A stretch of 62,776 bases of DNA from Candidatus Omnitrophota bacterium (GTDB taxonomy: Bacteria > Omnitrophota > Gorgyraeia > Gygaellales > Profunditerraquicolaceae). The position numbers were made by a program, and so were the translations under genes. Position 1 is the stretch's first letter. Each line of letters begins with the position of its first letter. Under the pieces are notes generated by a model, which was not told where the DNA came from, made no database searches, and saw only the letters and a list, made by a program, of their open reading frames with translations. Of the stretch, positions 1 through 62,776 are shown piece after piece. The stretch lies in assembly GCA_030691865.1 (NCBI GenBank), contig JAUYDL010000016.1, forward strand, positions 1 to 62,776, written 5' to 3'.

Positions 1-161
1 AAAAGCATTCTATGAAAGGAAGGAATGCTTGAGGGGTAGGGAAAGACCCTGCGCTTAACCACTTGAACTTTTCTTCGAAAAGTACTGCGTAAGCGCAGGA
101 TTAATTCACACATTGATTTACTCGTACTGTCGTACTCGTAAGTCAAGTGTTCATTAATAAT

Positions 162-190
162 TTGACATCAAAATTTTCCTATGTTAAAAT
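162..190 (+). promoter_or_regulatory. sigma70-type promoter upstream of the DUF5679-like small gene
   Basis: TTGACA 162-167, 17-nt spacer, TAAAAT 185-190. Confidence 0.4.
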
Positions 191-235
191 TAAGAATAAT
201 GGGAACGTGCATGTAGTATAAAAAGGAGGAAACAA

Positions 236-388
236 ATGGCAGAAACAGGATATTGCGTAAAATGCAAAGGGAAAAAATTAATGAAGGATGAGCAGAAGGT
301 TACCATGAAAAACGGCCGCGCAGCAATGAAAGGCAAATGCCCTGACTGCGGCACCGGAATGTATAAGATTTTAGGAAAAGCCAAATAA
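236..388 (+). CDS. small zinc-ribbon protein, DUF5679-like
   Basis: 50-aa ORF below the ORF-track cutoff: MAETGYCVKCKGKKLMKDEQKVTMKNGRAAMKGKCPDCGTGMYKILGKAK. Two CxxC pairs. AGGAGG about 8 nt upstream of the ATG. Confidence 0.7.
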   Translation: MAETGYCVKCKGKKLMKDEQKVTMKNGRAAMKGKCPDCGTGMYKILGKAK

Positions 389-414
389 CTGCTCTAAAGA
401 ACAGGAGTAAAAAA

Positions 415-771
415 ATAGACTCAAAACAACTAGCGCAACGCATTGCCTGGGTTGCCAAATCTAAAAAAGCCGAACAGGTTATTATTCTTGATGTTTCCAA
501 GGTAGCTGGGTTTTGCGATTATTTTGTGATTGCCAGCGGCAATTCTTTAAGGCAGGCTACCTCGATTGCCCAGGCAATTCAGGAAGATTTGGAAATACGA
601 AAAATAAAATCTCTCTCTAAGGTTTCTCCGAACGATGAATCAGGCTGGATAGCCCTGGATTACGCTTCAGTAATCGCGCATGCGTTCTATAAACCTGTGA
701 GAGAGTTTTATTCTTTAGAGGGGCTTTGGTCTGACGCCAAAAGAGTAAGGGTTATTGCCCCCAAGCGCTAA
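415..771 (+). CDS. rsfS: ribosomal silencing factor RsfS (iojap family); 5' end uncertain
   Basis: Conserved RsfS core EQVIILDVSKVAGFCDYFVIASGNS...WIALDYASVIAHAF...REFYSLEGLW. The ORF-track start (GTG 526) lies inside this core. The frame is open from 367 with no ATG/GTG/TTG. ATA 415 sits 7 nt after AGGAG 403-407. Confidence 0.7.
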   Translation: MDSKQLAQRIAWVAKSKKAEQVIILDVSKVAGFCDYFVIASGNSLRQATSIAQAIQEDLEIRKIKSLSKVSPNDESGWIALDYASVIAHAFYKPVREFYSLEGLWSDAKRVRVIAPKR

Positions 772-809
772 GCTTACCCAATTTGCACCAACCGCTGCTT
801 AAATTAAAA

Positions 810-2447
810 ATGCCTAAAGATATTAAAGTCGAGCTGATCGACTTAGTTACGCGTTGCTTAACGGAGTTAGGTTGGCTTGCGAACACTTTAGAAAAAATTT
901 CTCTTGAGTTTCCTACCGATAATCGCTTCGGTGATTTTAGCACTAATATTGCCTTAAAATTAAGCAAATTGCTAAAACGTCCGCCCCAAGCGATTGCCGC
1001 AGAGTTAGCGGCTTGCCTGCAGCAGGAAATAACTAAATCTGAACTGAAAAAATTAGTTACTCAGGTAAAAGTCGAAGGAGTGGGGTTTATAAATTTTTAT
1101 CTTAAAGAAAATTATTTTTACGAGAAGCTCAAACTAATCATTACTCAGGGCAAAGAAGCTTTAAGCAGTAATGCCGGGGGTGCAAGAAAAGTTTTAATTG
1201 AATTTGTGAGCGCCAATCCTACCGGTTCCTTATCCGTGGCCCACGCGCGGCAGGCAGCTGTGGGTGATTGTCTGGCCAATGTTTTATCTTTTATCGGCTT
1301 TGATGTTAAACGGGAATATTATCTTAATGATGAGGGCAATCAGATTAATATTCTTGGCGCATCCGTGGGTTTGCGGCTTAAAGAGTTAAAAGGCGAAAAG
1401 ATAGAGTTTCCCCAGAACTATTATCAGGGTGATTATATCTATGATATCGCGAGGAAAGCGGATAGTCAAAAGATTAAAGATGCTGATCTGGGAAACTTTG
1501 CCGCTGACTATATTTTAAAGATCATTAAACAGGAGCTGATTGATTTTGGGGTTAATTTTGACTGCTGGTATTCGCAAAAACAGCTGGCTAAAAGCGGAAA
1601 AATCGAGCAGGCATTTAGCCAGTTAAAAGAAAAAGGATTCTTGTATGAACAGGATGGAGCGCTTTGGTTTAAATCCACGGCTTTTGGCGATGATAAAGAC
1701 CGGGTAATTGTTAAAAGTAATGGCAGCCAGACGTATTTAGCCACGGACATTGCGTATCACGAGGATAAATTTAACCGCGGGTTTAGCTGGTTGATTAATC
1801 TTTGGGGGCCGGATCACCACGGTTATATCAACCGGGTTAAGGCTGCGATTGAGGCTTTTGGACATAGCCCTAAGGACCTGAATGTAATTATTGTCCAACT
1901 GGCTACTATTTTCCGCAATGGCCAGCCGATTCAGATGTCCACGCGGCGCGGACAATATATAACTTTGCGGGAGATTTTAGATGAAGTGGGTGCGGATGCC
2001 GCCAGATTCTTTTTTCTAATGCGCCGGACATCCAGCCATTTGGATTTTGATTTGGAGATTGCCAAAAAACAAAGCGCGGAAAACCCCGTATTTTATGTAC
2101 AGTATGCCCACGCGCGGATCTGCAGCATATTGCGCAGCAGTGTGGCGCAAATCAAAGATAACTTAGATCTTGCTGTGCTTAAGGAGAAAGAAGAGTTAAA
2201 TCTGATCAAAAAATTACTGGAGTTTAATACGACTCTTAACATCTGCCGGGTTACTTGCGACCCATATATGCTTACGGTGTATCTGCAGGAGCTCGCTGAA
2301 AGTTTCCATAAATTTTATGATTTACACCGGGTCCTAAATCAGGATAAGGCCCTAACTTGCGCCAGGCTCGCTTTGATTAAAGGAGTAAAAATTGTTTTAT
2401 CAAGCGGATTAGAGCTGTTAGGAATAACCCAGCCAGAGAAGATGTAA
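810..2447 (+). CDS. argS: arginine--tRNA ligase
   Basis: Class I ArgRS motifs SANPTGSLSVAHAR, GPDHHGY, QMSTRRG, and a C-terminal anticodon-binding domain ending in M. ATG 810 preferred over TTG 783. Confidence 0.93.
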   Translation: MPKDIKVELIDLVTRCLTELGWLANTLEKISLEFPTDNRFGDFSTNIALKLSKLLKRPPQAIAAELAACLQQEITKSELKKLVTQVKVEGVGFINFYLKENYFYEKLKLIITQGKEALSSNAGGARKVLIEFVSANPTGSLSVAHARQAAVGDCLANVLSFIGFDVKREYYLNDEGNQINILGASVGLRLKELKGEKIEFPQNYYQGDYIYDIARKADSQKIKDADLGNFAADYILKIIKQELIDFGVNFDCWYSQKQLAKSGKIEQAFSQLKEKGFLYEQDGALWFKSTAFGDDKDRVIVKSNGSQTYLATDIAYHEDKFNRGFSWLINLWGPDHHGYINRVKAAIEAFGHSPKDLNVIIVQLATIFRNGQPIQMSTRRGQYITLREILDEVGADAARFFFLMRRTSSHLDFDLEIAKKQSAENPVFYVQYAHARICSILRSSVAQIKDNLDLAVLKEKEELNLIKKLLEFNTTLNICRVTCDPYMLTVYLQELAESFHKFYDLHRVLNQDKALTCARLALIKGVKIVLSSGLELLGITQPEKM

Positions 2448-4136
2448 ATGTCCAGCCATTCAATCCTAAGACTAGCCACTCCTAATATCTCCTTACAAAA
2501 TCAATTTTCTAAAGAATTAGGCATCTCTAAACTATTGGCCCAGATCCTGATTAACCGCAAAATAACTACAATTACTGCAGCCGGAAAATTTCTCAAAAGC
2601 GCAATCAGCGATTTGTTCAGTCCGCTCTTGTTTTCGGATATGCCTAAGGCCATCAGCCTGGTTAAGAAGGCGCAAGAGAATAAAGAGAAGGTAATGGTCT
2701 TTGGTGACTATGATGTTGATGGGATAACCAGCACGGTTTTACTCAAAAATACGCTTATGGGTATGGGCTTGGAAGTCCTGCATCATATTCCGCATCGCAT
2801 TAATGAAGGTTACGGTTTAAACCAGGAGATTGTCCGGTTTGCCGGGGAAAACCAGGTAAAACTTATGGTGACAGCTGACTGTGGTATAGTCAACCATAAA
2901 GAGATAGAAGCTCTCCGGCAGGCAAATATTGATGTAATTGTTACGGATCATCATGAGCCGCAGGATTCCAATCTGCCTGCAGCCTCCAGCATTATTAATC
3001 CTAAGGTTAAGCATTCAGGTTATCCCTACAAGGAATTGGCCGGGGTAGGAGTTGCTTATAAATTCGCTCAAGCAATAACCGGTTCTTTATTAATGGATGA
3101 TCTGGATTTAGTTACTTTAGGCACTATCGCTGACAGTGTGCCTTTAACCGGCGAAAACAGGATTATTGCCAAAAAGGGGCTGGCCAGGCTGCCGCAAACT
3201 AAAAGGCTGGGCCTGCGGGCCATCATTGAAAATGCGGGAATTGAAAATAAAAAATTTAATTCTACCTATGTAAGTTTTATTATCGCCCCCAGGCTAAATG
3301 CCCCCGGACGCATGGATTATGCTGAGGTATCATTGAAGCTTTTAATGTGTCAGAGTGCTCAAGGTGCGCAAGATCTAGCTCGAGAGCTTGAAAAGTTTAA
3401 CCGTGAGCGCCAGAAGATTGAAAGTAAGGTTTTAGAGGAAGCAGAGGAGCTGATTAACCAGCAGATGAACTTTAAAGAACATAAAGTCATTGTGATTGCC
3501 AAAGAAGATTGGCACCAAGGTGTTTTAGGGATTGTGGCGTCAAAGCTGGCGGATAGATTCTACCGGCCGGCAATTGTGATTTCAATAAAAGAAGATTTGT
3601 GTAAGGGGTCGGCGCGTTCAATTAAAAATTTCCATCTTTTTGACGCGTTAATGGATTCTAAGGAGCTCCTGGATAGTTTTGGCGGCCATGCCCATGCTGC
3701 CGGGTTGTTAATTACTAAAGATAATATCGATGAATTCAGGAAGAGTATTAATAAGCTGGCCAACGACCGGTTGACTTTAGAGGATTTGCTTCCGAGCAAG
3801 GATATTGATGCTGAGCTGGTTTTAGGTGATTTAAATGAATCGCTGGTTAAGGAATTAGAGCTGTTGGAGCCGTTTGGCATGGCTAATCCGGAGCCTTTGT
3901 TTTATACCCGTATGCTAAAGCTTAAAGGCCAGGTGCAGCTTTTAAACCGCGGGACTTTAAAATTCTGGGTAACGGATGGAGCGGCTACATCTGAGGTAAT
4001 TGCTTTTGGGATGAGTAATTTAAGAGAGAGTTTATTGCAGGCAGATTCTTTTGATCTGGTATATACCCCTAAAATAGATAGTTGGCGCCAGGAAGAATCG
4101 ATGATTCTAGAGGCCAAGGATATATTTTTTAAGTAG
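2448..4136 (+). CDS. recJ: single-stranded-DNA-specific exonuclease RecJ
   Basis: DHH motifs DYDVDGITS, TADCG, VTDHH; DHHA1 motif GGHAHAAG; 562 aa. Confidence 0.92.
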   Translation: MSSHSILRLATPNISLQNQFSKELGISKLLAQILINRKITTITAAGKFLKSAISDLFSPLLFSDMPKAISLVKKAQENKEKVMVFGDYDVDGITSTVLLKNTLMGMGLEVLHHIPHRINEGYGLNQEIVRFAGENQVKLMVTADCGIVNHKEIEALRQANIDVIVTDHHEPQDSNLPAASSIINPKVKHSGYPYKELAGVGVAYKFAQAITGSLLMDDLDLVTLGTIADSVPLTGENRIIAKKGLARLPQTKRLGLRAIIENAGIENKKFNSTYVSFIIAPRLNAPGRMDYAEVSLKLLMCQSAQGAQDLARELEKFNRERQKIESKVLEEAEELINQQMNFKEHKVIVIAKEDWHQGVLGIVASKLADRFYRPAIVISIKEDLCKGSARSIKNFHLFDALMDSKELLDSFGGHAHAAGLLITKDNIDEFRKSINKLANDRLTLEDLLPSKDIDAELVLGDLNESLVKELELLEPFGMANPEPLFYTRMLKLKGQVQLLNRGTLKFWVTDGAATSEVIAFGMSNLRESLLQADSFDLVYTPKIDSWRQEESMILEAKDIFFK

Positions 4137-4383
4137 GGATTTGAAGTTTTCTGGGAGTGGCTTTTTTGAAATCGCCCTTTTTGATGCATTTGGTGCAGAT
4201 GAATACCCTATGCGATGTACCATCAACTAGAATATTTACCTTTTGCAGATTTGGGAAAAATTTACGCTTAGACCAGCGGGCGATCTTTGAGCCTGTACCG
4301 CCCTTAGATTTATATTGGCCTTTTCTGGCTAATACTTTTCCTTGAAGTGCACCTTTTTTGCAGATTACGCATTTTCTAAGCAT
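4129..4383 (-). CDS. rpmB: 50S ribosomal protein L28
   Basis: 84 aa, C.IC...G......RKFFPNLQKV....DG...RVFICTKCIKKG pattern typical of L28. Confidence 0.88.
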   Translation of the reverse strand: MLRKCVICKKGALQGKVLARKGQYKSKGGTGSKIARWSKRKFFPNLQKVNILVDGTSHRVFICTKCIKKGDFKKATPRKLQIPT

Positions 4384-4412
4384 TTTGAATTTCCTTTCAA
4401 TTTAGTTCAATA

Positions 4413-4440
4413 AGTATACTTGAAATTACGGTATTGTCAA
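4413..4440 (-). promoter_or_regulatory. sigma70-type promoter for rpmB
   Basis: On the minus strand: TTGACA (complement of 4435-4440), 16-nt spacer, TATACT (complement of 4413-4418). Confidence 0.4.
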
Positions 4441-4457
4441 GATAGAATATAAGCGGA

Positions 4458-4527
4458 TCCCCGCCAAGTTCGCCACAATTCATCGGCGAATCCGCCAATG
4501 CTTTAGTGACGGACTTTGTGGCGGGGA
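4458..4527. repeat. imperfect inverted repeat / structured intergenic element
   Basis: TCCCCGCCA 4458-4466 pairs with TGGCGGGGA 4519-4527. Inner stem TTCGCC...GGCGAA. The arms CCCCGCCAAGTTCGCCAC and CCCCGCCACAAAGTCCGTCAC (complement) are related. Confidence 0.5.
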
Positions 4528-4602
4528 CCCGCGAAAGATAAGGCGTTTACTTAGTTAGACTTTGCCTTTTTCTACGTCAATTAGAGTAGAGAGGAGGCTG
4601 AT

Positions 4603-5127
4603 ATGTCTAAAGCAATAGCTACAGAAGTTATCGCTACAAGGATTTTTGAGATAAGAAGCAGAAAAGTAATGCTGGATTATGATTTAGCTAAGCTTTATGG
4701 AGTTTCAACCAAAGTTCTAAATCAGGCAGTAAAAAGGAATGCGAGAAGGTTCCCGGGAGATTTTATGTTTAGATTGACAGAGAAAGAAAAAGAAGAGGTG
4801 GTCACAAATTGTGACCACCTTCGGTTTCTGAGATTTTCTTATCAGTTGCCATATGTATTCACTGAACAAGGCGTGGCTATGCTCTCTAGCGTCTTAAGCA
4901 GCGAAAGAGCCATTCAGGTTAATATCTTGATTATGCGGGCATTTACCAAATTGAGGGAAATTCTCCTAACCCATAAAGAACTGGCAGTAAAAATTGAGGC
5001 CCTGGAGAGAAAGTATGCCGAGCATGACCAAACCATAAAGTCTATATTTGGCGCAATTAAGCAACTTTTGGAGCCGTCTCCGGTTAAAGAGAAGAAAATA
5101 ATAGGGTTTCATATTGAAAGAAAATAG
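4603..5127 (+). CDS. ORF6N domain (KilA-N-like DNA-binding) protein
   Basis: IFEIRSRKVMLDYDLAKLYGVSTKVLNQAVKRNARRFPGDFMFRLTEKE is the typical ORF6N signature. GAGGAGG RBS before the ATG. Confidence 0.8.
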   Translation: MSKAIATEVIATRIFEIRSRKVMLDYDLAKLYGVSTKVLNQAVKRNARRFPGDFMFRLTEKEKEEVVTNCDHLRFLRFSYQLPYVFTEQGVAMLSSVLSSERAIQVNILIMRAFTKLREILLTHKELAVKIEALERKYAEHDQTIKSIFGAIKQLLEPSPVKEKKIIGFHIERK

Positions 5128-5156
5128 GACTTTGTTTACTATTAAAGGATATTTCT

Positions 5157-6194
5157 ATGGAAAAATTCTTAAAAGATTATGAAGTTGGGGATCAGGTTAT
5201 TGACAACTTAATCGGCCAACTGGCCAAGAAATCCGGTTCTCTTGAAACTGAATATTTATTACGCGAAATATTGACTACCAGTGTTAAGTTAGGTAAGGAG
5301 TCTATTGATCGAGGAGACCTTAAGCTGGTAAATAATACACTCAAAGAACTGCGTTATTCTTTAAAGGTATTCTCTCCCTATCGCGCCATTAAAAAGGTAA
5401 TCATTTTTGGGTCAGCTCGGTCAAAAAATAATTCCGCTGAATATAAGATGGCGGAAGAGCTCTCCCGGAAATTAACTGAAAAAGGATATATGATTGTAAC
5501 CGGCGGCGGCCTCGGGGTAATGGAGGCCGGGAATAAGGGTGCCGGATCCGGCAAAGATTTTGCGCTTAATATCCGTCTTCCTTTTGAGCAGAAACCCAAC
5601 CCCTATATTGACGAAAAAGGAAAATTGATCAACTTTAAATATTTCTTTACCCGAAAATTGATTTTTGTCAAAGAGACGGATGCCACTGCTCTTTTTCCGG
5701 GAGGATTCGGCACGCTGGATGAGGGGTTTGAAATGATCACCTTAATGCAAACCGGTAAATCCCGGCCCCGGCCAATAGTTTTAATGGAGCCGAAAGGTTC
5801 AACCTACTGGGCTACCTGGTTGCATTTTGTAAAGAGCCAGTTGGTTAAAAAGGGATTTATTAAAAAAGAAGATCTTAGTCTCTTTGCGATTGTAAAAACT
5901 GCGGATCAAGCAGTTAGATACATCGAGGATTTTTACCGGGTATATCACTCGATAAGATATGTTTTGGGCCTGGCGGTATTAAGATTAAATCGAGAGATTT
6001 CTGAGAAGACGCTCAAGTTTATAAATAAGAAATTTAAAGACATTTTGACTAGTGGCCAAATCAAGGTTTCGCCTCCTACACCCAAAGAAATCCAAGAAAA
6101 AGAATTCCTTAACTTGCCTCGGTTAGTGATGAACTTTAATCTGCGTGATTATGGCCGGCTTTGTGAAATGATTAAGGTTATTAATAAAGATTAA
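5157..6194 (+). CDS. LOG family / TIGR00730-type Rossmann-fold nucleotide-binding protein (possible nucleotide 5'-monophosphate nucleosidase)
   Basis: VIIFGSAR, TGGGLGVMEAGNKGA, PGGFGTLDEGFE motifs; 345 aa with N- and C-terminal extensions. Confidence 0.8.
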   Translation: MEKFLKDYEVGDQVIDNLIGQLAKKSGSLETEYLLREILTTSVKLGKESIDRGDLKLVNNTLKELRYSLKVFSPYRAIKKVIIFGSARSKNNSAEYKMAEELSRKLTEKGYMIVTGGGLGVMEAGNKGAGSGKDFALNIRLPFEQKPNPYIDEKGKLINFKYFFTRKLIFVKETDATALFPGGFGTLDEGFEMITLMQTGKSRPRPIVLMEPKGSTYWATWLHFVKSQLVKKGFIKKEDLSLFAIVKTADQAVRYIEDFYRVYHSIRYVLGLAVLRLNREISEKTLKFINKKFKDILTSGQIKVSPPTPKEIQEKEFLNLPRLVMNFNLRDYGRLCEMIKVINKD

Positions 6195-6213
6195 GTGTAA
6201 TATAGCTAGTATT

Positions 6214-9200
6214 ATGGATAAAGTATTAGAGGGATTAAATAAGGAGCAGGTGCAGGCGGTTACGCATAAAGACGGGCCGCTGTTGATTATTGCCGGCGCA
6301 GGAACAGGCAAGACCCGGGTGATTACTCAGCGTATTGCCTGGTTGATTAACCAGGGGCTGTCTAAGACCGATGAAATCCTAGCGCTTACTTTTACCGATA
6401 AGGCAGCCAAAGAAATGCAGGAACGGGTGGATATCTTGATGCCGTATGGCTATACAGATATTTGGATTTCTACATTTCATGCTTTTGGTGACCGCGTCTT
6501 GCGTGAAAATGCTTTAGTTGCCGGGCTTAATCCGGATTTTAAGGTATTGGCTCAGCCGGAAGCCGCCGTATTCTTCCGCGAACACCTCTTTGAATTTACG
6601 CTTGATTATTACCGGCCGCTGGCTGAACCTACCCGTTTTATCGAGGCTTTGATTTCATTTTTTAGCCGGGCCAAAGATGAAGATATTTCAGCCAAGGAGT
6701 ATTTAAAATATGCCCAGGATTTTTTAATTCAGGCTAAAGCTAATCCGCTTGATAAGGCCAATGAAGAGTTGGCAGTGCAGCAGATGGAGGTGGCTGCAGC
6801 TTACGCTAAATATCAGGAGCTTCTGGCTGAAGAAGGCCTGGTGGATTTTGGCAATCAGTTTTATTTAAGTTTAGGGCTCTTGCGCCAGCACCCTTTGATC
6901 CTGCAAAATTACCAGAAACAATTTAAATATATTTTAGTTGATGAATTCCAGGATACTAACTTTGCGCAGTTTCAGATTGTAAAACTTCTTGCCGGCAGCT
7001 TAAAAAATGTTACCGTTGTCGGAGATGATGATCAGTGTTTACCAGAAGACTCTTTAATTGAGACTCCTGTAGGAAAGAAGCAAATAAAAGAGATAAAAGA
7101 GGGGGATGAGGTATTAACTGCGGTAGGAAAATCCCACATAGGAATTTCTAAAGTTAAAAAAGTATTTAGAAGACAGAAGAAAGCGCGGTTTATAACCTTT
7201 AAGACTAAAAGCGGTAGAAAAATAACAGTTACATCAGAGCATAAGATGTTTTGTTATGTTCCGCCTTGGCCTAAAAAATTAAAAGATAAAATTTATTATG
7301 TGTATTTAATGTGGAAAAAAGGTTTAGGTTGGCGTTTAGGTATTACTAATGATCTGGCGGTTAGATTAAAATTAGAGCGTTCGGCAGATAAAATTGTGGG
7401 CTTGCGTGCTTTTAAAACTGAACGCGAAGCCCAGTATCTAGAAGTATATTTATCTTTGAAATATGGAATACCCACAGCATGTTTTAAAGAACGTAAGGGT
7501 ATTCTTATTACAGATGAATGGTTGGAAAAACTTTATAAAGAGTTGCATACAGAAGAGGGGGTAAGAAAACTAGCTGAAGATTTAGATATTAATTTAGATT
7601 TCCATCATTATTGTTTAGCCGCAGTTACCAGAGGTATTAAGGTTAGAGTAAAAATAAATCTCCATTTTTGTTACCGTAAATACATACATTGTGTAACTCT
7701 TGAGACTTCGGATGAGGAAACTTTGGATAAAATTAGGAAAATAGGATTAAGGTTAAAGAAAACTAAAAAAGCTCAAACCTTAAGGTATTGTTTTACAGAT
7801 ATAAACAAAGCAGAAAATTTTGCTTTTAGGCTAAAGGAGTTGACAGATGGAATTTTGGAATATAAGTTTACATTGGCTAAGTTTAATATCGTTAATTTAC
7901 CGGCCCTTATGATGCCGGCTTCAAATGTTTTATTGGGCCACTATTTACCGATTAAGAAAGATGCCAATATTGTTTATGATAGAATTGTTGGCGTTGAGGA
8001 AGAAGTCAAGCAAGATACAGTTTATGATTTAGAAATCGAAAAGACGCATAATTATATAGCTAATGAGGTAGTTGTTCATAATTGTATTTATCGTTGGCGC
8101 GGAGCTGCCTACAGTAATCTTGTAAATTTTAACAAAGAGTATCCTGATGCAGAAAATATCACCCTGATTCAGAATTATCGTTCTACGCAGGCTATTCTGG
8201 ATAGCGCTTATCAGTTGATCCAAAATAATAACCCGGAGCGTTTTGAAGTAAAAGCCAATATTGATAAACACCTTGTTGGTTTGACTAAAGAAGGAGGAAA
8301 GCCAATCCATTTACATTTTGATACGCATTCGGCTGAAGCTGACCAAGTAAGTAAGATTATACAAGATAAAGTAAGTTTAGAAAAGTTTAAGTACAGAGAT
8401 TTTGCTATTTTGGTGCGCTCGAATTCTGACGCCCAAGGTTTTATCCAGTCGTTAAATATGCAGAATATTCCCTGGCAGTTTAGCGGCAATCAGGGTTTAT
8501 ATGCCCGGGGCGAGGTTAAGTTGTGTATTAATTTTCTGCGGGTAATTGCCAATCCTTCGGATTCATTAAGTTTATATTACCTGGTGAGTTCTGAGATTTA
8601 TAAAGTAAATTTAGCGGACCTGGCATTATGCAATCATTTCGCCCGGCGCAGGAACCGCACGCTTTATGCGGTGTTTAGCGATTTAGAAAAAATCCCGGAG
8701 TTGGCCGAAGTTTGCGATCAGACCAAGGAGAAAATAAGACAGATACTTTTAGGGATTGAAAAATTTCTGCAGGTTTCCCGTGATGAGACTACCGGCAAAC
8801 TGCTTTACAGTTTTCTTACTGATACCGGTTATCTTAAATATTTAACGCATGATCCTACTTTAGAAAAAGAAACTAAGATCCAGAATATCGCTAAGTTTTT
8901 CAATCAGGTGCGGGATTTTGAGTTGGTGGCTAAAGAGGACCGGGTAATTAGCTTTATCAAGCATCTTAATCTGCTGATTGATTCAGGGGATGACCCGCCG
9001 ACGGTGGAGGCAGACTTAGATCAGGATGCGGTGAATATCCTGACTATTCATAAAGCTAAGGGACTGGAGTTTAGGGTAGTGTTTTTAGTCAGCCTGGTGC
9101 AGGGTAAATTTCCGCTCCCGAAGCGTTCAGTGCAAATCGGACTGCCGGATTGTTTGATTAAAGAGGTTCTGCCTACCGGAGATTTCCATACGCAGGAGGA

Positions 9201-10170
9201 GCGCCGGCTTTTTTACGTAGGGATGACGCGTTCTAAAGACCAATTATATCTGAGTAGTGCCGATGATTACGGCGGCAAGCGTTTACGTAAGGTGAGCCAG
9301 TTTGTACTGGAGGCTTTAGGTAAACAGCCTGAGACAGCGCCAAAGAAAAAGACCTCAAGCCTGGAGAGTATCCAGCGTTTTGCTCCGGTTAAGGAGTTGC
9401 CCAAGTCTGTTCTTGGAAAAATTGCCGAAGATAAGTTGGTTTCCTTAAGTTATTATCAGATTGATGATTATCTGACCTGTCCTCTAAAATATAAATATGT
9501 AAATATTTTGCGCGTGCCGATTATGGAGCATCATACGGTTATTTACGGCCGGGCCATGCATGAGGCGGTAAGCCAATATTTGCTGCGTAAGCTTGATGGC
9601 AGTAAGTTTACCCTGGATCAGCTCCTGGATTGTTTTGAAGCTAATTTTGATCCTCAGGGGTTTCTGGATACTAATCATCAAGAGGAACGTTTCCGCATCG
9701 GCAGAGAGGCTTTAGTTAGATTCTATAAGGATGAAGAAAAACGCAGTTTGGTTCCTAAATTTATTGAAAAAGAATTTTCTTTTGTGATTGGCGACAATAA
9801 GATCAGCGGCAGGTTTGACCGTATAGATATGGCAAAGGATGGGGCGGTGATTATGGATTTTAAGACCTCAGCGATTAAGACTCAAGAAGCTGCGGATAAG
9901 CGGGTCAAAGAAAGCAAACAGTTGGCGCTTTATGCTTTGGCTTACCAGCATATTTTCGGGGTAATGCCTGCGGCTGTAGAGTTGTATTTTCTGGAATCCG
10001 GGATTATCGGCAGGCATGAGCTTAGCGAAGAGGACTTAGATGATGTCAAAGAGGATATCCTGGAGGTTTCCGCGGGGATTCGCCAGCAAGATTATCCGGC
10101 TAAACCCGAATATAAGGCTTGCACCTATTGCGCTTACAATCAAATATGCCCTCAGGCGGTAATGCGTTAA
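6214..10170 (+). CDS. intein-containing UvrD/PcrA-type SF1 helicase fused to a C-terminal Cas4/AddB-like PD-(D/E)XK Fe-S nuclease domain
   Basis: Helicase motifs: Walker A AGAGTGKT, LVDEFQDTN, motif III VVGDDDQ...CIYRWRGA (split), NYRST, TIHKAKGLEF, YVGMTRSK. Nuclease motifs: C-PLKYKY, GRFDRID, MDFKTS, QLALYA, CTYCAYNQIC. Confidence 0.9.
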   Translation: MDKVLEGLNKEQVQAVTHKDGPLLIIAGAGTGKTRVITQRIAWLINQGLSKTDEILALTFTDKAAKEMQERVDILMPYGYTDIWISTFHAFGDRVLRENALVAGLNPDFKVLAQPEAAVFFREHLFEFTLDYYRPLAEPTRFIEALISFFSRAKDEDISAKEYLKYAQDFLIQAKANPLDKANEELAVQQMEVAAAYAKYQELLAEEGLVDFGNQFYLSLGLLRQHPLILQNYQKQFKYILVDEFQDTNFAQFQIVKLLAGSLKNVTVVGDDDQCLPEDSLIETPVGKKQIKEIKEGDEVLTAVGKSHIGISKVKKVFRRQKKARFITFKTKSGRKITVTSEHKMFCYVPPWPKKLKDKIYYVYLMWKKGLGWRLGITNDLAVRLKLERSADKIVGLRAFKTEREAQYLEVYLSLKYGIPTACFKERKGILITDEWLEKLYKELHTEEGVRKLAEDLDINLDFHHYCLAAVTRGIKVRVKINLHFCYRKYIHCVTLETSDEETLDKIRKIGLRLKKTKKAQTLRYCFTDINKAENFAFRLKELTDGILEYKFTLAKFNIVNLPALMMPASNVLLGHYLPIKKDANIVYDRIVGVEEEVKQDTVYDLEIEKTHNYIANEVVVHNCIYRWRGAAYSNLVNFNKEYPDAENITLIQNYRSTQAILDSAYQLIQNNNPERFEVKANIDKHLVGLTKEGGKPIHLHFDTHSAEADQVSKIIQDKVSLEKFKYRDFAILVRSNSDAQGFIQSLNMQNIPWQFSGNQGLYARGEVKLCINFLRVIANPSDSLSLYYLVSSEIYKVNLADLALCNHFARRRNRTLYAVFSDLEKIPELAEVCDQTKEKIRQILLGIEKFLQVSRDETTGKLLYSFLTDTGYLKYLTHDPTLEKETKIQNIAKFFNQVRDFELVAKEDRVISFIKHLNLLIDSGDDPPTVEADLDQDAVNILTIHKAKGLEFRVVFLVSLVQGKFPLPKRSVQIGLPDCLIKEVLPTGDFHTQEERRLFYVGMTRSKDQLYLSSADDYGGKRLRKVSQFVLEALGKQPETAPKKKTSSLESIQRFAPVKELPKSVLGKIAEDKLVSLSYYQIDDYLTCPLKYKYVNILRVPIMEHHTVIYGRAMHEAVSQYLLRKLDGSKFTLDQLLDCFEANFDPQGFLDTNHQEERFRIGREALVRFYKDEEKRSLVPKFIEKEFSFVIGDNKISGRFDRIDMAKDGAVIMDFKTSAIKTQEAADKRVKESKQLALYALAYQHIFGVMPAAVELYFLESGIIGRHELSEEDLDDVKEDILEVSAGIRQQDYPAKPEYKACTYCAYNQICPQAVMR
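7036..8082 (+). mobile_element. intein (349 codons) inserted in helicase motif III
   Basis: Starts with Cys1 in CLPEDSLIETPVG (block A). Block B is VTSEHKMF (TxxH). Ends VYDLEIEKTHNYIANEVVVHN followed by Cys+1 at 8083. Flanking exteins rejoin to the UvrD consensus GDDDQ-CIYRWRGA. Confidence 0.85.
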
Positions 10171-10178
10171 TCTAGAAG

Positions 10179-10207
10179 TTGACAACTTGTGTTATTTGGG
10201 CTATAAT
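10179..10207 (+). promoter_or_regulatory. sigma70-type promoter for plsC
   Basis: TTGACA 10179-10184, 17-nt spacer, TATAAT 10202-10207. Confidence 0.55.
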
Positions 10208-10227
10208 CAAAGAAGAAAATTAAGGGT

Positions 10228-10947
10228 ATGAATATAATTATTTCTATAGGTATCTGGTTCGTCAGTGGTTTATTGACTATCCTACTTTTCTTCGTGGTCT
10301 TTTTTCTAAATATTCTTCTTTTCCCTTTCGATAAGAAAAAAAAGATTACTCATAGGCAGTGTTTTTGGTGGTCGGATGCTGTTATCGGCTTCAACCCTTA
10401 TTGGAGCGTGAATATAAATGGCCTTGAGAATATAGACCACAAAAGAACTTATGTGATTATCTCTAATCATCAGAGTATGGCGGATATTGTGGCGCTTTAT
10501 CAGACCAAGATGCAGTTTAAATGGGTAGCTAAGGCCAGTTTGTTCAAGATTCCTTTTATCGGCTGGTGTTTGAGTTTGATTAAACACATTAAGCTTAACC
10601 GGGGTGATTTTTCAAGCATCAAAGAGATCTATCAAGAGGCTAGCCGTTGGCTGCAAAAAGATATGTCGGTGTTATTTTTTCCGGAAGGCACGCGCAGCAG
10701 TAGTAATGAAATGGGGGAGTTTCAAAACGGGGCATTTAAGTTGGCGATTAAGGAGAAGAAACCCATTTTGCCGATCTGTTTAAAGGGTACGCACGCGGCC
10801 TTTCCTAAGGGCAGCTGGATTTTTAAAAGTAAAGTTGCGGCAAAAGTTATCGTGCTTGAGCCGATTGCCACCGATGGTTATGGCCCTGATGATTTTGCTT
10901 TACTCAGGGATACTGTCCGTTCCAGGATTCAAGAGGCGCTAGAGTAA
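10228..10947 (+). CDS. plsC: 1-acyl-sn-glycerol-3-phosphate acyltransferase
   Basis: N-terminal TM segment, HX4D motif NHQSMADI, FPEGTRS motif. Confidence 0.85.
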   Translation: MNIIISIGIWFVSGLLTILLFFVVFFLNILLFPFDKKKKITHRQCFWWSDAVIGFNPYWSVNINGLENIDHKRTYVIISNHQSMADIVALYQTKMQFKWVAKASLFKIPFIGWCLSLIKHIKLNRGDFSSIKEIYQEASRWLQKDMSVLFFPEGTRSSSNEMGEFQNGAFKLAIKEKKPILPICLKGTHAAFPKGSWIFKSKVAAKVIVLEPIATDGYGPDDFALLRDTVRSRIQEALE

Positions 10948-10965
10948 ACAGCGTTCGATAAAAAG

Positions 10966-10999
10966 CACCCCGCGCTTATAAGGTATTGCGCGGGTGTCC
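10966..10999. repeat. family B palindromic element, copy 1
   Basis: CACCCCGCGCTTATAAGGTATTGCGCGGGTGTCC, near-identical to 18115-18148. Followed by hairpins GTCCTCC-tggc-GGAGGAC and CGCACTA-gg-TAGTGCG. Confidence 0.75.
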
Positions 11000-11036
11000 T
11001 CCTGGCGGAGGACGTCGGCGCGCACTAGGTAGTGCG

Positions 11037-12098
11037 ATGAAAAAAAAGTATAAAATTATATTTTGGATCTGTGGTATTTTTTTAGCGATCTTCTTGGTAG
11101 CCAATATTTTGATCGCAGCATTTGCTCCCCGGATTATTGAGCAGCAGATCCAGCAAAATTTAAAACTTAAAGCGAGCCTGGGCAAAATAAGTTTAAGCCT
11201 GCCTTTTACGATTACCCTGGAAAAATTAGAGATCGGCGACCTGGCGAGCATTAAGAAAATATCGCTGACACCTAACCTGGTGGCTTTGTTATTTGGGAAA
11301 ATCGTTATTCATGGCCTAAATATTGTCGAACCGGTGATTAACCTTGAGCAGTCAGTAGATGGTAAGTTAAACCTACCGGTTCTTGATCAAAAAGGTAAGC
11401 CTCCGGCAATTTATTTGACCAGCCTTAATCTGCGCGATGGTAAAATAATTTTTACGGATAAGAAAGTTGCCCTTAAGGGTTTTGGGGTGATTGTAAATAA
11501 GCTGAATATAAAAGTGGCTAAAGTTGTTCTGCCGGTTACATCTCTGGCGACAAATTTCAGCGTAAGTGCCCAGTTGCTTAGTTCTGGCGGCAAGTCTTTT
11601 GGTGATATTACTTTTAGTGGCTGGCTGGATTATCTGGCCAAAGACCTGGATGCGGAATTAGAGGTTAAGGATCTGGATGTGACTAAATTTTCTGTTTACT
11701 GCGGTAATTTTATTTCCAATAGGAAGCTTTCCTCAGCCAGGTTGGATTTAAGTTCAAACTTTAAGGCCAAAAATAATGCTTTAAAGATTATTACCAAGTT
11801 TAATCTTTCTAATCTGGTTTATGCGGATGCGCAGGAGCAGCCACTGAACTTGGATTTGATGAAAAACGCTTTGGATATATTCACCGATCCCAAAGGTAAT
11901 TTACGTTTAGAGTTTAATATTAATACCTTACTGGATAATCCGGCTTTAAGCCAGGAAAAGATTAAAAGTATAATATTAAAGGCGGCCATGAAGAATTTGT
12001 CTAATCAGTCGCCGCAGCAGTTAATTGATAAGGTCACTACGATTATTGATCAGTATAAGGGATTAGGCAAAGAGCTAAAAGCTATTTTTGGCCAATAA
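11037..12098 (+). CDS. membrane-anchored hypothetical protein (AsmA/DUF748-like beta-rich protein)
   Basis: ATG 11037 gives MKKKYKIIFWICGIFLAIFLV (signal anchor). The ORF-track start at 10986 reads through the family B repeat. The family call is a weak impression only. Confidence 0.5.
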   Translation: MKKKYKIIFWICGIFLAIFLVANILIAAFAPRIIEQQIQQNLKLKASLGKISLSLPFTITLEKLEIGDLASIKKISLTPNLVALLFGKIVIHGLNIVEPVINLEQSVDGKLNLPVLDQKGKPPAIYLTSLNLRDGKIIFTDKKVALKGFGVIVNKLNIKVAKVVLPVTSLATNFSVSAQLLSSGGKSFGDITFSGWLDYLAKDLDAELEVKDLDVTKFSVYCGNFISNRKLSSARLDLSSNFKAKNNALKIITKFNLSNLVYADAQEQPLNLDLMKNALDIFTDPKGNLRLEFNINTLLDNPALSQEKIKSIILKAAMKNLSNQSPQQLIDKVTTIIDQYKGLGKELKAIFGQ

Positions 12099-12103
12099 AG
12101 TAG

Positions 12104-12781
12104 ATGGAAGAGATTAAATCAAAATCGCTTAAGAATATTGAAGCAAAAATGGAGAATTTAGATATTAATTCTTTACGTTATCATATTTTAGAGAGCGCTA
12201 AGAATTTCAAGTGCTCCTGGATTGAATTGGGCCGTTCTTTGTATTCAGTCTACAAAGATAAGATGTATAAGGAGTGGGGTTATGTTAGTTTTGATATTTA
12301 TGTCAGCCGGGAGATCGGCATTCGCAAGCAAACCGCGATGAAGCTGCTTAAGTCATATTATTTCCTGGAGAAAGAGGAGCCGCAGTATTTAAAAAATGAA
12401 TATGCCGCTTCAACTCAGCCTGCCCATCTGCCCAGTTATGAGTCGGTTAATATTTTACGTCAGGCAAAAAATAATAAGGGGCTGGATGAAAATGATTATC
12501 GCGATTTAAAGAAAGAGATATTTGAAAAAGGCCGGGACGCTCAGGAGCTTAAAAAAAATTTAGGGGTGATTATTCGTCAGAGGCAGGAGTTGGATCCTGA
12601 AGCTGCCCAGGAGAAAAGAAGGCATTCCGCACTAAAAAGGCTGCTTGGCCAGTTACGCCTGCTTAAGCAGGAGGTTGCGGTACTAAAGTTGCTTCCTGTG
12701 CCGTTGATTAAAGATCTGGATAATCTAATTAAAAATATCGATCAAGAGATCCCTGCCTGTCGGTCAGGCAGGAAGGAGTAA
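12104..12781 (+). CDS. hypothetical protein
   Basis: 225-aa ORF, charged/helical. The C-terminus (IPACRSGRKE) reads into hairpin CCTGCCTG-tcggt-CAGGCAGG at 12752-12772. Confidence 0.5.
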   Translation: MEEIKSKSLKNIEAKMENLDINSLRYHILESAKNFKCSWIELGRSLYSVYKDKMYKEWGYVSFDIYVSREIGIRKQTAMKLLKSYYFLEKEEPQYLKNEYAASTQPAHLPSYESVNILRQAKNNKGLDENDYRDLKKEIFEKGRDAQELKKNLGVIIRQRQELDPEAAQEKRRHSALKRLLGQLRLLKQEVAVLKLLPVPLIKDLDNLIKNIDQEIPACRSGRKE

Positions 12782-12786
12782 TCTTA

Positions 12787-13200
12787 ATGCCGGTTGTCGT
12801 TAAAAAAACCCTGACACTAGAAAAAAGGATGGCTCTTTTGGGGGTACGTGAAGAGGATATCGTGGAGAGTTTTATTCGCTCCAGCGGCCCCGGCGGGCAG
12901 AATGTTAATAAGACCTCTACCTGTGTTTATTTAAAACATCTGCCTACTGGCCTTGAGGTAAAATGTCAGCGCCAGCGTTCGCAACTCCTGAATCGTTCTT
13001 TAGCCAGGCACATACTTTTGAGTAAAATTGCGCATAAAATTCAACAGGATAATTTGCAGAGGCAGTCGCTTAAGGCTAAGGTTATGCGCCGGAATCGTCA
13101 AAAGCCAAAAAGTATTAAAATAAAGATCTTAGAGGATAAGCGCCGGCATGCGCAAAAGAAGTTTGCGCGTAGAAAAATTAATGAGATTGAAATTGCATAA
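12787..13200 (+). CDS. arfB: GGQ-domain peptidyl-tRNA hydrolase, ArfB-like (class I release factor domain plus basic tail)
   Basis: SSGPGGQNVNKTST motif, RSQLLNR, lysine/arginine-rich C-terminal tail; 137 aa. Confidence 0.65.
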   Translation: MPVVVKKTLTLEKRMALLGVREEDIVESFIRSSGPGGQNVNKTSTCVYLKHLPTGLEVKCQRQRSQLLNRSLARHILLSKIAHKIQQDNLQRQSLKAKVMRRNRQKPKSIKIKILEDKRRHAQKKFARRKINEIEIA

Positions 13201-13311
13201 ACATTTTCTTGTGTTACAATAAATAAATTCTAAACTTAAAAACAAGCACCTTATGGTTTTTATTCAACGCAGTTCCCCGGAGCGTTAGCGAACGGGGGAA
13301 AGGAGATTAAT

Positions 13312-13437
13312 ATGGTAACGAGCGCAAGTTTTATCGGTGGTTTGATTTCATTGGCTTTAACGGTCTGGTTTGTTTATTTCAGCATTTTAGTAATTCAGAA
13401 GCTGGATAAAGTAATCGAACTGTTAGGAAAGAAATAA
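13312..13437 (+). CDS. 41-aa hydrophobic small protein (hypothetical)
   Basis: MVTSASFIGGLISLALTVWFVYFSILVIQKLDKVIELLGKK. AAGGAG 6 nt upstream. Below the ORF-track cutoff. Confidence 0.4.
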   Translation: MVTSASFIGGLISLALTVWFVYFSILVIQKLDKVIELLGKK

Positions 13438-13450
13438 ATTAATTCTCGCA

Positions 13451-13484
13451 TTAACCCAGCCCTTGCGTGCAAGAGATGGGTTAA
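13451..13484. repeat. family C palindromic element, intergenic copy
   Basis: TTAACCCAGCCCTTGCGTGCAAGAGATGGGTTAA, related to 27017-27042. Confidence 0.6.
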
Positions 13485-13499
13485 GCGTTTATTAACCTG

Positions 13500-13528
13500 T
13501 TGACTTGTGGAATTAATTATCGTATAAT
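13500..13528 (+). promoter_or_regulatory. sigma70-type promoter for rpsO-pnp
   Basis: TTGACT 13500-13505, 17-nt spacer, TATAAT 13523-13528. Confidence 0.55.
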
Positions 13529-13551
13529 CTTTAAGAAAGAGAGGTAGAAAA

Positions 13552-13821
13552 TTGGTTTTGGTAAAGGAACAAAAGGCAAAATTAATTGATGATTTTAAGG
13601 TGCATGCCAGAGATACTGGAAGTGCCGAGGTGCAAATAGCGATTTTAACCGAGAGAATTAATGATTTAGGGCTTCACTTTAAATCGCATAAGAAAGATCT
13701 CCATTCTCGCCACGGGTTGCTGATATTAGTGAGTAGGCGCCGCAGACTCCTCAAGTATCTCAAGGATAAGGATATGAAGAAGTACGAAGAGATACTGGGA
13801 AAGCTTAGCTTGAGGAAGTAA
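13552..13821 (+). CDS. rpsO: 30S ribosomal protein S15
   Basis: 89 aa, [37 protein letters not shown]; TTG start. Confidence 0.92.
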
Positions 13822-13858
13822 ACTCCAAAGAGTAAATCCATAAAAAGAAAGAACAATC

Positions 13859-15940
13859 ATGCAAAATAAAAGTTTAAAAATTAAATTTGGCAAAAATGAC
13901 CTTATTTTAGAGACGGGTAGATTGGCCAAGCAGGCTAATGGTTCAGTGACGATTACCTACGGGGCAACCGTTATTTTAGTTACCGCTTGCATGTCTAGCT
14001 CGATCAAGGAAGGGCAGGATTTCTTCCCTCTGACGGTTGAATATCAGGAAAAAACTTATGCCGCCGGCAGGATTCCCGGAGGATTTTTTAAACGTGAGGG
14101 CAGGCCTTCAGAAAATGAAATTTTAGGGAGCCGTCTTATTGACCGGCCCATTCGTCCGTTATTCCCCGAAGGATTTTTAAATGAGGTTCAGGTTATGGCT
14201 ATGGTGCTTTCCAGTGACGGGGAGAATGACCCGAATGTCCTGGCATTGATCGGCTCAAGCGCAGCTTTGTCCATTTCCGATATTCCTTTTAATGGGCCTT
14301 TAGCCAGCTGCCGGGTAGCCAGGATAAATAATGAATTCCTGTTAAATCCTACCTATGCGGAAATTGAGAGCGCGGATTTAGAAGTAGTAGTTGCCGGCAA
14401 TAGTAATGGGGTAGTAATGCTGGAGTCAAAGGCCAAAGAGGTCTCCGAAGAAGAATATTTCCAAGCAGTAAAATTTGGGATGGATAGCCTAAAGCCCATA
14501 CTTGCCTTGCAGGAAGAATTTGCCCGCCTTTACGGCCAGGCAAAAGCTAAAGTTGAACTCAAATTAATTGACCCGGTTTTAATGCGGAAGATTGAAGCAC
14601 TTTCTCAGGAAAAATTAGCCAAGGTTTATAAATTAAGCAAAAAGGAAGAGCGTGAAGAGCAAGTAGCTTTGTTGACTAAAGAGCTGGAAGCTCAGTTAAC
14701 GGCGGAAGGGTTTTTGGGGCCGGATATTCATACTGGCCTGCATGAAGTAGAGAAAAAGCAGGTGCGTAAAATGATTTCGGATGAGGGCAGGCGTATCGAC
14801 GGGCGTTCCTTTAAGCAGATTCGGGAGATTACCTGTGAGGTTTCTGTGCTTCCGCGTACCCATGGCTCAAGTCTTTTTACGCGTGGACAAACTCAGAGTT
14901 TAGCCGTGACTACTTTAGGTACGGGGGAAGATGAACAGTTGATTGAGTCCCTGGATGGAGAGAGAAAGAAGTCTTTCATGCTGCACTATAATTTTCCTTC
15001 TTTTAGTGTCGGTGAAACCAGGCCGGTGCGCGGCCCCGGCAGGCGTGAAATTGGCCATGGCGCTTTAGCGGAAAAGGCTTTGCTGGCGGTAATGCCGTCA
15101 AAAGAGAAATTCCCTTATACGGTAAGAGTAGTTTCTGAAATTTTAGAATCCAATGGTTCCAGCAGTATGGCTTCGATTTGCGCGGCTACCTTGTCATTGA
15201 TGGATGCCGGAGTCCCGATTAAAGAAGCAGTAGGGGGCGTGGCCTTAGGATTAGTCAAGGAAGGTAATAAGACGGCAATTTTGACGGATATCGCCGGATT
15301 AGAGGATCATTTTGGGGATATGGATTTTAAGGTTGCCGGAACCCGCAGCGGGATTACGGCGGTGCAGTTGGACCTTAAGAATGCCGGGATTTCACTGGAT
15401 TTGCTTAAGGAATGCCTGGCGCAATCTAAAGAAGGAAGATTATTTATCTTAGATAAAATGAGCGCGGCATTAAACAGCCCTCGAGAAGAACTTTCCAGTT
15501 TTGCCCCGCGCATCGATGTATTAAAGATTAATACTGAAAAAATCGGAGAGCTTATCGGCCCGGGAGGCAAGACGATTAAGGCAATCATTGCCGCCACCGG
15601 CGCGAGCATTGATATTAAAGATGACGGTACGGTTTTAGTGGGTTCAGTGGATGCTGTTAAATCCGATGCGGCGATTAAAATGATCAGAGCGATCACCGAT
15701 GAAGTAGAGGTGGGCAGAATTTATTTTGGTAAGGTAAAACGGATTATGCCATTTGGTGTATTTGTAGAGCTGGCCCCGCGTAAAGAGGGGCTGGTGCATG
15801 TATCCGAGCTATCCAACACCTTCGTTAAGAAAATTGATGATGTGGTTAAGGTTGGAGATGAATTTAAAGTTAAGGTTATCGGCATAGATGAACTGGGCAG
15901 GATTAATTTAAGCAAAAAACAGGCTGAAGCACCGCAGTAA
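13859..15940 (+). CDS. pnp: polyribonucleotide nucleotidyltransferase (PNPase)
   Basis: Two RNase PH domains, KH domain, and S1 domain (GKVKRIMPFGVFVELAPRKEGLVHVSEL). Confidence 0.95.
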   Translation: MQNKSLKIKFGKNDLILETGRLAKQANGSVTITYGATVILVTACMSSSIKEGQDFFPLTVEYQEKTYAAGRIPGGFFKREGRPSENEILGSRLIDRPIRPLFPEGFLNEVQVMAMVLSSDGENDPNVLALIGSSAALSISDIPFNGPLASCRVARINNEFLLNPTYAEIESADLEVVVAGNSNGVVMLESKAKEVSEEEYFQAVKFGMDSLKPILALQEEFARLYGQAKAKVELKLIDPVLMRKIEALSQEKLAKVYKLSKKEEREEQVALLTKELEAQLTAEGFLGPDIHTGLHEVEKKQVRKMISDEGRRIDGRSFKQIREITCEVSVLPRTHGSSLFTRGQTQSLAVTTLGTGEDEQLIESLDGERKKSFMLHYNFPSFSVGETRPVRGPGRREIGHGALAEKALLAVMPSKEKFPYTVRVVSEILESNGSSSMASICAATLSLMDAGVPIKEAVGGVALGLVKEGNKTAILTDIAGLEDHFGDMDFKVAGTRSGITAVQLDLKNAGISLDLLKECLAQSKEGRLFILDKMSAALNSPREELSSFAPRIDVLKINTEKIGELIGPGGKTIKAIIAATGASIDIKDDGTVLVGSVDAVKSDAAIKMIRAITDEVEVGRIYFGKVKRIMPFGVFVELAPRKEGLVHVSELSNTFVKKIDDVVKVGDEFKVKVIGIDELGRINLSKKQAEAPQ

Positions 15941-15958
15941 AAGCGTTTAACTTTAGAA

Positions 15959-18130
15959 GTGAGAGAAAGAAGAATCAATGAGGTCAAAGGCGTCGTTCTA
16001 GTAGCAGTGGGGCTGATGGTTTTAGCCAGCCTCATTCGCTTTGACCGCTTAGATCTTGTTTTTTACACATCAGCTCCTAATTTCCCCGCTAAAAATCTTC
16101 TGGGAGTTTTCGGCGCCTATCTGGCCGGATTAATCGTCCTACTTTTTGGTAATATCTCCAGTTTTTGCATACCGTTTTTAGTGATCATGCTGGGTATAAA
16201 ATATTTCCGCCAGGATAAACCTTACTTAAGTGTTGCGCGTATCTTGGGAATGTTTGTGCTGCTGGTTTCCATCAGCTCGCTGATCGGCATGTTTAATTTA
16301 AATAATGATAGCTTAAGGTTCCAAACCTCAGGATTTTTTGGCGCCCTCACCGCTAATTTTATCACCACCTATTTTAGCCGCTTAGGTGGTTTTATTATTT
16401 TTGTTACCTTCATCATCCTTTCCCTGGCTTTAGTGACGGAGATCCTTATTTCTTCACTCTTTCTTAAGCTAGCTGAAAGAGTAAAATCAATTTTTACCGG
16501 GCTGGCAATTTTTTCTAAAAAACAAAAAGCCACTGTGGTTAAGCTCAAACCTAAGATTTTTATGCCACCGGAGCCTGCTGCCTCGAAGTTAAAGATTCAG
16601 ATTCGCCCACAAGGCGATGGTTTGCCTTCCTCTAGGCAAAGCCATAAGCCGCCAGGCGATGGTTTGGCTTCCAATAGCCAAAGCCATAAGCCACAAGAGC
16701 TAAAAATCGGCGATTATCATTTGCCTTCTGTGGATTTATTAGATGCGCCGCCTGCGGCAGATACTAAACAAATTAAAGAGGATCTGGAGGCTTGCGCCAG
16801 GACACTAGAAGATACCTTAGAAGATTTCGGTATTTCGGCAAAAGTTACCGATATTATCCGCGGCCCGGTAATTACGCGTTATGAATTGGAACCGGCTGCC
16901 GGAGTAAAGATTAATCGTATTGAGGCCTTAAGTGATGATATCGCTTTGGCCATCAAAGCCCAGTCGATCAGGATTATTGCTCCTATCCCGGGTAAGGGCA
17001 GAGTAGGGGTGGAGGTGCCTAATCTGCAGAGTAGTTTAGTTTGTATTAGAGATTTACTTACTTCTGCGGAGTATCATAAGCAGAAAACGCCTTTGACTAT
17101 AGCTTTAGGTAAGGATATCACCGGTCGGAGCGTATTTGGTGATTTAGATGATATGCCGCATCTGTTAATTGCCGGAACTACCGGTTCCGGTAAAACTGTC
17201 TGTGTGAATACCTGTATTTTGTCATTACTTTTCCGGGGATCTCCGAATGATTTAAAATTTTTAATGATTGACCCCAAGATGGTGGAGTTGATGCCTTTTA
17301 ACGACCTGCCGCATCTTTTATGCCCGGTAGTTACAGACGCCAAGAAGGCAGCAGTTGCCCTTAATTGGGTGGTTTCCGAGATGGAGGCCCGTTACATACT
17401 TTTATCTAAAGCCGGAGTCAGAAATATTGAGGCTTATAATGAAAAGCAGGAGAAGATCCCTTATATTATCGTCATTGTAGATGAGTTTGCGGATTTAATG
17501 AATGTGGCACGCGATCAGATTGAGAATGCGATTACGCGTCTGGCGCAGCTATCGCGGGCAGTAGGCATACATTTGATTTTAGCTACGCAGCGGCCAAGCG
17601 TGGATGTAATTACCGGAGTAATTAAAGCAAATTTACCGGCGCGTGTATCTTTTAAAGTGGCTTCTAAAGTTGATTCACGAACAGTGCTAGATAGCAATGG
17701 CGCAGAGTCTTTATTAGGTAAGGGGGACATGTTATTTTTGCAACCCGGAAAAGAAGATTTAATCCGTATCCAGGGGGCTTTGGTTAAAGATGCCGAGATT
17801 GAACGTGTGGTAGAATTTATTAAGGCTCAAGGTGAGCCGGTTTATGATGATCGGATCCTTAAGGGGCAGCAGAAAAATAGTTTAGCCAATGGTGATAAAG
17901 ATGAGCTTTATGATGAAGCGGTGCGTGTAATCATGGAAAGTAACCAGGCCTCGGTTTCTATATTGCAGAGGCGTATGCGTTTAGGATATACGCGTGCTGC
18001 GCGAATTATTGATATGATGGAGATGGAAGGGTTAGTGGGGCAGTTTGAAGGAAGTAAGCCGCGCAGGATTTTAGTTGACCGGGAAGCCTGGCTCAAGGAT
18101 TTAACAGGTGGTAACACCCCGCGCTTATAA
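15959..18130 (+). CDS. ftsK: DNA translocase FtsK
   Basis: N-terminal TM segments, repeat-containing linker, Walker A GTTGSGKT, Walker B VDEFADL, gamma wHTH domain SILQRRMRLGYTRAARIID. Confidence 0.93.
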   Translation: MRERRINEVKGVVLVAVGLMVLASLIRFDRLDLVFYTSAPNFPAKNLLGVFGAYLAGLIVLLFGNISSFCIPFLVIMLGIKYFRQDKPYLSVARILGMFVLLVSISSLIGMFNLNNDSLRFQTSGFFGALTANFITTYFSRLGGFIIFVTFIILSLALVTEILISSLFLKLAERVKSIFTGLAIFSKKQKATVVKLKPKIFMPPEPAASKLKIQIRPQGDGLPSSRQSHKPPGDGLASNSQSHKPQELKIGDYHLPSVDLLDAPPAADTKQIKEDLEACARTLEDTLEDFGISAKVTDIIRGPVITRYELEPAAGVKINRIEALSDDIALAIKAQSIRIIAPIPGKGRVGVEVPNLQSSLVCIRDLLTSAEYHKQKTPLTIALGKDITGRSVFGDLDDMPHLLIAGTTGSGKTVCVNTCILSLLFRGSPNDLKFLMIDPKMVELMPFNDLPHLLCPVVTDAKKAAVALNWVVSEMEARYILLSKAGVRNIEAYNEKQEKIPYIIVIVDEFADLMNVARDQIENAITRLAQLSRAVGIHLILATQRPSVDVITGVIKANLPARVSFKVASKVDSRTVLDSNGAESLLGKGDMLFLQPGKEDLIRIQGALVKDAEIERVVEFIKAQGEPVYDDRILKGQQKNSLANGDKDELYDEAVRVIMESNQASVSILQRRMRLGYTRAARIIDMMEMEGLVGQFEGSKPRRILVDREAWLKDLTGGNTPRL
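16607..16698 (+). repeat. 42-nt tandem repeat (about 2.2 copies) inside the ftsK linker
   Basis: Units start at 16607 and 16649 and encode PQGDGLPSSRQSHK / PPGDGLASNSQSHK. Each unit is itself hairpin-like: GGCGATGGTTTGCC...GGCAAAGCCATAAGCC. Confidence 0.8.
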
Positions 18131-18148
18131 GGATTTGCGCGGGTGTCC
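18115..18148. repeat. family B palindromic element, copy 2
   Basis: CACCCCGCGCTTATAAGGATTTGCGCGGGTGTCC. The ftsK stop TAA (18128-18130) lies in the loop. Followed by TCCCC-tagta-GGGGA. Confidence 0.75.
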
Positions 18149-18175
18149 CCTAGTAGGGGAGGAGGTAGAGAAAAC

Positions 18176-18958
18176 GTGAATATCGAAACAGCCGGTTCCC
18201 GGTTAAAGAAGATTCGCCAGGAGAGGGGATTAAGTTTAGAGGATGTCCAGAAGAAGACCAAAATTCACCTTAACGTCTTGCGGGCAATTGAAGGTGATAG
18301 TATTTCGAATTTAAGCCCGATTTATCTCAAAGGTTTCATTAAGATCTATTGCGGTTATCTGGGTCTGGATGCCAAAGACTTTATCGGTCAAAGTGGGCAG
18401 TCACAGAAACCAGCCTTAAATGCTACCGTTGGCAGGCCTATTGGAACGCGGATTGAAAAGAAATCTTCTTTTATTAAAGATGCTTCCGTTAAGCTGGGTG
18501 CGATCAAGCCCCCGGTTAATTTAAAGAAAATAATTATATTCGCAGCTATCGCGGTAATTTTTATATTTTTAGGGATTAATTTAATCAAGTTTGCTTCTTT
18601 GCGGCCTAAGAGCCGGTTAGAAAAGGCTAAAATTTCAATGCCTGTTTCTGCGCCTAAGGCTGTGGCTAGGCAAACTAAAATTAATAAAGATCTAACTGGC
18701 GGGTTTACTTTGGGTATATTTGCGCGTGGTAAATCCTGGATCTCAGTTAAAGTTGATGGGAAGGTTGTCTTTCATGGCGTGCTTGCCCGCGGCCGATCTG
18801 AAACCTGGCAGGCTAAGGAAAAAGTTGAATTGTCTCTGGGGGATGCCGGAGCAGTAGAACTGCAGGTTAATGACCAGCGTTTTGCTAATCTTGGCCGGCA
18901 CGGACAGTCTTTAAAGAATATCGTTATTAATAAAGAAGGTTTGAAAATCTCCAGATGA
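18176..18958 (+). CDS. rodZ: RodZ-like cytoskeleton protein (XRE HTH, TM segment, DUF4115-like C-terminus)
   Basis: LKKIRQERGLSLEDVQKKTKIHLNVLRAIE HTH, a single TM (IIIFAAIAVIFIFLGINLI), and a beta-rich C-terminal domain. GTG 18176 follows GGAGGAGG. The 18143 start reads through the repeat. Confidence 0.7.
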   Translation: MNIETAGSRLKKIRQERGLSLEDVQKKTKIHLNVLRAIEGDSISNLSPIYLKGFIKIYCGYLGLDAKDFIGQSGQSQKPALNATVGRPIGTRIEKKSSFIKDASVKLGAIKPPVNLKKIIIFAAIAVIFIFLGINLIKFASLRPKSRLEKAKISMPVSAPKAVARQTKINKDLTGGFTLGIFARGKSWISVKVDGKVVFHGVLARGRSETWQAKEKVELSLGDAGAVELQVNDQRFANLGRHGQSLKNIVINKEGLKISR

Positions 18959-20208
18959 AAGAAAGAATAGGAATATTGACCTTAGGTTGTCCCAGAAACC
19001 TGGTGGATGCCGAAGCTCTTGCCGGGCGGCTTAATTTTAAAGATTATTCCATAGTTGAGGATATAGCTCAAGCAGGAGTAGTTTTAGTTAATACCTGTGC
19101 TTTTATCCAAGAGGCAAAGCGTGAATCCATTGATGCAATTTTGGACCTCATCCAGCTAAAAAAACAGGGGAAACTTAAAAAAATAATTGTTTATGGTTGT
19201 CTGGCGCAGCGTTATAAAAATTTAGCCAAAGATTTACCTGAAGTAGACGCTTTTGTGGGGACGCTGGGGTTAAACCATGAATCAAAAAGGTTTGCTTTAA
19301 CCCCTAAACACTACGCTTACCTGAAAATATGCGAAGGCTGTGTAAACCGGTGTAGTTACTGCGTAATCCCCAAGATTAAAGGCAGCTTAAAGAGCCTGGA
19401 TGAGCCAACCATAATCCGGAAAGTTAAGCGTTTTAATCGCCAGAAGATTTCAGAGCTAAATATTATCGGCCAGGATATTACCGGTTTTGGCATGGATGCT
19501 TCCGGCGAAAGTCAGTTAACTGGCCTTTTACGGAAAATAATTAGTAATGCACCGGATATCGGATGGATCCGTCTTTTATATTTGAATCCGCAACGTGTTA
19601 CTAATGAGCTGCTGGAGCTGATTGCTACTTCGGCTCAGGTATGTAAATATATTGATTTGCCCATACAACATATTAATAATCGCATTCTGAAATTGATGAA
19701 TCGGGCGATTACTAAGGAAGAGATTATTGCTTTAATCAAAAAAATCAGGAAAACTATTCCCGGGGTTTATTTGCGTACCTCCTTAATCGTAGGTTTTCCG
19801 TCAGAGACAGAAAAAGAATTTAGTGAGTTGCTGGAATTTATTAAAGAGGCGAAATTCCAAAGGTTGGGAGCTTTTATTTATTCCCGGGAAGAAGGCACTC
19901 CCGCATACAATTTTAAGGGGCAAATCCACCAGCAGTTAAAGCAGGAGAGGTTTGATAAAATTATGTCCGCGCAGCGCCAAATAGCAGCAGCTGTTAATGC
20001 CAAATTCTTAGGCAAGACTATTTCTGTCCTGGTTGAAGAAAAACAGGATGGTGCATATATCGGGCGCAGTCAGGGTGATGCCCCGGAGGTAGACGGAGTG
20101 GTGTATATAAATACTAAACAGTCGTTGAGAATAGGTAAATTTATCCAGGTAAAAATTACAGATACTTTAGAGTATGACTTAGTGGGGGTACTAAATGAAT
20201 CTTGCTAA
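18955..20208 (+). CDS. rimO: ribosomal protein S12 methylthiotransferase RimO
   Basis: MTTase N-domain LGCPRNLVDAE, radical SAM CVNRCSYC, C-terminal TRAM domain; ATGA overlap with rodZ. Confidence 0.82.
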   Translation: MKERIGILTLGCPRNLVDAEALAGRLNFKDYSIVEDIAQAGVVLVNTCAFIQEAKRESIDAILDLIQLKKQGKLKKIIVYGCLAQRYKNLAKDLPEVDAFVGTLGLNHESKRFALTPKHYAYLKICEGCVNRCSYCVIPKIKGSLKSLDEPTIIRKVKRFNRQKISELNIIGQDITGFGMDASGESQLTGLLRKIISNAPDIGWIRLLYLNPQRVTNELLELIATSAQVCKYIDLPIQHINNRILKLMNRAITKEEIIALIKKIRKTIPGVYLRTSLIVGFPSETEKEFSELLEFIKEAKFQRLGAFIYSREEGTPAYNFKGQIHQQLKQERFDKIMSAQRQIAAAVNAKFLGKTISVLVEEKQDGAYIGRSQGDAPEVDGVVYINTKQSLRIGKFIQVKITDTLEYDLVGVLNESC

Positions 20209-20773
20209 CCGGTTGACCATGTCGCGAATTCTATTAACTTTTGTGTTTATGTTTTTTTTGTTTTGTAATGGGCTCTGGGCTAAGGCCATTAGTTTAGTGG
20301 TTTTTATCTTGGCAGCTTTATCGGATTATTTTGACGGCATGATTGCGCAGCGCAGGAATATGGTGACGGATTTTGGCAGGTTAATGGATCCGATCGCCGA
20401 TAAAATTTTAGTCTTAGCGGCTTTTGCGGCATTCGTACAATTGCAGTTAATTGATGCCTGGATGTTTGTAATTATTGTTTCCCGGGAAATCTTAATTACT
20501 TCCATGCGCCTGTTTGCTCTAAATAAGGGTAAGGTGCTTTCTGCGGCGCGCGCCGGCAAGCATAAGACAGTCTTGCAGATGGTGGTTATTTTTATTATTT
20601 TAGGTTTTATTTTGCTTAAAGAAATTGTATTAAAATATTATACTTGGAATCCCGCCTGGGAAAAGGTATTCCGCCAGGGGATATTTTTCCTTATGCTGGT
20701 AACCGTAGGATTGACTCTTTATTCCGGGTTATCATATTTATGGGGCAACCGTAAAGTAATTACTCGCCTATGA
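20195..20773 (+). CDS. pgsA: CDP-diacylglycerol--glycerol-3-phosphate 3-phosphatidyltransferase
   Basis: CDP-alcohol phosphatidyltransferase motif DYFDGMIAQRRNMVTDFGRLMDPIADK. Confidence 0.88.
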   Translation: MNLANRLTMSRILLTFVFMFFLFCNGLWAKAISLVVFILAALSDYFDGMIAQRRNMVTDFGRLMDPIADKILVLAAFAAFVQLQLIDAWMFVIIVSREILITSMRLFALNKGKVLSAARAGKHKTVLQMVVIFIILGFILLKEIVLKYYTWNPAWEKVFRQGIFFLMLVTVGLTLYSGLSYLWGNRKVITRL

Positions 20774-21237
20774 AATTTGAAAGAGCAGGTGATTTTTTAA
20801 TTAAAGCCACTAGCTCCATTTTTTTTATCGGCTATTTACCGCTAGCCCCCGGTACTTTTGGTAGTATCGCCGGAGTGGGTTTATTTTATTTACTTAAGGG
20901 CACTATGCCAATAACCTATTTTTTATTTATTTTCGGTATAATCGCCTTAGGGCTAATTACTAGCGGCCGGACGGAGAAGTTGTTAAATAAAAAGGATCCG
21001 GGCTGTATTGTTATTGATGAAGTGGCAGGTATGCTGATTGCGCTTAGTTTTATGCCCTATGATTTTAAGATAATTTGCCTGGCTTTTCTGATCTTTCGTA
21101 TTTTGGATACACTTAAACCATATCCGGCAGCCAGGCTGCAAAATAGGCCTGGCGCAGTCGGGGTAATGGGAGATGATCTGATTGCCGGTATTTACACCAA
21201 TATTGTGCTACAGGCCATTCTAAAATTAACTTTCTAA
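20770..21237 (+). CDS. pgpA: phosphatidylglycerophosphatase A
   Basis: 155-aa membrane protein, GTFGS...IDEVAGM...KP pattern; ATGA overlap with pgsA. Confidence 0.8.
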   Translation: MKFERAGDFLIKATSSIFFIGYLPLAPGTFGSIAGVGLFYLLKGTMPITYFLFIFGIIALGLITSGRTEKLLNKKDPGCIVIDEVAGMLIALSFMPYDFKIICLAFLIFRILDTLKPYPAARLQNRPGAVGVMGDDLIAGIYTNIVLQAILKLTF

Positions 21238-21246
21238 AAGGACTCT

Positions 21247-21810
21247 TTAGAAAGCCGCTTCTTTTAGGATGCTATAAGTTGGCCCGCCCGGGCCAAGCAC
21301 GCTCTGAAATAAAGTAATCCCTCTGGTATTAAATTTCAAATTCGCATCACTACAATCGTTTTTTACTTTATCCAGCCCTCTTTCTAAATCCGAGGGAATA
21401 AGGGGATTTTTTATGCGGCTAAGAGTGATATGTGCCCGGAAGGGGTGTTGTTCTTCAGGCAGGCCGATTTTTAGGAGTTTTGTTTCAAGCTGATCGACTA
21501 GCTGTTTTAGCTGGCGAGGCGGTTGGTTAGTGCCTATCCAAATTATCCGAGCCGCCCGGCAATTAGGGAAAACACCCAGAGTTTCTAATTTAATTTCAAA
21601 GGGGGAAGATGTTTTAATTATTTCTGCGATTATCTGTTGGGTTTCTTTGAGTTGTTTTAAAGAAATCTCGCCGAGGAACTTTAAGGAAAGATGCAGGTTG
21701 GCTGGTTTGACCCAGCTGATCTTAGGTAGGGTTGTTTTTAATTTGTCCTGAATTTTGACCAGGGCATTTTTGATATCTAAAGGAAGCTCTATGGCGATAA
21801 ATGCGCGCAT
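21247..21810 (-). CDS. thpR: RNA 2',3'-cyclic phosphodiesterase (2H family)
   Basis: Two H-x-S/T-x motifs, HLSLKF and HITLSR; 187 aa. Confidence 0.82.
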   Translation of the reverse strand: MRAFIAIELPLDIKNALVKIQDKLKTTLPKISWVKPANLHLSLKFLGEISLKQLKETQQIIAEIIKTSSPFEIKLETLGVFPNCRAARIIWIGTNQPPRQLKQLVDQLETKLLKIGLPEEQHPFRAHITLSRIKNPLIPSDLERGLDKVKNDCSDANLKFNTRGITLFQSVLGPGGPTYSILKEAAF

Positions 21811-22265
21811 AATAAACGCAATGCCTCTTGAGTTGATTTTTTTCGGATATTCTCCCGGCTGCCTGGAAAATGAAATTTGCGGCAGATATTTTCGTTTTTT
21901 CCGGATAGACAGATATAGACTGTGCCTACGGATTTGGCAGGGGTTGCTCCTGTGGGGCCGGCAATTCCGGTAATACTGAGGCCAAAGTCGGCATGTGTTT
22001 TTTTTCGGATGTTCTGAGCCATTAATATGGCCACTTGGCGGGAAACTGCGCCGTATCTGGCAATTATTTTTCCCGGGATGCTTAGAATCATTTCTTTAGA
22101 TTTGTTGCTATAAGTAACTACCCCTAAAAGAAAATAATCTGAAGATCCCGGTAAACTGGTTAAAAGGCTACAAAGCTGGCCTCCGGTGCAGGATTCGGCA
22201 ACCGAAATGGTTTTTGCCTGGTTACGTAGCCGGGTATGGATTTGTTGGGTTATCTTCCTTAGCAT
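21789..22265 (-). CDS. pncC: nicotinamide-nucleotide amidohydrolase (CinA C-terminal domain)
   Basis: SVAESCTGGQL and GIAGPTG motifs. ATG at 22265 preferred over TTG 22301, because a promoter lies inside the longer ORF. Confidence 0.75.
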   Translation of the reverse strand: MLRKITQQIHTRLRNQAKTISVAESCTGGQLCSLLTSLPGSSDYFLLGVVTYSNKSKEMILSIPGKIIARYGAVSRQVAILMAQNIRKKTHADFGLSITGIAGPTGATPAKSVGTVYICLSGKNENICRKFHFPGSRENIRKKSTQEALRLLCAHLSP

Positions 22266-22272
22266 AGTTGAT

Positions 22273-22301
22273 ATTATAGCTGTTTTTAAATATATTGACA
22301 A
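22273..22301 (-). promoter_or_regulatory. sigma70-type promoter for pncC-thpR, probably giving a leaderless mRNA
   Basis: Minus strand: TTGTCA (complement of 22296-22301), 17-nt spacer, TATAAT (complement of 22273-22278), then 7 nt to ATG 22265. Confidence 0.5.
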
Positions 22302-22322
22302 GTTTAGTTTTTCTGTTAAACT
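22295..22322 (+). promoter_or_regulatory. sigma70-type promoter for the FMN riboswitch / rib operon
   Basis: TTGACA 22295-22300, 16-nt spacer, TAAACT 22317-22322. Its -35 hexamer overlaps the -35 of the divergent pncC promoter. Confidence 0.45.
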
Positions 22323-22333
22323 ATTTAGTAATT

Positions 22334-22457
22334 AATCTTTGGGGCAAGGTGAAAATCCTTACCGGCGGTTTAGCCCGCGAGTCAGCCATTGATTCAATGG
22401 TAGACAGATCTGGTGAAATTCCAGGGCCGATGGTGACAGTCCAGATGAGAGAAGATT
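22334..22457 (+). ncRNA. FMN riboswitch (RFN element) aptamer
   Basis: ATCTTTGGGGCAAGGTGAAAATCCTTACCGGCGGT..AGCCCGCGAG...GATCTGGTGAAATTCCAGGGCCGATGGTGACAGTCCAGATGAGAGAAGATT. P1 is ATCTT/AAGAT. Lies upstream of ribBA. Confidence 0.9.
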
Positions 22458-22505
22458 AAAATCAATACGCCCGAAGATTTTGTTTAGGGTTTTTTTATTG
22501 AGGCC

Positions 22506-22562
22506 ACAACTTATGTTCGCTATCCTGCCTGCCGGGCAGGCAGGATAGCGAACATAAGTTGT
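22506..22562. repeat. 57-nt perfect palindrome (family D core CCTGCCTGCC/GGCAGGCAGG) in the rib leader
   Basis: ACAACTTATGTTCGCTATCCTGCCTGCC-g-GGCAGGCAGGATAGCGAACATAAGTTGT, flanked by GGCC/GGCC. Confidence 0.85.
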
Positions 22563-22574
22563 ATGGCCGAAATA

Positions 22575-22630
22575 ATCCCGCGAATGCGAAGAAAATTTCA
22601 TAGAAATTTTCGAGCGTTTAAGAGCGGGAT
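22575..22630. repeat. nested hairpin element (family E) just upstream of the ribBA RBS
   Basis: Outer stem ATCCCGC 22575-22581 / GCGGGAT 22624-22630. Inner stem GAAAATTTC-ata-GAAATTTTC. The inner 31 nt are related to 61944-61974 in opposite orientation. Confidence 0.7.
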
Positions 22631-22645
22631 ATTGGAGATAGAACC

Positions 22646-23854
22646 GTGTTCAATTCAATCCCAGAAATTTTAGAAGACTTAAAAGCCGGGTTAATGGCCA
22701 TTGTCGTTGACGATGAAGATCGTGAGAACGAGGGTGATTTAGTGATGGCAGCATCAAGCGTTAAATCCGCAGACATTAACTTTATGGCTAAATTTGGCCG
22801 GGGCCTGATTTGTGTTCCCATGGAGGAGGAGAGGTTGCGTTTCCTGGAGCTTGATCTTATGCTTAAGAATACCTTACAAGCTGGCAATGAGGATCCTTTT
22901 AAGACCGCATGGATGATTTCTGTTGATGCCGCTAAAGGGGTCTCAACCGGTATCTCTGTTGGAGATCGGGCCAGAACAATTGAAGTTTTAATTAATGCGC
23001 AAACCAAACCGGAAGACCTGGTGCGTCCCGGGCACATTTTTCCTTTACGTTCGCGCCGCGGCGGAGTCCTGGTCAGGGCAGGGCATACTGAAGCCAGCCT
23101 GGATTTAATGCGGCTGGCCGGGCTTTATCCGGCAGGAGTGATTTGCGAAATTATGAATGATGACGGCAGTATGGCCCGTATGGAGCAACTTTTAGAGTTT
23201 GCGCGTAAGCATGTTTTAAAGATTTGTACGATTGCCAGCCTTATTGAATATCGCCGCAGGAGCGAGAAGCTGGTGGAGGCAATTGTGCAGACCAAATTGC
23301 CCACGAAATTTGGCGAGTTTAAGTTAATTGTTTATCGCGATCAAACCAATAATCAGACGCACATTGCTTTGTGTATGGGGAGTTGGTCGCTTGAATCGAT
23401 ATTGGTACGCGTACATTCAGAATGTTTAACCGGGGAGGTTTTTGGCTCATTGCGATGTGACTGCGGAAGGCAATTAGAGAAGGCGATGCAGATGATTGCT
23501 CTGGAGAAAAAAGGCGTGATCCTTTATATGAATCAAGAAGGCCGCGGCATCGGATTAGTCGAGAAGCTGCGTGCGTACAACCTTCAGGATAACGGGATGG
23601 ATACGGTAGAGGCCAATGAGGCATTGGGACATAAGGCGGATTTACGCGATTACGGCATTGGCGCCCAGATTCTTGTAGATTTAGGGATCAAACAGATCAG
23701 GCTGTTAACTAATAATCCGCGCAAGATTGTCGGCCTGGAAGGTTATGGTTTAAAGGTTTCACAGCGGGTACCTTTAGAGATTGAGCCTAACGCTCAGAAT
23801 TATAAATACCTTAAAACAAAAAAAGAAAAGTTGGGGCATCATATAGATATTTAA
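22646..23854 (+). CDS. ribBA: bifunctional 3,4-dihydroxy-2-butanone-4-phosphate synthase / GTP cyclohydrolase II
   Basis: N-terminal half VVDDEDRENEGDL. C-terminal half RVHSECLTGEVFGSLRCDCG and QEGRGIGL. GTG start after GGAG. Confidence 0.93.
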   Translation: MFNSIPEILEDLKAGLMAIVVDDEDRENEGDLVMAASSVKSADINFMAKFGRGLICVPMEEERLRFLELDLMLKNTLQAGNEDPFKTAWMISVDAAKGVSTGISVGDRARTIEVLINAQTKPEDLVRPGHIFPLRSRRGGVLVRAGHTEASLDLMRLAGLYPAGVICEIMNDDGSMARMEQLLEFARKHVLKICTIASLIEYRRRSEKLVEAIVQTKLPTKFGEFKLIVYRDQTNNQTHIALCMGSWSLESILVRVHSECLTGEVFGSLRCDCGRQLEKAMQMIALEKKGVILYMNQEGRGIGLVEKLRAYNLQDNGMDTVEANEALGHKADLRDYGIGAQILVDLGIKQIRLLTNNPRKIVGLEGYGLKVSQRVPLEIEPNAQNYKYLKTKKEKLGHHIDI

Positions 23855-23920
23855 AGAGGGTAGGTAGTAGTTAGTAGGTAGCATATAGTAAAGGATCGCT
23901 AAAAGAGAAAGGAGAGTAAG

Positions 23921-24388
23921 ATGGTAAAAGTGATTGAAGGTAAGTTGTTAGCAAAGGACATGAGTTTTGGTTTGGTGGCTTCGCGATTTAATGATTTTAT
24001 GACCAAGGAGCTGGTCAGCGGCTGTATCGATACTTTGGTCAGGCACGGCGCAGCAGATAAAGATATTACAGTAGTTTGGGCTCCCGGGGCATTTGAGATT
24101 CCCCTGGTTGCCCAGAAAATGGCTAAAGCTAAATCATTTGATGCCTTGATTTGTTTAGGTACGATTATCCGGGGAGCAACTCCGCATTTTGATTATATTG
24201 CTGCTGAAGTAGCTAAGGGGATAGCTAAGGTTTCTTTGGATAGCGGCCTACCGGTTATCTTTGGCGTAATTACTGCGGATAGTATTGAGCAGGCAGTAGA
24301 ACGCGCTGGCTCTAAGGATGGCAATAAAGGTAAAGATGCGGCTCTTTCTGCTATTGAGATGGTTAATTTAACGGGACAGTTGAAATAA
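23921..24388 (+). CDS. ribH: 6,7-dimethyl-8-ribityllumazine synthase
   Basis: 155 aa, [33 protein letters not shown] motifs. Confidence 0.93.
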
Positions 24389-24395
24389 TAACCTG

Positions 24396-24513
24396 ATCCC
24401 GCCTCAGAAGCTATGCTGAAATTATCGTAGATAATTTCAGCATATTCGGCGGGATAAATTCGCGCATTAAGTTATGTCGATGCACTTAACGTATATCTCC
24501 ATAACTTAAGCGC
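24396..24513. repeat. two consecutive strong hairpins in the ribH-nusB spacer
   Basis: Hairpin 1: ATCCCGCC 24396-24403 / GGCGGGAT 24448-24455, with inner ATGCTGAAATTATC-gta-GATAATTTCAGCAT. Hairpin 2: GCGCaTTAAGTTATG 24462-24476 / CATAACTTAAGCGC 24500-24513. Confidence 0.75.
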
Positions 24514-24520
24514 TCATTTA

Positions 24521-24937
24521 ATGCGTAAACGGACTAAGGCACGTGAATATGTATTGCAGATGCTCTATCAGGTCGATATTACCCGGGGTAATTGGCAGGA
24601 AATTCTAGAAAATTTCTGTGCAAGTAACGACCGCCAAGATATGTCTGGTGAGCTTAAAGATTTCTCCGCCCAGCTGTTGGGGGGCGTGGTTGCCCATCTG
24701 CAGGAGATTGATAAAAAAATTAGCAAATATGCTACGAATTGGCAGCTTGAGCGTATGGCATTTGTGGACCGCAATATCATGCGTCTGGGCTGTTTTGAAC
24801 TTTTGTTTCGTGCGGATATTCCGCCCAAAGTTGCGATTAATGAAGCAGTGGAGCTAGCCAAGAAATATTCCGGCCTGGAGTCTGGTAAGTTTGTTAATGC
24901 CATACTGGATCAAATAAAAATTGAGAAAGAAAAATGA
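24521..24937 (+). CDS. nusB: transcription antitermination factor NusB
   Basis: 138 aa; R.KAREYVLQMLYQ...ERMAFVDRNIMRLGCFEL...INEAVELAKKY...KFVNAILD. Confidence 0.9.
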   Translation: MRKRTKAREYVLQMLYQVDITRGNWQEILENFCASNDRQDMSGELKDFSAQLLGGVVAHLQEIDKKISKYATNWQLERMAFVDRNIMRLGCFELLFRADIPPKVAINEAVELAKKYSGLESGKFVNAILDQIKIEKEK

Positions 24938-25749
24938 AATATGCTGATTTGCATGTGCATACCTCTTGCAGCGACGGCACATATGCACCCGCGCAATTGG
25001 TCAGGGAAGGTATCAGGCGGGGGATTTCTGCGCTGGCTATCGTTGATCATGATACGACCGAGGCGATTGGCGAAGCATTAGCCGAAGCTCAAGGAGAGGA
25101 TTTAGAGATAATCCCGGGCATTGAATTAACTGCCCGGCATGAGAATCAAGAGATACATATACTTGGGTATTTCCTGGATTATCGGAATAAAGAGCTACTT
25201 GAAAAATTAAAATTAGTACAGCTTAACCGTATCCAGCGGGTTTATAAAATAGTAGAAAATTTAGAGGGGTTGGGATTAAAGCTTAATCCGGTCACTGTTT
25301 TTAGTATTTCCGGGAAGGGCACGGTGGGCAGAATGCATATTGCCAGGGCATTAGTTAAGGAGGGTTTGGTGGGTTCTACCGCTGAGGCATTTCGCAGGTA
25401 TATCGGAGATAAATCTCCGGCTTATGTTTTGGGGTTTCGTCTTTCTGTGCCAGAGGCAATAAAATTAATTCATGCTGCAGGCGGTGTAGCGGTTTTAGCG
25501 CATCCTTATATGCTGCATAATGACGCATTGATTGCTGAATTTGCAGGTTATGGGTTAGAGGGTATAGAGGTGTATTATCCCGAGCATTCCCAGGCGATGG
25601 TTAATTTCTATTTAGATTTAGCTAAAAAGCTTAATCTTTTGGTTACCGGAGGAACGGATTTTCATGGCAGCGCAAAACCCCAGATAAAATTAGGCATGAT
25701 TAAAATACCGCTAGAGTTAGTGGAAAAACTAAGGCAGGCTAAAAAATGA
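24934..25749 (+). CDS. PHP-domain phosphoesterase (TrpH/YciV-like)
   Basis: ADLHVHTSCSDG, AIVDHDT, and AHP motifs; ATGA overlaps with both nusB and ribD. Confidence 0.85.
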   Translation: MKYADLHVHTSCSDGTYAPAQLVREGIRRGISALAIVDHDTTEAIGEALAEAQGEDLEIIPGIELTARHENQEIHILGYFLDYRNKELLEKLKLVQLNRIQRVYKIVENLEGLGLKLNPVTVFSISGKGTVGRMHIARALVKEGLVGSTAEAFRRYIGDKSPAYVLGFRLSVPEAIKLIHAAGGVAVLAHPYMLHNDALIAEFAGYGLEGIEVYYPEHSQAMVNFYLDLAKKLNLLVTGGTDFHGSAKPQIKLGMIKIPLELVEKLRQAKK

Positions 25750-26855
25750 TTAAACCGCTTGATGAATATTACATGGGTTTGGCTTTAAAATTAGCGCTTA
25801 AAGCCAAAGGGAAAACAACTCCTAATCCTTTAGTGGGCGCATTAGTGGTAAAAGCGGGTAAAATTATCGGCCGCGGTTTTCATGCTAAGGCCGGGTTTGC
25901 GCATGCGGAGATTATTGCTTTGGATGAAGCGGGCAAAAAGGCAAAAGGAGCAACTTTGTATGTTACTCTTGAGCCCTGCGCGCATACGGGCCGCACTCCA
26001 CCTTGTATTAATCGTATAATCGGAAGTGGTATAAAAGAAGTGGTGGTAGGGATGATCGATCCCAATCCTTTAAATAATGGCAAAGGTATTATGCTGCTTA
26101 AGCAGAGTAATATTAAAGTAAGGGTGGGAGTTCTTGGTGAGCGATTAAAAGAAATTAACGAAAGTTTTATAAAATATATTACTACCAGAATCCCTTTTAT
26201 TACGGTGAAAGTTGCTGAATCCCTGGATGGACGGATTGCTACCCGCACCGGTGATTCCAAGTGGATTACTTCGGATAAGTCACGGGCCTTTGCCCATAGA
26301 ATGCGTAAGGATTATGATGCGATTATGGTGGGGGTAAATACCGTGTTACGTGATAATCCCAGCCTGAATGCCTGGTTTTCTGGAAAAAAGTTAATTAAGA
26401 TAGTTGTTGATAGTAATTTGAGTATATCGGAAAATTCTAATATCTTTGCCGGAGATAGCCAGGTAATTATTATTACTTTACCCAGCCGGCCTGGCCAGGA
26501 AACGGAGAATCGCAAAAGCCTGGCCGCCAAAGCCAGGATTCTTGAGGTTAAGGAAAAAGCCGGCCAGATTAATTTACGTGATGCCTTAAAGAAGTTAGCG
26601 GGATTGCAAATAAGCAATATTATTGTGGAAGGCGGAGGTACCTTGATTGGTTCTCTTTTTGACGAAAGGTTAGTAGATAAGATTTTATTTTTTATCAGCC
26701 CCAAGATTATCGGAGGCAAAGACGCTGTTTCTTCGGTAATGGGTAATGGGGTTAAGCGTATAGATCAGGCGATAAAATTATGCGATTTAAAGATCAGGCG
26801 TTTTGGCGAAGAACTTTTAGTTGCGGCAAGGGTAAATTACTCTAGCTTTCGATAA
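25746..26855 (+). CDS. ribD: bifunctional diaminohydroxyphosphoribosylaminopyrimidine deaminase / 5-amino-6-(5-phosphoribosylamino)uracil reductase
   Basis: Deaminase zinc site HAEIIAL...PCAHTGRTPPC; C-terminal reductase domain; 369 aa. Confidence 0.93.
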   Translation: MIKPLDEYYMGLALKLALKAKGKTTPNPLVGALVVKAGKIIGRGFHAKAGFAHAEIIALDEAGKKAKGATLYVTLEPCAHTGRTPPCINRIIGSGIKEVVVGMIDPNPLNNGKGIMLLKQSNIKVRVGVLGERLKEINESFIKYITTRIPFITVKVAESLDGRIATRTGDSKWITSDKSRAFAHRMRKDYDAIMVGVNTVLRDNPSLNAWFSGKKLIKIVVDSNLSISENSNIFAGDSQVIIITLPSRPGQETENRKSLAAKARILEVKEKAGQINLRDALKKLAGLQISNIIVEGGGTLIGSLFDERLVDKILFFISPKIIGGKDAVSSVMGNGVKRIDQAIKLCDLKIRRFGEELLVAARVNYSSFR

Positions 26856-27446
26856 ATGTTTACTGGTATTGTTGAAGAATTAGGCCGGGTAAAAAAAATA
26901 GCGCACAGAGCAGGGGTGATCCTTTTAGAGGTCAGCGCCAAAAAGACATTGCTTGATACTAAGATTGGCGATAGTATTGCGGTTAATGGCGTCTGCCTTA
27001 CGGTAGTAAAAATAGACCCAGCCCCTGCGTGCAGGAGCTGGGCCAGTTTTGAGGTTATACATCAGACCTTTAAAAATACTAATCTGGGATTATTAAAAAT
27101 CGGACAAGCAGTCAATCTTGAGCGCAGCCTAAGGATAGGAGATAGAGTCAGCGGGCATTTTGTCAGCGGGCATATTGATTGTCTGGGCTTGGTGCGCAGG
27201 AAATCTTTGCGTAACGGGAGTGTTGAGCTTGAGATTTCTGTTCCGCCGGCTTTTGTACGTTATTGCCTGCCTAAGGGGTCGGTGTCTATTGACGGAATAA
27301 GCTTGACTTTAGCGGTGATACGCTCTAATATTTTTACGGTTTGTATCATTCCTCATACCCTTAAGAATACTACCCTAAGCTTTACCGGTCCGTCGGATAA
27401 GCTAAATGTAGAATTTGATATTCTCGCCAAAAGAAATTCTGTTTAA
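26856..27446 (+). CDS. ribE: riboflavin synthase alpha chain
   Basis: MFTGIVEE start and two lumazine-binding repeats (VNGVCLTV, IDGISLT). Confidence 0.92.
   Translation: MFTGIVEELGRVKKIAHRAGVILLEVSAKKTLLDTKIGDSIAVNGVCLTVVKIDPAPACRSWASFEVIHQTFKNTNLGLLKIGQAVNLERSLRIGDRVSGHFVSGHIDCLGLVRRKSLRNGSVELEISVPPAFVRYCLPKGSVSIDGISLTLAVIRSNIFTVCIIPHTLKNTTLSFTGPSDKLNVEFDILAKRNSV
27017..27042. repeat. family C palindromic element lying in-frame inside ribE
   Basis: CCCAGCCCCTGCGTGCAGGAGCTGGG forms hairpin CCCAGC-c-CCTGC-gt-GCAGG-a-GCTGGG. It encodes PAPACRSWA in a loop that is about 5 aa longer than in E. coli and B. subtilis RibE as I recall them. Confidence 0.6.
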
Positions 27447-27458
27447 CCCTTTCTATTA

Positions 27459-27487
27459 TTGCGTATACTGTAAATTTCTGGTATACT
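27459..27487 (+). promoter_or_regulatory. possible promoter for the HTH/LAGLIDADG-like ORF and tRNA-Pro
   Basis: TTGCGT 27459-27464, 17-nt spacer, TATACT 27482-27487. Confidence 0.35.
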
Positions 27488-27543
27488 AATTTTGTTTAGA
27501 ACCGATATAGATAGTGATTAGGGATTACTAAAGCAATGATTAT

Positions 27544-28230
27544 ATGAAATTAGCGGAAAAGGATAAGGCAAGGAAATTAAGAATGTTGGGACATTCAATG
27601 AAACAGATCGCTGTTTCATTGAATGTATCTAAAGGTTCTATAAGTAATTGGGTAAGAGATATAGCGTTACCCAAAGAAGTATTGGTTAATATTAATAATC
27701 AGTATATGATTGGCCGGGAAAAGGCACGGAAGACCCGTTTGAAGAATATCGTTCTTCGGCAGAATGAATTATTTCGTGTGTGTAGAAAGGAAATCATACC
27801 TTTTTTCCTAAGAGACCTTTGGGTGGCCGGATTGATGCTTTACGCGGGAGAAGGAAATAAATCATCTATTGTCTCAAATCAACATATTGAAATAGCCAAT
27901 TCCGATGCTGATATTCTCAGGATTTTTGTTCAATTTCTTATTAAAGTTTGCTATATTCCAAAAGAAAAAATTAGAGTTCGGTTGATATTGTATGAGGATA
28001 TTAATATAGAACAGGCACATAATTATTGGTCCAAGGAGCTTAATATTCCTAGAAGTCAATTTGGAAAAGAATTCATCAAGCCGAGCTATAAAGACTCTCC
28101 ATACCGGCATCTGCGTCGCTCTACTTATGGAACAGCGCATGTTTGTTTGTATGATGCAAAAATATATCGAAGAGTAATGGGGTGGTTGAAAGCTGCTTAT
28201 GAATGTCTTGTATTAGATAATATAGGTTAA
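27544..28230 (+). CDS. HTH plus LAGLIDADG-like domain protein (putative free-standing homing-endonuclease-like protein)
   Basis: N-terminal resolvase-type HTH KLRMLGHSMKQIAVSLNVSKGSISNWV. Dodecapeptide-like LWVAGLMLYAGEGNK. AT-rich codon usage. Confidence 0.45.
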   Translation: MKLAEKDKARKLRMLGHSMKQIAVSLNVSKGSISNWVRDIALPKEVLVNINNQYMIGREKARKTRLKNIVLRQNELFRVCRKEIIPFFLRDLWVAGLMLYAGEGNKSSIVSNQHIEIANSDADILRIFVQFLIKVCYIPKEKIRVRLILYEDINIEQAHNYWSKELNIPRSQFGKEFIKPSYKDSPYRHLRRSTYGTAHVCLYDAKIYRRVMGWLKAAYECLVLDNIG

Positions 28231-28231
28231 T

Positions 28232-28309
28232 CGGGAAGTAGCGTAGTTTGGCTAGCGCGCGACGTTCGGGACGTCGAGGTCGTGGGTTCGAATCCCACCT
28301 TCCCGACCA
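28232..28309 (+). tRNA. tRNA-Pro (anticodon CGG), CCA encoded
   Basis: Hand-folded cloverleaf: acceptor CGGGAAG/CTTCCCG, D-stem GCGT/GCGC, anticodon stem CGACG/CGTCG with loop TTCGGGA, T-arm GTGGG-TTCGAAT-CCCAC, discriminator A plus CCA. Confidence 0.9.
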
Positions 28310-28442
28310 AATTTTACTTTGTGGGTTTTTTAGTGAACAAGAAAAGGTTTCAACTTTCTCTTGCTGCTCAATGTACCCGCCAAGTATGAATTGGTCGAAG
28401 CTATTAAACGTCACTTGGCAAAATAAATTAAATTTAAGCTTT

Positions 28443-30729
<2,287 letters not shown>

Positions 30730-30730
30730 A

Positions 30731-30785
30731 GGGGACGGTTCTGTTTTTTTATAGAACTTGTCCAATAAAAAATAGAACCGTCCCC
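30731..30785. repeat. family A inverted repeat (12-bp stem), copy 1; probable terminator hairpin
   Basis: GGGGACGGTTCT 30731-30742 / AGAACCGTCCCC 30774-30785, 31-nt loop, starts 1 nt after the ligA stop. Confidence 0.85.
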
Positions 30786-30813
30786 ATGTTTTACGGGAAA
30801 AGGAGATGTTTAG

Positions 30814-31308
30814 ATGAGAGTAAAGAAAATATTATCGGTTTTATTATTTTGTTTTCTGCTGTTAGATTTATTAGGTTGTGAGGCTTTCACGCGTAAATTT
30901 ACCCGTAAATCCAAGAAGTCGGATGCTATGGTAGAGATGGTCCTTACCCCAGAAGAGTATAAAGGGCCGAACATGACTAAAGAGGAGATTTACCGGCAGT
31001 ATTATCTTTATTGGAACTCCTGGCAGGATGAGTTAATCAATGCCCTGACCCAAAAGGCAAGTTTAAAGAAAAAAGTAGATTGTGCCCAAGAGGCATTAAA
31101 GAATCTGGTTAATATGAAAATGATGTTGGTAGCAGATGCCCAGAAAAATTTTGACTCAGAGATTGCCAAGTTAAATGATCTCCTGGCTTATATAAAAAGT
31201 GATGTTTATGGGGCAAATGACAGCCGGAATCTGCGGGTAGCTGAGCGCATTAAGTCCAATATCCATAAGGGTTTTATTTATCCTAAGATAAGGAATTACT
31301 TAAAATGA
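30814..31308 (+). CDS. hypothetical lipoprotein
   Basis: Signal peptide with lipobox LLDLLGC; 164 aa. Confidence 0.6.
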   Translation: MRVKKILSVLLFCFLLLDLLGCEAFTRKFTRKSKKSDAMVEMVLTPEEYKGPNMTKEEIYRQYYLYWNSWQDELINALTQKASLKKKVDCAQEALKNLVNMKMMLVADAQKNFDSEIAKLNDLLAYIKSDVYGANDSRNLRVAERIKSNIHKGFIYPKIRNYLK

Positions 31309-31925
31309 TTTTAGAAACAGTTAATGTCGGCCCGATGCAGGTTAATTGTTATATTCTTGCCTGCGCTCAAGAAGGGCTGGCGATTATTATTGATCCCGGT
31401 GACGAGGTTCTTAAGATCAAGGCGGTTTTAGATAAGCATAGATTAAAGCCGGCCATGGTGATTAATACGCATGGGCATTATGACCATATTGGCAGCGATG
31501 ATGAATTTGGTGTTGCGGTTTATGTGCATAAAAAGGACTTACCGATGCTTGTCGATGCCAGAAAAAATCTTTCCACTAGTTTTTCATCGGCCCATAAGGT
31601 TAATTCTGAAATTAAAACATTAGAAGATAAAGAAATTATTAAATTAGATTGTTTGGAATTGGAAGTGATACATCTGCCCGGGCATACCCCGGGAGGTATC
31701 GGCCTTTTGATGAAAAAACCGCAAACGGATATCATCTTTACCGGTGACACCTTGTTTTATCAGGGTGTAGGGCGTTCTGATTTACCGGGCGGCAGCCAGC
31801 AGCTGTTAGAGGAGGCAATCAGGGAAAGATTATTCCTCCTGCCAGCCGATACTAAGGTTTATCCGGGGCATGGAGCAGCTACCACCATCGCAAGAGAAAA
31901 GAGCAGTAGTTCATTTGGATTATAA
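31305..31925 (+). CDS. MBL-fold metallo-hydrolase (glyoxalase II-like)
   Basis: HGHYDHIG motif, HLPGHTPG, and a C-terminal GH. Confidence 0.82.
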   Translation: MILETVNVGPMQVNCYILACAQEGLAIIIDPGDEVLKIKAVLDKHRLKPAMVINTHGHYDHIGSDDEFGVAVYVHKKDLPMLVDARKNLSTSFSSAHKVNSEIKTLEDKEIIKLDCLELEVIHLPGHTPGGIGLLMKKPQTDIIFTGDTLFYQGVGRSDLPGGSQQLLEEAIRERLFLLPADTKVYPGHGAATTIAREKSSSSFGL

Positions 31926-32812
31926 TGAAAGAACTTATTGATTCATTCCTAGATTATCTTTCGGTTGAGCGCGCCCTGGCTAAAAATACCATTGTTGCGT
32001 ATCGAGCGGATTTGAATCTTTATTTGGATTTTATTGGTAAACAAGGGATCGTTGTGCTTTCTAAAGCCACTAAAAATGATATTGTTGAATTCATGCTTTT
32101 TCAAAAAGCTAGAGGGATATCACCTGTGACTATTTCGCGCCGGCTGGCAGCGATACGCATGTTTCATCGTTTTTTAGCCAGGGAAAGAGTTTTAAAAAGC
32201 GATCCGACTATTTTGATTGATTCTCCGAAACTGTGGAAGAAGATTCCAGATACCCTTTCTTTAAATGAAGTGGAGGCATTAATTAGCCAACCTGATGTGC
32301 GCGGTCACCAGGGGGCCAGGGATAAGGCAATCTTAGAAACTCTTTATGCCACAGGAATGCGGGTATCGGAATTGAGTAATCTTAAAACTAATAATGTTAA
32401 TTTAGATATTGGATTTTTGCGCTGCATCGGAAAGGGTAATAAGGAACGGATTATTCCATTGGGCAAGAAAGCTATTCATAGTATTAATCGTTATTTAGAG
32501 TTTAGCCGGCCGCATTTTTTAAAGCAAAAAACTTCAGAGGTCCTTTTTATCAGCCGGTCCGGGGCTAAATTATCCCGGCAATCCGTTTGGAAATTGATTA
32601 AGCGGTATGCCAAAGAGGCTAAAATTAAGAAATCGATAAAAGTGCATACTCTCAGGCATTCATTTGCTACACATTTATTGGAGAGAGGCGCGGATCTGCG
32701 TTCAGTGCAGGAGATGCTGGGGCATTCCAATATCTCCACTACTCAGATTTATACGCATATTGATAAAGAGCGGCTTAAAACAATTCACAAGATGTTCCAT
32801 CCGCGTCCCTAG
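31925..32812 (+). CDS. xerD: site-specific tyrosine recombinase XerC/XerD family
   Basis: N-terminal SAM-like domain (FLDYLSVERALAKNTIVAYRADL). Catalytic region ATGMRVSEL, HTLRHSFATHLL, GHSNISTTQIYTH. Confidence 0.75.
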   Translation: MKELIDSFLDYLSVERALAKNTIVAYRADLNLYLDFIGKQGIVVLSKATKNDIVEFMLFQKARGISPVTISRRLAAIRMFHRFLARERVLKSDPTILIDSPKLWKKIPDTLSLNEVEALISQPDVRGHQGARDKAILETLYATGMRVSELSNLKTNNVNLDIGFLRCIGKGNKERIIPLGKKAIHSINRYLEFSRPHFLKQKTSEVLFISRSGAKLSRQSVWKLIKRYAKEAKIKKSIKVHTLRHSFATHLLERGADLRSVQEMLGHSNISTTQIYTHIDKERLKTIHKMFHPRP

Positions 32813-32824
32813 GAGTAGTAGTTA

Positions 32825-32867
32825 GCCTGCCTGCCCTGACTGCCGTCAGGCAGGCGGCAGGCAGGCA
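32825..32867. repeat. family D palindromic element downstream of xerD
   Basis: GCCTGCCTGCC 32825-32835 / GGCAGGCAGGC 32857-32867 with inner CCTGAC-tgcc-GTCAGG. Flanked by TAG-rich tracts. Confidence 0.75.
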
Positions 32868-32891
32868 GATAGCAGATAGATAGGTTAGAAG

Positions 32892-34166
32892 ATGAGAAAA
32901 TATTTTAAAAAATTACCCCGAGAACTAAGAGAGGTTATTAGTCAGGCCTCCCAGGTTTCCCAAGAAACCCGGATGCCGGCATATCTAGTTGGCGGATGCT
33001 TACGGGATTTAATTTTGGGGGTTAAGAACCTGGACTTAGATATTGCGATTGAAGGAAACGGCATTATTTTTGCTCAGAATCTGGCGCAAAAACTAAAATC
33101 AAGGCTAAAAACTCATGAACGGTTTGGAACGGCTATTTTAATTTTAAGCGATGGGTTAAAAGTGGATATTGCTACTACGCGTCAGGAAAAATATCCTTAT
33201 TCTGCAGCGCTTCCGGTGGTAAACTCAGGATCATTAAAGGAAGATCTTAAGCGCCGGGATTTTACGATCAATGCCATGGCAGTAAGCATAGCTGTAGATA
33301 AGGAGCAAAAAATAATTGATCCTTTTGGCGGTCAAGATGACCTGTCCTCAGGCAGAATTCGTATTTTACATAATTTAAGTTTTAAGGACGATCCCACGCG
33401 TATATTAAGGGCGATACGTTTTAGCCAGCGCTTTGATTTTAAGATTGAGCCTAAGACGCTGCTGTTGCTTAAGGAGGCAATAAGTGATGGTTTGTTAGAT
33501 AAAGTAAATCCCCATAGAATGCACGATGAATTGATATTAATGCTTAAAGAGCAGAATCCATTCAGGCCGATAAAGGAGCTTGACGACTTAGGCGCGTTGT
33601 CTTTTATCAGCACTAAACTAAAAATTGGCAAATCCACGCAGGCTTTATTTAAATCTATCTCTAAAGAGATTGCTTGGTTTGTTAAAAATTTTCCTGCGCG
33701 CAGACAACTGGATACCTGGTTGGTTTATTTTGCGGCACTCTTGGCACCACTTACTTGGCTTGAGATTAAATTGATTATTTACAGGCTAGGTTTGCGTAAG
33801 GGGGAACAAAAGCGGGTTACTAGTTATTACCGGGGGCGGAAAAAACTTATTTCTTCTTTGAGCAAAAAGCAGGTGGCGCCAGAACAGATCTTTTTATTAC
33901 TTGAACCTTTGAGTTATGAAACGATTATTTTACTTAGTGCTACGACGCCAAATAAAAATTTTAAAAAGTATTTGGCAGATTTTTTTGAGATTTATAATGG
34001 TATGCGTCTTTGCATCTCTGGGCATGATCTGGGAGGTTTGGGTGTTTTACCGGGGCCAGAGTATCAAAAGATATTTGCTAAAGTATTAACGGCCAAACTT
34101 AACGGCCAGGTAAGGAATCGCCAGACTGAGCTGGCTTTGATCAGGAAGTTAGTGCAGGCAACATAA
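32892..34166 (+). CDS. cca: CCA-adding enzyme / poly(A) polymerase-family tRNA nucleotidyltransferase
   Basis: GGCLRDLILG, DLDIAIEG, RRDFTINAM head-domain motifs. Confidence 0.75.
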   Translation: MRKYFKKLPRELREVISQASQVSQETRMPAYLVGGCLRDLILGVKNLDLDIAIEGNGIIFAQNLAQKLKSRLKTHERFGTAILILSDGLKVDIATTRQEKYPYSAALPVVNSGSLKEDLKRRDFTINAMAVSIAVDKEQKIIDPFGGQDDLSSGRIRILHNLSFKDDPTRILRAIRFSQRFDFKIEPKTLLLLKEAISDGLLDKVNPHRMHDELILMLKEQNPFRPIKELDDLGALSFISTKLKIGKSTQALFKSISKEIAWFVKNFPARRQLDTWLVYFAALLAPLTWLEIKLIIYRLGLRKGEQKRVTSYYRGRKKLISSLSKKQVAPEQIFLLLEPLSYETIILLSATTPNKNFKKYLADFFEIYNGMRLCISGHDLGGLGVLPGPEYQKIFAKVLTAKLNGQVRNRQTELALIRKLVQAT

Positions 34167-34186
34167 TAGAAACGGAGCGGGAAACG

Positions 34187-34537
34187 ATGTCCAGGCATAA
34201 ACGTGTTGAAGAGGCGATAAAAAAAGAGGTTAGTCTTATTATCCATGATGAGCTTAAAGATCCACGCATAGGTTTTGTTACGATCACGCGGGTGGAGTTG
34301 TCCAGGGACTTAAGAAACGCGAAAATTTTTTATAGCGTTTTGGGTAAAGAGGACTCTTGTAAAAAAACCAAAATCGCTTTAGATTCTGCTTTAGGTTATA
34401 TCCGTAGCCTGGTTGCTCAAAGGATTAACATGCGTTTTGCCACTGAGCTTATGTTTTGCGAGGATCATTCTACTAAGCATAGTGTCAAGATCCAAGAGGT
34501 ATTAAACAAGATAAAGGAGACTGATGAGCCTAAATGA
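34187..34537 (+). CDS. rbfA: 30S ribosome-binding factor RbfA
   Basis: 116 aa, R..RV...I.KE.S.II..ELKDPR.GFVTIT.VELS.DLR.AKI.YSV. Confidence 0.9.
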   Translation: MSRHKRVEEAIKKEVSLIIHDELKDPRIGFVTITRVELSRDLRNAKIFYSVLGKEDSCKKTKIALDSALGYIRSLVAQRINMRFATELMFCEDHSTKHSVKIQEVLNKIKETDEPK

Positions 34538-35495
34538 AATCTGCAGGAGTATAAAGAAGTATAATAATTTTTTGATTACTGCTCATACCAACCCGGAGGG
34601 TGATGCTTTGGGTTCCCAACTGGGGTTTTATAATCTTATCAAAAAGCTAGGTAAGCAGGCAACGATCATGATCGATGATCAATTACCCTATGGCTATGAT
34701 TTTCTTCCCGGGACCAAGCATATCCGTCGTTTAGGCAGAGAATTTAAATATATTAAATTTGATTGTTTAGTGATCCTGGATTGTACGGATTTAAAACGTA
34801 CAGGCAGAGTCTATAAGCTCAACCTTGATAATAAGCCGGTATTAAATATCGATCACCATATCAGCAATCAAATTTTTGGCGATGTAAATTGGGTGGATGC
34901 ACAGGCTTCTTCTTGCTCGGAGATGATTTATAAGCTGCATAAACGATTGCATCTATCGATGGATAAGAATACAGCTTTGGTTTTATATACGGGCATAATG
35001 ACCGACACAGGATCTTTCCGTTATTCTAATACCTCTAGTTCTACGCTTAAGGCTGCCGCTGAGCTTTTGAAATTTGGAGTTAACGTCGCGCAGGTTTATC
35101 GTTATACTTTTGAAAATATTCCGCCGCAAGAGGTAAAATTACTGCTTAAATTTTTGTCAAAAATTAAATTTTTTGGTCAGGGTAGGATTGCCGCTTTTCA
35201 GTTTGATCCAGAGTTGGGTGGAGGTAAAAAAACTGGTATTGATTTAGCGGATCAGTGTTTAAGTTTTGGCCGAGCGATTAAAGGAGTCCAGGTAGTAGTA
35301 TTGTTTAAGTATAGCCCAGGCTTAAAATCTCAGGTCCATGTTAACTTAAGAAGCCAGGGTAGGGTTGATGTAAATAAGATCGCAGCATTTTTCGGAGGGG
35401 GAGGGCATAAGACTGCTGCCGGTTGCACTATACTGGGTGGTTTTTTAGTTGTGCGTCGCAAAGTCATTGCTAGAATTTGTCAGGGCTTAAAATAG
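34524..35495 (+). CDS. nrnA: DHH/DHHA1 phosphoesterase, NrnA-like oligoribonuclease / pAp phosphatase
   Basis: HTNPEGDALGS, NIDHHISN, GGGGHKTAAG motifs. Confidence 0.75.
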   Translation: MSLNEICRSIKKYNNFLITAHTNPEGDALGSQLGFYNLIKKLGKQATIMIDDQLPYGYDFLPGTKHIRRLGREFKYIKFDCLVILDCTDLKRTGRVYKLNLDNKPVLNIDHHISNQIFGDVNWVDAQASSCSEMIYKLHKRLHLSMDKNTALVLYTGIMTDTGSFRYSNTSSSTLKAAAELLKFGVNVAQVYRYTFENIPPQEVKLLLKFLSKIKFFGQGRIAAFQFDPELGGGKKTGIDLADQCLSFGRAIKGVQVVVLFKYSPGLKSQVHVNLRSQGRVDVNKIAAFFGGGGHKTAAGCTILGGFLVVRRKVIARICQGLK

Positions 35496-35544
35496 GTTTT
35501 GCGAATATGTAGGATATCGTAAATTGGCTAAATAAAAGATAGCG

Positions 35545-36447
35545 ATGAAAATTATTTATGGGGCAGGAAAGGTCAGGAAGTTGTGCAGGCCGGTGGTAGC
35601 CTTAGGGGTTTTTGACGGCCTGCATCTTGGCCACCGCAATATTTTACAGGCCGCAGTTAAAAAAGCAGGCCAAATTAAGGGCACCAGTTTGGTTTTAACT
35701 TTTTTCCCGCATCCACAAGGAAAAGAGAGCCTGTATTCCTTGGAACATCGCTTAAGGTTAATTGCTGAGTTGGGGGTAGATGTATGCATTGTAGTGAATT
35801 TCAGCCGCAGTTTTGCAAAAATAAGCGCTCAAGATTTTATTGCTAAAATACTGGTTGAAAAAATCAGAGCCAGTTTCGTTTATGTGGGAAGAAATTTTCG
35901 TTTTGGTAGTCAAGCTGCCGGTGATTATAGGTTACTGGTTAAAGAGGCAAAGAGGTATAAATTCAGAGTTAAAATTTTTGATGTTGTAAAATCCGGCGGA
36001 TTGACGATTAGTAGCACTGTCATAAGAAGATTAATTAAAAATTCTAAAATTAAAGAAGCCGGGGAATTGCTTGGCCGCCGGGTAAGTGTTTTAGGAACAG
36101 TGATTAGAGGCAGCCGGATGGGTAGGTTATTAGGGTTTCCTACGGCCAATATTAAGGCGCACCATGAGGTTATCCCGCCTGCAGGTATTTACGCGGTGCA
36201 AATTGTATTTTCTAAGAAAAAGTATAACGGCGTCTGTTATATCGGTAAAAGGCCTACAATTCATCTTAAAAATAAGGCGATGCGCATAGAAGTACACATA
36301 TTTGATTTTCATAAAAATATTTATGGAAAGGTGCTTGAGATCCAATTTATAAAATTAATCCGTTTAGATCAAAAATTTGCCAACCTGAAAGATTTATCCG
36401 CTCAAATCCAAAAAGATATTATCTCCTGCCGCAAGATTCTTGTTTAA
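35545..36447 (+). CDS. ribF: bifunctional riboflavin kinase / FAD synthetase
   Basis: GVFDGLHLGH nucleotidyltransferase motif; C-terminal riboflavin kinase (GFPTANI). Confidence 0.9.
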   Translation: MKIIYGAGKVRKLCRPVVALGVFDGLHLGHRNILQAAVKKAGQIKGTSLVLTFFPHPQGKESLYSLEHRLRLIAELGVDVCIVVNFSRSFAKISAQDFIAKILVEKIRASFVYVGRNFRFGSQAAGDYRLLVKEAKRYKFRVKIFDVVKSGGLTISSTVIRRLIKNSKIKEAGELLGRRVSVLGTVIRGSRMGRLLGFPTANIKAHHEVIPPAGIYAVQIVFSKKKYNGVCYIGKRPTIHLKNKAMRIEVHIFDFHKNIYGKVLEIQFIKLIRLDQKFANLKDLSAQIQKDIISCRKILV

Positions 36448-36452
36448 AACGT

Positions 36453-36557
36453 GGGGACGGTTCTCTTTTTTTATTTGTCATCCCCGCGCAAGCGGGGATC
36501 TGTTTTTAGATTTCCACTTTCGTGGGAATGACGTCAGTAAAAAAGAGAACCGTCCCC
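36453..36557. repeat. family A inverted repeat, copy 2, carrying a nested second palindromic element
   Basis: GGGGACGGTTCT 36453-36464 / AGAACCGTCCCC 36546-36557. Nested pair: GTCATCCCCGCGCAAGCGGGGATC 36477-36500 and, inverted, GATTTCCACTTTCGTGGGAATGAC 36509-36532. Confidence 0.8.
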
Positions 36558-36642
36558 TTTATTTCCAATGCCACAACCGCTAGGGATTTTGGTTGTTTTA
36601 TCCACAACTGATTGTACTTGCAGTATTTAGGAAATTTTTTTC

Positions 36643-36671
36643 TTGACAAAAGGGGTGATTTTATCTATACT
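36643..36671 (+). promoter_or_regulatory. Pmra: sigma70-type promoter of the dcw cluster
   Basis: TTGACA 36643-36648, 17-nt spacer, TATACT 36666-36671. Confidence 0.6.
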
Positions 36672-36678
36672 TTGTACA

Positions 36679-36705
36679 TAAGTGGATAAAAGTGGAGTAA
36701 AGTGG
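36679..36705 (+). promoter_or_regulatory. putative MraZ operator: three direct repeats at 10-nt periodicity
   Basis: TAAGTGG 36679-36685, AAAGTGG 36689-36695, AAAGTGG 36699-36705. They sit between the -10 hexamer and the mraZ ATG. Confidence 0.6.
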
Positions 36706-36718
36706 AAGGAAGAAAAAA

Positions 36719-37156
36719 ATGTTCTATGGTGAGTTTGAGCATTCTATAGATCGTAAGGGACGTTTAATATTGCCCGCTAAATTTCGCGAAGTTGCTAAAA
36801 ATCAATTCATAGAAAAGTTCTTTGTTACGCGGGGTCTGGATAAATGTCTTTTTATGTTTTCTGAAGAGGAGTGGGGTCTTCAGGAAAATAAATTTAAAAC
36901 TATGTCATTTACTAAGCAGCAGTCGCGTACTTTTAACCGGCTGCTTTTTAGCGGCGCGGTGGGTGTTAGCCCTGATAAGCAGGGCAGGATTCTTCTGCCG
37001 CAATATCTAAAAGATTTTGCCGATATTAAAAAAGATGTGATGATCGTTGGTGTTTCTAACCGCATTGAGATTTGGGCAAAAAATTTATGGCATGATTTTT
37101 ACGCCAACAACCGTCAGTCTTTTGAAGAAATTGCAGAGAAATTAATGGATGTATAA
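36719..37156 (+). CDS. mraZ: transcriptional regulator MraZ
   Basis: Two MraZ/SpoVT-AbrB repeats, DRKGRLILPAKFR and DKQGRILLPQYL. Confidence 0.93.
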   Translation: MFYGEFEHSIDRKGRLILPAKFREVAKNQFIEKFFVTRGLDKCLFMFSEEEWGLQENKFKTMSFTKQQSRTFNRLLFSGAVGVSPDKQGRILLPQYLKDFADIKKDVMIVGVSNRIEIWAKNLWHDFYANNRQSFEEIAEKLMDV

Positions 37157-38059
37157 ATGTTAGAAGACGCGTTGCATGTACCGGTGATGTTGCAGGAAGT
37201 GCTGGATTTTCTAAGGCTGGCGCCCGGTCAGATAATTGTTGATGCTACTCTGGGAACCGGCGGGCATTCAGTCGAGATATTAAAAAGAATTACTCCGAAA
37301 GGCAGATTGATTGGGATAGACCGCGATGAAAATTCCTTGGCGATTTGCCGCCAAAGGCTCAGCCAGTTTAAAGATAGCACTGAATTCGTGCATGCTAATT
37401 TTGTGGATCTTGATCAAGTTTTGGCCAATCTTGGCATCGAGAAGATCGATGGTATTGTTTTTGATTTAGGTATCTCTAGTTATCAACTGCAGGATGCGCA
37501 GAGGGGCTTTAGTTTTCAGGAGGAGGGGCCGCTCGATATGCGTTTGGATAAGAGCAGTTATATATCAGCGTATGATTTAGTAAATAACCTCAATGAAAAC
37601 GAGATCTCTGCGATGCTTTGGAATTTTGGAGGAGAGCGTTGGCATAATCGTATTGCGCATCTATTAGTCCAGGAACGCAGGAATGAACCGATCGCCACAA
37701 CCAAACAGTTAGCTAATTTAGTGATGCGGGCTATTCCGCATCGCTACCGCAGGAGTTATTACCGTATTCATCCGGCTACGCGTACTTTTCAAGCCGTACG
37801 CATCGCCGTAAATCGAGAATTAGAAATTTTAGAAAGTGCGATTAGGAAAGCTGTTGATATTTTAAGAAAGCAGGCTAGAATATGCGTTATTTCATTTCAT
37901 TCTTTGGAAGATCGCGCGATTAAACATACATTCCGTGCGCTTAAGGCCGACGGATTAATCGATATTATTACCGCCAAGCCCTTGACCCCGGATCCTAGCG
38001 AAATAGAAGTAAATCCTTCTAGTCGCAGTTCTAAATTCAGGGTTGCTGAAAGGATATAA
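37157..38059 (+). CDS. rsmH: 16S rRNA (cytosine1402-N4)-methyltransferase
   Basis: HVPVML.EV, DATLGTGGHS, DLGISSYQL motifs. Confidence 0.93.
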   Translation: MLEDALHVPVMLQEVLDFLRLAPGQIIVDATLGTGGHSVEILKRITPKGRLIGIDRDENSLAICRQRLSQFKDSTEFVHANFVDLDQVLANLGIEKIDGIVFDLGISSYQLQDAQRGFSFQEEGPLDMRLDKSSYISAYDLVNNLNENEISAMLWNFGGERWHNRIAHLLVQERRNEPIATTKQLANLVMRAIPHRYRRSYYRIHPATRTFQAVRIAVNRELEILESAIRKAVDILRKQARICVISFHSLEDRAIKHTFRALKADGLIDIITAKPLTPDPSEIEVNPSSRSSKFRVAERI

Positions 38060-38065
38060 AATTAT

Positions 38066-38434
38066 ATGAGGCTGACCAGGTTTTTTTCGATGGTAGTATT
38101 TATCACTTCTTTTTCTGTGCTTTATGTTTACCAGCAGAGCGAAATCTTCCGCCTGGCTTACCTGGGCCAGAAGAAGCAAGTTATTTTTACAGAATTGCTG
38201 GATAAGAATACCGCATTAAGGTATAATATTAATAAGAGTTCTTCTCTGGTAAATATCGGTGCGCGCATTAGCGGTACCAATGATTTTGGAATGCCGGATA
38301 ATTACCGTTTTGTTAAGTTTATTTCTTCGCCAGGTGGCTTAAAGCTTGCGGATCAGAGTCAAAGCCGGGAAGGCTTGTTGGCGCGAATTTTTAGTTTAAA
38401 GCACGAAGCTCAAGCAAAGACAGTTAACCCCTAA
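38066..38434 (+). CDS. ftsL: FtsL-like cell division protein
   Basis: 122 aa, one N-terminal TM segment followed by a helical segment. Position between rsmH and ftsI. Confidence 0.5.
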   Translation: MRLTRFFSMVVFITSFSVLYVYQQSEIFRLAYLGQKKQVIFTELLDKNTALRYNINKSSSLVNIGARISGTNDFGMPDNYRFVKFISSPGGLKLADQSQSREGLLARIFSLKHEAQAKTVNP

Positions 38435-38445
38435 TAAAAAGCAAA

Positions 38446-38500
38446 GGGGACGGTTCTGTTTTTCCGTCGTCTGGCTAGGTTGAAAAATAGAACCGTCCCC
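38446..38500. repeat. family A inverted repeat, copy 3 (inside the dcw operon)
   Basis: GGGGACGGTTCT 38446-38457 / AGAACCGTCCCC 38489-38500. The 31-nt loop is nearly identical to copy 4. Confidence 0.85.
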
Positions 38501-38509
38501 TAAATTTCT

Positions 38510-40207
38510 ATGTATATCAGTAACTATCGCCGAAGATGCGAGGCGGTATTTTTGATTTTTTTTCTATTTCTTTTGCTTTGCGTAGGCCGCTTTTTTTTTA
38601 TTCAGTTCTTCCGTTCGGATTATCTTACCTCAATAGCCAAAAAACAACATAATCAGTTTGTGGAGCTGGAGCCGCGGCGTGGGACAATCTATGACTGCAA
38701 TCTTAAAGCACAGGCATTTAATATGTCTATGGATTCCCTTTATGCTGTGCCTAATGTTATTAAAAATAAAGAGGGTGTTATAAATCAATTGCTGCCTATA
38801 CTTGGCGTAGAGCGCAGCTACCTGCAAGAAAGATTGAGTCGCAAAAAATCATTTATCTGGCTGGCGCGTAAACTTACTCCACAGAAGTCTGAGGCGATCA
38901 AGAAGTTGAACATTAAAGGATTAGGATTCCTGAAGGAAACCAAACGTATTTATCCAAATAGTTATTTGGCCAGCCATATTATTGGTTTTAGCGGTATGGA
39001 TAATATAGGTTTAGAGGGTGTAGAGATGGGTTTTAATAATTACTTAAAAGGAGTCCCCGGTTGGGCGATTTTTTTACGCGATGCGCGGTTGAAAAAACTA
39101 GATATTTGGGAAAAGATGGTTTTGCCGCAAGACGGTCTGGATCTGGTTTTGACTATTGATGAGGTTATTCAATACATTGCAGAAAGGGAATTAGATAAGG
39201 CTTTTGAGAATTTTCATGCCAAGGGTGCCAGTATTGTGGTGATGGATCCACACACTGGCAGGATCTTGGCTATGGCTAATCGGCCTACTTATGATCTAAA
39301 TGATCACTCTGATGTCAGTAAGGATTCGATCCGTAATCGGGCAATTTGCGATTTATTTGAGCCCGGCTCAGCGTTTAAAATAGTTACTGCCTCTGCTGCT
39401 CTTGAAGAAAAAAAAGTTACTGAAGGTGATGTGTTTTTCTGTGAAAATGGTGCTTACCAGGTAGGGGGCCGTATTCTGCACGATCATAAACCGCACGGCA
39501 GGCTTACCTTTAGGGAGGTCATTGAAGAGTCCAGTAATATCGGCACCGTTAAGGTAGCTCAGCTTTTAGGCCCGGATACGCTTTACAAATACGTAAGGGC
39601 ATTTGGTTTTGGATCAAAATTAGGAATTGATCTTTCCGGAGAGATATCCGGAATGATTAGCCCGCCGCGTCTTTGGTCAAAAACATCCATTACTTCAATA
39701 CCTATGGGCCAAGAGGTAGGGGTGACTACCTTACAACTAGCCAGTGCAGTTTCCGTAATTGCTAATGGAGGGCAATTAATGAAGCCCTATATTATTGATT
39801 CCGTGCGTGATAATCAAGGCCGCATCATAAAACAAAATAAGCCGGTGTTAATCCGTAAGGTTATTTCCGTGGATACGGCGATGCGGATTAAAAAAATCCT
39901 TACCGGCGTAATCGAGGAGGGAACGGGGAAATTAGCCAAGGTGCTGGGTTTTAGCGCAGCAGGAAAGACCGGAACTGCCCAGAAACTTGAGCCCAATGGA
40001 ACCTATTCTCATAATAAGTTTGTTGCTTCTTTTATCGGGTTTTCTCCGGCTGAGGATCCTCAATTAACTATCGTGGTAACCGTGGATGAGCCGCATCCGT
40101 ATTATTTTGGCGGGGTAGTCGCTGCTCCGGTATTCCAAAAAGTTGCCAGTGATGTTATCCGTTATTTAAAGGGGAATGAAATCCCCTTGGGAGCAATGGC
40201 ACAGTGA
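38510..40207 (+). CDS. ftsI: peptidoglycan D,D-transpeptidase FtsI (class B PBP)
   Basis: N-terminal TM segment and PBP dimer domain. Transpeptidase motifs SAFK, SSN, KTGTA. Confidence 0.9.
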   Translation: MYISNYRRRCEAVFLIFFLFLLLCVGRFFFIQFFRSDYLTSIAKKQHNQFVELEPRRGTIYDCNLKAQAFNMSMDSLYAVPNVIKNKEGVINQLLPILGVERSYLQERLSRKKSFIWLARKLTPQKSEAIKKLNIKGLGFLKETKRIYPNSYLASHIIGFSGMDNIGLEGVEMGFNNYLKGVPGWAIFLRDARLKKLDIWEKMVLPQDGLDLVLTIDEVIQYIAERELDKAFENFHAKGASIVVMDPHTGRILAMANRPTYDLNDHSDVSKDSIRNRAICDLFEPGSAFKIVTASAALEEKKVTEGDVFFCENGAYQVGGRILHDHKPHGRLTFREVIEESSNIGTVKVAQLLGPDTLYKYVRAFGFGSKLGIDLSGEISGMISPPRLWSKTSITSIPMGQEVGVTTLQLASAVSVIANGGQLMKPYIIDSVRDNQGRIIKQNKPVLIRKVISVDTAMRIKKILTGVIEEGTGKLAKVLGFSAAGKTGTAQKLEPNGTYSHNKFVASFIGFSPAEDPQLTIVVTVDEPHPYYFGGVVAAPVFQKVASDVIRYLKGNEIPLGAMAQ

Positions 40208-41619
40208 AAATCGCAGGCTTAGAGATTAAGGGTATTGTTTGTAATTCCAAAGAGGTAAAGAAAGGTTTCCTTTTTGTGGCGATTAAAGGTAATTGCCAGA
40301 ACGGCAATCTTTATATAAAAGAAGCAGCGGCTAAAGGTGCCAGCATCGTTGCCGTGGAGAAAAAGTTGCCGCAGATAAAAATTCCCGCAGAAGTAAAATT
40401 GTTGGTAGTAGATGATTGCCGCAAGTTTTTTGCGCAGGCAACGCATAAGTTTTACGGTGCTCCTTCAAATAAAATTAAAGTTGTCGGTATTACCGGAACT
40501 AACGGTAAGACCACTATTTCATATTTGATTGAGGGGATGGCTAAAGAATCCGGTGATGACTGCGGGGTGATCGGTACGATTAATTACCGTTTTAAAGGTA
40601 GAATTATCGTCGCTAAAAATACTACTCCCGGCCCCGGACAGTTGCAAGGGTTGCTTAGGAAGATGCATATGCAGAAAATTAAATATTGCGCGATGGAAGT
40701 TTCCTCCCATGCTTTAGATCAAGAGAGGGTGGCAGGAATTGATTTTAGCCACGCTATTTTTACCAATCTTACTCAAGATCATCTAGATTATCACAAAACA
40801 GAAGAAAATTATTTTTTAGCAAAAGCTAAACTTTTTTGCGCTTTACCGCCAACCGCCAGGGCGATTATTAATAACGACGATAAGTACGCCAACCGGATTA
40901 AGCGGTTAACTAAAGCTAGGATATTGACTTATGGAATAAAGAATAAATCTAACGTAATGGCTAAAAAGATTAATTTTGGAATGCACTCAACGGAATTTTC
41001 TTTGGTTGCTCCGGGTATAAATATCAGGATTAAAACAAAGCTGGTAGGCCGTTACAATATATATAATATTCTGGCAGCGGTTAGTTGGGGGATAAGCGAA
41101 AAACTGCCCATACTGGATATTAAATCCGCGATTGAGAAATTTAAAAATGTTCCCGGCAGGCTCCAAAGAGTTAATTGTTCAGGTGGATTTAGTATCTTTG
41201 TCGATTATGCGCATACTCCGGATGCACTCTTTAACGTGATCAGCGCTTTAAGGCCGCTGGTTAAAGGAAAAATTATTGTAATCTTTGGTTGTGGAGGAGA
41301 CCGGGATAAACTTAAACGGCCGCAGATGGGCAAAGTGGTTACAGAGTTAGCCGACTATGCGGTCATTACCAGTGATAATCCCCGCTCTGAGAATCCGGCC
41401 CAGATTATTAAGGATATTGCCCAAGGTATACAGAAAAGTAATTATTGTTTAGTCCCGGGGCGTTACCGGGCTATACGCAAAGGGTTATCCTTAATAAATA
41501 AGGGGGATTGCTTGCTGATTGCCGGCAAAGGCCATGAAAATTTTCAGATATTAAAAAATAAAGTATTGAAATTTAACGATCGAAAGGTAGTGCGTAAGTG
41601 TTTAGAGTTAATGAGATAA
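40204..41619 (+). CDS. murE: UDP-N-acetylmuramoyl-L-alanyl-D-glutamate--2,6-diaminopimelate ligase
   Basis: GITGTNGKTT P-loop; DNPR motif (ITSDNPRSE), typical of meso-DAP-adding MurE. Confidence 0.9.
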   Translation: MKIAGLEIKGIVCNSKEVKKGFLFVAIKGNCQNGNLYIKEAAAKGASIVAVEKKLPQIKIPAEVKLLVVDDCRKFFAQATHKFYGAPSNKIKVVGITGTNGKTTISYLIEGMAKESGDDCGVIGTINYRFKGRIIVAKNTTPGPGQLQGLLRKMHMQKIKYCAMEVSSHALDQERVAGIDFSHAIFTNLTQDHLDYHKTEENYFLAKAKLFCALPPTARAIINNDDKYANRIKRLTKARILTYGIKNKSNVMAKKINFGMHSTEFSLVAPGINIRIKTKLVGRYNIYNILAAVSWGISEKLPILDIKSAIEKFKNVPGRLQRVNCSGGFSIFVDYAHTPDALFNVISALRPLVKGKIIVIFGCGGDRDKLKRPQMGKVVTELADYAVITSDNPRSENPAQIIKDIAQGIQKSNYCLVPGRYRAIRKGLSLINKGDCLLIAGKGHENFQILKNKVLKFNDRKVVRKCLELMR

Positions 41620-42959
41620 TTCAAGCGACCAAAGGTCTGCTTATTCAAGGCAGCCTTGCGGATAAAATAACTGGTATTTCTACTGATTCCAGAAGATCAA
41701 AACCGCTGGAGGCATTCCTGGCTTTACGGGGAAAGAATTTTGACGGTCATGATTTTGTTGCTGAATCTATAAAAGCAAAGGTTAGTTGCATAATTGTAGA
41801 AAGAAAGCCTGAGTTTTTAATCCCTGCGGATCTGGCGGTGATTAAAGTTAAAGATACCGTTTTGGCTTTAGGAGATATCGCCCGTTTCCAGAGACAAAAA
41901 ATTAATCTGCCGGTTATTGCAGTCACCGGTTCCAATGGCAAGACTACTACTAAAGAGATGATTGCCTGGGTATTATCGGCTAATGCCAATGTGCTTAAAA
42001 ATGAGGGAACCAAAAATAATCAGATTGGCCTTCCGCAAACATTAATTCAACTTACAAAAAGTGATAGTTTTGCCGTGGTGGAGATAGGCAGTAATCATTT
42101 TGGAGAGGTGGATTATCTGGCTAAAATAGCCAGGCCCAATATTGGCGTAATTACTAATATCGGCCTCAGCCACCTTAAGTTTTTAGGTGATTTAAAAGGG
42201 GTGGCCAAAGAAAAAACTGCTTTACTGGATAATTTAGCAAAACCCGCGATTGCCCTGCTTAATGCCGACGATAAATCATTTAAAGGTTTAATCAAGGACA
42301 AGATTAAAGGCCAACAAATATTCAGTTATGGTATTAATGAAAAAAGTGATTTTTGCGCCTCTTCCATTAAGTTAAAAAACGCAAAGGTAGAATTCAAGGT
42401 TAACTCTAAATTTAATTTTGAATTATCGACATTAGGAGATTATAATATCTATAATGCTTTGGCCGCTACAGCCGTTGGCCGCATACTAGGATTGGGTTAT
42501 CCTGAGATGCGTGCAAGATTAGCCACATTTAAATTTCCTAAAGGCAGGTTTAACTTGGTTGAATTTAGGGGCTTAAGGTTTATTGATGATACCTATAATT
42601 CCAACCCGTTTTCTTTAAACGCGGCCCTGGCAGCTTTAGGCGCGGCCAACTGTAAAGGTAGAAAGATTTTGATTATGGGTGATATGCTGGAGCTGGGTAA
42701 ACAAAAAGAGTTATTGCATAGGCAAATCGCTTGGAGTATAACTAATACCTGTGATCTGTTGATTACGGTAGGTAGTTTAGCCCGGATTACTGCTGGGGCC
42801 GCCAGGGAGAATGGTTTGCAGGCTAAGCATATATTTTGTTGCGCCAATGCCCTCCAGGCCAGGGATTTATTATTTAAGAAGATATTTCCGAAAGCTAATG
42901 ATTTGATTCTGGTAAAAGGTTCTCGGTCGATGAAAATGGAAGAGGTTTTAGGAGTTTAA
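41598..42959 (+). CDS. murF: UDP-N-acetylmuramoyl-tripeptide--D-alanyl-D-alanine ligase
   Basis: VTGSNGKTTTKEM P-loop, Mur ligase middle and C-terminal domains, position in the cluster. Confidence 0.9.
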   Translation: MFRVNEIIQATKGLLIQGSLADKITGISTDSRRSKPLEAFLALRGKNFDGHDFVAESIKAKVSCIIVERKPEFLIPADLAVIKVKDTVLALGDIARFQRQKINLPVIAVTGSNGKTTTKEMIAWVLSANANVLKNEGTKNNQIGLPQTLIQLTKSDSFAVVEIGSNHFGEVDYLAKIARPNIGVITNIGLSHLKFLGDLKGVAKEKTALLDNLAKPAIALLNADDKSFKGLIKDKIKGQQIFSYGINEKSDFCASSIKLKNAKVEFKVNSKFNFELSTLGDYNIYNALAATAVGRILGLGYPEMRARLATFKFPKGRFNLVEFRGLRFIDDTYNSNPFSLNAALAALGAANCKGRKILIMGDMLELGKQKELLHRQIAWSITNTCDLLITVGSLARITAGAARENGLQAKHIFCCANALQARDLLFKKIFPKANDLILVKGSRSMKMEEVLGV

Positions 42960-44044
42960 TGCTTTACCATCTGCTTTATCCCCTTAGGGATTTTATTTCT
43001 GTTTTTAATGTATTTCGCTACATTACCTTCCGCGCGGCCATGGCGGCTTTAACTGCCTTCCTGCTTAGCCTGATTTTTGGCCCCTTGTTAATTAATAAAC
43101 TAAAAGCCCTTAAAGTCACAGAGAAAATAAATAAAGCCGATAGCCAGAAGCTGGATGATTTGCACCACCATAAGCAAAGTACTCCGACGATGGGTGGGAT
43201 TCTCATCCTGGGCGCGGTGATAATTTCAACGCTGCTCTGGGCGGATATTACGCATCGATGTATTTGGATTGTTTTATTCAGTACGGTTTGGCTGGGTTTA
43301 ACCGGTTTTGCCGATGATTATTTAAAGCAGATAAAAAAGAAGGCCAGCGGATTATCCCCTAAGGTAAAACTTGCCAGCCAGATTATTCTGGGCCTGATCT
43401 TAGGAGCGATTCTCATTTATAGCCGGTATAATGTTAATCTTGAAATTCCTTTCTTAAAAGGGGTTAATTTTGATTTAGATGGTTTATATATTTTGTTTGT
43501 AATCCTGGTGATCGCCGGTTCATCAAACGCTGTAAATCTTACGGATGGTTTAGACGGGCTAGCCATCGGTATTGTAGTCATGGTGGCGATTGCTTTTAGT
43601 ATACTTTGCTATGTTTCCGGTAATATTAATCTAAGTCATTATCTTCTTATTCCTTATATTAAAGGCAGCGGGGAGTTGACTATTTTTTGCTCTAGTATTA
43701 TTGGGGCTGGCCTGGGGTTCTTATGGTTTAACTGTTATCCGGCCACAATTTTTATGGGAGATGTTGGTTCGCTGGCTCTGGGTGGGGCGATCGGAACAGT
43801 AGCCTTATTAATTAAAAAAGAGATGTTGCTTATAATTGTGGGCGGGATATTTGTTTTGGAGGCACTTTCAGTTATTCTGCAGGTAGGAACTTACAAACTG
43901 ACCAAAAAACGTATTTTTAAGATTGCCCCCCTGCACCACCATTTCCAGTTTTTGGATTGGCCTGAGAATAAAGTAATTGTCAGGTTTTGGATTATTGCGG
44001 GTCTACTTGCCCTGTTTACCCTGGTTACCTTAAAGATCAGGTAA
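42959..44044 (+). CDS. mraY: phospho-N-acetylmuramoyl-pentapeptide transferase
   Basis: 10-TM protein, KQSTPTMGG, NAVNLTDGLDGLA, and APLHHHF motifs. Confidence 0.95.
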   Translation: MLYHLLYPLRDFISVFNVFRYITFRAAMAALTAFLLSLIFGPLLINKLKALKVTEKINKADSQKLDDLHHHKQSTPTMGGILILGAVIISTLLWADITHRCIWIVLFSTVWLGLTGFADDYLKQIKKKASGLSPKVKLASQIILGLILGAILIYSRYNVNLEIPFLKGVNFDLDGLYILFVILVIAGSSNAVNLTDGLDGLAIGIVVMVAIAFSILCYVSGNINLSHYLLIPYIKGSGELTIFCSSIIGAGLGFLWFNCYPATIFMGDVGSLALGGAIGTVALLIKKEMLLIIVGGIFVLEALSVILQVGTYKLTKKRIFKIAPLHHHFQFLDWPENKVIVRFWIIAGLLALFTLVTLKIR

Positions 44045-44051
44045 GCTATTC

Positions 44052-45332
44052 ATGCGCAACAGCGAATACTTTAAAAATAAAAAAGTTACCATTGTCGGTT
44101 TGGCGCGTTCCGGAGTTGCCTGCGCTAATCTCTTGCATAGACTAGGCGCCATTGTCAGCGTTACCGATATTAAGGATGATCCGCAAAGCCATCAAGCTTG
44201 CACTAAACTCTGTTCGAGTGAAATTAAGGTGGAGTTAGGCAAGCACAGCCAAGATTTGATTAAGCAGGCGGATTTAGTAGTAATTTCTCCCGGTGTGCCG
44301 TTGAATTCTTTGTGCGTTAACTGGGCCAAGGAATTTAATAAATTACTGATTAGTGAAATTGAGGTAGCCAGTATTCTGTGTCCGGCGCAGATTATTGCGG
44401 TAACCGGATCAAACGGAAAAACCACGGTTACCACCTTAATCGGTAAAGTCCTGGCCGCGGCGGGAAAGAAAGTTTTTGTCTGCGGTAATATCGGGAATCC
44501 ATTTTGCGGTGAAGTGGAGAAGATGCGGGAGGGTGATTTTGTGGTTTTAGAAGTAAGCTCATTTCAGCTTGAGACGATCAAAGATTTCAAACCTAAGATT
44601 GCGGTTATTTTGAACCTGACCCCGAATCATCTGGATCGCTATAATAATATACAGGAATATTTAGATGCGAAAAAGCGTATTTTTATGAATCAGGATCGAG
44701 CGGACTTCCTGGTTTTAAATGCCGTTGACCCTCTTCTAAGTGCCGCTGCTTCTGGCGCTAAGTCAAAAGTTATTTTATTTACTAGGGAAGGGGAGTTAAA
44801 CCCTAATCAAAGCGCGGTGATTGCGGTGGGCAGAATATTAGGGGTGGAATTGAGGCAGATGCAGAAAGTTTTCCAGGAGTTTAAAGGGATTCAACACCGC
44901 CTGGAGGAGGTAGCAGAGATAAACGGGGTAAAATTTATTAATGACTCCAAAGCAACGACTGCGGATTCGGCTATTTGGGCGATAAGCAATATTACTTCAC
45001 CGATAATTCTTATTGCGGGAGGCAGGCATAAAGGAATTGATTACCGGGTAATTCTTGATGCGGCTAGAGACAAAGTTAAACAGGCGTTTTTGATCGGAGA
45101 GGCCAAAGATATAATTGCCTCCGATCTTAATGGAGGAGGTTTTTCAATAGATAAGGTGGATACTCTAAAGGAAGCGGTAACTAAAGCCTATTTATCGGCC
45201 AGGCCGGGGTATTGTGTGTTGTTATCTCCGATGTGTTCAAGCTATGATATGTTTACGGATTATGAAGAACGGGGCAGGGCCTTTAAAAAGATTGTTTTGG
45301 ATTTAGTCGGAGAGGTTAAACCTCATGGTTAG
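44052..45332 (+). CDS. murD: UDP-N-acetylmuramoylalanine--D-glutamate ligase
   Basis: N-terminal Rossmann VGLARSG, VTGSNGKTTV P-loop. Confidence 0.92.
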   Translation: MRNSEYFKNKKVTIVGLARSGVACANLLHRLGAIVSVTDIKDDPQSHQACTKLCSSEIKVELGKHSQDLIKQADLVVISPGVPLNSLCVNWAKEFNKLLISEIEVASILCPAQIIAVTGSNGKTTVTTLIGKVLAAAGKKVFVCGNIGNPFCGEVEKMREGDFVVLEVSSFQLETIKDFKPKIAVILNLTPNHLDRYNNIQEYLDAKKRIFMNQDRADFLVLNAVDPLLSAAASGAKSKVILFTREGELNPNQSAVIAVGRILGVELRQMQKVFQEFKGIQHRLEEVAEINGVKFINDSKATTADSAIWAISNITSPIILIAGGRHKGIDYRVILDAARDKVKQAFLIGEAKDIIASDLNGGGFSIDKVDTLKEAVTKAYLSARPGYCVLLSPMCSSYDMFTDYEERGRAFKKIVLDLVGEVKPHG

Positions 45333-46419
45333 AAAAACGCGTATTAATCTGCTTACGATATCAGTTGTGCTGGTTTGTATCGGTATCGTAATGATCTATA
45401 GCTCTTCCAGCATTTATGCCTGGGAGAGCTACCATGATAGTTTTTATTTCTTAAAGAGGCATTTATTTTTTTTAGCTGTAGGGGTATTACTTGCTTTTTT
45501 GGCGATGGTTATCGATTACCGTCTGTTTAGAAAATATGCTCACTGGCTGATTTGGATTGCTCTAATTTTGCTGGTTTTAGTGCTTATCCCCGGAGTAGGC
45601 AGAGAGGTTTCCGGAGCCCGGCGCTGGTTTAGATTTAAATTTATCAGTTTTCAGCCGTCAGAGTTTGCTAATTTGGCACTGATTATTTACATTGCTGATT
45701 TTATTTCTCGTAAAGAAGATAAGGTCAAAATGCTGGTGGCTGGCTTTATACCTGCGATGTGTATGTTGGGGGCAGTGGCTTTACTCGTACTTTTGCAGCC
45801 GGATTTAGGCACGATTATTGCTTTAAGCAGCGTAGTTTTAATAATGCTTTTTGTAGCCGGGGCCAGAGGCAGATATATTTTAAGTTTGATACTTTGTAGT
45901 TTACCAGCGCTTTATTTTTTAGTTTTTAGCGTGCCTTATCGCCGGGCTAGAATTTTAGCTTTTTTAAATCCGTGGTTTGATCCTCAGGGGACGGGTTTTC
46001 AGATTATTCAATCGCAGATTGCTATCGGTTCAGGAGGGTTATTTGGAAGGGGGCTGGGGCATTCCCAGCAAAAACTTTTTTATCTTCCGGCAGCGCATAC
46101 AGATTTTATTTTTTCCATTATAGGGGAAGAGCTGGGTTTGCTTGGCACCTTGGGTGTAATTGTGTTGTTTATGATTTTTATTCAGCAGGGCCTTAAAATC
46201 ATTAAGAATGCCCAAGACAGGTTCGGATATTTTCTTGCTCTGGGGTTAATTTTAATGATCTCTCTTAAGGCGATTATCAATATCGGGGTTTCTTGCGGAG
46301 TTTTTCCTACCAAGGGCTTACCGCTGCCGTTTATCAGCTATGGCGGTTCTTCGTTAATCTTTGATATGGTCAGCCTGGGTATTTTGATTAATATTGCCCG
46401 TTGCGGGGAGTATCCTTAA
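45325..46419 (+). CDS. ftsW: SEDS-family peptidoglycan glycosyltransferase FtsW
   Basis: Polytopic FtsW/RodA/SpoVE protein, P.EF.K motif region, GLPLPFISYGGSS. Confidence 0.9.
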   Translation: MVRKTRINLLTISVVLVCIGIVMIYSSSSIYAWESYHDSFYFLKRHLFFLAVGVLLAFLAMVIDYRLFRKYAHWLIWIALILLVLVLIPGVGREVSGARRWFRFKFISFQPSEFANLALIIYIADFISRKEDKVKMLVAGFIPAMCMLGAVALLVLLQPDLGTIIALSSVVLIMLFVAGARGRYILSLILCSLPALYFLVFSVPYRRARILAFLNPWFDPQGTGFQIIQSQIAIGSGGLFGRGLGHSQQKLFYLPAAHTDFIFSIIGEELGLLGTLGVIVLFMIFIQQGLKIIKNAQDRFGYFLALGLILMISLKAIINIGVSCGVFPTKGLPLPFISYGGSSLIFDMVSLGILINIARCGEYP

Positions 46420-46420
46420 G

Positions 46421-47518
46421 ATGCGCGTTTTGATCGTTACCGGCTCCAGCGGCGGCCATATTTTTCCGGCTATTGCTCTTTCGGACTCATTAAAGAATTC
46501 TGGGCAAGAGGTGCTTTTGGTTTTACCGCAAAAAAGCCGCAAGGATAAAATACCTATTGCGCCGGGACAAATAAAGTATATACCTGCGGCTGTTTTAAAT
46601 TTTAATTTAAGCAGCAAAAATATACTTGGCCTTTGGTTTTTTTTATGGGGCGCTTGGGAGTCTCTCCGTATCATTATAAAATTTAAACCGGATGTGGTTG
46701 TAGGATTTGGCAGCTTAAATACGCTTGCTTTAATATTTTGGGCTTGGTTATTCAGGATAAAAACCATCATTCATGAACAGAATGTTATTTGCGGCAGGGC
46801 AAATAGATTATTGGCCAAGCTGGTAGATAGGGTAGCGGTATCTTTTAGCCAAACCCGCGACGGCTTAAATATCGCTGGCGAAAAAATTGTTTTAACCGGT
46901 AATCCTCTGCGTAGGGATTTGGTGCGCCTCGATAAAAAAGAGGCACTGGATTTTTTTAAGTTTAAAGAAGGAAAATTTACCATTTTAATTACGGGTGGTA
47001 GCCAGGGGTCGCATAGATTAAATGCTGTTTGCCTTGAGGTGTTATCTGCTCATCAAAAGAAGGATGATTTGCAGGTGATTCATATCTCTGGAACGCAGGA
47101 TTTTAGCTGGCTGGCAGCCGGGTATGCTTCTTCGACGTTGACTTATAAGCTTTTTGATTTCCTTTCCCAGATGCAATATGCTTATAGCCTAGCCGACCTG
47201 ATAATCTGTCGGGCCGGAGCTACCACTATTGCGGAGTTACAAAAATTTAGAATTCCGGCGATACTGATTCCTTATCCTTTTGTTTATGCGCATCAGTTGG
47301 CTAATGCTCAGGTACTGGAGAATCTTAAAGCTGCCCTGATTATTCATGATCAGGAATTGACGCCAGATAAATTAAGAGGTAAATTTACGGAACTTTTAGC
47401 AGATCCTCAGAAGCTAGAATCTATGCGTCAGGCGTATACGCAGCTTCAAGTTTTCGACGCGACACAGTTACTGGCTAAAGAGGTTTTAACTTCTGGTTGT
47501 AAGGGGTGTTATGTCTAA
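46421..47518 (+). CDS. murG: undecaprenyldiphospho-muramoylpentapeptide beta-N-acetylglucosaminyltransferase
   Basis: MRVLIVTGSSGGHIFPA, GGSQGS, and RAGATTIAEL motifs. ATG 46421 follows the ftsW stop. Confidence 0.92.
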   Translation: MRVLIVTGSSGGHIFPAIALSDSLKNSGQEVLLVLPQKSRKDKIPIAPGQIKYIPAAVLNFNLSSKNILGLWFFLWGAWESLRIIIKFKPDVVVGFGSLNTLALIFWAWLFRIKTIIHEQNVICGRANRLLAKLVDRVAVSFSQTRDGLNIAGEKIVLTGNPLRRDLVRLDKKEALDFFKFKEGKFTILITGGSQGSHRLNAVCLEVLSAHQKKDDLQVIHISGTQDFSWLAAGYASSTLTYKLFDFLSQMQYAYSLADLIICRAGATTIAELQKFRIPAILIPYPFVYAHQLANAQVLENLKAALIIHDQELTPDKLRGKFTELLADPQKLESMRQAYTQLQVFDATQLLAKEVLTSGCKGCYV

Positions 47519-48290
47519 ATTAATGCGCCGAGCTGGATGGTTGCCCATAATTTTATTTCTGCCGTTAGTCATTTTTGCGCAGGATCAAGCCTGGCAGGTA
47601 GTAAAAAGCACGCATTTTAATATTTTTTATAAAAATGCTCCGGAAGATGTGCTTAATGAATTAACTCAGAAGGCCGAGGAGTGCTATGATTCCATTGCCG
47701 ATGAGTTAGGTTTTAACCGTTTTAATTTCTGGACTTGGGATAACCGGGCAAAAATTTATCTGTTTGATAATCAAGATGAATATATAAAAGCCACACAAAG
47801 CTTTGATTGGTCAGGGGGTCAGGTAAGAATCAGCGCTAAGCTAATCCAGAGTTATGTCGGAGCTCCGGGATTTTTGCATAATATTTTTCCGCATGAATTA
47901 GCGCATATCATTTTTATTGAGATGGTGGGTTTTAATAATCCGGCTGTGCCTCTCTGGCTCCAGGAAGGTGTGGCTACTTACCAGGAAAAAGATATCCATT
48001 CGATTAAAGCGGTCCTGGCGGATAAGATAAGGCAAGGTGGTTATCTTAACCTTGATGCTTTAAGCAGGTTTGCAGTAAAGGGTTCAAGTGATGAGCAAGT
48101 AAAGTTGTTTTACGCAGAATCTTATAGTTTGGTAAAATATTTAATCGCAGAATTCGGCAAGGAAAAATTTGTGCTTTTTTGTCAGAATCTGCGGGATAAC
48201 CGGAATTTGGCTGACGCTTTAAGGAGAACGTATTCTTTTAGCAGTTTAGATGATTTTGAGGATTCCTGGAAAAAATATATATTAGCATGA
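47511..48290 (+). CDS. secreted HExxH zinc metallopeptidase-like protein (peptidase MA-like)
   Basis: Signal peptide MSKLMRRAGWLPIILFLPLVIFA|QD. HELAH motif (FPHELAHIIF) with a downstream LQEGVATY glutamate. Overlaps the murG stop by 8 nt and the murC start by 4 nt. Confidence 0.6.
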   Translation: MSKLMRRAGWLPIILFLPLVIFAQDQAWQVVKSTHFNIFYKNAPEDVLNELTQKAEECYDSIADELGFNRFNFWTWDNRAKIYLFDNQDEYIKATQSFDWSGGQVRISAKLIQSYVGAPGFLHNIFPHELAHIIFIEMVGFNNPAVPLWLQEGVATYQEKDIHSIKAVLADKIRQGGYLNLDALSRFAVKGSSDEQVKLFYAESYSLVKYLIAEFGKEKFVLFCQNLRDNRNLADALRRTYSFSSLDDFEDSWKKYILA

Positions 48291-49645
48291 AGAAATATTA
48301 TCATTTTATCGGGATCGGCGGTATCGGAATGAGCGGTATCGCGCAGCTACTGCTTAAAAGCGGATTCAAAGTAAGTGGTTCGGATTTAAAAGAAAATCGT
48401 ATTACACAGCAGCTGGAGGATATGGGGGCAAAGATTTTTTTGGGACATAACGCACAAAATATAACTTCACAGGATGTGGTGGTTTATTCCTCGGCAATCG
48501 GGCAGGATAATTGTGAGTTACGCCAGGCTAGAAGTTTAGGCATACCCCTGATTAAAAGAGCAGCGGCTTTAGCCGAACTGATGCAGGATAAAACTGTAAT
48601 CACCATTGCCGGTAGCCATGGTAAGACTACTACTACCTCTTTAATTTCCTACATGTTGATGGAAGCAGGGCTAAGTCCTACGGTAGCTATTGGGGGCATC
48701 CTGAATAATATCCAGGCCAATGCCTATTTAGGAAGTGGCCAGTTTTTTGTCGCGGAAGCCGATGAATCTGACGGGTCATTCTTAAGTTATGAGCCGAAGT
48801 ATTCCATCATTACTAACATTGACCAGGAGCATCTGGATTATTATCATAATTTTAGCAATGAATTAGATGCTTTTGGTCTTTTTATTAAGCGTACTCAGGC
48901 AGGAGGTTGTGTTTTTGCCTGCTCCGACGACCCTAATCTCTTAAATATAATGCGTCTCTATGAGGGCAAGCGCGTATTTTTTGGTTTAGACGCTTTAGCG
49001 GATATTTATGCCAAGAACATCGTATTTAACGGGCTGCTTTCAGATTTTGATTGTTGGTTTAAAGATAAATTTATTTCGCGTTTTCATTTGACTCTGGGGG
49101 GAAGGCATAATATTTTAAATGCCTTGGCGGTAATCGGCCTGGGTTTAGAGTTAGGTATTGATTTAAAGCGTATGCGTAGTAGTTTAGAGGGGTATAAAGG
49201 CGCCGGCCGCAGATTAGAGATTAAATTCCGGAGTGATAAATATCTAGTCATTGATGACTATGCTCATCATCCTTCGGAAATAAAAGCTACTCTGGCAGCA
49301 GTAGTTAATTTGAAAGTTAAACGAAAAATCGTGGTGTTTCAGCCGCATCGTTATACCCGCACGCAGTTACTTTTAAATGATTTTGCTAAATCCTTTGCGC
49401 AGGCGGATTATCTGATTATTACCGATATCTATGCGGCAAGCGAGCAGCCGATTGAGGGGGTAAACGCCCGGGGGTTGTTAAATAAAATAAAAGAATTTGA
49501 CCCAAATAAAGAAGTTTTATATCTAGCTAAGGAGAATATCCTGCCTCATATTTTGGGTATGATCAAAGACGGTGATTTGGTGATGACCTTAGGAGCAGGG
49601 GATATTGTGAGGGTTAGCGATGCCTTGGTCGGAGAGCTTAAGTAA
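48287..49645 (+). CDS. murC: UDP-N-acetylmuramate--L-alanine ligase
   Basis: HFIGIGGIGMSGIA, AGSHGKTTTTS P-loop. Confidence 0.93.
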   Translation: MKKYYHFIGIGGIGMSGIAQLLLKSGFKVSGSDLKENRITQQLEDMGAKIFLGHNAQNITSQDVVVYSSAIGQDNCELRQARSLGIPLIKRAAALAELMQDKTVITIAGSHGKTTTTSLISYMLMEAGLSPTVAIGGILNNIQANAYLGSGQFFVAEADESDGSFLSYEPKYSIITNIDQEHLDYYHNFSNELDAFGLFIKRTQAGGCVFACSDDPNLLNIMRLYEGKRVFFGLDALADIYAKNIVFNGLLSDFDCWFKDKFISRFHLTLGGRHNILNALAVIGLGLELGIDLKRMRSSLEGYKGAGRRLEIKFRSDKYLVIDDYAHHPSEIKATLAAVVNLKVKRKIVVFQPHRYTRTQLLLNDFAKSFAQADYLIITDIYAASEQPIEGVNARGLLNKIKEFDPNKEVLYLAKENILPHILGMIKDGDLVMTLGAGDIVRVSDALVGELK

Positions 49646-50501
49646 AAAAATAAAAACTAAAGTTAATTTGGCCGGCTATACGAGTTTTAAAATCGGAGGC
49701 CGGGCGGAATATTTTTTCGAGCCGAAAAATCTTAAAGAATTGCAGCAAGTTTTGGTTTCTGCTAAGCAGGCTGGCCTGCGTGTCTTTATCTTGGGAGCCG
49801 GCAGCAATATTTTAGTTAGCCAGGCAGGTTTAAGTGGCCTAGTGATCAGGTTAAGTAGTAAGGATTTCAGGAAATGCTCCTGTTTAGGTAGTTGCATCGT
49901 GGCCGGGAGTGGTTTAAAATTAAATGCATTGATTTCATTTTCAAAGAAGAAGAATTTAAGCGGTTTGGAATTTCTGGTTGGTATACCCGGGACATTAGGC
50001 GGTTGCCTGATGGGCAATGCCGGCGCCTGGGGTAAGTCAATAGGAGAATTGGTAAAGCAAGTAGGTGTTTTAGATTATAATGGAAAACTAAAACTCCTGA
50101 CAAGCAAACAACTGAAGTTTGCTTATCGAAAATCTAATTTAAATAAATATATTATTATCTGGGCTAAACTTAAAACTCATGCTGCGCAAAAGAAGGTAAT
50201 TGTGGTAAAGATAAGCCAATACCTCCTGAGGCGTAAGCAATCCCAAGGCAATAACTTGCCTAACGCCGGATGTATTTTTAAGAATCCCGGTCAGGGCTCT
50301 GCCGGCAGATTAATCGATATCTGTGGGTTAAAGGGGAAGGCTGAGGGAGGAGCGGTTATCTCTAAACTGCATGCAAATTTTATCTTAAATACCGGAAATG
50401 CAAAAAGCAAAGATGTTTTATCGCTCATGGATCTGATGCGAAAGAGGGTAAAGGAAAGATTCAAAATTAACTTAGAGCCTGAGATAAAAATATGGGAATA
50501 A
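49620..50501 (+). CDS. murB: UDP-N-acetylenolpyruvoylglucosamine reductase
   Basis: FAD-binding PCMH domain (YTSFKIGG, ILGAGSNIL); C-terminal MurB domain. Confidence 0.9.
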   Translation: MPWSESLSKKIKTKVNLAGYTSFKIGGRAEYFFEPKNLKELQQVLVSAKQAGLRVFILGAGSNILVSQAGLSGLVIRLSSKDFRKCSCLGSCIVAGSGLKLNALISFSKKKNLSGLEFLVGIPGTLGGCLMGNAGAWGKSIGELVKQVGVLDYNGKLKLLTSKQLKFAYRKSNLNKYIIIWAKLKTHAAQKKVIVVKISQYLLRRKQSQGNNLPNAGCIFKNPGQGSAGRLIDICGLKGKAEGGAVISKLHANFILNTGNAKSKDVLSLMDLMRKRVKERFKINLEPEIKIWE

Positions 50502-51454
50502 AGGATTTTGGCAGAGTCGGCGTTTTAATGGGCGGGCCTTCTTCGGAAAGGGAGATTTCTCTGAAAAGCGGCAAGGCTGTTTTTTCTGCGCTTAAGGAGG
50601 CGGGGGTGGAGGCAGTGCCAATTGACATAACTACCGATAATCTCCAAGAAAATATTGCGCTGCTTAAAAGTTACAATTTGGATTGTGCATTTATTGCTTT
50701 GCATGGCCGTTTTGGTGAGGATGGCGTAATCCAGGGCATTTTAGAAAAATTAAATCTCCCCTTTACTGCCTCCGGGGTTGAAGCCAGTCAACTGGCTATG
50801 AATAAGATCGGTTCACTGGAAATATTTTCGCAAGGTGGATTATACGTACCGAAATCCCAATTTATCGAGAAATCAGCTTACGAGAAGAGTTCTGCTTTTA
50901 CCAAAAGCGCAGCTTTTACGAATCAGCTTGGATTTCCTCTGGTGGTCAAACCGGCCAATCATGGATCAAGTATCGGGTTATCACTTGTAGAGCGCATACA
51001 AGAATTACCGGCGGCAATCCAGCTGGCTTTTAAATTTGACGAGCGTATAATTATACAGGAGTATATATCTGGACGGGAGCTTACCGTAGGCATTTTGGAT
51101 GAGGTGGCTTTACCGGTAATTGAAATTATCCCAAATAATAAATTTTTTGATTTTGCAGCTAAATACCAAGCAGGTTTAACGCAGTATATTGTCCCTGCGG
51201 CTCTAGATCAGGGAGTGACTTTAGAAGTTCAGAAGGTAGCTTTACAGGGGCATAAGCTTTTGGGTTGTTATGGCTGTTCGCGGGTAGATATTATTCTAAC
51301 TAAAGATGGCTGCCCGTATATTTTAGAGGTTAATAATATACCCGGGATGACCGCAACCAGCCTTTTGCCTAAAGCTGCCAAAATTGTGGGTATTGATTTT
51401 AGCCAGCTTTGTCTTAAGTTATTGGAATTAGCATATGAGAAAACAAAAGTTTAA
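50492..51454 (+). CDS. ddl: D-alanine--D-alanine ligase
   Basis: VLMGGPSSEREISL, HGRFGEDG, ATP-grasp domain, C-terminal EVNNIPGMT. Confidence 0.92.
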   Translation: MGIKDFGRVGVLMGGPSSEREISLKSGKAVFSALKEAGVEAVPIDITTDNLQENIALLKSYNLDCAFIALHGRFGEDGVIQGILEKLNLPFTASGVEASQLAMNKIGSLEIFSQGGLYVPKSQFIEKSAYEKSSAFTKSAAFTNQLGFPLVVKPANHGSSIGLSLVERIQELPAAIQLAFKFDERIIIQEYISGRELTVGILDEVALPVIEIIPNNKFFDFAAKYQAGLTQYIVPAALDQGVTLEVQKVALQGHKLLGCYGCSRVDIILTKDGCPYILEVNNIPGMTATSLLPKAAKIVGIDFSQLCLKLLELAYEKTKV

Positions 51455-52223
51455 TTTACCTATAAAAATTATTAGTTTTTTGGTGATAATTTCACTTGCC
51501 ATCTCTTTTATTATAGGATATATTTGGAAAGTATTAACTACCGCGGATTTTTTTTCCGTTAAGCAGGTCATCGTCAGGAACTCCGATAATCAATTTGAAT
51601 ACTTAAAAGGTAGGAATATATTCAGTTTAAATTTAAGTAATGAGGCTTGGAGGGCTCATTTAAGATGCCCGGATTGCCGTAAGGTCAGGTTTGCCAGGAT
51701 CCTGCCTAATTGCATAGTGGTGGATTTTTTAAAACGCAAGCCGGTTGCCTTGGTTAAATTCTATAAGAATTTTGCCATCGATGAGCAGGGGGTGCTTTTT
51801 TTACCTAATGAGGCGACTGAGGAGTTAGAGTTACCTGTAATTTATGGCTTAGAAACTAAGATATTTGCTCCTAAACCGGGAATAAGCTATAAGCATTCAG
51901 AGCTTGACCTGGCTTTGAGTATTATCCATGAGTTTAAGGCGAATAAAGCCTTTGCAGGGTTCACGTTAAAAAGGATTGATCTGGCTAGCCCGGGGAGCGC
52001 TGGATTCTTCATGCTTTTACCCAGGCAAATTGCCAATTACACTTTGCCTGCTCCTGGCGCAAAGTGGCTGGGTTTTGAAGTACGCACCGGAGCAAATAAC
52101 ATCAGGCAAAAGATGATGATTTTAGGGGGCCTGGTGATTCAGGAACGCAAGGAATGGGCCAAGATTAAGTATATTGATCTTAGGTTTAAGGAACCATTAA
52201 TCAAGTTAAACAATAAGCTTTAA
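51435..52223 (+). CDS. ftsQ: cell division protein FtsQ (POTRA domain)
   Basis: Short cytoplasmic N-terminus, one TM segment, POTRA-like beta-rich domain. Position between ddl and ftsA. Confidence 0.7.
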   Translation: MRKQKFNLPIKIISFLVIISLAISFIIGYIWKVLTTADFFSVKQVIVRNSDNQFEYLKGRNIFSLNLSNEAWRAHLRCPDCRKVRFARILPNCIVVDFLKRKPVALVKFYKNFAIDEQGVLFLPNEATEELELPVIYGLETKIFAPKPGISYKHSELDLALSIIHEFKANKAFAGFTLKRIDLASPGSAGFFMLLPRQIANYTLPAPGAKWLGFEVRTGANNIRQKMMILGGLVIQERKEWAKIKYIDLRFKEPLIKLNNKL

Positions 52224-52265
52224 TTTTAAAGAATCCTTGCGAGCAACGCGAGCAAGGGTCAAACA

Positions 52266-53522
52266 ATGTTAAATAACAGTTATATCTGCGCTATAGACAT
52301 AGGTTCGAATAAAATATCTGCGGCACTGGCTTTAATAAGAAAAAATAAAATAAGCAATATTTTTTTTGATTGCTTTTCCTCCCGCGGGGTTAAAGAAGGG
52401 GTGATTGTGGATGCCACCGAGCTGGTCATCTGCCTGACTAAAATCCTCAAGAGCCTAAAAAACAAATCCGGATTAAAAATAAAATTTATCCATACTAATT
52501 TTTCAGGCAAGGATATCTCAACTAAACACAGCCATGCGATTATTCCTCTTGCCGAGCGTGGCAATAAGGTGATTACTTCCACGGATATCGCGACAGCCAA
52601 TGAGCAGGCGCGTATTCTTGGCTCCAGCCTAGAGGATGAAATAATCCATGTAATCCCCTCGAGTTATTCCATCGATTCTAAAAGTAACGTGATTAATCCT
52701 ATTGGTTTATACAGCCACAGATTAGAGGTAGACTTATATTTAGTCTGCGCCAGGCTGGCATCTTTGCAGAGTTTAAGCCGGGTGATTAGCCAAGCCGGAT
52801 ATGAGATTAGGAGCCTTTCTTTTTCGGGGTTGGCCACAAGCCGAGCGGTATTCGGCATAGAAGAAAAACGCGGCATAAGCGTATTTTGCGATTGTGGCAG
52901 TGATGTAACGGAACTGCTGATTTTTAAAGATGGCCTTTTGCAGAGTATTCAAATTTTGGCTTTAGGCGGCAATAGCATGACGCAGCAACTCTCAGAGGGT
53001 TTAAAAATTAATTTTGAATTGGCAGAGGACATTAAACGTTCTTACGGGATCATCGGCGATATTAACAATATCCAGGAAGATAAAGAAATTTTGGTTAAGA
53101 AAGATGAATTTTATAAACCTATAAAACAGCGCGATGTAGCGGCCATGGCTACTAATTCCAGCCGCTTAATTTGTACGCAGATTAAGGAAGTGGTGGAGCC
53201 AAAGGTGGCGCTCCATGAAATTGACCACTTTATTATGGTGGGTAAGACTTTATTGACCGACGGATTTATTGAGATGATGGAGAGTGTGATCGGCATGCCG
53301 GTGGCTATCGGACGGATTAATAATCCGCAAATAACCTCCTTAGTCAAAGAGAATAGTGATTTATCTGGACAGAAGTATTTGACTTATCTAACCTGCCTGG
53401 GGATGATTTGCGAGGACCTCGAGAATAAAGCTGTGGGAAATTTAGCTTTAGTTAAGCCTGCCAAAAACCTCTTAATTAAAACTATAAATCGTTTTAAAGA
53501 AGTTTATCAGGAATATTTCTAA
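52266..53522 (+). CDS. ftsA: cell division protein FtsA
   Basis: Actin-like ATPase: AIDIGSNKI, GG..MT..L motifs; 418 aa; amphipathic C-terminus. Confidence 0.88.
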   Translation: MLNNSYICAIDIGSNKISAALALIRKNKISNIFFDCFSSRGVKEGVIVDATELVICLTKILKSLKNKSGLKIKFIHTNFSGKDISTKHSHAIIPLAERGNKVITSTDIATANEQARILGSSLEDEIIHVIPSSYSIDSKSNVINPIGLYSHRLEVDLYLVCARLASLQSLSRVISQAGYEIRSLSFSGLATSRAVFGIEEKRGISVFCDCGSDVTELLIFKDGLLQSIQILALGGNSMTQQLSEGLKINFELAEDIKRSYGIIGDINNIQEDKEILVKKDEFYKPIKQRDVAAMATNSSRLICTQIKEVVEPKVALHEIDHFIMVGKTLLTDGFIEMMESVIGMPVAIGRINNPQITSLVKENSDLSGQKYLTYLTCLGMICEDLENKAVGNLALVKPAKNLLIKTINRFKEVYQEYF

Positions 53523-53531
53523 AAAATAATG

Positions 53532-53586
53532 GGGACGGTTCTATTTTTCCGTCGTTTTATTTAGTTGAAAAATAGAACCGTCCCCA
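53532..53586. repeat. family A inverted repeat, copy 4
   Basis: GGGGACGGTTCT 53532-53543 / AGAACCGTCCCC 53575-53586. The palindrome extends into the flanks (AATAAT / ATTATT). Confidence 0.85.
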
Positions 53587-53659
53587 TTATTCCAATTTTG
53601 GGATTTGTGATAAAATATGTTGTAGAGTTTTGGAGTAGATAAAGACCACGGAGGTTAAT

Positions 53660-54055
53660 ATGGAGCAAAAATTCAGGGGCATAAAAATCATAGGTATTGC
53701 AGATTCAATATTTGGTTGTAGTCTTTCCGTTTTTTTATTGAGTTGTGTTATTTTTGACCTTTTTGGTTCTAAAAAAGGTCCCATGGTTTCTTATATTGCA
53801 GAATTGGCGATTTTGGTTGTAGCTTTGTTAATAGGGATTTTACTAATAAAATTAGGTCGTTTGACCTTAAAATTAAATTCTGAAGCGAGAAAAGGCAATA
53901 TAATACTTTCAGTTTTTGTTATCGTGAGTTTCTTGGGAAGCTTTTTGCAGTATCAAAGCCAAGCAAGTGAATTATTAAAATTGTTCTTTATTATATATTC
54001 TATATGGGTAATATTTTATCTTAACTGTCCCAAAGTAAAAGAACAGTTTAAGTAA
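53660..54055 (+). CDS. hypothetical small membrane protein (about 4 TM segments)
   Basis: 131-aa hydrophobic ORF, very AT-rich, with GGAGG RBS. Occupies the position where ftsZ normally follows ftsA. Confidence 0.5.
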   Translation: MEQKFRGIKIIGIADSIFGCSLSVFLLSCVIFDLFGSKKGPMVSYIAELAILVVALLIGILLIKLGRLTLKLNSEARKGNIILSVFVIVSFLGSFLQYQSQASELLKLFFIIYSIWVIFYLNCPKVKEQFK

Positions 54056-54074
54056 TGCCATAATATTCCACAGG

Positions 54075-54102
54075 GGCTGGATTTAACCGTTCAGCCTTTT
54101 TT
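54075..54102 (+). terminator. weak rho-independent terminator
   Basis: GGCTG 54075-54079 / CAGCC 54092-54096 followed by TTTTTT 54097-54102. Short stem and large loop. Confidence 0.35.
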
Positions 54103-54151
54103 ATTAGCTGGTCTGGACCCGTGTTTTTCCCAACCCGCGTTTTTCTTTTAA

Positions 54152-54179
54152 TTGACCCTCTTAGGTTATTGTGTATAAT
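54152..54179 (+). promoter_or_regulatory. sigma70-type promoter for yggS-proC
   Basis: TTGACC 54152-54157, 16-nt spacer, TATAAT 54174-54179. Confidence 0.5.
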
Positions 54180-54194
54180 ATATTAATCTAAGCT

Positions 54195-54863
54195 ATGATT
54201 AAAGAGAACATTGAAAAAGTCCGTCAGCAAATCTTGGAAATTTGCGAGAAGGTTAAAACTGATCCTAGCAAAATCACGATACTCTGTGTAGCTAAAGGCA
54301 GGAGCGTCCAAGAGATACTAGAAGTAGTCAGCTTAGGGATCAACCATATAGGCGAAAACAGGGTGCAGGAAGCTCTGGAAAAATATAAACAAATTTCTGA
54401 CGTAAAGTGGCATATGGTCGGGCACTTGCAGTCAAATAAAGTAAGAGATGCTTTAAAAATATTTGATTTGATTCATTCTGTTGATAGTGTTAGTTTAGCG
54501 CGCCAAATTAATAAGCAAGCTCATAAAATGAATAAAATTCAGGATATCCTTCTGGAGGTTAAAACTTCTCAGGAGGTAAGGAAGTTTGGATTTAAGCCGG
54601 AACTGTTGGCTGAGGTTTGTGAGGAAATTATAAAATTTGATAATGTAAAAATTAAAGGGTTAATGACCATTGCTCCGCTGGTGGATAATGCCAATGAAAC
54701 CCGGCCATATTTTTCCAAACTTAGGCAGTTGCGTGATCAATTAAATCCTGATTGGTTGCTTTCTATGGGGATGTCCGATGATTTTGAGGTAGCTATAGAA
54801 GAAGGCGCCAATATTATAAGATTAGGCAGGGCCATATTTGAAAGACAATGTTTAATTTTTTAA
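54195..54863 (+). CDS. yggS: YggS-family pyridoxal-phosphate homeostasis protein
   Basis: CVAKGRS (PLP lysine), IGENRVQE, WHMVGHLQSNK, LSMGMSDDF. Confidence 0.88.
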   Translation: MIKENIEKVRQQILEICEKVKTDPSKITILCVAKGRSVQEILEVVSLGINHIGENRVQEALEKYKQISDVKWHMVGHLQSNKVRDALKIFDLIHSVDSVSLARQINKQAHKMNKIQDILLEVKTSQEVRKFGFKPELLAEVCEEIIKFDNVKIKGLMTIAPLVDNANETRPYFSKLRQLRDQLNPDWLLSMGMSDDFEVAIEEGANIIRLGRAIFERQCLIF

Positions 54864-55690
54864 GAAAAAAAATCGGAATTATTGGATTCGGCAATATGGG
54901 GCAGGCAATTGCCGAGAGGATTAGTTTAAAGTATGCGGTCTCGGTATTTGAAAAAGATACGGCCAAGACCAAAGGTTTAACTGGCATAGCGGTAGCATCC
55001 GATATTTCGCAGTTACTTAAACAAAGCCAGGCAATTATTTTAGCAATTAAACCTCAGGATTTTGAGCCGGTTATGGTGGAAATTAAGGATAACCTGCAAG
55101 ATAAATTAATTATTTCAATTGCCGCCGGGATTACTACTGAATATATTCAAAAGGTTTTAGGGAAGGTGAGGGTGGTTAGGGTAATGCCGAATTTGGCAGT
55201 TAAGGTCGGCCAAAGTACTACTTCTATCTGTAAGGGTGCATTTGCTACCGGCGGGGATATAAAGTTCGTAGCGGGGCTTTTTAAATATTTAGGAACTGTT
55301 TTTATTTTTTCCGAAGAGATGATGGATGCTGCAACGGCTATTGCGGGTAGCGGGCCGGCATATATTTTTTATGATATGGAAATCAACAAAGTAGATCCTT
55401 TAAAAATTCCGGAAGAATTTATGAATAAATATATTAAGAGGTTAAAGGATGCTGCGATTGAGGTGGGGTTTAATCCTAAAATCGCATCATATTTGTCTAT
55501 TGATACAGCAGCTTCCAGTGTTGGTCTTTTGGCGCAAACAGGTAATTCTCCCGCTCAGTTGTGCAAGATGATTACTTCGCCCGGTGGGACAACGGAGGCG
55601 GCGCTTAAGGTTATAATTAATGGAGGTTCCTGGTCTGAAGCAGCGGTCGCTGCTAAAAAACGCGCTCAGGAATTATCAAAAAAGGAGTAG
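54848..55690 (+). CDS. proC: pyrroline-5-carboxylate reductase
   Basis: IGIIGFGNMGQAI Rossmann motif, MPNLA, SPGGTTEAAL. Confidence 0.9.
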   Translation: MFNFLRKKIGIIGFGNMGQAIAERISLKYAVSVFEKDTAKTKGLTGIAVASDISQLLKQSQAIILAIKPQDFEPVMVEIKDNLQDKLIISIAAGITTEYIQKVLGKVRVVRVMPNLAVKVGQSTTSICKGAFATGGDIKFVAGLFKYLGTVFIFSEEMMDAATAIAGSGPAYIFYDMEINKVDPLKIPEEFMNKYIKRLKDAAIEVGFNPKIASYLSIDTAASSVGLLAQTGNSPAQLCKMITSPGGTTEAALKVIINGGSWSEAAVAAKKRAQELSKKE

Positions 55691-55692
55691 GT

Positions 55693-56565
55693 ATGTCACG
55701 AATTGGAGTTATCGGGGGCAGTGGTTTATATAGTCTTGAAGGGTTAACCCATAAAAAGGAGGTAGTATTAGATACTCCTTTTGGGAAACCTTCTGAAAAA
55801 TTATCTATCGGTGAATTGTTCGGAAAAGAAATTGTATTTTTACCGCGCCACGGAATAGGGCACCGTATATCTCCAAGCGAAATAAACTATCGTGCCAATA
55901 TCTTTGCCATGAAGAAGTTAGGAGTCGATAGAATTGTTTCAGTAACTGCATGCGGCAGTTTAAATGAAGAGATGCGCCCGCTCGATTTTGTGGTAGTAGA
56001 TCAGTATGTTGACCGTACCAACCAGGCAAGAAAAATGACATTTTTTGATAAAGGCATTGTTGCGCATATTTCTTTCTCGCATCCTGTTTGCCTGCAGCTC
56101 AGTGGTACTCTTTTTGACGCAGGGTATAGCTCAAGCAAAGATCTGCGTATTAAGATGCATAAGGGCGGCACCTATATTAATATGGAGGGCCCGCAATTTT
56201 CAACTCTGGCTGAATCTAATCTTTATCGCAGTTGGGGAATGGATGTAATCGGAATGACGAATATGCCCGAGGCCAGGCTTTGCCGCGAAGCAGAAATCTG
56301 TTATGCGACTTTGGCCTGCGTTACCGATTATGATTGCTGGCATCCTGATTTTGAAAAGATAACCGTGGATATGGTGATTAACAATTTGCATAAAAATATT
56401 AATAATGCTAAGAAGATTCTACACGGCCTGATAAAAAATCTTCCCGATAAGAGAAATTGCGGTTGTCAGCATGCGCTGAAAAATGCGATTATTACCGATA
56501 GAAAACTGATTCCGGCAAAAGTAAAAAAGGACTTAGATATAATTATTGGAAAGTATGTCAAATAA
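55693..56565 (+). CDS. mtnP: S-methyl-5'-thioadenosine phosphorylase
   Basis: IGVIGGSGLY, FLPRHG, MEGPQFST, GMTNMPEA motifs. Confidence 0.88.
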   Translation: MSRIGVIGGSGLYSLEGLTHKKEVVLDTPFGKPSEKLSIGELFGKEIVFLPRHGIGHRISPSEINYRANIFAMKKLGVDRIVSVTACGSLNEEMRPLDFVVVDQYVDRTNQARKMTFFDKGIVAHISFSHPVCLQLSGTLFDAGYSSSKDLRIKMHKGGTYINMEGPQFSTLAESNLYRSWGMDVIGMTNMPEARLCREAEICYATLACVTDYDCWHPDFEKITVDMVINNLHKNINNAKKILHGLIKNLPDKRNCGCQHALKNAIITDRKLIPAKVKKDLDIIIGKYVK

Positions 56566-59353
56566 TTCCGAATATAAACATACCCTGAATTTACCGAAAA
56601 CGGATTTTCCGATGAAGGCAGACCTGCCTAGTCGGGAGCCGCTTTTTCTGCAGAGCTGGATAGCTCAAGGCATTTATAAACTCATCAATGCTAATTCCAG
56701 CGGTAAACCAAAGTATATTTTACATGACGGCCCACCATATGCTAATGGCGATATTCACATTGGCCATGCTTTGAATAAAACCTTAAAAGATATTATCATA
56801 AAATATAAAACCCTGCGCGGCTATTCTTCCGCCTATGTGCCCGGATGGGATTGCCATGGCCTGCCTATTGAGCACCAGCTCTTTAAGGAGTTAAAAACCC
56901 ATAAGTCTAAGATCTCACGGTTAGATTTTCGTAAGCAGGCATTTGTTTATGCCAGTAAATATGTCTCGACGCAGAAGGAGCAGTTTAAGCGGCTGGGCAT
57001 CTTTGCCGATTGGGAGAATCCCTATCTTACTTTAAGCCATGATTATGAAGAAAGTATTCTTAATGCTTTGGCTAAACTTAATGAGCAAGGCTATTTGTAT
57101 CATGGATTAAAACCGGTGAATTGGTGTTTTAAGTGCGAGACGGCCTTGGCAGAAGCAGAGGTAGAGCACCAAGAGCATAGTTCACCATCCATCTATGTAA
57201 GATTTAGAATTAAGCCGACTGAAGGTTTTGGCCTTGAAAGTTTTCTGGTTATTTGGACGACTACCCCTTGGACATTGTTGGCCAACGTCGCGGTGGCAAT
57301 ACATCCGGATTTTACCTATCTTTATATTAATACTGAAAAAGGGAATTTGATTGTTGCCAAAGACTTGCTGTCCAGTTTCTTAACTAATAGCGGTATTGCT
57401 AAGCACGAAGTTATTAAAGAACTAAAGGGAAAGGATCTGGAGGGGGTGCTTTATACGCATCCTTTTATATCCAGAGAGGGCAGGGTAGTGTTAGCTAATT
57501 ATGTTTCCGGCCAGGAAGGTACGGGCTTAGTGCATACCGCCCCGGGCCATGGCAATGAAGACCATTTTACCGGGATTAAGTATAAATTAAATATAATTAT
57601 GCCGGTAGATGCCAGGGGAGTTTTTGATTCTACGGTCGGCCAATTCCAGGGGCTGCATGTTTATGATGCCAATCAGCCTATTCTTGAACAATTAGAAAAA
57701 ACCGGGGATCTGCTTTTTAATTCTAATATTGTGCATTCATATCCGCATTGTTGGCGTTGTAAGACCCCGGTAATTTTTAGGGCAACCAAGCAGTGGTTTT
57801 TGAATATGGAGCATAATGATTTAAGAAATAAATTGCTTTCGATAATTCGCCAAAATGTCAAATGGGTTCCGCCTGCAGGCCAGGAAAGAATTGCCGCCAT
57901 GGTTTCTTTGCGTCCGGATTGGTGCCTTTCGCGCCAGCGATACTGGGGTGTGCCTATTCCGGCTTTAATCTGCAATGATTGTCAGGAAGAATTTTTATCT
58001 ACTCAGGTAATCAGGAATTTTGCCGCCTTAACGGCTAAAAGTGGAACAGATTGCTGGTTTCAGCAACCGACGCAAGATTTCCTCGGGGTCGATATAAGCT
58101 GTCCGCATTGTAAGGGAAAGAATTTTTCCAAGGGGGTAGATATTTTAGATGTCTGGTTTGATTCCGGGGTCAGCAGCCAGGCAGTACTAAAGGTCAGGAG
58201 AGAGTTAGAATTTCCGGCCAGCCTTTATCTTGAAGGCTCAGATCAGCACCGCGGATGGTTTCAATCTTCACTTATCCCCTCGGTGTGTATTGAGGGTAAG
58301 GCGCCTTTTAAAAATGTACTCACGCACGGTTTTGTAGTCGATGGAGCGGGCCGTAAGATGTCCAAATCGAGCGGAAACGTAATTTCTCCTTTTGAAATTA
58401 TTAAGGTTTACGGCGCTGATATTTTAAGAATGTGGGTGGCTTCCAGCGACTATAATGAAGATATCCGGATCTCACCGGTAATTCTAACGCGCCTTTCTGA
58501 GGCCTATCGTAAAATTAGAAATACCGTTCGTTTTATCCTAAGTAATTTATATGATTTTGATCCGAATACTCATAAGACTGATCATCAAGATTTTAGAAAA
58601 ATTGATACCTGGATACTTGGCCGCTTGAATTCATTATCTCTTACGGTGGATAAAGCTTATAATGATTTTGAGTTTTATAAAGCCTATAAGGCAATTTATG
58701 ATTTCTGCAATGAGGAGCTTTCCATGTATTATCTGGATATGGTAAAGGGGCGATTATATACTTCTTTGGCTTCTTCGCCCCAGAGAAGAGCTGCGCAGAC
58801 GGTATTATATGAAGTGCTTAGTTGCCTGGTAAGGATCATTTCTCCGATATTGGTTTTTACCGCGGAAGAGATTTGGCAGAATATGCCTAAAGAGAATAAG
58901 GATGCCGGTTTGGCCAGTGTGCATCTTTTGAGTTGGCCGTCTCTTTATGCGTTAACGGAACAGGAGCAGGCTGTCGAAGAATTGCTCCAACCAGTTATAG
59001 ATTTAATTCCTATAGCCGCCAAGGCATTAGAAGAGATGCGTACGAGTGGGGCAATCGGCAGCTCTTTTGATGCGCAAATAAATATATTGACAAAAACACA
59101 GGATCGTTATACATTCTTACAAAGCTTCAATATTGAGCTGGGTGAGATTTTCAAAGTTTCACAGGTCAAGGTGACTCTGGATAAGGGTAATTCTGTGGAT
59201 CTTTCGGTTAAGGTAGAGAAGGCGCAAGGTACTAAATGCCTGCGTTGTTGGAATTATTCATTAGAGGTTGGAAAGAACCAGGCGCACCCTTTGATTTGTG
59301 ATAATTGTCTGGCGGCAATTGGGGAAAACCAAAGTGAAGAAAAAATTTTCTAA
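56555..59353 (+). CDS. ileS: isoleucine--tRNA ligase (type 1, zinc-finger C-terminus)
   Basis: MSNNSEYKHTLNLPKTDFPMKA N-terminus, HIGH (GDIHIGHA), KMSKS, and C-terminal CLRCW...CDNC. ATG 56555 preferred over TTG 56546. Confidence 0.95.
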   Translation: MSNNSEYKHTLNLPKTDFPMKADLPSREPLFLQSWIAQGIYKLINANSSGKPKYILHDGPPYANGDIHIGHALNKTLKDIIIKYKTLRGYSSAYVPGWDCHGLPIEHQLFKELKTHKSKISRLDFRKQAFVYASKYVSTQKEQFKRLGIFADWENPYLTLSHDYEESILNALAKLNEQGYLYHGLKPVNWCFKCETALAEAEVEHQEHSSPSIYVRFRIKPTEGFGLESFLVIWTTTPWTLLANVAVAIHPDFTYLYINTEKGNLIVAKDLLSSFLTNSGIAKHEVIKELKGKDLEGVLYTHPFISREGRVVLANYVSGQEGTGLVHTAPGHGNEDHFTGIKYKLNIIMPVDARGVFDSTVGQFQGLHVYDANQPILEQLEKTGDLLFNSNIVHSYPHCWRCKTPVIFRATKQWFLNMEHNDLRNKLLSIIRQNVKWVPPAGQERIAAMVSLRPDWCLSRQRYWGVPIPALICNDCQEEFLSTQVIRNFAALTAKSGTDCWFQQPTQDFLGVDISCPHCKGKNFSKGVDILDVWFDSGVSSQAVLKVRRELEFPASLYLEGSDQHRGWFQSSLIPSVCIEGKAPFKNVLTHGFVVDGAGRKMSKSSGNVISPFEIIKVYGADILRMWVASSDYNEDIRISPVILTRLSEAYRKIRNTVRFILSNLYDFDPNTHKTDHQDFRKIDTWILGRLNSLSLTVDKAYNDFEFYKAYKAIYDFCNEELSMYYLDMVKGRLYTSLASSPQRRAAQTVLYEVLSCLVRIISPILVFTAEEIWQNMPKENKDAGLASVHLLSWPSLYALTEQEQAVEELLQPVIDLIPIAAKALEEMRTSGAIGSSFDAQINILTKTQDRYTFLQSFNIELGEIFKVSQVKVTLDKGNSVDLSVKVEKAQGTKCLRCWNYSLEVGKNQAHPLICDNCLAAIGENQSEEKIF

Positions 59354-59717
59354 AAGCGATTTGAAGGATTTTAAGAAGATTGTGCTGAGGAAGAAAGAAG
59401 AGATACTCAGTGATCTTAAGCATATATCCGATGATACGTTAAGGAAATCACAAAAAGAGGCCTCCGGGGATATCTCCGGTTATACTTATCATATGGCGGA
59501 TGTCGCTACCGATAATTACGACCGCGAGTTCTCTTTGGGATTAGCTTCCAGTGAGAGAAAATCCCTTTATGAGTTGGATGATGCACTCAAGAGGATAGAA
59601 GAAGGGAGTTTCGGTATTTGCGATGATTGCAAGTCTTTTATTACTAAAATTAGATTAAAAGCAGTTCCTTCTGCCCGGTTATGTATCAAATGCCAGCAGA
59701 AAAGAGAGAAAAAATAA
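59334..59717 (+). CDS. DksA/TraR-family C4 zinc-finger protein
   Basis: C-terminal CDDC...17 aa...CIKC zinc finger. GTG 59334 preferred, which overlaps the ileS end by 20 nt. Same position as ylyA between ileS and lspA in B. subtilis. Confidence 0.75.
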   Translation: MKKKFSKSDLKDFKKIVLRKKEEILSDLKHISDDTLRKSQKEASGDISGYTYHMADVATDNYDREFSLGLASSERKSLYELDDALKRIEEGSFGICDDCKSFITKIRLKAVPSARLCIKCQQKREKK

Positions 59718-59742
59718 AAGCTTAAGGTGCTCAATTTATTAG

Positions 59743-60171
59743 ATGATTTTTATCATCGTTTTAAGCGTTATTTTATTGGATCAGGCCACTAAGTTTCTCG
59801 CCTTAAGATTTCTGCAACTAAACATCCCGGTTCCGGTAATAAAAAATTTTTTAAATTTGACCCTGGTGCATAATCGCGGGGCAGCCTTTGGTTTTTTTCA
59901 GAATCAGCTGCTTTTGTTTGTGTTGGTTTCGCTTTTTGCGATTGGGCTTATTCTCTACAATTTAAAAACAAATTCAATCATTTTAAAACTATCTTTAAGC
60001 CTGATTTTAGGCGGCTCAATAGGCAATCTTATTGACCGTCTGCGTTTTGGTTTTGTGATTGATTTTTTGGATCTGCGTATCTGGCCGGTTTTTAATATTG
60101 CGGATTCGGTGATCACCATAGCTGCGCTGGTATTAAGCTGGGAGTTATTATTTAATAAAAATGCTGCCTGA
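59743..60171 (+). CDS. lspA: lipoprotein signal peptidase (signal peptidase II)
   Basis: NRGAAFG, GNLIDR, and FNIADS motifs; 4 TM segments. Confidence 0.92.
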   Translation: MIFIIVLSVILLDQATKFLALRFLQLNIPVPVIKNFLNLTLVHNRGAAFGFFQNQLLLFVLVSLFAIGLILYNLKTNSIILKLSLSLILGGSIGNLIDRLRFGFVIDFLDLRIWPVFNIADSVITIAALVLSWELLFNKNAA

Positions 60172-60895
60172 AATTTTCCGTATAGGGAGTTTTACGATCT
60201 ATTCTTATGGTTTGATGCTGGTTTTGGCCTTTTTTGCTTGTACCTATTTAGCTACTTTACAAGCAAAAAAGGAGCAAATGGATGGCGAGGGAATATTTAA
60301 TCTTTGTTTCTATGTTTTTATTTTTGGTATAATCGGTTCTCGGATATTTTATGTGCTGATTAATGCTCGCTTTTATCTGCATAATCCCCTGGAGATCATT
60401 ATGCTGCAGCACGGAGGCATGGCCTGGTTCGGTGGTTTAATTTTTGGCGCTAGCGGAGCAATTCTGTTTATTAAGAAGCATAAAATGAATTTGCTTAGGA
60501 GTTTAGATTTACTGGCTCCTTTTATTGCCTTAGGTCAGGCGATTGGCAGGATAGGATGTCTTTTAAACGGCTGTTGTTTTGGCCGGGAATCTGAGTTTGG
60601 GTTATATTTTAAAGTCTTTGATCAGATTTTAATACCTACTCAGCTGTATTCTTCGTTGCTTTTGCTTTTAATCTTCATTACTTTAAGATTTAAACAAGAT
60701 GCCAAACATCTACCGGGTGAGATTCTCTGCAGTTATTTTTTTCTTTATTCACTAAAGCGTTTTTTTATTGAATTCTTGCGTAACGATAGCCCCAAGATGT
60801 TCTATGGGTTAACTCTTTTTCAGATTTTGAGTCTGGTGATGTTTTTTCTCTCTCTGGGCATGTTTATCAAGTTATTCGTGATCAAGAAAAAATAA
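60161..60895 (+). CDS. lgt: prolipoprotein diacylglyceryl transferase
   Basis: YGLMLVLAF, GGLIFG, GRIGCLLNGCCFG motifs. Confidence 0.9.
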   Translation: MLPEIFRIGSFTIYSYGLMLVLAFFACTYLATLQAKKEQMDGEGIFNLCFYVFIFGIIGSRIFYVLINARFYLHNPLEIIMLQHGGMAWFGGLIFGASGAILFIKKHKMNLLRSLDLLAPFIALGQAIGRIGCLLNGCCFGRESEFGLYFKVFDQILIPTQLYSSLLLLLIFITLRFKQDAKHLPGEILCSYFFLYSLKRFFIEFLRNDSPKMFYGLTLFQILSLVMFFLSLGMFIKLFVIKKK

Positions 60896-60896
60896 C

Positions 60897-60927
60897 GGGG
60901 ACGGTTCTAAAAAATAGAACCGTCCCC
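60897..60927. repeat. family A inverted repeat, copy 5 (short-loop form)
   Basis: GGGGACGGTTCT 60897-60908, loop aaaaaat, AGAACCGTCCCC 60916-60927. Starts 1 nt after the lgt stop. Confidence 0.85.
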
Positions 60928-61000
60928 TTGATTCTATGGGAATAGACCATGGAAGACTCTCGTTCGATTCGCTCACGAGGATTTTACTGGATGAAACTTA

Positions 61001-61915
61001 ATGGAAGAATTATTATTACAAGTTAAAGCCGAAGAGGCTAAAATGCGTTTGGATTTGCTCTTGACGGATTATTCCCTGCGTAATAATTTAGGCCTATCGC
61101 GTACAAATATTCAGAAGCTTATCCATGAAGGAAAAGTTTTTTTAAACTCCCGGATAGTTAATAAGCCGCACCATAAGTTAAATCCAAATGATGCGCTGCA
61201 GGTTTTTCTCCCGGAGAAAGAAAAAACAGAATTTTTACCGGAGCAGATATCTCTGGATATTGTTTATGAGGATAAAGACATACTCCTGATTAATAAGCAG
61301 GCGGGCTTAGTGGTACATCCGGCTCCGGGCAATCGGGCGCATACTTTAGTTAATGCTTTGTTGGGCCGCTCTACGGAACTCTCCGATATAAATAAAAATC
61401 GTCCTGGAATTGTGCATCGCCTAGACAAAGAAACTAGCGGGCTTCTAGTGATTGCTAAAAACAATGCCAGCCACTTAAAATTAGTTAAACAGTTTGCCCA
61501 GCACAGTATCCAGCGTAAATATATTGCTATTGTTTGCGGCCGGGTGGAGTTTGACGAGGATGTGATTGAGGCTCCGATTGGCCGGCATCCTCTAAAGCGA
61601 AAAAATATGGCAGTTTCATTTACGCAAAATACCAAATATGCCAAGACTTCTTATAAAACATTAAAGCGTTCCAAGGATTTTAGCCTCCTGGAACTGGCGC
61701 CTTTTACCGGCAGGACGCATCAACTCCGGGTGCATTTGGCTTACTTAGGATATCCGATACTTGGTGATGCTAAGTATGGAAAGAGGGATAATTTTTCCCG
61801 CCTGGCTTTACATGCCCAAGAGATCGGCTTTATCCATCCTTCCACAGGTAAGTTTATGCATTTCACCAGTAAGATTCCTTTAGAATTTCAGGAGTTTATT
61901 AAGAAAAACTTATAA
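61001..61915 (+). CDS. rluD: 23S rRNA pseudouridine synthase, RluD/RluA family
   Basis: N-terminal S4 domain, catalytic HRLDKETSGLLV, and HQLRVH motifs. Confidence 0.9.
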   Translation: MEELLLQVKAEEAKMRLDLLLTDYSLRNNLGLSRTNIQKLIHEGKVFLNSRIVNKPHHKLNPNDALQVFLPEKEKTEFLPEQISLDIVYEDKDILLINKQAGLVVHPAPGNRAHTLVNALLGRSTELSDINKNRPGIVHRLDKETSGLLVIAKNNASHLKLVKQFAQHSIQRKYIAIVCGRVEFDEDVIEAPIGRHPLKRKNMAVSFTQNTKYAKTSYKTLKRSKDFSLLELAPFTGRTHQLRVHLAYLGYPILGDAKYGKRDNFSRLALHAQEIGFIHPSTGKFMHFTSKIPLEFQEFIKKNL

Positions 61916-61918
61916 ACT

Positions 61919-62043
61919 GTGAGGGAAGATCCTTACGGCTATACGCTTCGAAAATTTGTTCCAAATTTTCTCGCAGCCGTAAGGATTAGTTCGGTCAGAT
62001 AACTTACGTCGCGCTTTCAGCGCTTCCGTAAGTTATGCCCTCA
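61919..62043. other. 125-nt Y-shaped structured element (closing stem plus two long hairpins)
   Basis: Closing stem GTGAGGG 61919-61925 / CCCTCAC 62037-62043. Hairpin 1: GATCCTTACGGCT 61928-61940 / AGCCGTAAGGAT 61975-61986, with inner CGAAAATTTG-ttc-CAAATTTTC. Hairpin 2: ATAACTTACG..GCGCT-ttc-AGCGC..CGTAAGTTAT 61999-62035. Confidence 0.6.
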
Positions 62044-62122
62044 CTAAATTTCTCTTGATTTTTACCTAACTAATGTTATATTAATGATTAATAAACTTAA
62101 TAAAACTATAAAAGGAGGCAAA

Positions 62123-62776
62123 ATGTATCGCAAAGGCTCAATCCTATTACCTGTCCTAATTGGATTATTTATTATTTCATTATTAGCTGCTGCGGGAGTA
62201 TTTTATTTGTATCAAAAGGAGCACGCGCAAAATGTCAAGCTTCAGGGGCAGATTGTTGAACTGGAGAATCGTCAGCGCCTTACCGCCAGCCAACTTGAAG
62301 AATCCAAAAAGATAGCTACAGATCTTGCGTTAAAATTACAAGAAGCTAAAAGTAAGATGGATTCTTTATCCGGCGAGTTGGCTGCGGAAAAATTAGCACA
62401 TGCCGAAACATCAAATAAATTAGAACAGTTTAAGACGGATCTTTCCAAGCAGAAATCTTTGCGGGAGGATCTTGAGAACCGGCTTAATCAGGTTCAAGAC
62501 GATGGCAAGCAAATTAAAGAACAAATAAAAATTATGCAACAGCAGAAAGTCGCGTTGGAGGAAAAAATTAAGGATCTAGAGACTGGCGCAGGTGGCGTAG
62601 AATTGGGTAAGGTTGTCGTTAATCCTGAGCTGCTCCCGCCGGCTAATGATCTTGCTTTGGTTCAACCTAAAATTGTGGATAAGCAAATTAACGCGTCGGA
62701 CGCTAAAGCCCTAAAGGTTACGACAAAAGATCAGCCTCGTTTGGTTAAGGGCCAAGAAGGTAATGTGATGGTTGTA
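62123..62776 (+). CDS. membrane-anchored coiled-coil protein (partial, runs off the window)
   Basis: AAGGAGG RBS, MYRKGSILLPVLIGLFIISLLAAAGVFYLY TM anchor, then heptad-rich Q/E/K/L sequence. Open to the last base. Confidence 0.6.
   Translation, partial: MYRKGSILLPVLIGLFIISLLAAAGVFYLYQKEHAQNVKLQGQIVELENRQRLTASQLEESKKIATDLALKLQEAKSKMDSLSGELAAEKLAHAETSNKLEQFKTDLSKQKSLREDLENRLNQVQDDGKQIKEQIKIMQQQKVALEEKIKDLETGAGGVELGKVVVNPELLPPANDLALVQPKIVDKQINASDAKALKVTTKDQPRLVKGQEGNVMVV

What the first reader, a model, noticed from the sequence alone, without database searches (positions are those of the whole stretch)
7036..8082. Intein in helicase motif III whose central domain looks GIY-YIG/T5orf172-like rather than LAGLIDADG or HNH
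Seen in sequence:
- The UvrD/PcrA motif III is split as VVGDDDQ | 349 codons | CIYRWRGA.
- The insert starts with Cys1 (CLPEDSLIETPVG), contains a TxxH block (VTSEHKMF), and ends ...VYDLEIEKTHNYIANEVVVHN directly before Cys+1.

Established knowledge: these are the block A/B/F/G signatures of a class 1 intein. Intein-free UvrD-family proteins carry a contiguous GDxxQSIYxFRGA.

Inference:
- The roughly 200 residues between the splicing blocks show no LAGLIDADG dodecapeptides and no HNH motif that I can see.
- Instead, KIYYVYLMWKKGLGWRLGITNDLAVRLKLE...EREAQYLEVYLSLKYG...TDEWLEKLYKEL resembles the GIY-YIG-superfamily T5orf172/MUG113 pattern: an aromatic-x-Y strand, then (K/R)(I/L)GxT, a conserved Arg, and a later Glu.
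- A contiguous intein carrying such a homing module would be unusual.
Basis: partly seen in the sequence, partly recalled or inferred. Interest (0 to 1): 0.8.

Follow-up and report, generated by a model that had tools for sequence, protein, structure and literature searches.

The report
Helicase intein with GIY-YIG-like nuclease
A self-splicing protein insert (intein) in a bacterial DNA helicase carries, in place of the usual LAGLIDADG or HNH homing nuclease, a conserved but unannotated module whose front half looks like a divergent GIY-YIG nuclease, and I found no description of such a nuclease built in-frame into an intein.

Summary
Window 7036-8082 encodes a 349-aa class 1 intein (Cys1, TxxH, terminal HN, Cys+1) that splits motif III of a 1318-aa UvrD/PcrA-type helicase-nuclease. 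Removing it in silico restores one full-length helicase domain match.

The central 220 aa hit no Pfam, PHROG, NCBIfam or PDB sequence on their own. They belong to a large uncurated family (330 clusters at 50% identity), nearly always in inteins at this helicase site, including coliphage helicases.

An AlphaFold model (pLDDT 92) shows two halves. The N-half has the beta-beta-alpha-beta-alpha GIY-YIG topology, with invariant Tyr, Arg, Gly, Arg, Glu and Glu in GIY / (R)IG / Arg / Glu register. Supporting evidence:
- 14 of 86 members weakly hit Pfam GIY-YIG.
- Foldseek recovers many GIY-YIG, T5orf172 and MUG113 proteins.
- hhalign ranks I-TevII first of 277 T4 ORFs.

No curated threshold is met. 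The C-half is an unassigned, probably DNA-binding fold. LAGLIDADG and HNH are excluded.

The intein looks mobile. Its GC is 33% against 44% in the exteins, and all 80 closest metagenomic orthologues lack it, one with an identical 30-bp empty site.

This is a new variant of a known kind.

The parts
6214..10170 (+). Host gene: precursor of a UvrD/PcrA-type SF1 helicase fused to a C-terminal PD-(D/E)XK (Cas4/RecB-like) nuclease domain, 1318 aa including the intein
   Evidence: Pfam UvrD-helicase 3e-69, UvrD_C 2e-54, PDDEXK_1 8e-36. NCBIfam best match is pcrA, below the equivalog cutoff.
6214..7035 (+). N-extein (aa 1-274), ending ...VTVVGDDDQ, the first half of helicase motif III
   Evidence: The helicase HMM matches stop at residue 275.
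7036..8082 (+). Class 1 intein, 349 aa, read in the same frame as the helicase
   Evidence: Pfam and TIGRFAM intein models score above their cutoffs. In-silico excision restores a single UvrD-helicase match covering profile positions 1-271 of 271. GC is 32.8% against 43-44% in the exteins. No other ORF longer than 59 aa lies inside on either strand.
7036..7260 (+). Intein N-terminal splicing region (intein aa 1-75): block A with Cys1 (7036-7038), and block B TSEH (T66, H69)
   Evidence: TIGR01445 matches aa 1-72 and Hint matches aa 1-73. Codons checked.
7261..7596 (+). Module N-half (module aa 1-112 = intein aa 76-187): GIY-YIG-like putative catalytic head. Invariant residues are Y15 (7303-7305), R25 (7333-7335), G27 (7339-7341), R35 (7363-7365), E39 (7375-7377) and E61 (7441-7443).
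   Evidence: Invariant columns in alignments of 37 and 86 sequences. AF2 topology is b(12-19)-b(23-29)-a(32-38)-b(44-51)-a(54-68) plus two helices, with pLDDT above 90. PF01541 is hit by 14 of 86 members. Foldseek recovers GIY-YIG-clan proteins. hhalign to I-TevII is in register. pN is 0.17, as constrained as the helicase.
7597..7920 (+). Module C-half (module aa 113-220): unassigned b-b-a-b-a-b-b domain, inferred to be the DNA-binding/target-recognition tail
   Evidence: Confident AF2 model. It is conserved across the motif III inteins but absent from the motif V inteins that keep only the N-half. No Pfam, PDB or LAGLIDADG match. The function is an inference.
7921..8082 (+). Intein C-terminal splicing region (intein aa 296-349): block F VYDLEIEKTHNYIAN and block G VVVHN
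   Evidence: TIGR01443 matches aa 329-349. PDB DnaB mini-intein aligns to aa 295-348.
8083..10170 (+). C-extein, starting with Cys+1 (TGT 8083-8085) in CIYRWRGA, the second half of motif III. It continues through the helicase C-domain and the PD-(D/E)XK nuclease (about 9442-10152).
   Evidence: Cys at +1 is native to this helicase lineage: 77 of 80 intein-less orthologues have it.

Best explanation
Window 7036-8082 is a mobile class 1 intein inserted in helicase motif III of a UvrD/PcrA-type helicase-nuclease, probably in a Candidatus Omnitrophota-like bacterium.

After translation, the Hint splicing domain should excise the 349-aa intein and join ...GDDDQ to CIYRWRGA..., giving a functional 969-aa helicase. 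This step is inferred from intact catalytic residues and was not tested. The residues are Cys1, the TxxH block, the terminal His-Asn and Cys+1.

A 220-aa homing module is built in-frame between the splicing halves. Its N-terminal roughly 110 aa form a divergent GIY-YIG-superfamily nuclease head. It resembles T5orf172 in having Arg-Ile/Val-Gly where canonical enzymes have Tyr-Ile-Gly. The proposed active-site residues are Y15, R25, R35, E39 and E61 in module numbering. Its C-terminal roughly 110 aa form a separate beta-rich domain that most likely recognises the DNA target.

By analogy with I-TevI-type enzymes, the free intein would bind the uninterrupted motif III coding sequence of an intein-less allele and cut it with one-metal GIY-YIG chemistry. 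Double-strand-break repair would then copy the intein in. This step is an inference.

Shown here: the intein anatomy, precise insertion, the family and its conservation, the fold, foreign base composition, and sporadic distribution with intact empty sites in close relatives.

Inferred: splicing activity, nuclease activity, the cleavage site and the role of the C-half.
For: Intein:
- Curated models score above their cutoffs.
- Junction residues are intact.
- In-silico splicing gives one full-length PF00580 match at 255.9 bits, against 234 bits in two pieces before.

Module family:
- phmmer over 1.84 billion representatives gives 330 hits at E<=1e-3 and 18 at E<=1e-30.
- Nearly all lie between GDxxQ|C and HN|[S/C]IYxFRGA.
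- Y15, M17, R25, G27, R35, E39 and E61 are invariant.

Fold:
- The AF2 model has pLDDT 92 and pTM 0.83, and its N-half is beta-beta-alpha-beta-alpha.
- That matches the GIY-YIG description of three strands flanked by helices, with GIY, YIG, Arg and Glu in that order (PMC1564403).

Homology signal:
- PF01541 is hit by 14 of 86 members (best E 0.0029), and no other family by more than 3.
- Scans of the full module add T5orf172 and MUG113 hits.
- In the NCBIfam control, no family is hit by more than 1 member.
- After three same-module phage proteins, the Foldseek BFVD list is rich in GIY-YIG, T5orf172, MUG113 and intron-endonuclease entries, with probability up to 0.99 and rmsd 3.4-3.8 A over 75-104 columns.
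- hhalign ranks I-TevII first of 277 T4 ORFs (P 0.0018). The score improves to E 4e-4 with a three-sequence family profile, in GIY/YIG/Glu register.

Function maintained:
- pN is 0.17 for the N-half, against 0.15-0.18 for the helicase and 0.24-0.28 for the splicing regions.

Mobility:
- GC is 32.8% (GC3 26%) against 43-44% (GC3 45%) in the exteins.
- All 80 best metagenomic orthologues (72-93% identity) are intein-less, and L021 has an identical 30-bp empty site.
- A more distant orthologue, L002, carries a 64%-identical intein at the same site.
- The same module occurs in inteins at helicase motifs II and V, and as a free-standing ORF splitting a phage helicase gene.
Against: - No curated GIY-YIG-clan model reaches its threshold for any member, and the window's own sequence gives no hit at all.
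- Profile searches against PDB sequences find no GIY-YIG enzyme.
- hhalign to an I-TevI-subfamily profile is not significant (E 0.09), and SegA and SegF give noise.
- Foldseek against PDB has no hit at E<=1e-3. The GIY-YIG-clan hits in BFVD have E values of only 0.01-0.1.
- The canonical YIG tyrosine is replaced by Arg, and the conserved Asn of canonical enzymes was not identified.
- T5orf172 domains were first annotated as DNA-binding, so the fold does not prove catalysis.
- The 0-of-80 intein-less count may be biased, because the tool ranks contiguous matches first.
- No experiment was possible.
Confidence: 0.75

Rival explanations
1. It is a real intein, but the central module is not a working nuclease. 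It would be a GIY-YIG/T5orf172-fold domain kept for DNA binding, regulation of splicing, or structural reasons, and the intein would no longer home.
For: No curated nuclease model is matched. The YIG Tyr is replaced by Arg, and no conserved Asn was found. From my own knowledge, T5orf172 was originally described as a DNA-binding domain. In L002 the intein's composition has converged on its host's, as expected for a long-resident element.
Against: The residues that are invariant across about 150 representatives under 50% identical to each other are the ones that map to GIY-YIG catalytic positions (Tyr, Arg, Glu), not just hydrophobic core. The window's copy is compositionally foreign and absent from all 80 closest orthologues, which argues for recent movement. 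The same head occurs at three helicase sites and as a free-standing gene that fractures a helicase, typical homing-endonuclease behaviour.
Confidence: 0.12
2. The module is a nuclease of a new fold family that only resembles GIY-YIG by convergence, sharing a small beta-beta-alpha-beta-alpha core with Tyr, Arg and Glu. It would not be a member of that superfamily.
For: All sequence links are sub-threshold. Foldseek E-values to GIY-YIG proteins are 0.01-0.1. The core is small, and similar secondary-structure orders can arise independently.
Against: Three independent Pfam models of one clan are the ones hit, by 14 of 86 and 7 of 37 members, while the control library shows no recurrent family. The motif order, spacing and secondary-structure placement all agree. 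The hhalign score rises when the target becomes a profile.
Confidence: 0.08
3. The central region is a degenerate LAGLIDADG (or HNH) homing endonuclease, the ordinary intein case, too decayed to recognise.
For: The top Foldseek PDB rows are LAGLIDADG enzymes I-LtrI, I-LtrWI and I-OnuI. LAGLIDADG is by far the commonest intein nuclease.
Against: Those Foldseek rows have rmsd 16-18 A, TM about 0.2 and probability 0.09-0.18. No LAGLIDADG or HNH Pfam hit appears in 37 + 86 members, whereas genuine LAGLIDADG inteins in the same host proteins score 1e-14 to 1e-17. hhalign of either half against those LAGLIDADG domains is noise. The module is strongly conserved, not decaying.
Confidence: 0.03
4. The insert is not an intein but a lineage-specific insertion domain of the helicase that stays in the mature protein.
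For: Nothing positive. Splicing has simply not been observed experimentally.
Against: All class 1 splicing residues are present, and the curated models are above threshold. The insert interrupts the invariant motif III between Q and C/S. The closest orthologues lack it precisely, to the codon.
Confidence: 0.01

Closest known systems
Canonical bifunctional inteins with an in-frame LAGLIDADG or HNH homing endonuclease (e.g. PI-SceI; HNH inteins of Dalgaard et al. 1997)
   Same: The architecture is the same: Hint splicing halves flank a homing module inserted at the usual place between blocks B and F. The intein sits in a highly conserved nucleotide-binding motif of a DNA-metabolism enzyme. Its distribution is sporadic.
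   Different: The nuclease module is neither LAGLIDADG nor HNH. It has a small catalytic head plus a separate tail, the bipartite layout typical of GIY-YIG enzymes.
GIY-YIG homing endonucleases of group I introns and free-standing phage genes (I-TevI, I-TevII, Seg proteins; Pfam PF01541)
   Same: It shares the beta-beta-alpha-beta-alpha core and the order Tyr strand, xIG strand, Arg helix, Glu helix. The layout is modular, with a catalytic head and a DNA-binding tail, and the behaviour is mobile.
   Different: It is fused in-frame inside an intein, not encoded in an intron or as a separate gene. The YIG Tyr is Arg. The R+4 position is an invariant Glu where I-TevI has His31. No NUMOD or HTH tail is present. 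It scores below every curated threshold, and hhalign to the I-TevI subfamily is not significant.
T5orf172 (PF10544) / MUG113 (PF13455) branch of the GIY-YIG clan, abundant as free-standing phage homing genes (PMC10448857)
   Same: It has a basic residue in place of the YIG tyrosine, (K/R)-I-G-x-T, followed by a conserved Arg. The family motif is recalled from memory and is a lead only. Members give sub-threshold hits to both models, and Foldseek recovers T5orf172 and MUG113 proteins.
   Different: Only 2 of 37 and 1 of 37 members hit, at E about 0.03. Those families are free-standing, not intein-borne.
'Fractured genes': split inteins with a free-standing GIY-YIG or Vsr-like endonuclease gene between the halves (Dassa et al. 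2009, PMC2677866; AceL NrdHF, PMC7891396)
   Same: A GIY-YIG-type nuclease is associated with an intein insertion site in a DNA-metabolism gene. A relative of this module (P0061, L093) likewise sits as its own ORF between two halves of a helicase.
   Different: Here the nuclease is contiguous and in-frame with an intact cis-splicing intein. [quoted passage not shown] In L093 the ORF keeps degenerate Hint parts rather than flanking split-intein halves.
Non-canonical actinobacteriophage inteins (Gosselin et al. 2025 preprint, 10.1101/2025.01.02.630785)
   Same: Both are inteins whose homing nuclease is not LAGLIDADG, found largely in phage or mobile contexts.
   Different: Those cases are in-frame HNH, antisense LAGLIDADG, antisense Vsr-like, or out-of-frame EndoVII-like. 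Here there is no alternative ORF, and the in-frame module itself folds confidently.
Annotated UvrD/Rep helicase inteins (16 UvrD inteins in Novikova et al. 2016, PMC4760082; BASEL coliphages Bas62/JohannJBalmer, MZ501084)
   Same: The host family is the same and, for the phages, so is the motif III site and the module.
   Different: Those sources record only 'intein'. No nuclease type is assigned, and database names for relatives are 'hypothetical protein' or 'PcrA'.

Membership tests
Class 1 intein (Hint superfamily) | Block A nucleophile (Cys/Ser/Thr) as first residue | tested here: met
   Cys1, TGT at 7036-7038. Of the 88 family copies with a recognisable motif III N-junction, 85 start with Cys.
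Class 1 intein (Hint superfamily) | Block B TxxH | tested here: met
   T66-S-E-H69.
Class 1 intein (Hint superfamily) | Blocks F/G ending in His-Asn, followed by Cys/Ser/Thr at +1 | tested here: met
   ...THNYIANEVVVHN|C. TIGR01443 scores 27.1 bits against a cutoff of 15.6.
Class 1 intein (Hint superfamily) | Curated profile thresholds | tested here: met
   PF14890 scores 85.5 against a cutoff of 35.8, PF01079 32.4 against 29.7, and TIGR01445 38.3 against 24.5.
Class 1 intein (Hint superfamily) | Precise in-frame insertion in a conserved host motif, with orthologues lacking it | tested here: met
   In-silico splicing restores PF00580 positions 1-271 of 271 in one stretch. All 80 orthologues have contiguous ..DDDQ|CIYRWRGA.
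Class 1 intein (Hint superfamily) | Protein splicing activity | not testable with these tools
   Needs expression and detection of the 969-aa ligated product plus the free intein.
GIY-YIG superfamily (Pfam clan; PF01541) | Curated HMM gathering threshold | tested here: not met
   The window sequence gives no hit at E<=10. The best family member scores E 0.0029, and 14 of 86 members give sub-threshold hits.
GIY-YIG superfamily (Pfam clan; PF01541) | 'GIY' strand with conserved Tyr | tested here: met
   V-Y15 is invariant on beta 1. It aligns to the FTY of I-TevII.
GIY-YIG superfamily (Pfam clan; PF01541) | 'YIG' strand (Tyr-Ile-Gly) | tested here: inconclusive
   The I/V-G27 part is invariant on beta 2, but the Tyr position is an invariant Arg (R25), preceded by an aromatic residue. 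This is a variant form, as I recall for T5orf172's K-I-G.
GIY-YIG superfamily (Pfam clan; PF01541) | Conserved Arg on the first helix | tested here: met
   R35 is invariant and lies in helix 32-38.
GIY-YIG superfamily (Pfam clan; PF01541) | Metal-binding Glu on the helix after beta 3 | tested here: met
   E61 is invariant in helix 54-68. It aligns with the Glu of I-TevII (KHE) and with I-TevI E75 in local hhalign matches.
GIY-YIG superfamily (Pfam clan; PF01541) | Conserved Asn downstream of the Glu | tested here: inconclusive
   There is no invariant Asn in the alignments. The conserved stretch after the helix is Y68-G-I-P71-T..F75.
GIY-YIG superfamily (Pfam clan; PF01541) | Three-stranded sheet flanked by helices (beta-beta-alpha-beta-alpha) and structural similarity to known members | tested here: inconclusive
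   The topology is met in a model with pLDDT 92. Foldseek BFVD recovers many GIY-YIG-clan proteins at probability up to 0.99 but E 0.01-0.1. In PDB, only 1zg2 appears, at rank 38. The two-domain query dilutes the scores, and the N-half could not be searched alone.
GIY-YIG superfamily (Pfam clan; PF01541) | Mg2+-dependent DNA cleavage | not testable with these tools
   Needs biochemistry.
T5orf172 (PF10544) / MUG113 (PF13455) | Curated HMM threshold | tested here: not met
   Two of 37 members (E 0.03) and 1 of 37 (E 0.038), all sub-threshold. None appears among the listed families in the N-half-only scan.
LAGLIDADG homing endonucleases | LAGLIDADG helices / Pfam LAGLIDADG_1-3, Hom_end | tested here: not met
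   No hit in the window sequence or in 37 + 86 relatives. The positive control, other inteins in the same host proteins, scores 1e-14 to 1e-17. hhalign gives noise, and the Foldseek rows have rmsd about 17 A.
HNH homing endonucleases | HNH motif / Pfam HNH families | tested here: not met
   No hit at E<=10. hhalign to T4 MobB and MobC gives noise.
Homing (mobile) genetic element | Sporadic presence among close relatives, with intact empty target sites | tested here: met
   None of the 80 closest orthologues carries it. L021's empty site is identical over 30 bp, and five others differ by 1 base. It is present in the more distant L002. Caveat: the tool may rank contiguous matches first.
Homing (mobile) genetic element | Foreign base composition | tested here: met
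   GC is 32.8% and GC3 26%, against 43-44% and about 45% in the flanking exteins.

The most novel reading that the evidence does not exclude
This window holds a member of a previously undescribed, widespread class of inteins whose in-frame homing nuclease derives from the GIY-YIG superfamily. That would be an additional nuclease type for contiguous inteins, beside LAGLIDADG and HNH.

The class specialises in the conserved motifs II, III and V of SF1 helicases in bacteria and phages, including culturable coliphages. It has a swappable DNA-recognition tail. It has also given rise to free-standing, intein-derived nuclease genes that fracture helicase genes.
Probability: 0.6. Interest if true: 0.75.

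Novelty: new variant of a known kind. Interest (0 to 1): 0.66.

Why it matters
Those sources say GIY-YIG enzymes occur only in group I introns, as free-standing genes, or between split-intein halves (PMC1564403, PMC2677866, 10.1101/2025.01.02.630785).

- **Origin of inteins.** A contiguous intein with a GIY-YIG-type head would show that this nuclease family has also colonised Hint domains. That supports the view that bifunctional inteins arise repeatedly by invasion of mini-inteins by different homing genes.
- **Annotation.** It gives a name to about 200 unannotated residues in hundreds of 'UvrD/PcrA' or 'hypothetical' proteins, and argues for a new curated family.
- **Testability.** The same module sits in helicase inteins of culturable E. 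coli phages (phi92-like and BASEL phages), so splicing, cleavage and homing could be tested in a standard system.
- **Possible use.** GIY-YIG heads act as monomers and tolerate target variation, so a new head-plus-tail pair aimed at a universally conserved helicase motif could interest nuclease engineers.

Tried and rejected
- **Direct profile searches of the central 220 aa.** Pfam, PHROGs and NCBIfam gave nothing.
- **Single-sequence AlphaFold of the whole intein.** pLDDT was 34, so the model was unusable.
- **Word-indexed homologue search.** It returned only 1 hit with a single query and 4 with a profile. The exhaustive HMMER search was needed.
- **Profile searches against PDB sequences.** Neither the whole module nor the N-half found a nuclease.
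- **Foldseek against PDB.** No hit at E<=1e-3. The LAGLIDADG rows at the top were rejected: rmsd about 17 A, probability below 0.2.
- **hmmsearch of T4 ORFs with the N-half HMM.** I-TevII ranked only second, at E 0.08.
- **hhalign to other T4 proteins.** SegA, SegF and nine negative controls gave noise.
- **hhalign to a 10-sequence I-TevI-subfamily profile.** Not significant (E 0.09). Only the beta 3 + Glu helix aligned, so the module is not an I-TevI-type enzyme.
- **hhalign of either half to real LAGLIDADG intein domains, and N-half against C-half.** Noise, so there is no internal duplication.
- **NCBIfam per-member scan.** No recurrent family. I used it as a null control.
- **Exact-protein look-up of the window's helicase.** Not on record.
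- **dN/dS.** Synonymous sites are saturated, so only pN could be compared.
- **Hidden nuclease ORF.** An out-of-frame or antisense nuclease ORF inside the intein is ruled out.


Full report
**1. The observation**

ORF 6214-10170 (+) encodes a 1318-aa protein. Pfam finds a UvrD-helicase N-domain, UvrD_C and a C-terminal PD-(D/E)XK nuclease domain.

Window 7036-8082 translates to exactly 349 codons. They begin CLPEDSLIETPVG, contain VTSEHKMF, and end VYDLEIEKTHNYIANEVVVHN. The flanks are VVGDDDQ and CIYRWRGA.

The insert passes the curated thresholds of four intein models:

| Model | Score (bits) | Cutoff (bits) |
|---|---|---|
| Pfam Intein_splicing | 85.5 | 35.8 |
| Pfam Hint | 32.4 | 29.7 |
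| TIGR01445 (N-terminal region) | 38.3 | 24.5 |
| TIGR01443 (C-terminal region) | 27.1 | 15.6 |

The nearest PDB sequences are DnaB and gp41-1 mini-inteins. They align only to residues 5-80 and 295-349.

Deleting the 349 codons in silico gives a 969-aa protein. In it, PF00580 matches as one stretch covering profile positions 1-271 of 271, at 255.9 bits. Before deletion it matched in two stretches at 234 bits.

**2. The central region is a family, not filler**

Intein residues 76-295 (window 7261-7920) hit nothing in Pfam, PHROGs or NCBIfam. The word-indexed homologue search found only one fragment.

An exhaustive phmmer search over 1.84 billion cluster representatives gave 330 proteins at E<=1e-3, 78 at E<=1e-10 and 18 at E<=1e-30. 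In the 150 proteins returned, the module lies almost always about 80 residues after GDxxQ|C and about 55 residues before HN|[S/C]IYxFRGA. That is inside inteins at the same motif III site of SF1 helicases. The median intein length is 360 aa, and the +1 residue is Ser in 85 copies and Cys in 15.

A local profile shows that the whole roughly 210-residue module is conserved. In alignments of 37 and 86 diverse members, these columns are invariant or nearly so (module numbering; aa 1 = intein aa 76): Y15, M17, G23, R25, G27, R35, E39, A57, E61, Y68, P71 and F75. The window's copy has all of them.

**3. What the module looks like**

With the 37-sequence alignment, AlphaFold2 gave a confident model: mean pLDDT 92, pTM 0.83. 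The single-sequence run had failed at pLDDT 34. The model has two halves.

- **N-half.** The order is strand 12-19, strand 23-29, helix 32-38, strand 44-51, helix 54-68, then two more helices.
  - Y15 lies on strand 1, and R25 and G27 on strand 2.
  - R35 lies on helix 1, with E39 just after it.
  - E61 lies on helix 2.
- **C-half (131-216).** The order is strand-strand-helix-strand-helix-strand-strand.

The N-half matches the published description of the GIY-YIG domain. That description is three strands flanked by helices, with the GIY and YIG motifs first, an Arg in the centre and a Glu towards the C-terminus (PMC1564403).

**4. Tests of the GIY-YIG link**

- **(a) Per-member Pfam scans.**
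  - For the full module, GIY-YIG was hit by 4 of 37 members, T5orf172 by 2 of 37 and MUG113 by 1 of 37. All three belong to one clan.
  - For the N-half alone, PF01541 was hit by 14 of 86 members (best E 0.0029), while no other family was hit by more than 3.
  - As a null control, the same 86 sequences against NCBIfam produced no family hit by more than one member.
- **(b) Foldseek against viral models.**
  - The top three hits are the same module inside a phage helicase and a phage methyltransferase (E 3e-12 to 6.5e-6).
  - Below them is a list rich in GIY-YIG endonucleases, T5orf172, MUG113 and intron-associated endonucleases. Probabilities reach 0.99 and rmsd is 3.4-3.8 A over 75-104 columns, but E is only 0.01-0.1.
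- **(c) hhalign of the N-half profile against T4 proteins.**
  - I-TevII aligns over 66 columns at E 0.0018, with YVYLM on FTYMV, GYRIG on SFYIG, and EA..xE on SALKHE.
  - It ranks first of all 277 six-frame ORFs in T4 1-50 kb.
  - The score improves to E 4.3e-4 (probability 34%) against a three-sequence I-TevII-family profile, in the same register.
- **(d) Negative or weak results.**
  - SegA and SegF give noise.
  - A 10-sequence I-TevI-subfamily profile gives E 0.09, aligning only strand 3 and the Glu helix. I verified the I-TevI probe sequence at 100% identity in the database.
  - Profile searches against PDB sequences find no nuclease.
  - Foldseek against PDB has no hit at E<=1e-3, and the GIY-YIG protein 1zg2 appears only at rank 38.

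Taken together, the module's N-half is best read as a divergent branch of the GIY-YIG superfamily. It has Arg in place of the YIG tyrosine, as I recall for the K-I-G of T5orf172. It is not a member of PF01541 or PF10544 by their curated thresholds.

LAGLIDADG and HNH are excluded:
- No Pfam hit appears in 123 scanned sequences, whereas genuine LAGLIDADG inteins elsewhere in the same host proteins score 1e-14 to 1e-17.
- hhalign to those domains is noise.
- The LAGLIDADG rows at the top of the PDB Foldseek list have rmsd about 17 A and probability below 0.2.
- No ORF longer than 59 aa lies hidden in another frame or on the other strand. The nuclease is therefore in-frame, unlike the out-of-frame and antisense cases reported in 2025.

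**5. Is it functional and mobile?**

*Selection.* I compared the window with its syntenic orthologue L002, from a Candidatus Omnitrophota MAG. L002 carries a 364-aa, 64%-identical intein at the same site. Synonymous sites are saturated (pS about 0.8). The non-synonymous differences (pN) are:

| Region | pN |
|---|---|
| Module N-half | 0.17 |
| Helicase core | 0.15-0.18 |
| Module C-half | 0.22 |
| Intein splicing regions | 0.24-0.28 |

The head is therefore as constrained as the helicase itself.

*Composition.* The window's intein is compositionally foreign. GC is 32.8% and GC3 26%, against 43-44% and about 45% in both exteins.

*Distribution.* A metagenome scan with the spliced extein returned 80 orthologues at 72-93% identity.
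- All are about 970 aa where complete and have an uninterrupted ..DDDQ|CIYRWRGA.
- 77 of the 80 have Cys at +1, so that Cys is native to the lineage.
- L021's 30-bp site is identical to the window's two flanks joined, and five others differ by one base.
- Caveat: the tool keeps the best 80 of 276 relatives and may favour contiguous matches.

*Other contexts for the same head.*
- It occurs in inteins at helicase motif II (VDE|C...HN|CQD) and motif V (GTxH|C...HN|STKG). The motif V copies keep only the N-half, which shows that head and tail are separable.
- It occurs in helicase inteins of 39 phage genomes. These include phi92-like and BASEL coliphages, where 'intein' is annotated without a nuclease type, and IMG/VR contigs.
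- It occurs in P0061, a free-standing ORF with degenerate Hint parts (no Cys1, no HN). P0061 sits between two genes that encode the halves of a phage helicase, broken just before motif III.

All of this is typical homing-endonuclease behaviour.

**6. Mechanism proposed**

- **Shown:** the anatomy, precise insertion, conservation, fold, composition and distribution.
- **Inferred from established intein chemistry:**
  - Cys1 performs an N-S acyl shift.
  - Trans-thioesterification to Cys+1 follows.
  - Asn349 cyclises, assisted by His348, and an S-N shift completes splicing.
  - The result is the 969-aa helicase and a free 40-kDa intein.
- **Inferred by analogy with GIY-YIG enzymes:**
  - The C-half, possibly helped by the Hint domain, binds the uninterrupted motif III coding sequence.
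  - The head cuts both strands by one-metal chemistry. Y15 would act as general base, R35 (and R25) would stabilise the transition state, and E61 would bind Mg2+. E39 occupies the position of I-TevI His31.
  - Recombinational repair then copies the intein into the cut allele.
- The highly conserved nucleotides that encode GDDDQ/(C/S)IYxFRGA would explain why one intein family can spread across very diverse SF1 helicases.

**7. Comparison with what is known, and novelty**

- UvrD inteins are known (16 in PMC4760082). The phage ones are annotated only as inteins.
  - It states that GIY-YIG enzymes had not been found in inteins (PMC1564403).
  - GIY-YIG genes are reported only as free-standing ORFs between split-intein halves.
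  - A 2025 survey adds Vsr-like and EndoVII-like nucleases in other frames.
- Four literature searches found no description of this module, and database names are uninformative.
- Subscription-only literature was not searchable, so an earlier description cannot be excluded.

I rate it a new variant of a known kind: an intein plus a homing nuclease, with a nuclease family not previously reported in that position. It is not categorically new.

**8. Verdict and confidence**

| Claim | Confidence |
|---|---|
| The insert is an intein | about 0.97 |
| The N-half belongs to the GIY-YIG superfamily | about 0.8 |
| The intein is an active or recently active homing element | about 0.6-0.7 |
| Overall explanation | 0.75 |

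Interest is 0.66. A specialist would find it notable and directly testable in coliphages, but it extends existing concepts and does not overturn them.

Noticed in passing
L093 2540-6531 (metagenome contig ERZ27315476 k141_444286); protein P0061: A 378-aa ORF consists of degenerate Hint parts plus the full module, with no Cys1, no terminal HN and a TTG start. It lies between two separate genes for the N- and C-halves of a UvrD-like helicase, broken just before motif III, in a phage-like context. It looks like an intein-derived free-standing nuclease that has 'fractured' the helicase gene. P0045 and P0098 look similar.
   Followed up: partly
Proteins P0131, P0150, P0128: Inteins carrying the same catalytic head also sit in helicase motif II (VDE|C...HN|CQD) and motif V (GTxH|C...HN|STKG), sometimes two or three per helicase. 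The motif V copies keep only the N-half of the module, which implies a swappable target-recognition tail.
   Followed up: partly
window 8083-8085; loci L013-L092: The Cys at the intein's +1 position is native to this helicase lineage: 77 of 80 intein-less orthologues read ...DDDQCIYRWRGA, whereas most UvrD-family proteins have Ser there. In 51 of the 80, the Gly of GDDDQ is Ala (ADDDQ).
   Followed up: partly
window 7036-8082 versus L002 4776-5867: The window's intein has 33% GC in a 44% GC gene. The 64%-identical intein at the same site in the Omnitrophota orthologue has host-like composition (39% against 40-44%). This suggests independent or repeated invasion rather than simple vertical descent.
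   Followed up: partly
BFVD entry A0A8S5TZY8: A phage protein named 'adenine specific DNA methyltransferase' (782 aa) matches the module's N-half (126 columns, E 6.5e-6). The head may therefore also occur in genes other than helicases. The sequence could not be retrieved.
   Followed up: no
Protein P0081: A 332-aa protein has the module directly after a tryptophanyl-tRNA-synthetase-like fragment (KMSKS motif) with no Hint part. It may be a frameshift, a chimera, or another host gene.
   Followed up: no
window 4603-6194 versus L002: Relative to the ArgS-RecJ-helicase order in L002, the window has two extra ORFs between the RecJ-sized gene and the helicase: 4603-5127 (174 aa) and 5157-6194 (345 aa). 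The second carries a PGGFGTLDE motif that, from memory, resembles LOG-family proteins. The window's first two genes were matched to ArgS and RecJ only by size and order.
   Followed up: no
window 22331-22460 (+): An FMN riboswitch (RF00050, 113.7 bits) lies upstream of ORF 22646-23854, and a tRNA gene lies at 28232-28306 (+).
   Followed up: no
whole window: Of 50 ORFs of at least 150 aa, 48 are on the + strand, and GC skew is positive throughout (0.09-0.23). This is consistent with one replichore's leading strand.
   Followed up: no
window 7597-7920 (module C-half): A confidently modelled b-b-a-b-a-b-b domain has conserved Pro-His (His-His in the window), Arg, His, Gly and Arg positions but matches no known family. 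The only hint is a weak Foldseek match to the T4 MotA C-terminal 'double-wing' DNA-binding domain (1kaf: probability 0.69, 53 columns).
   Followed up: partly
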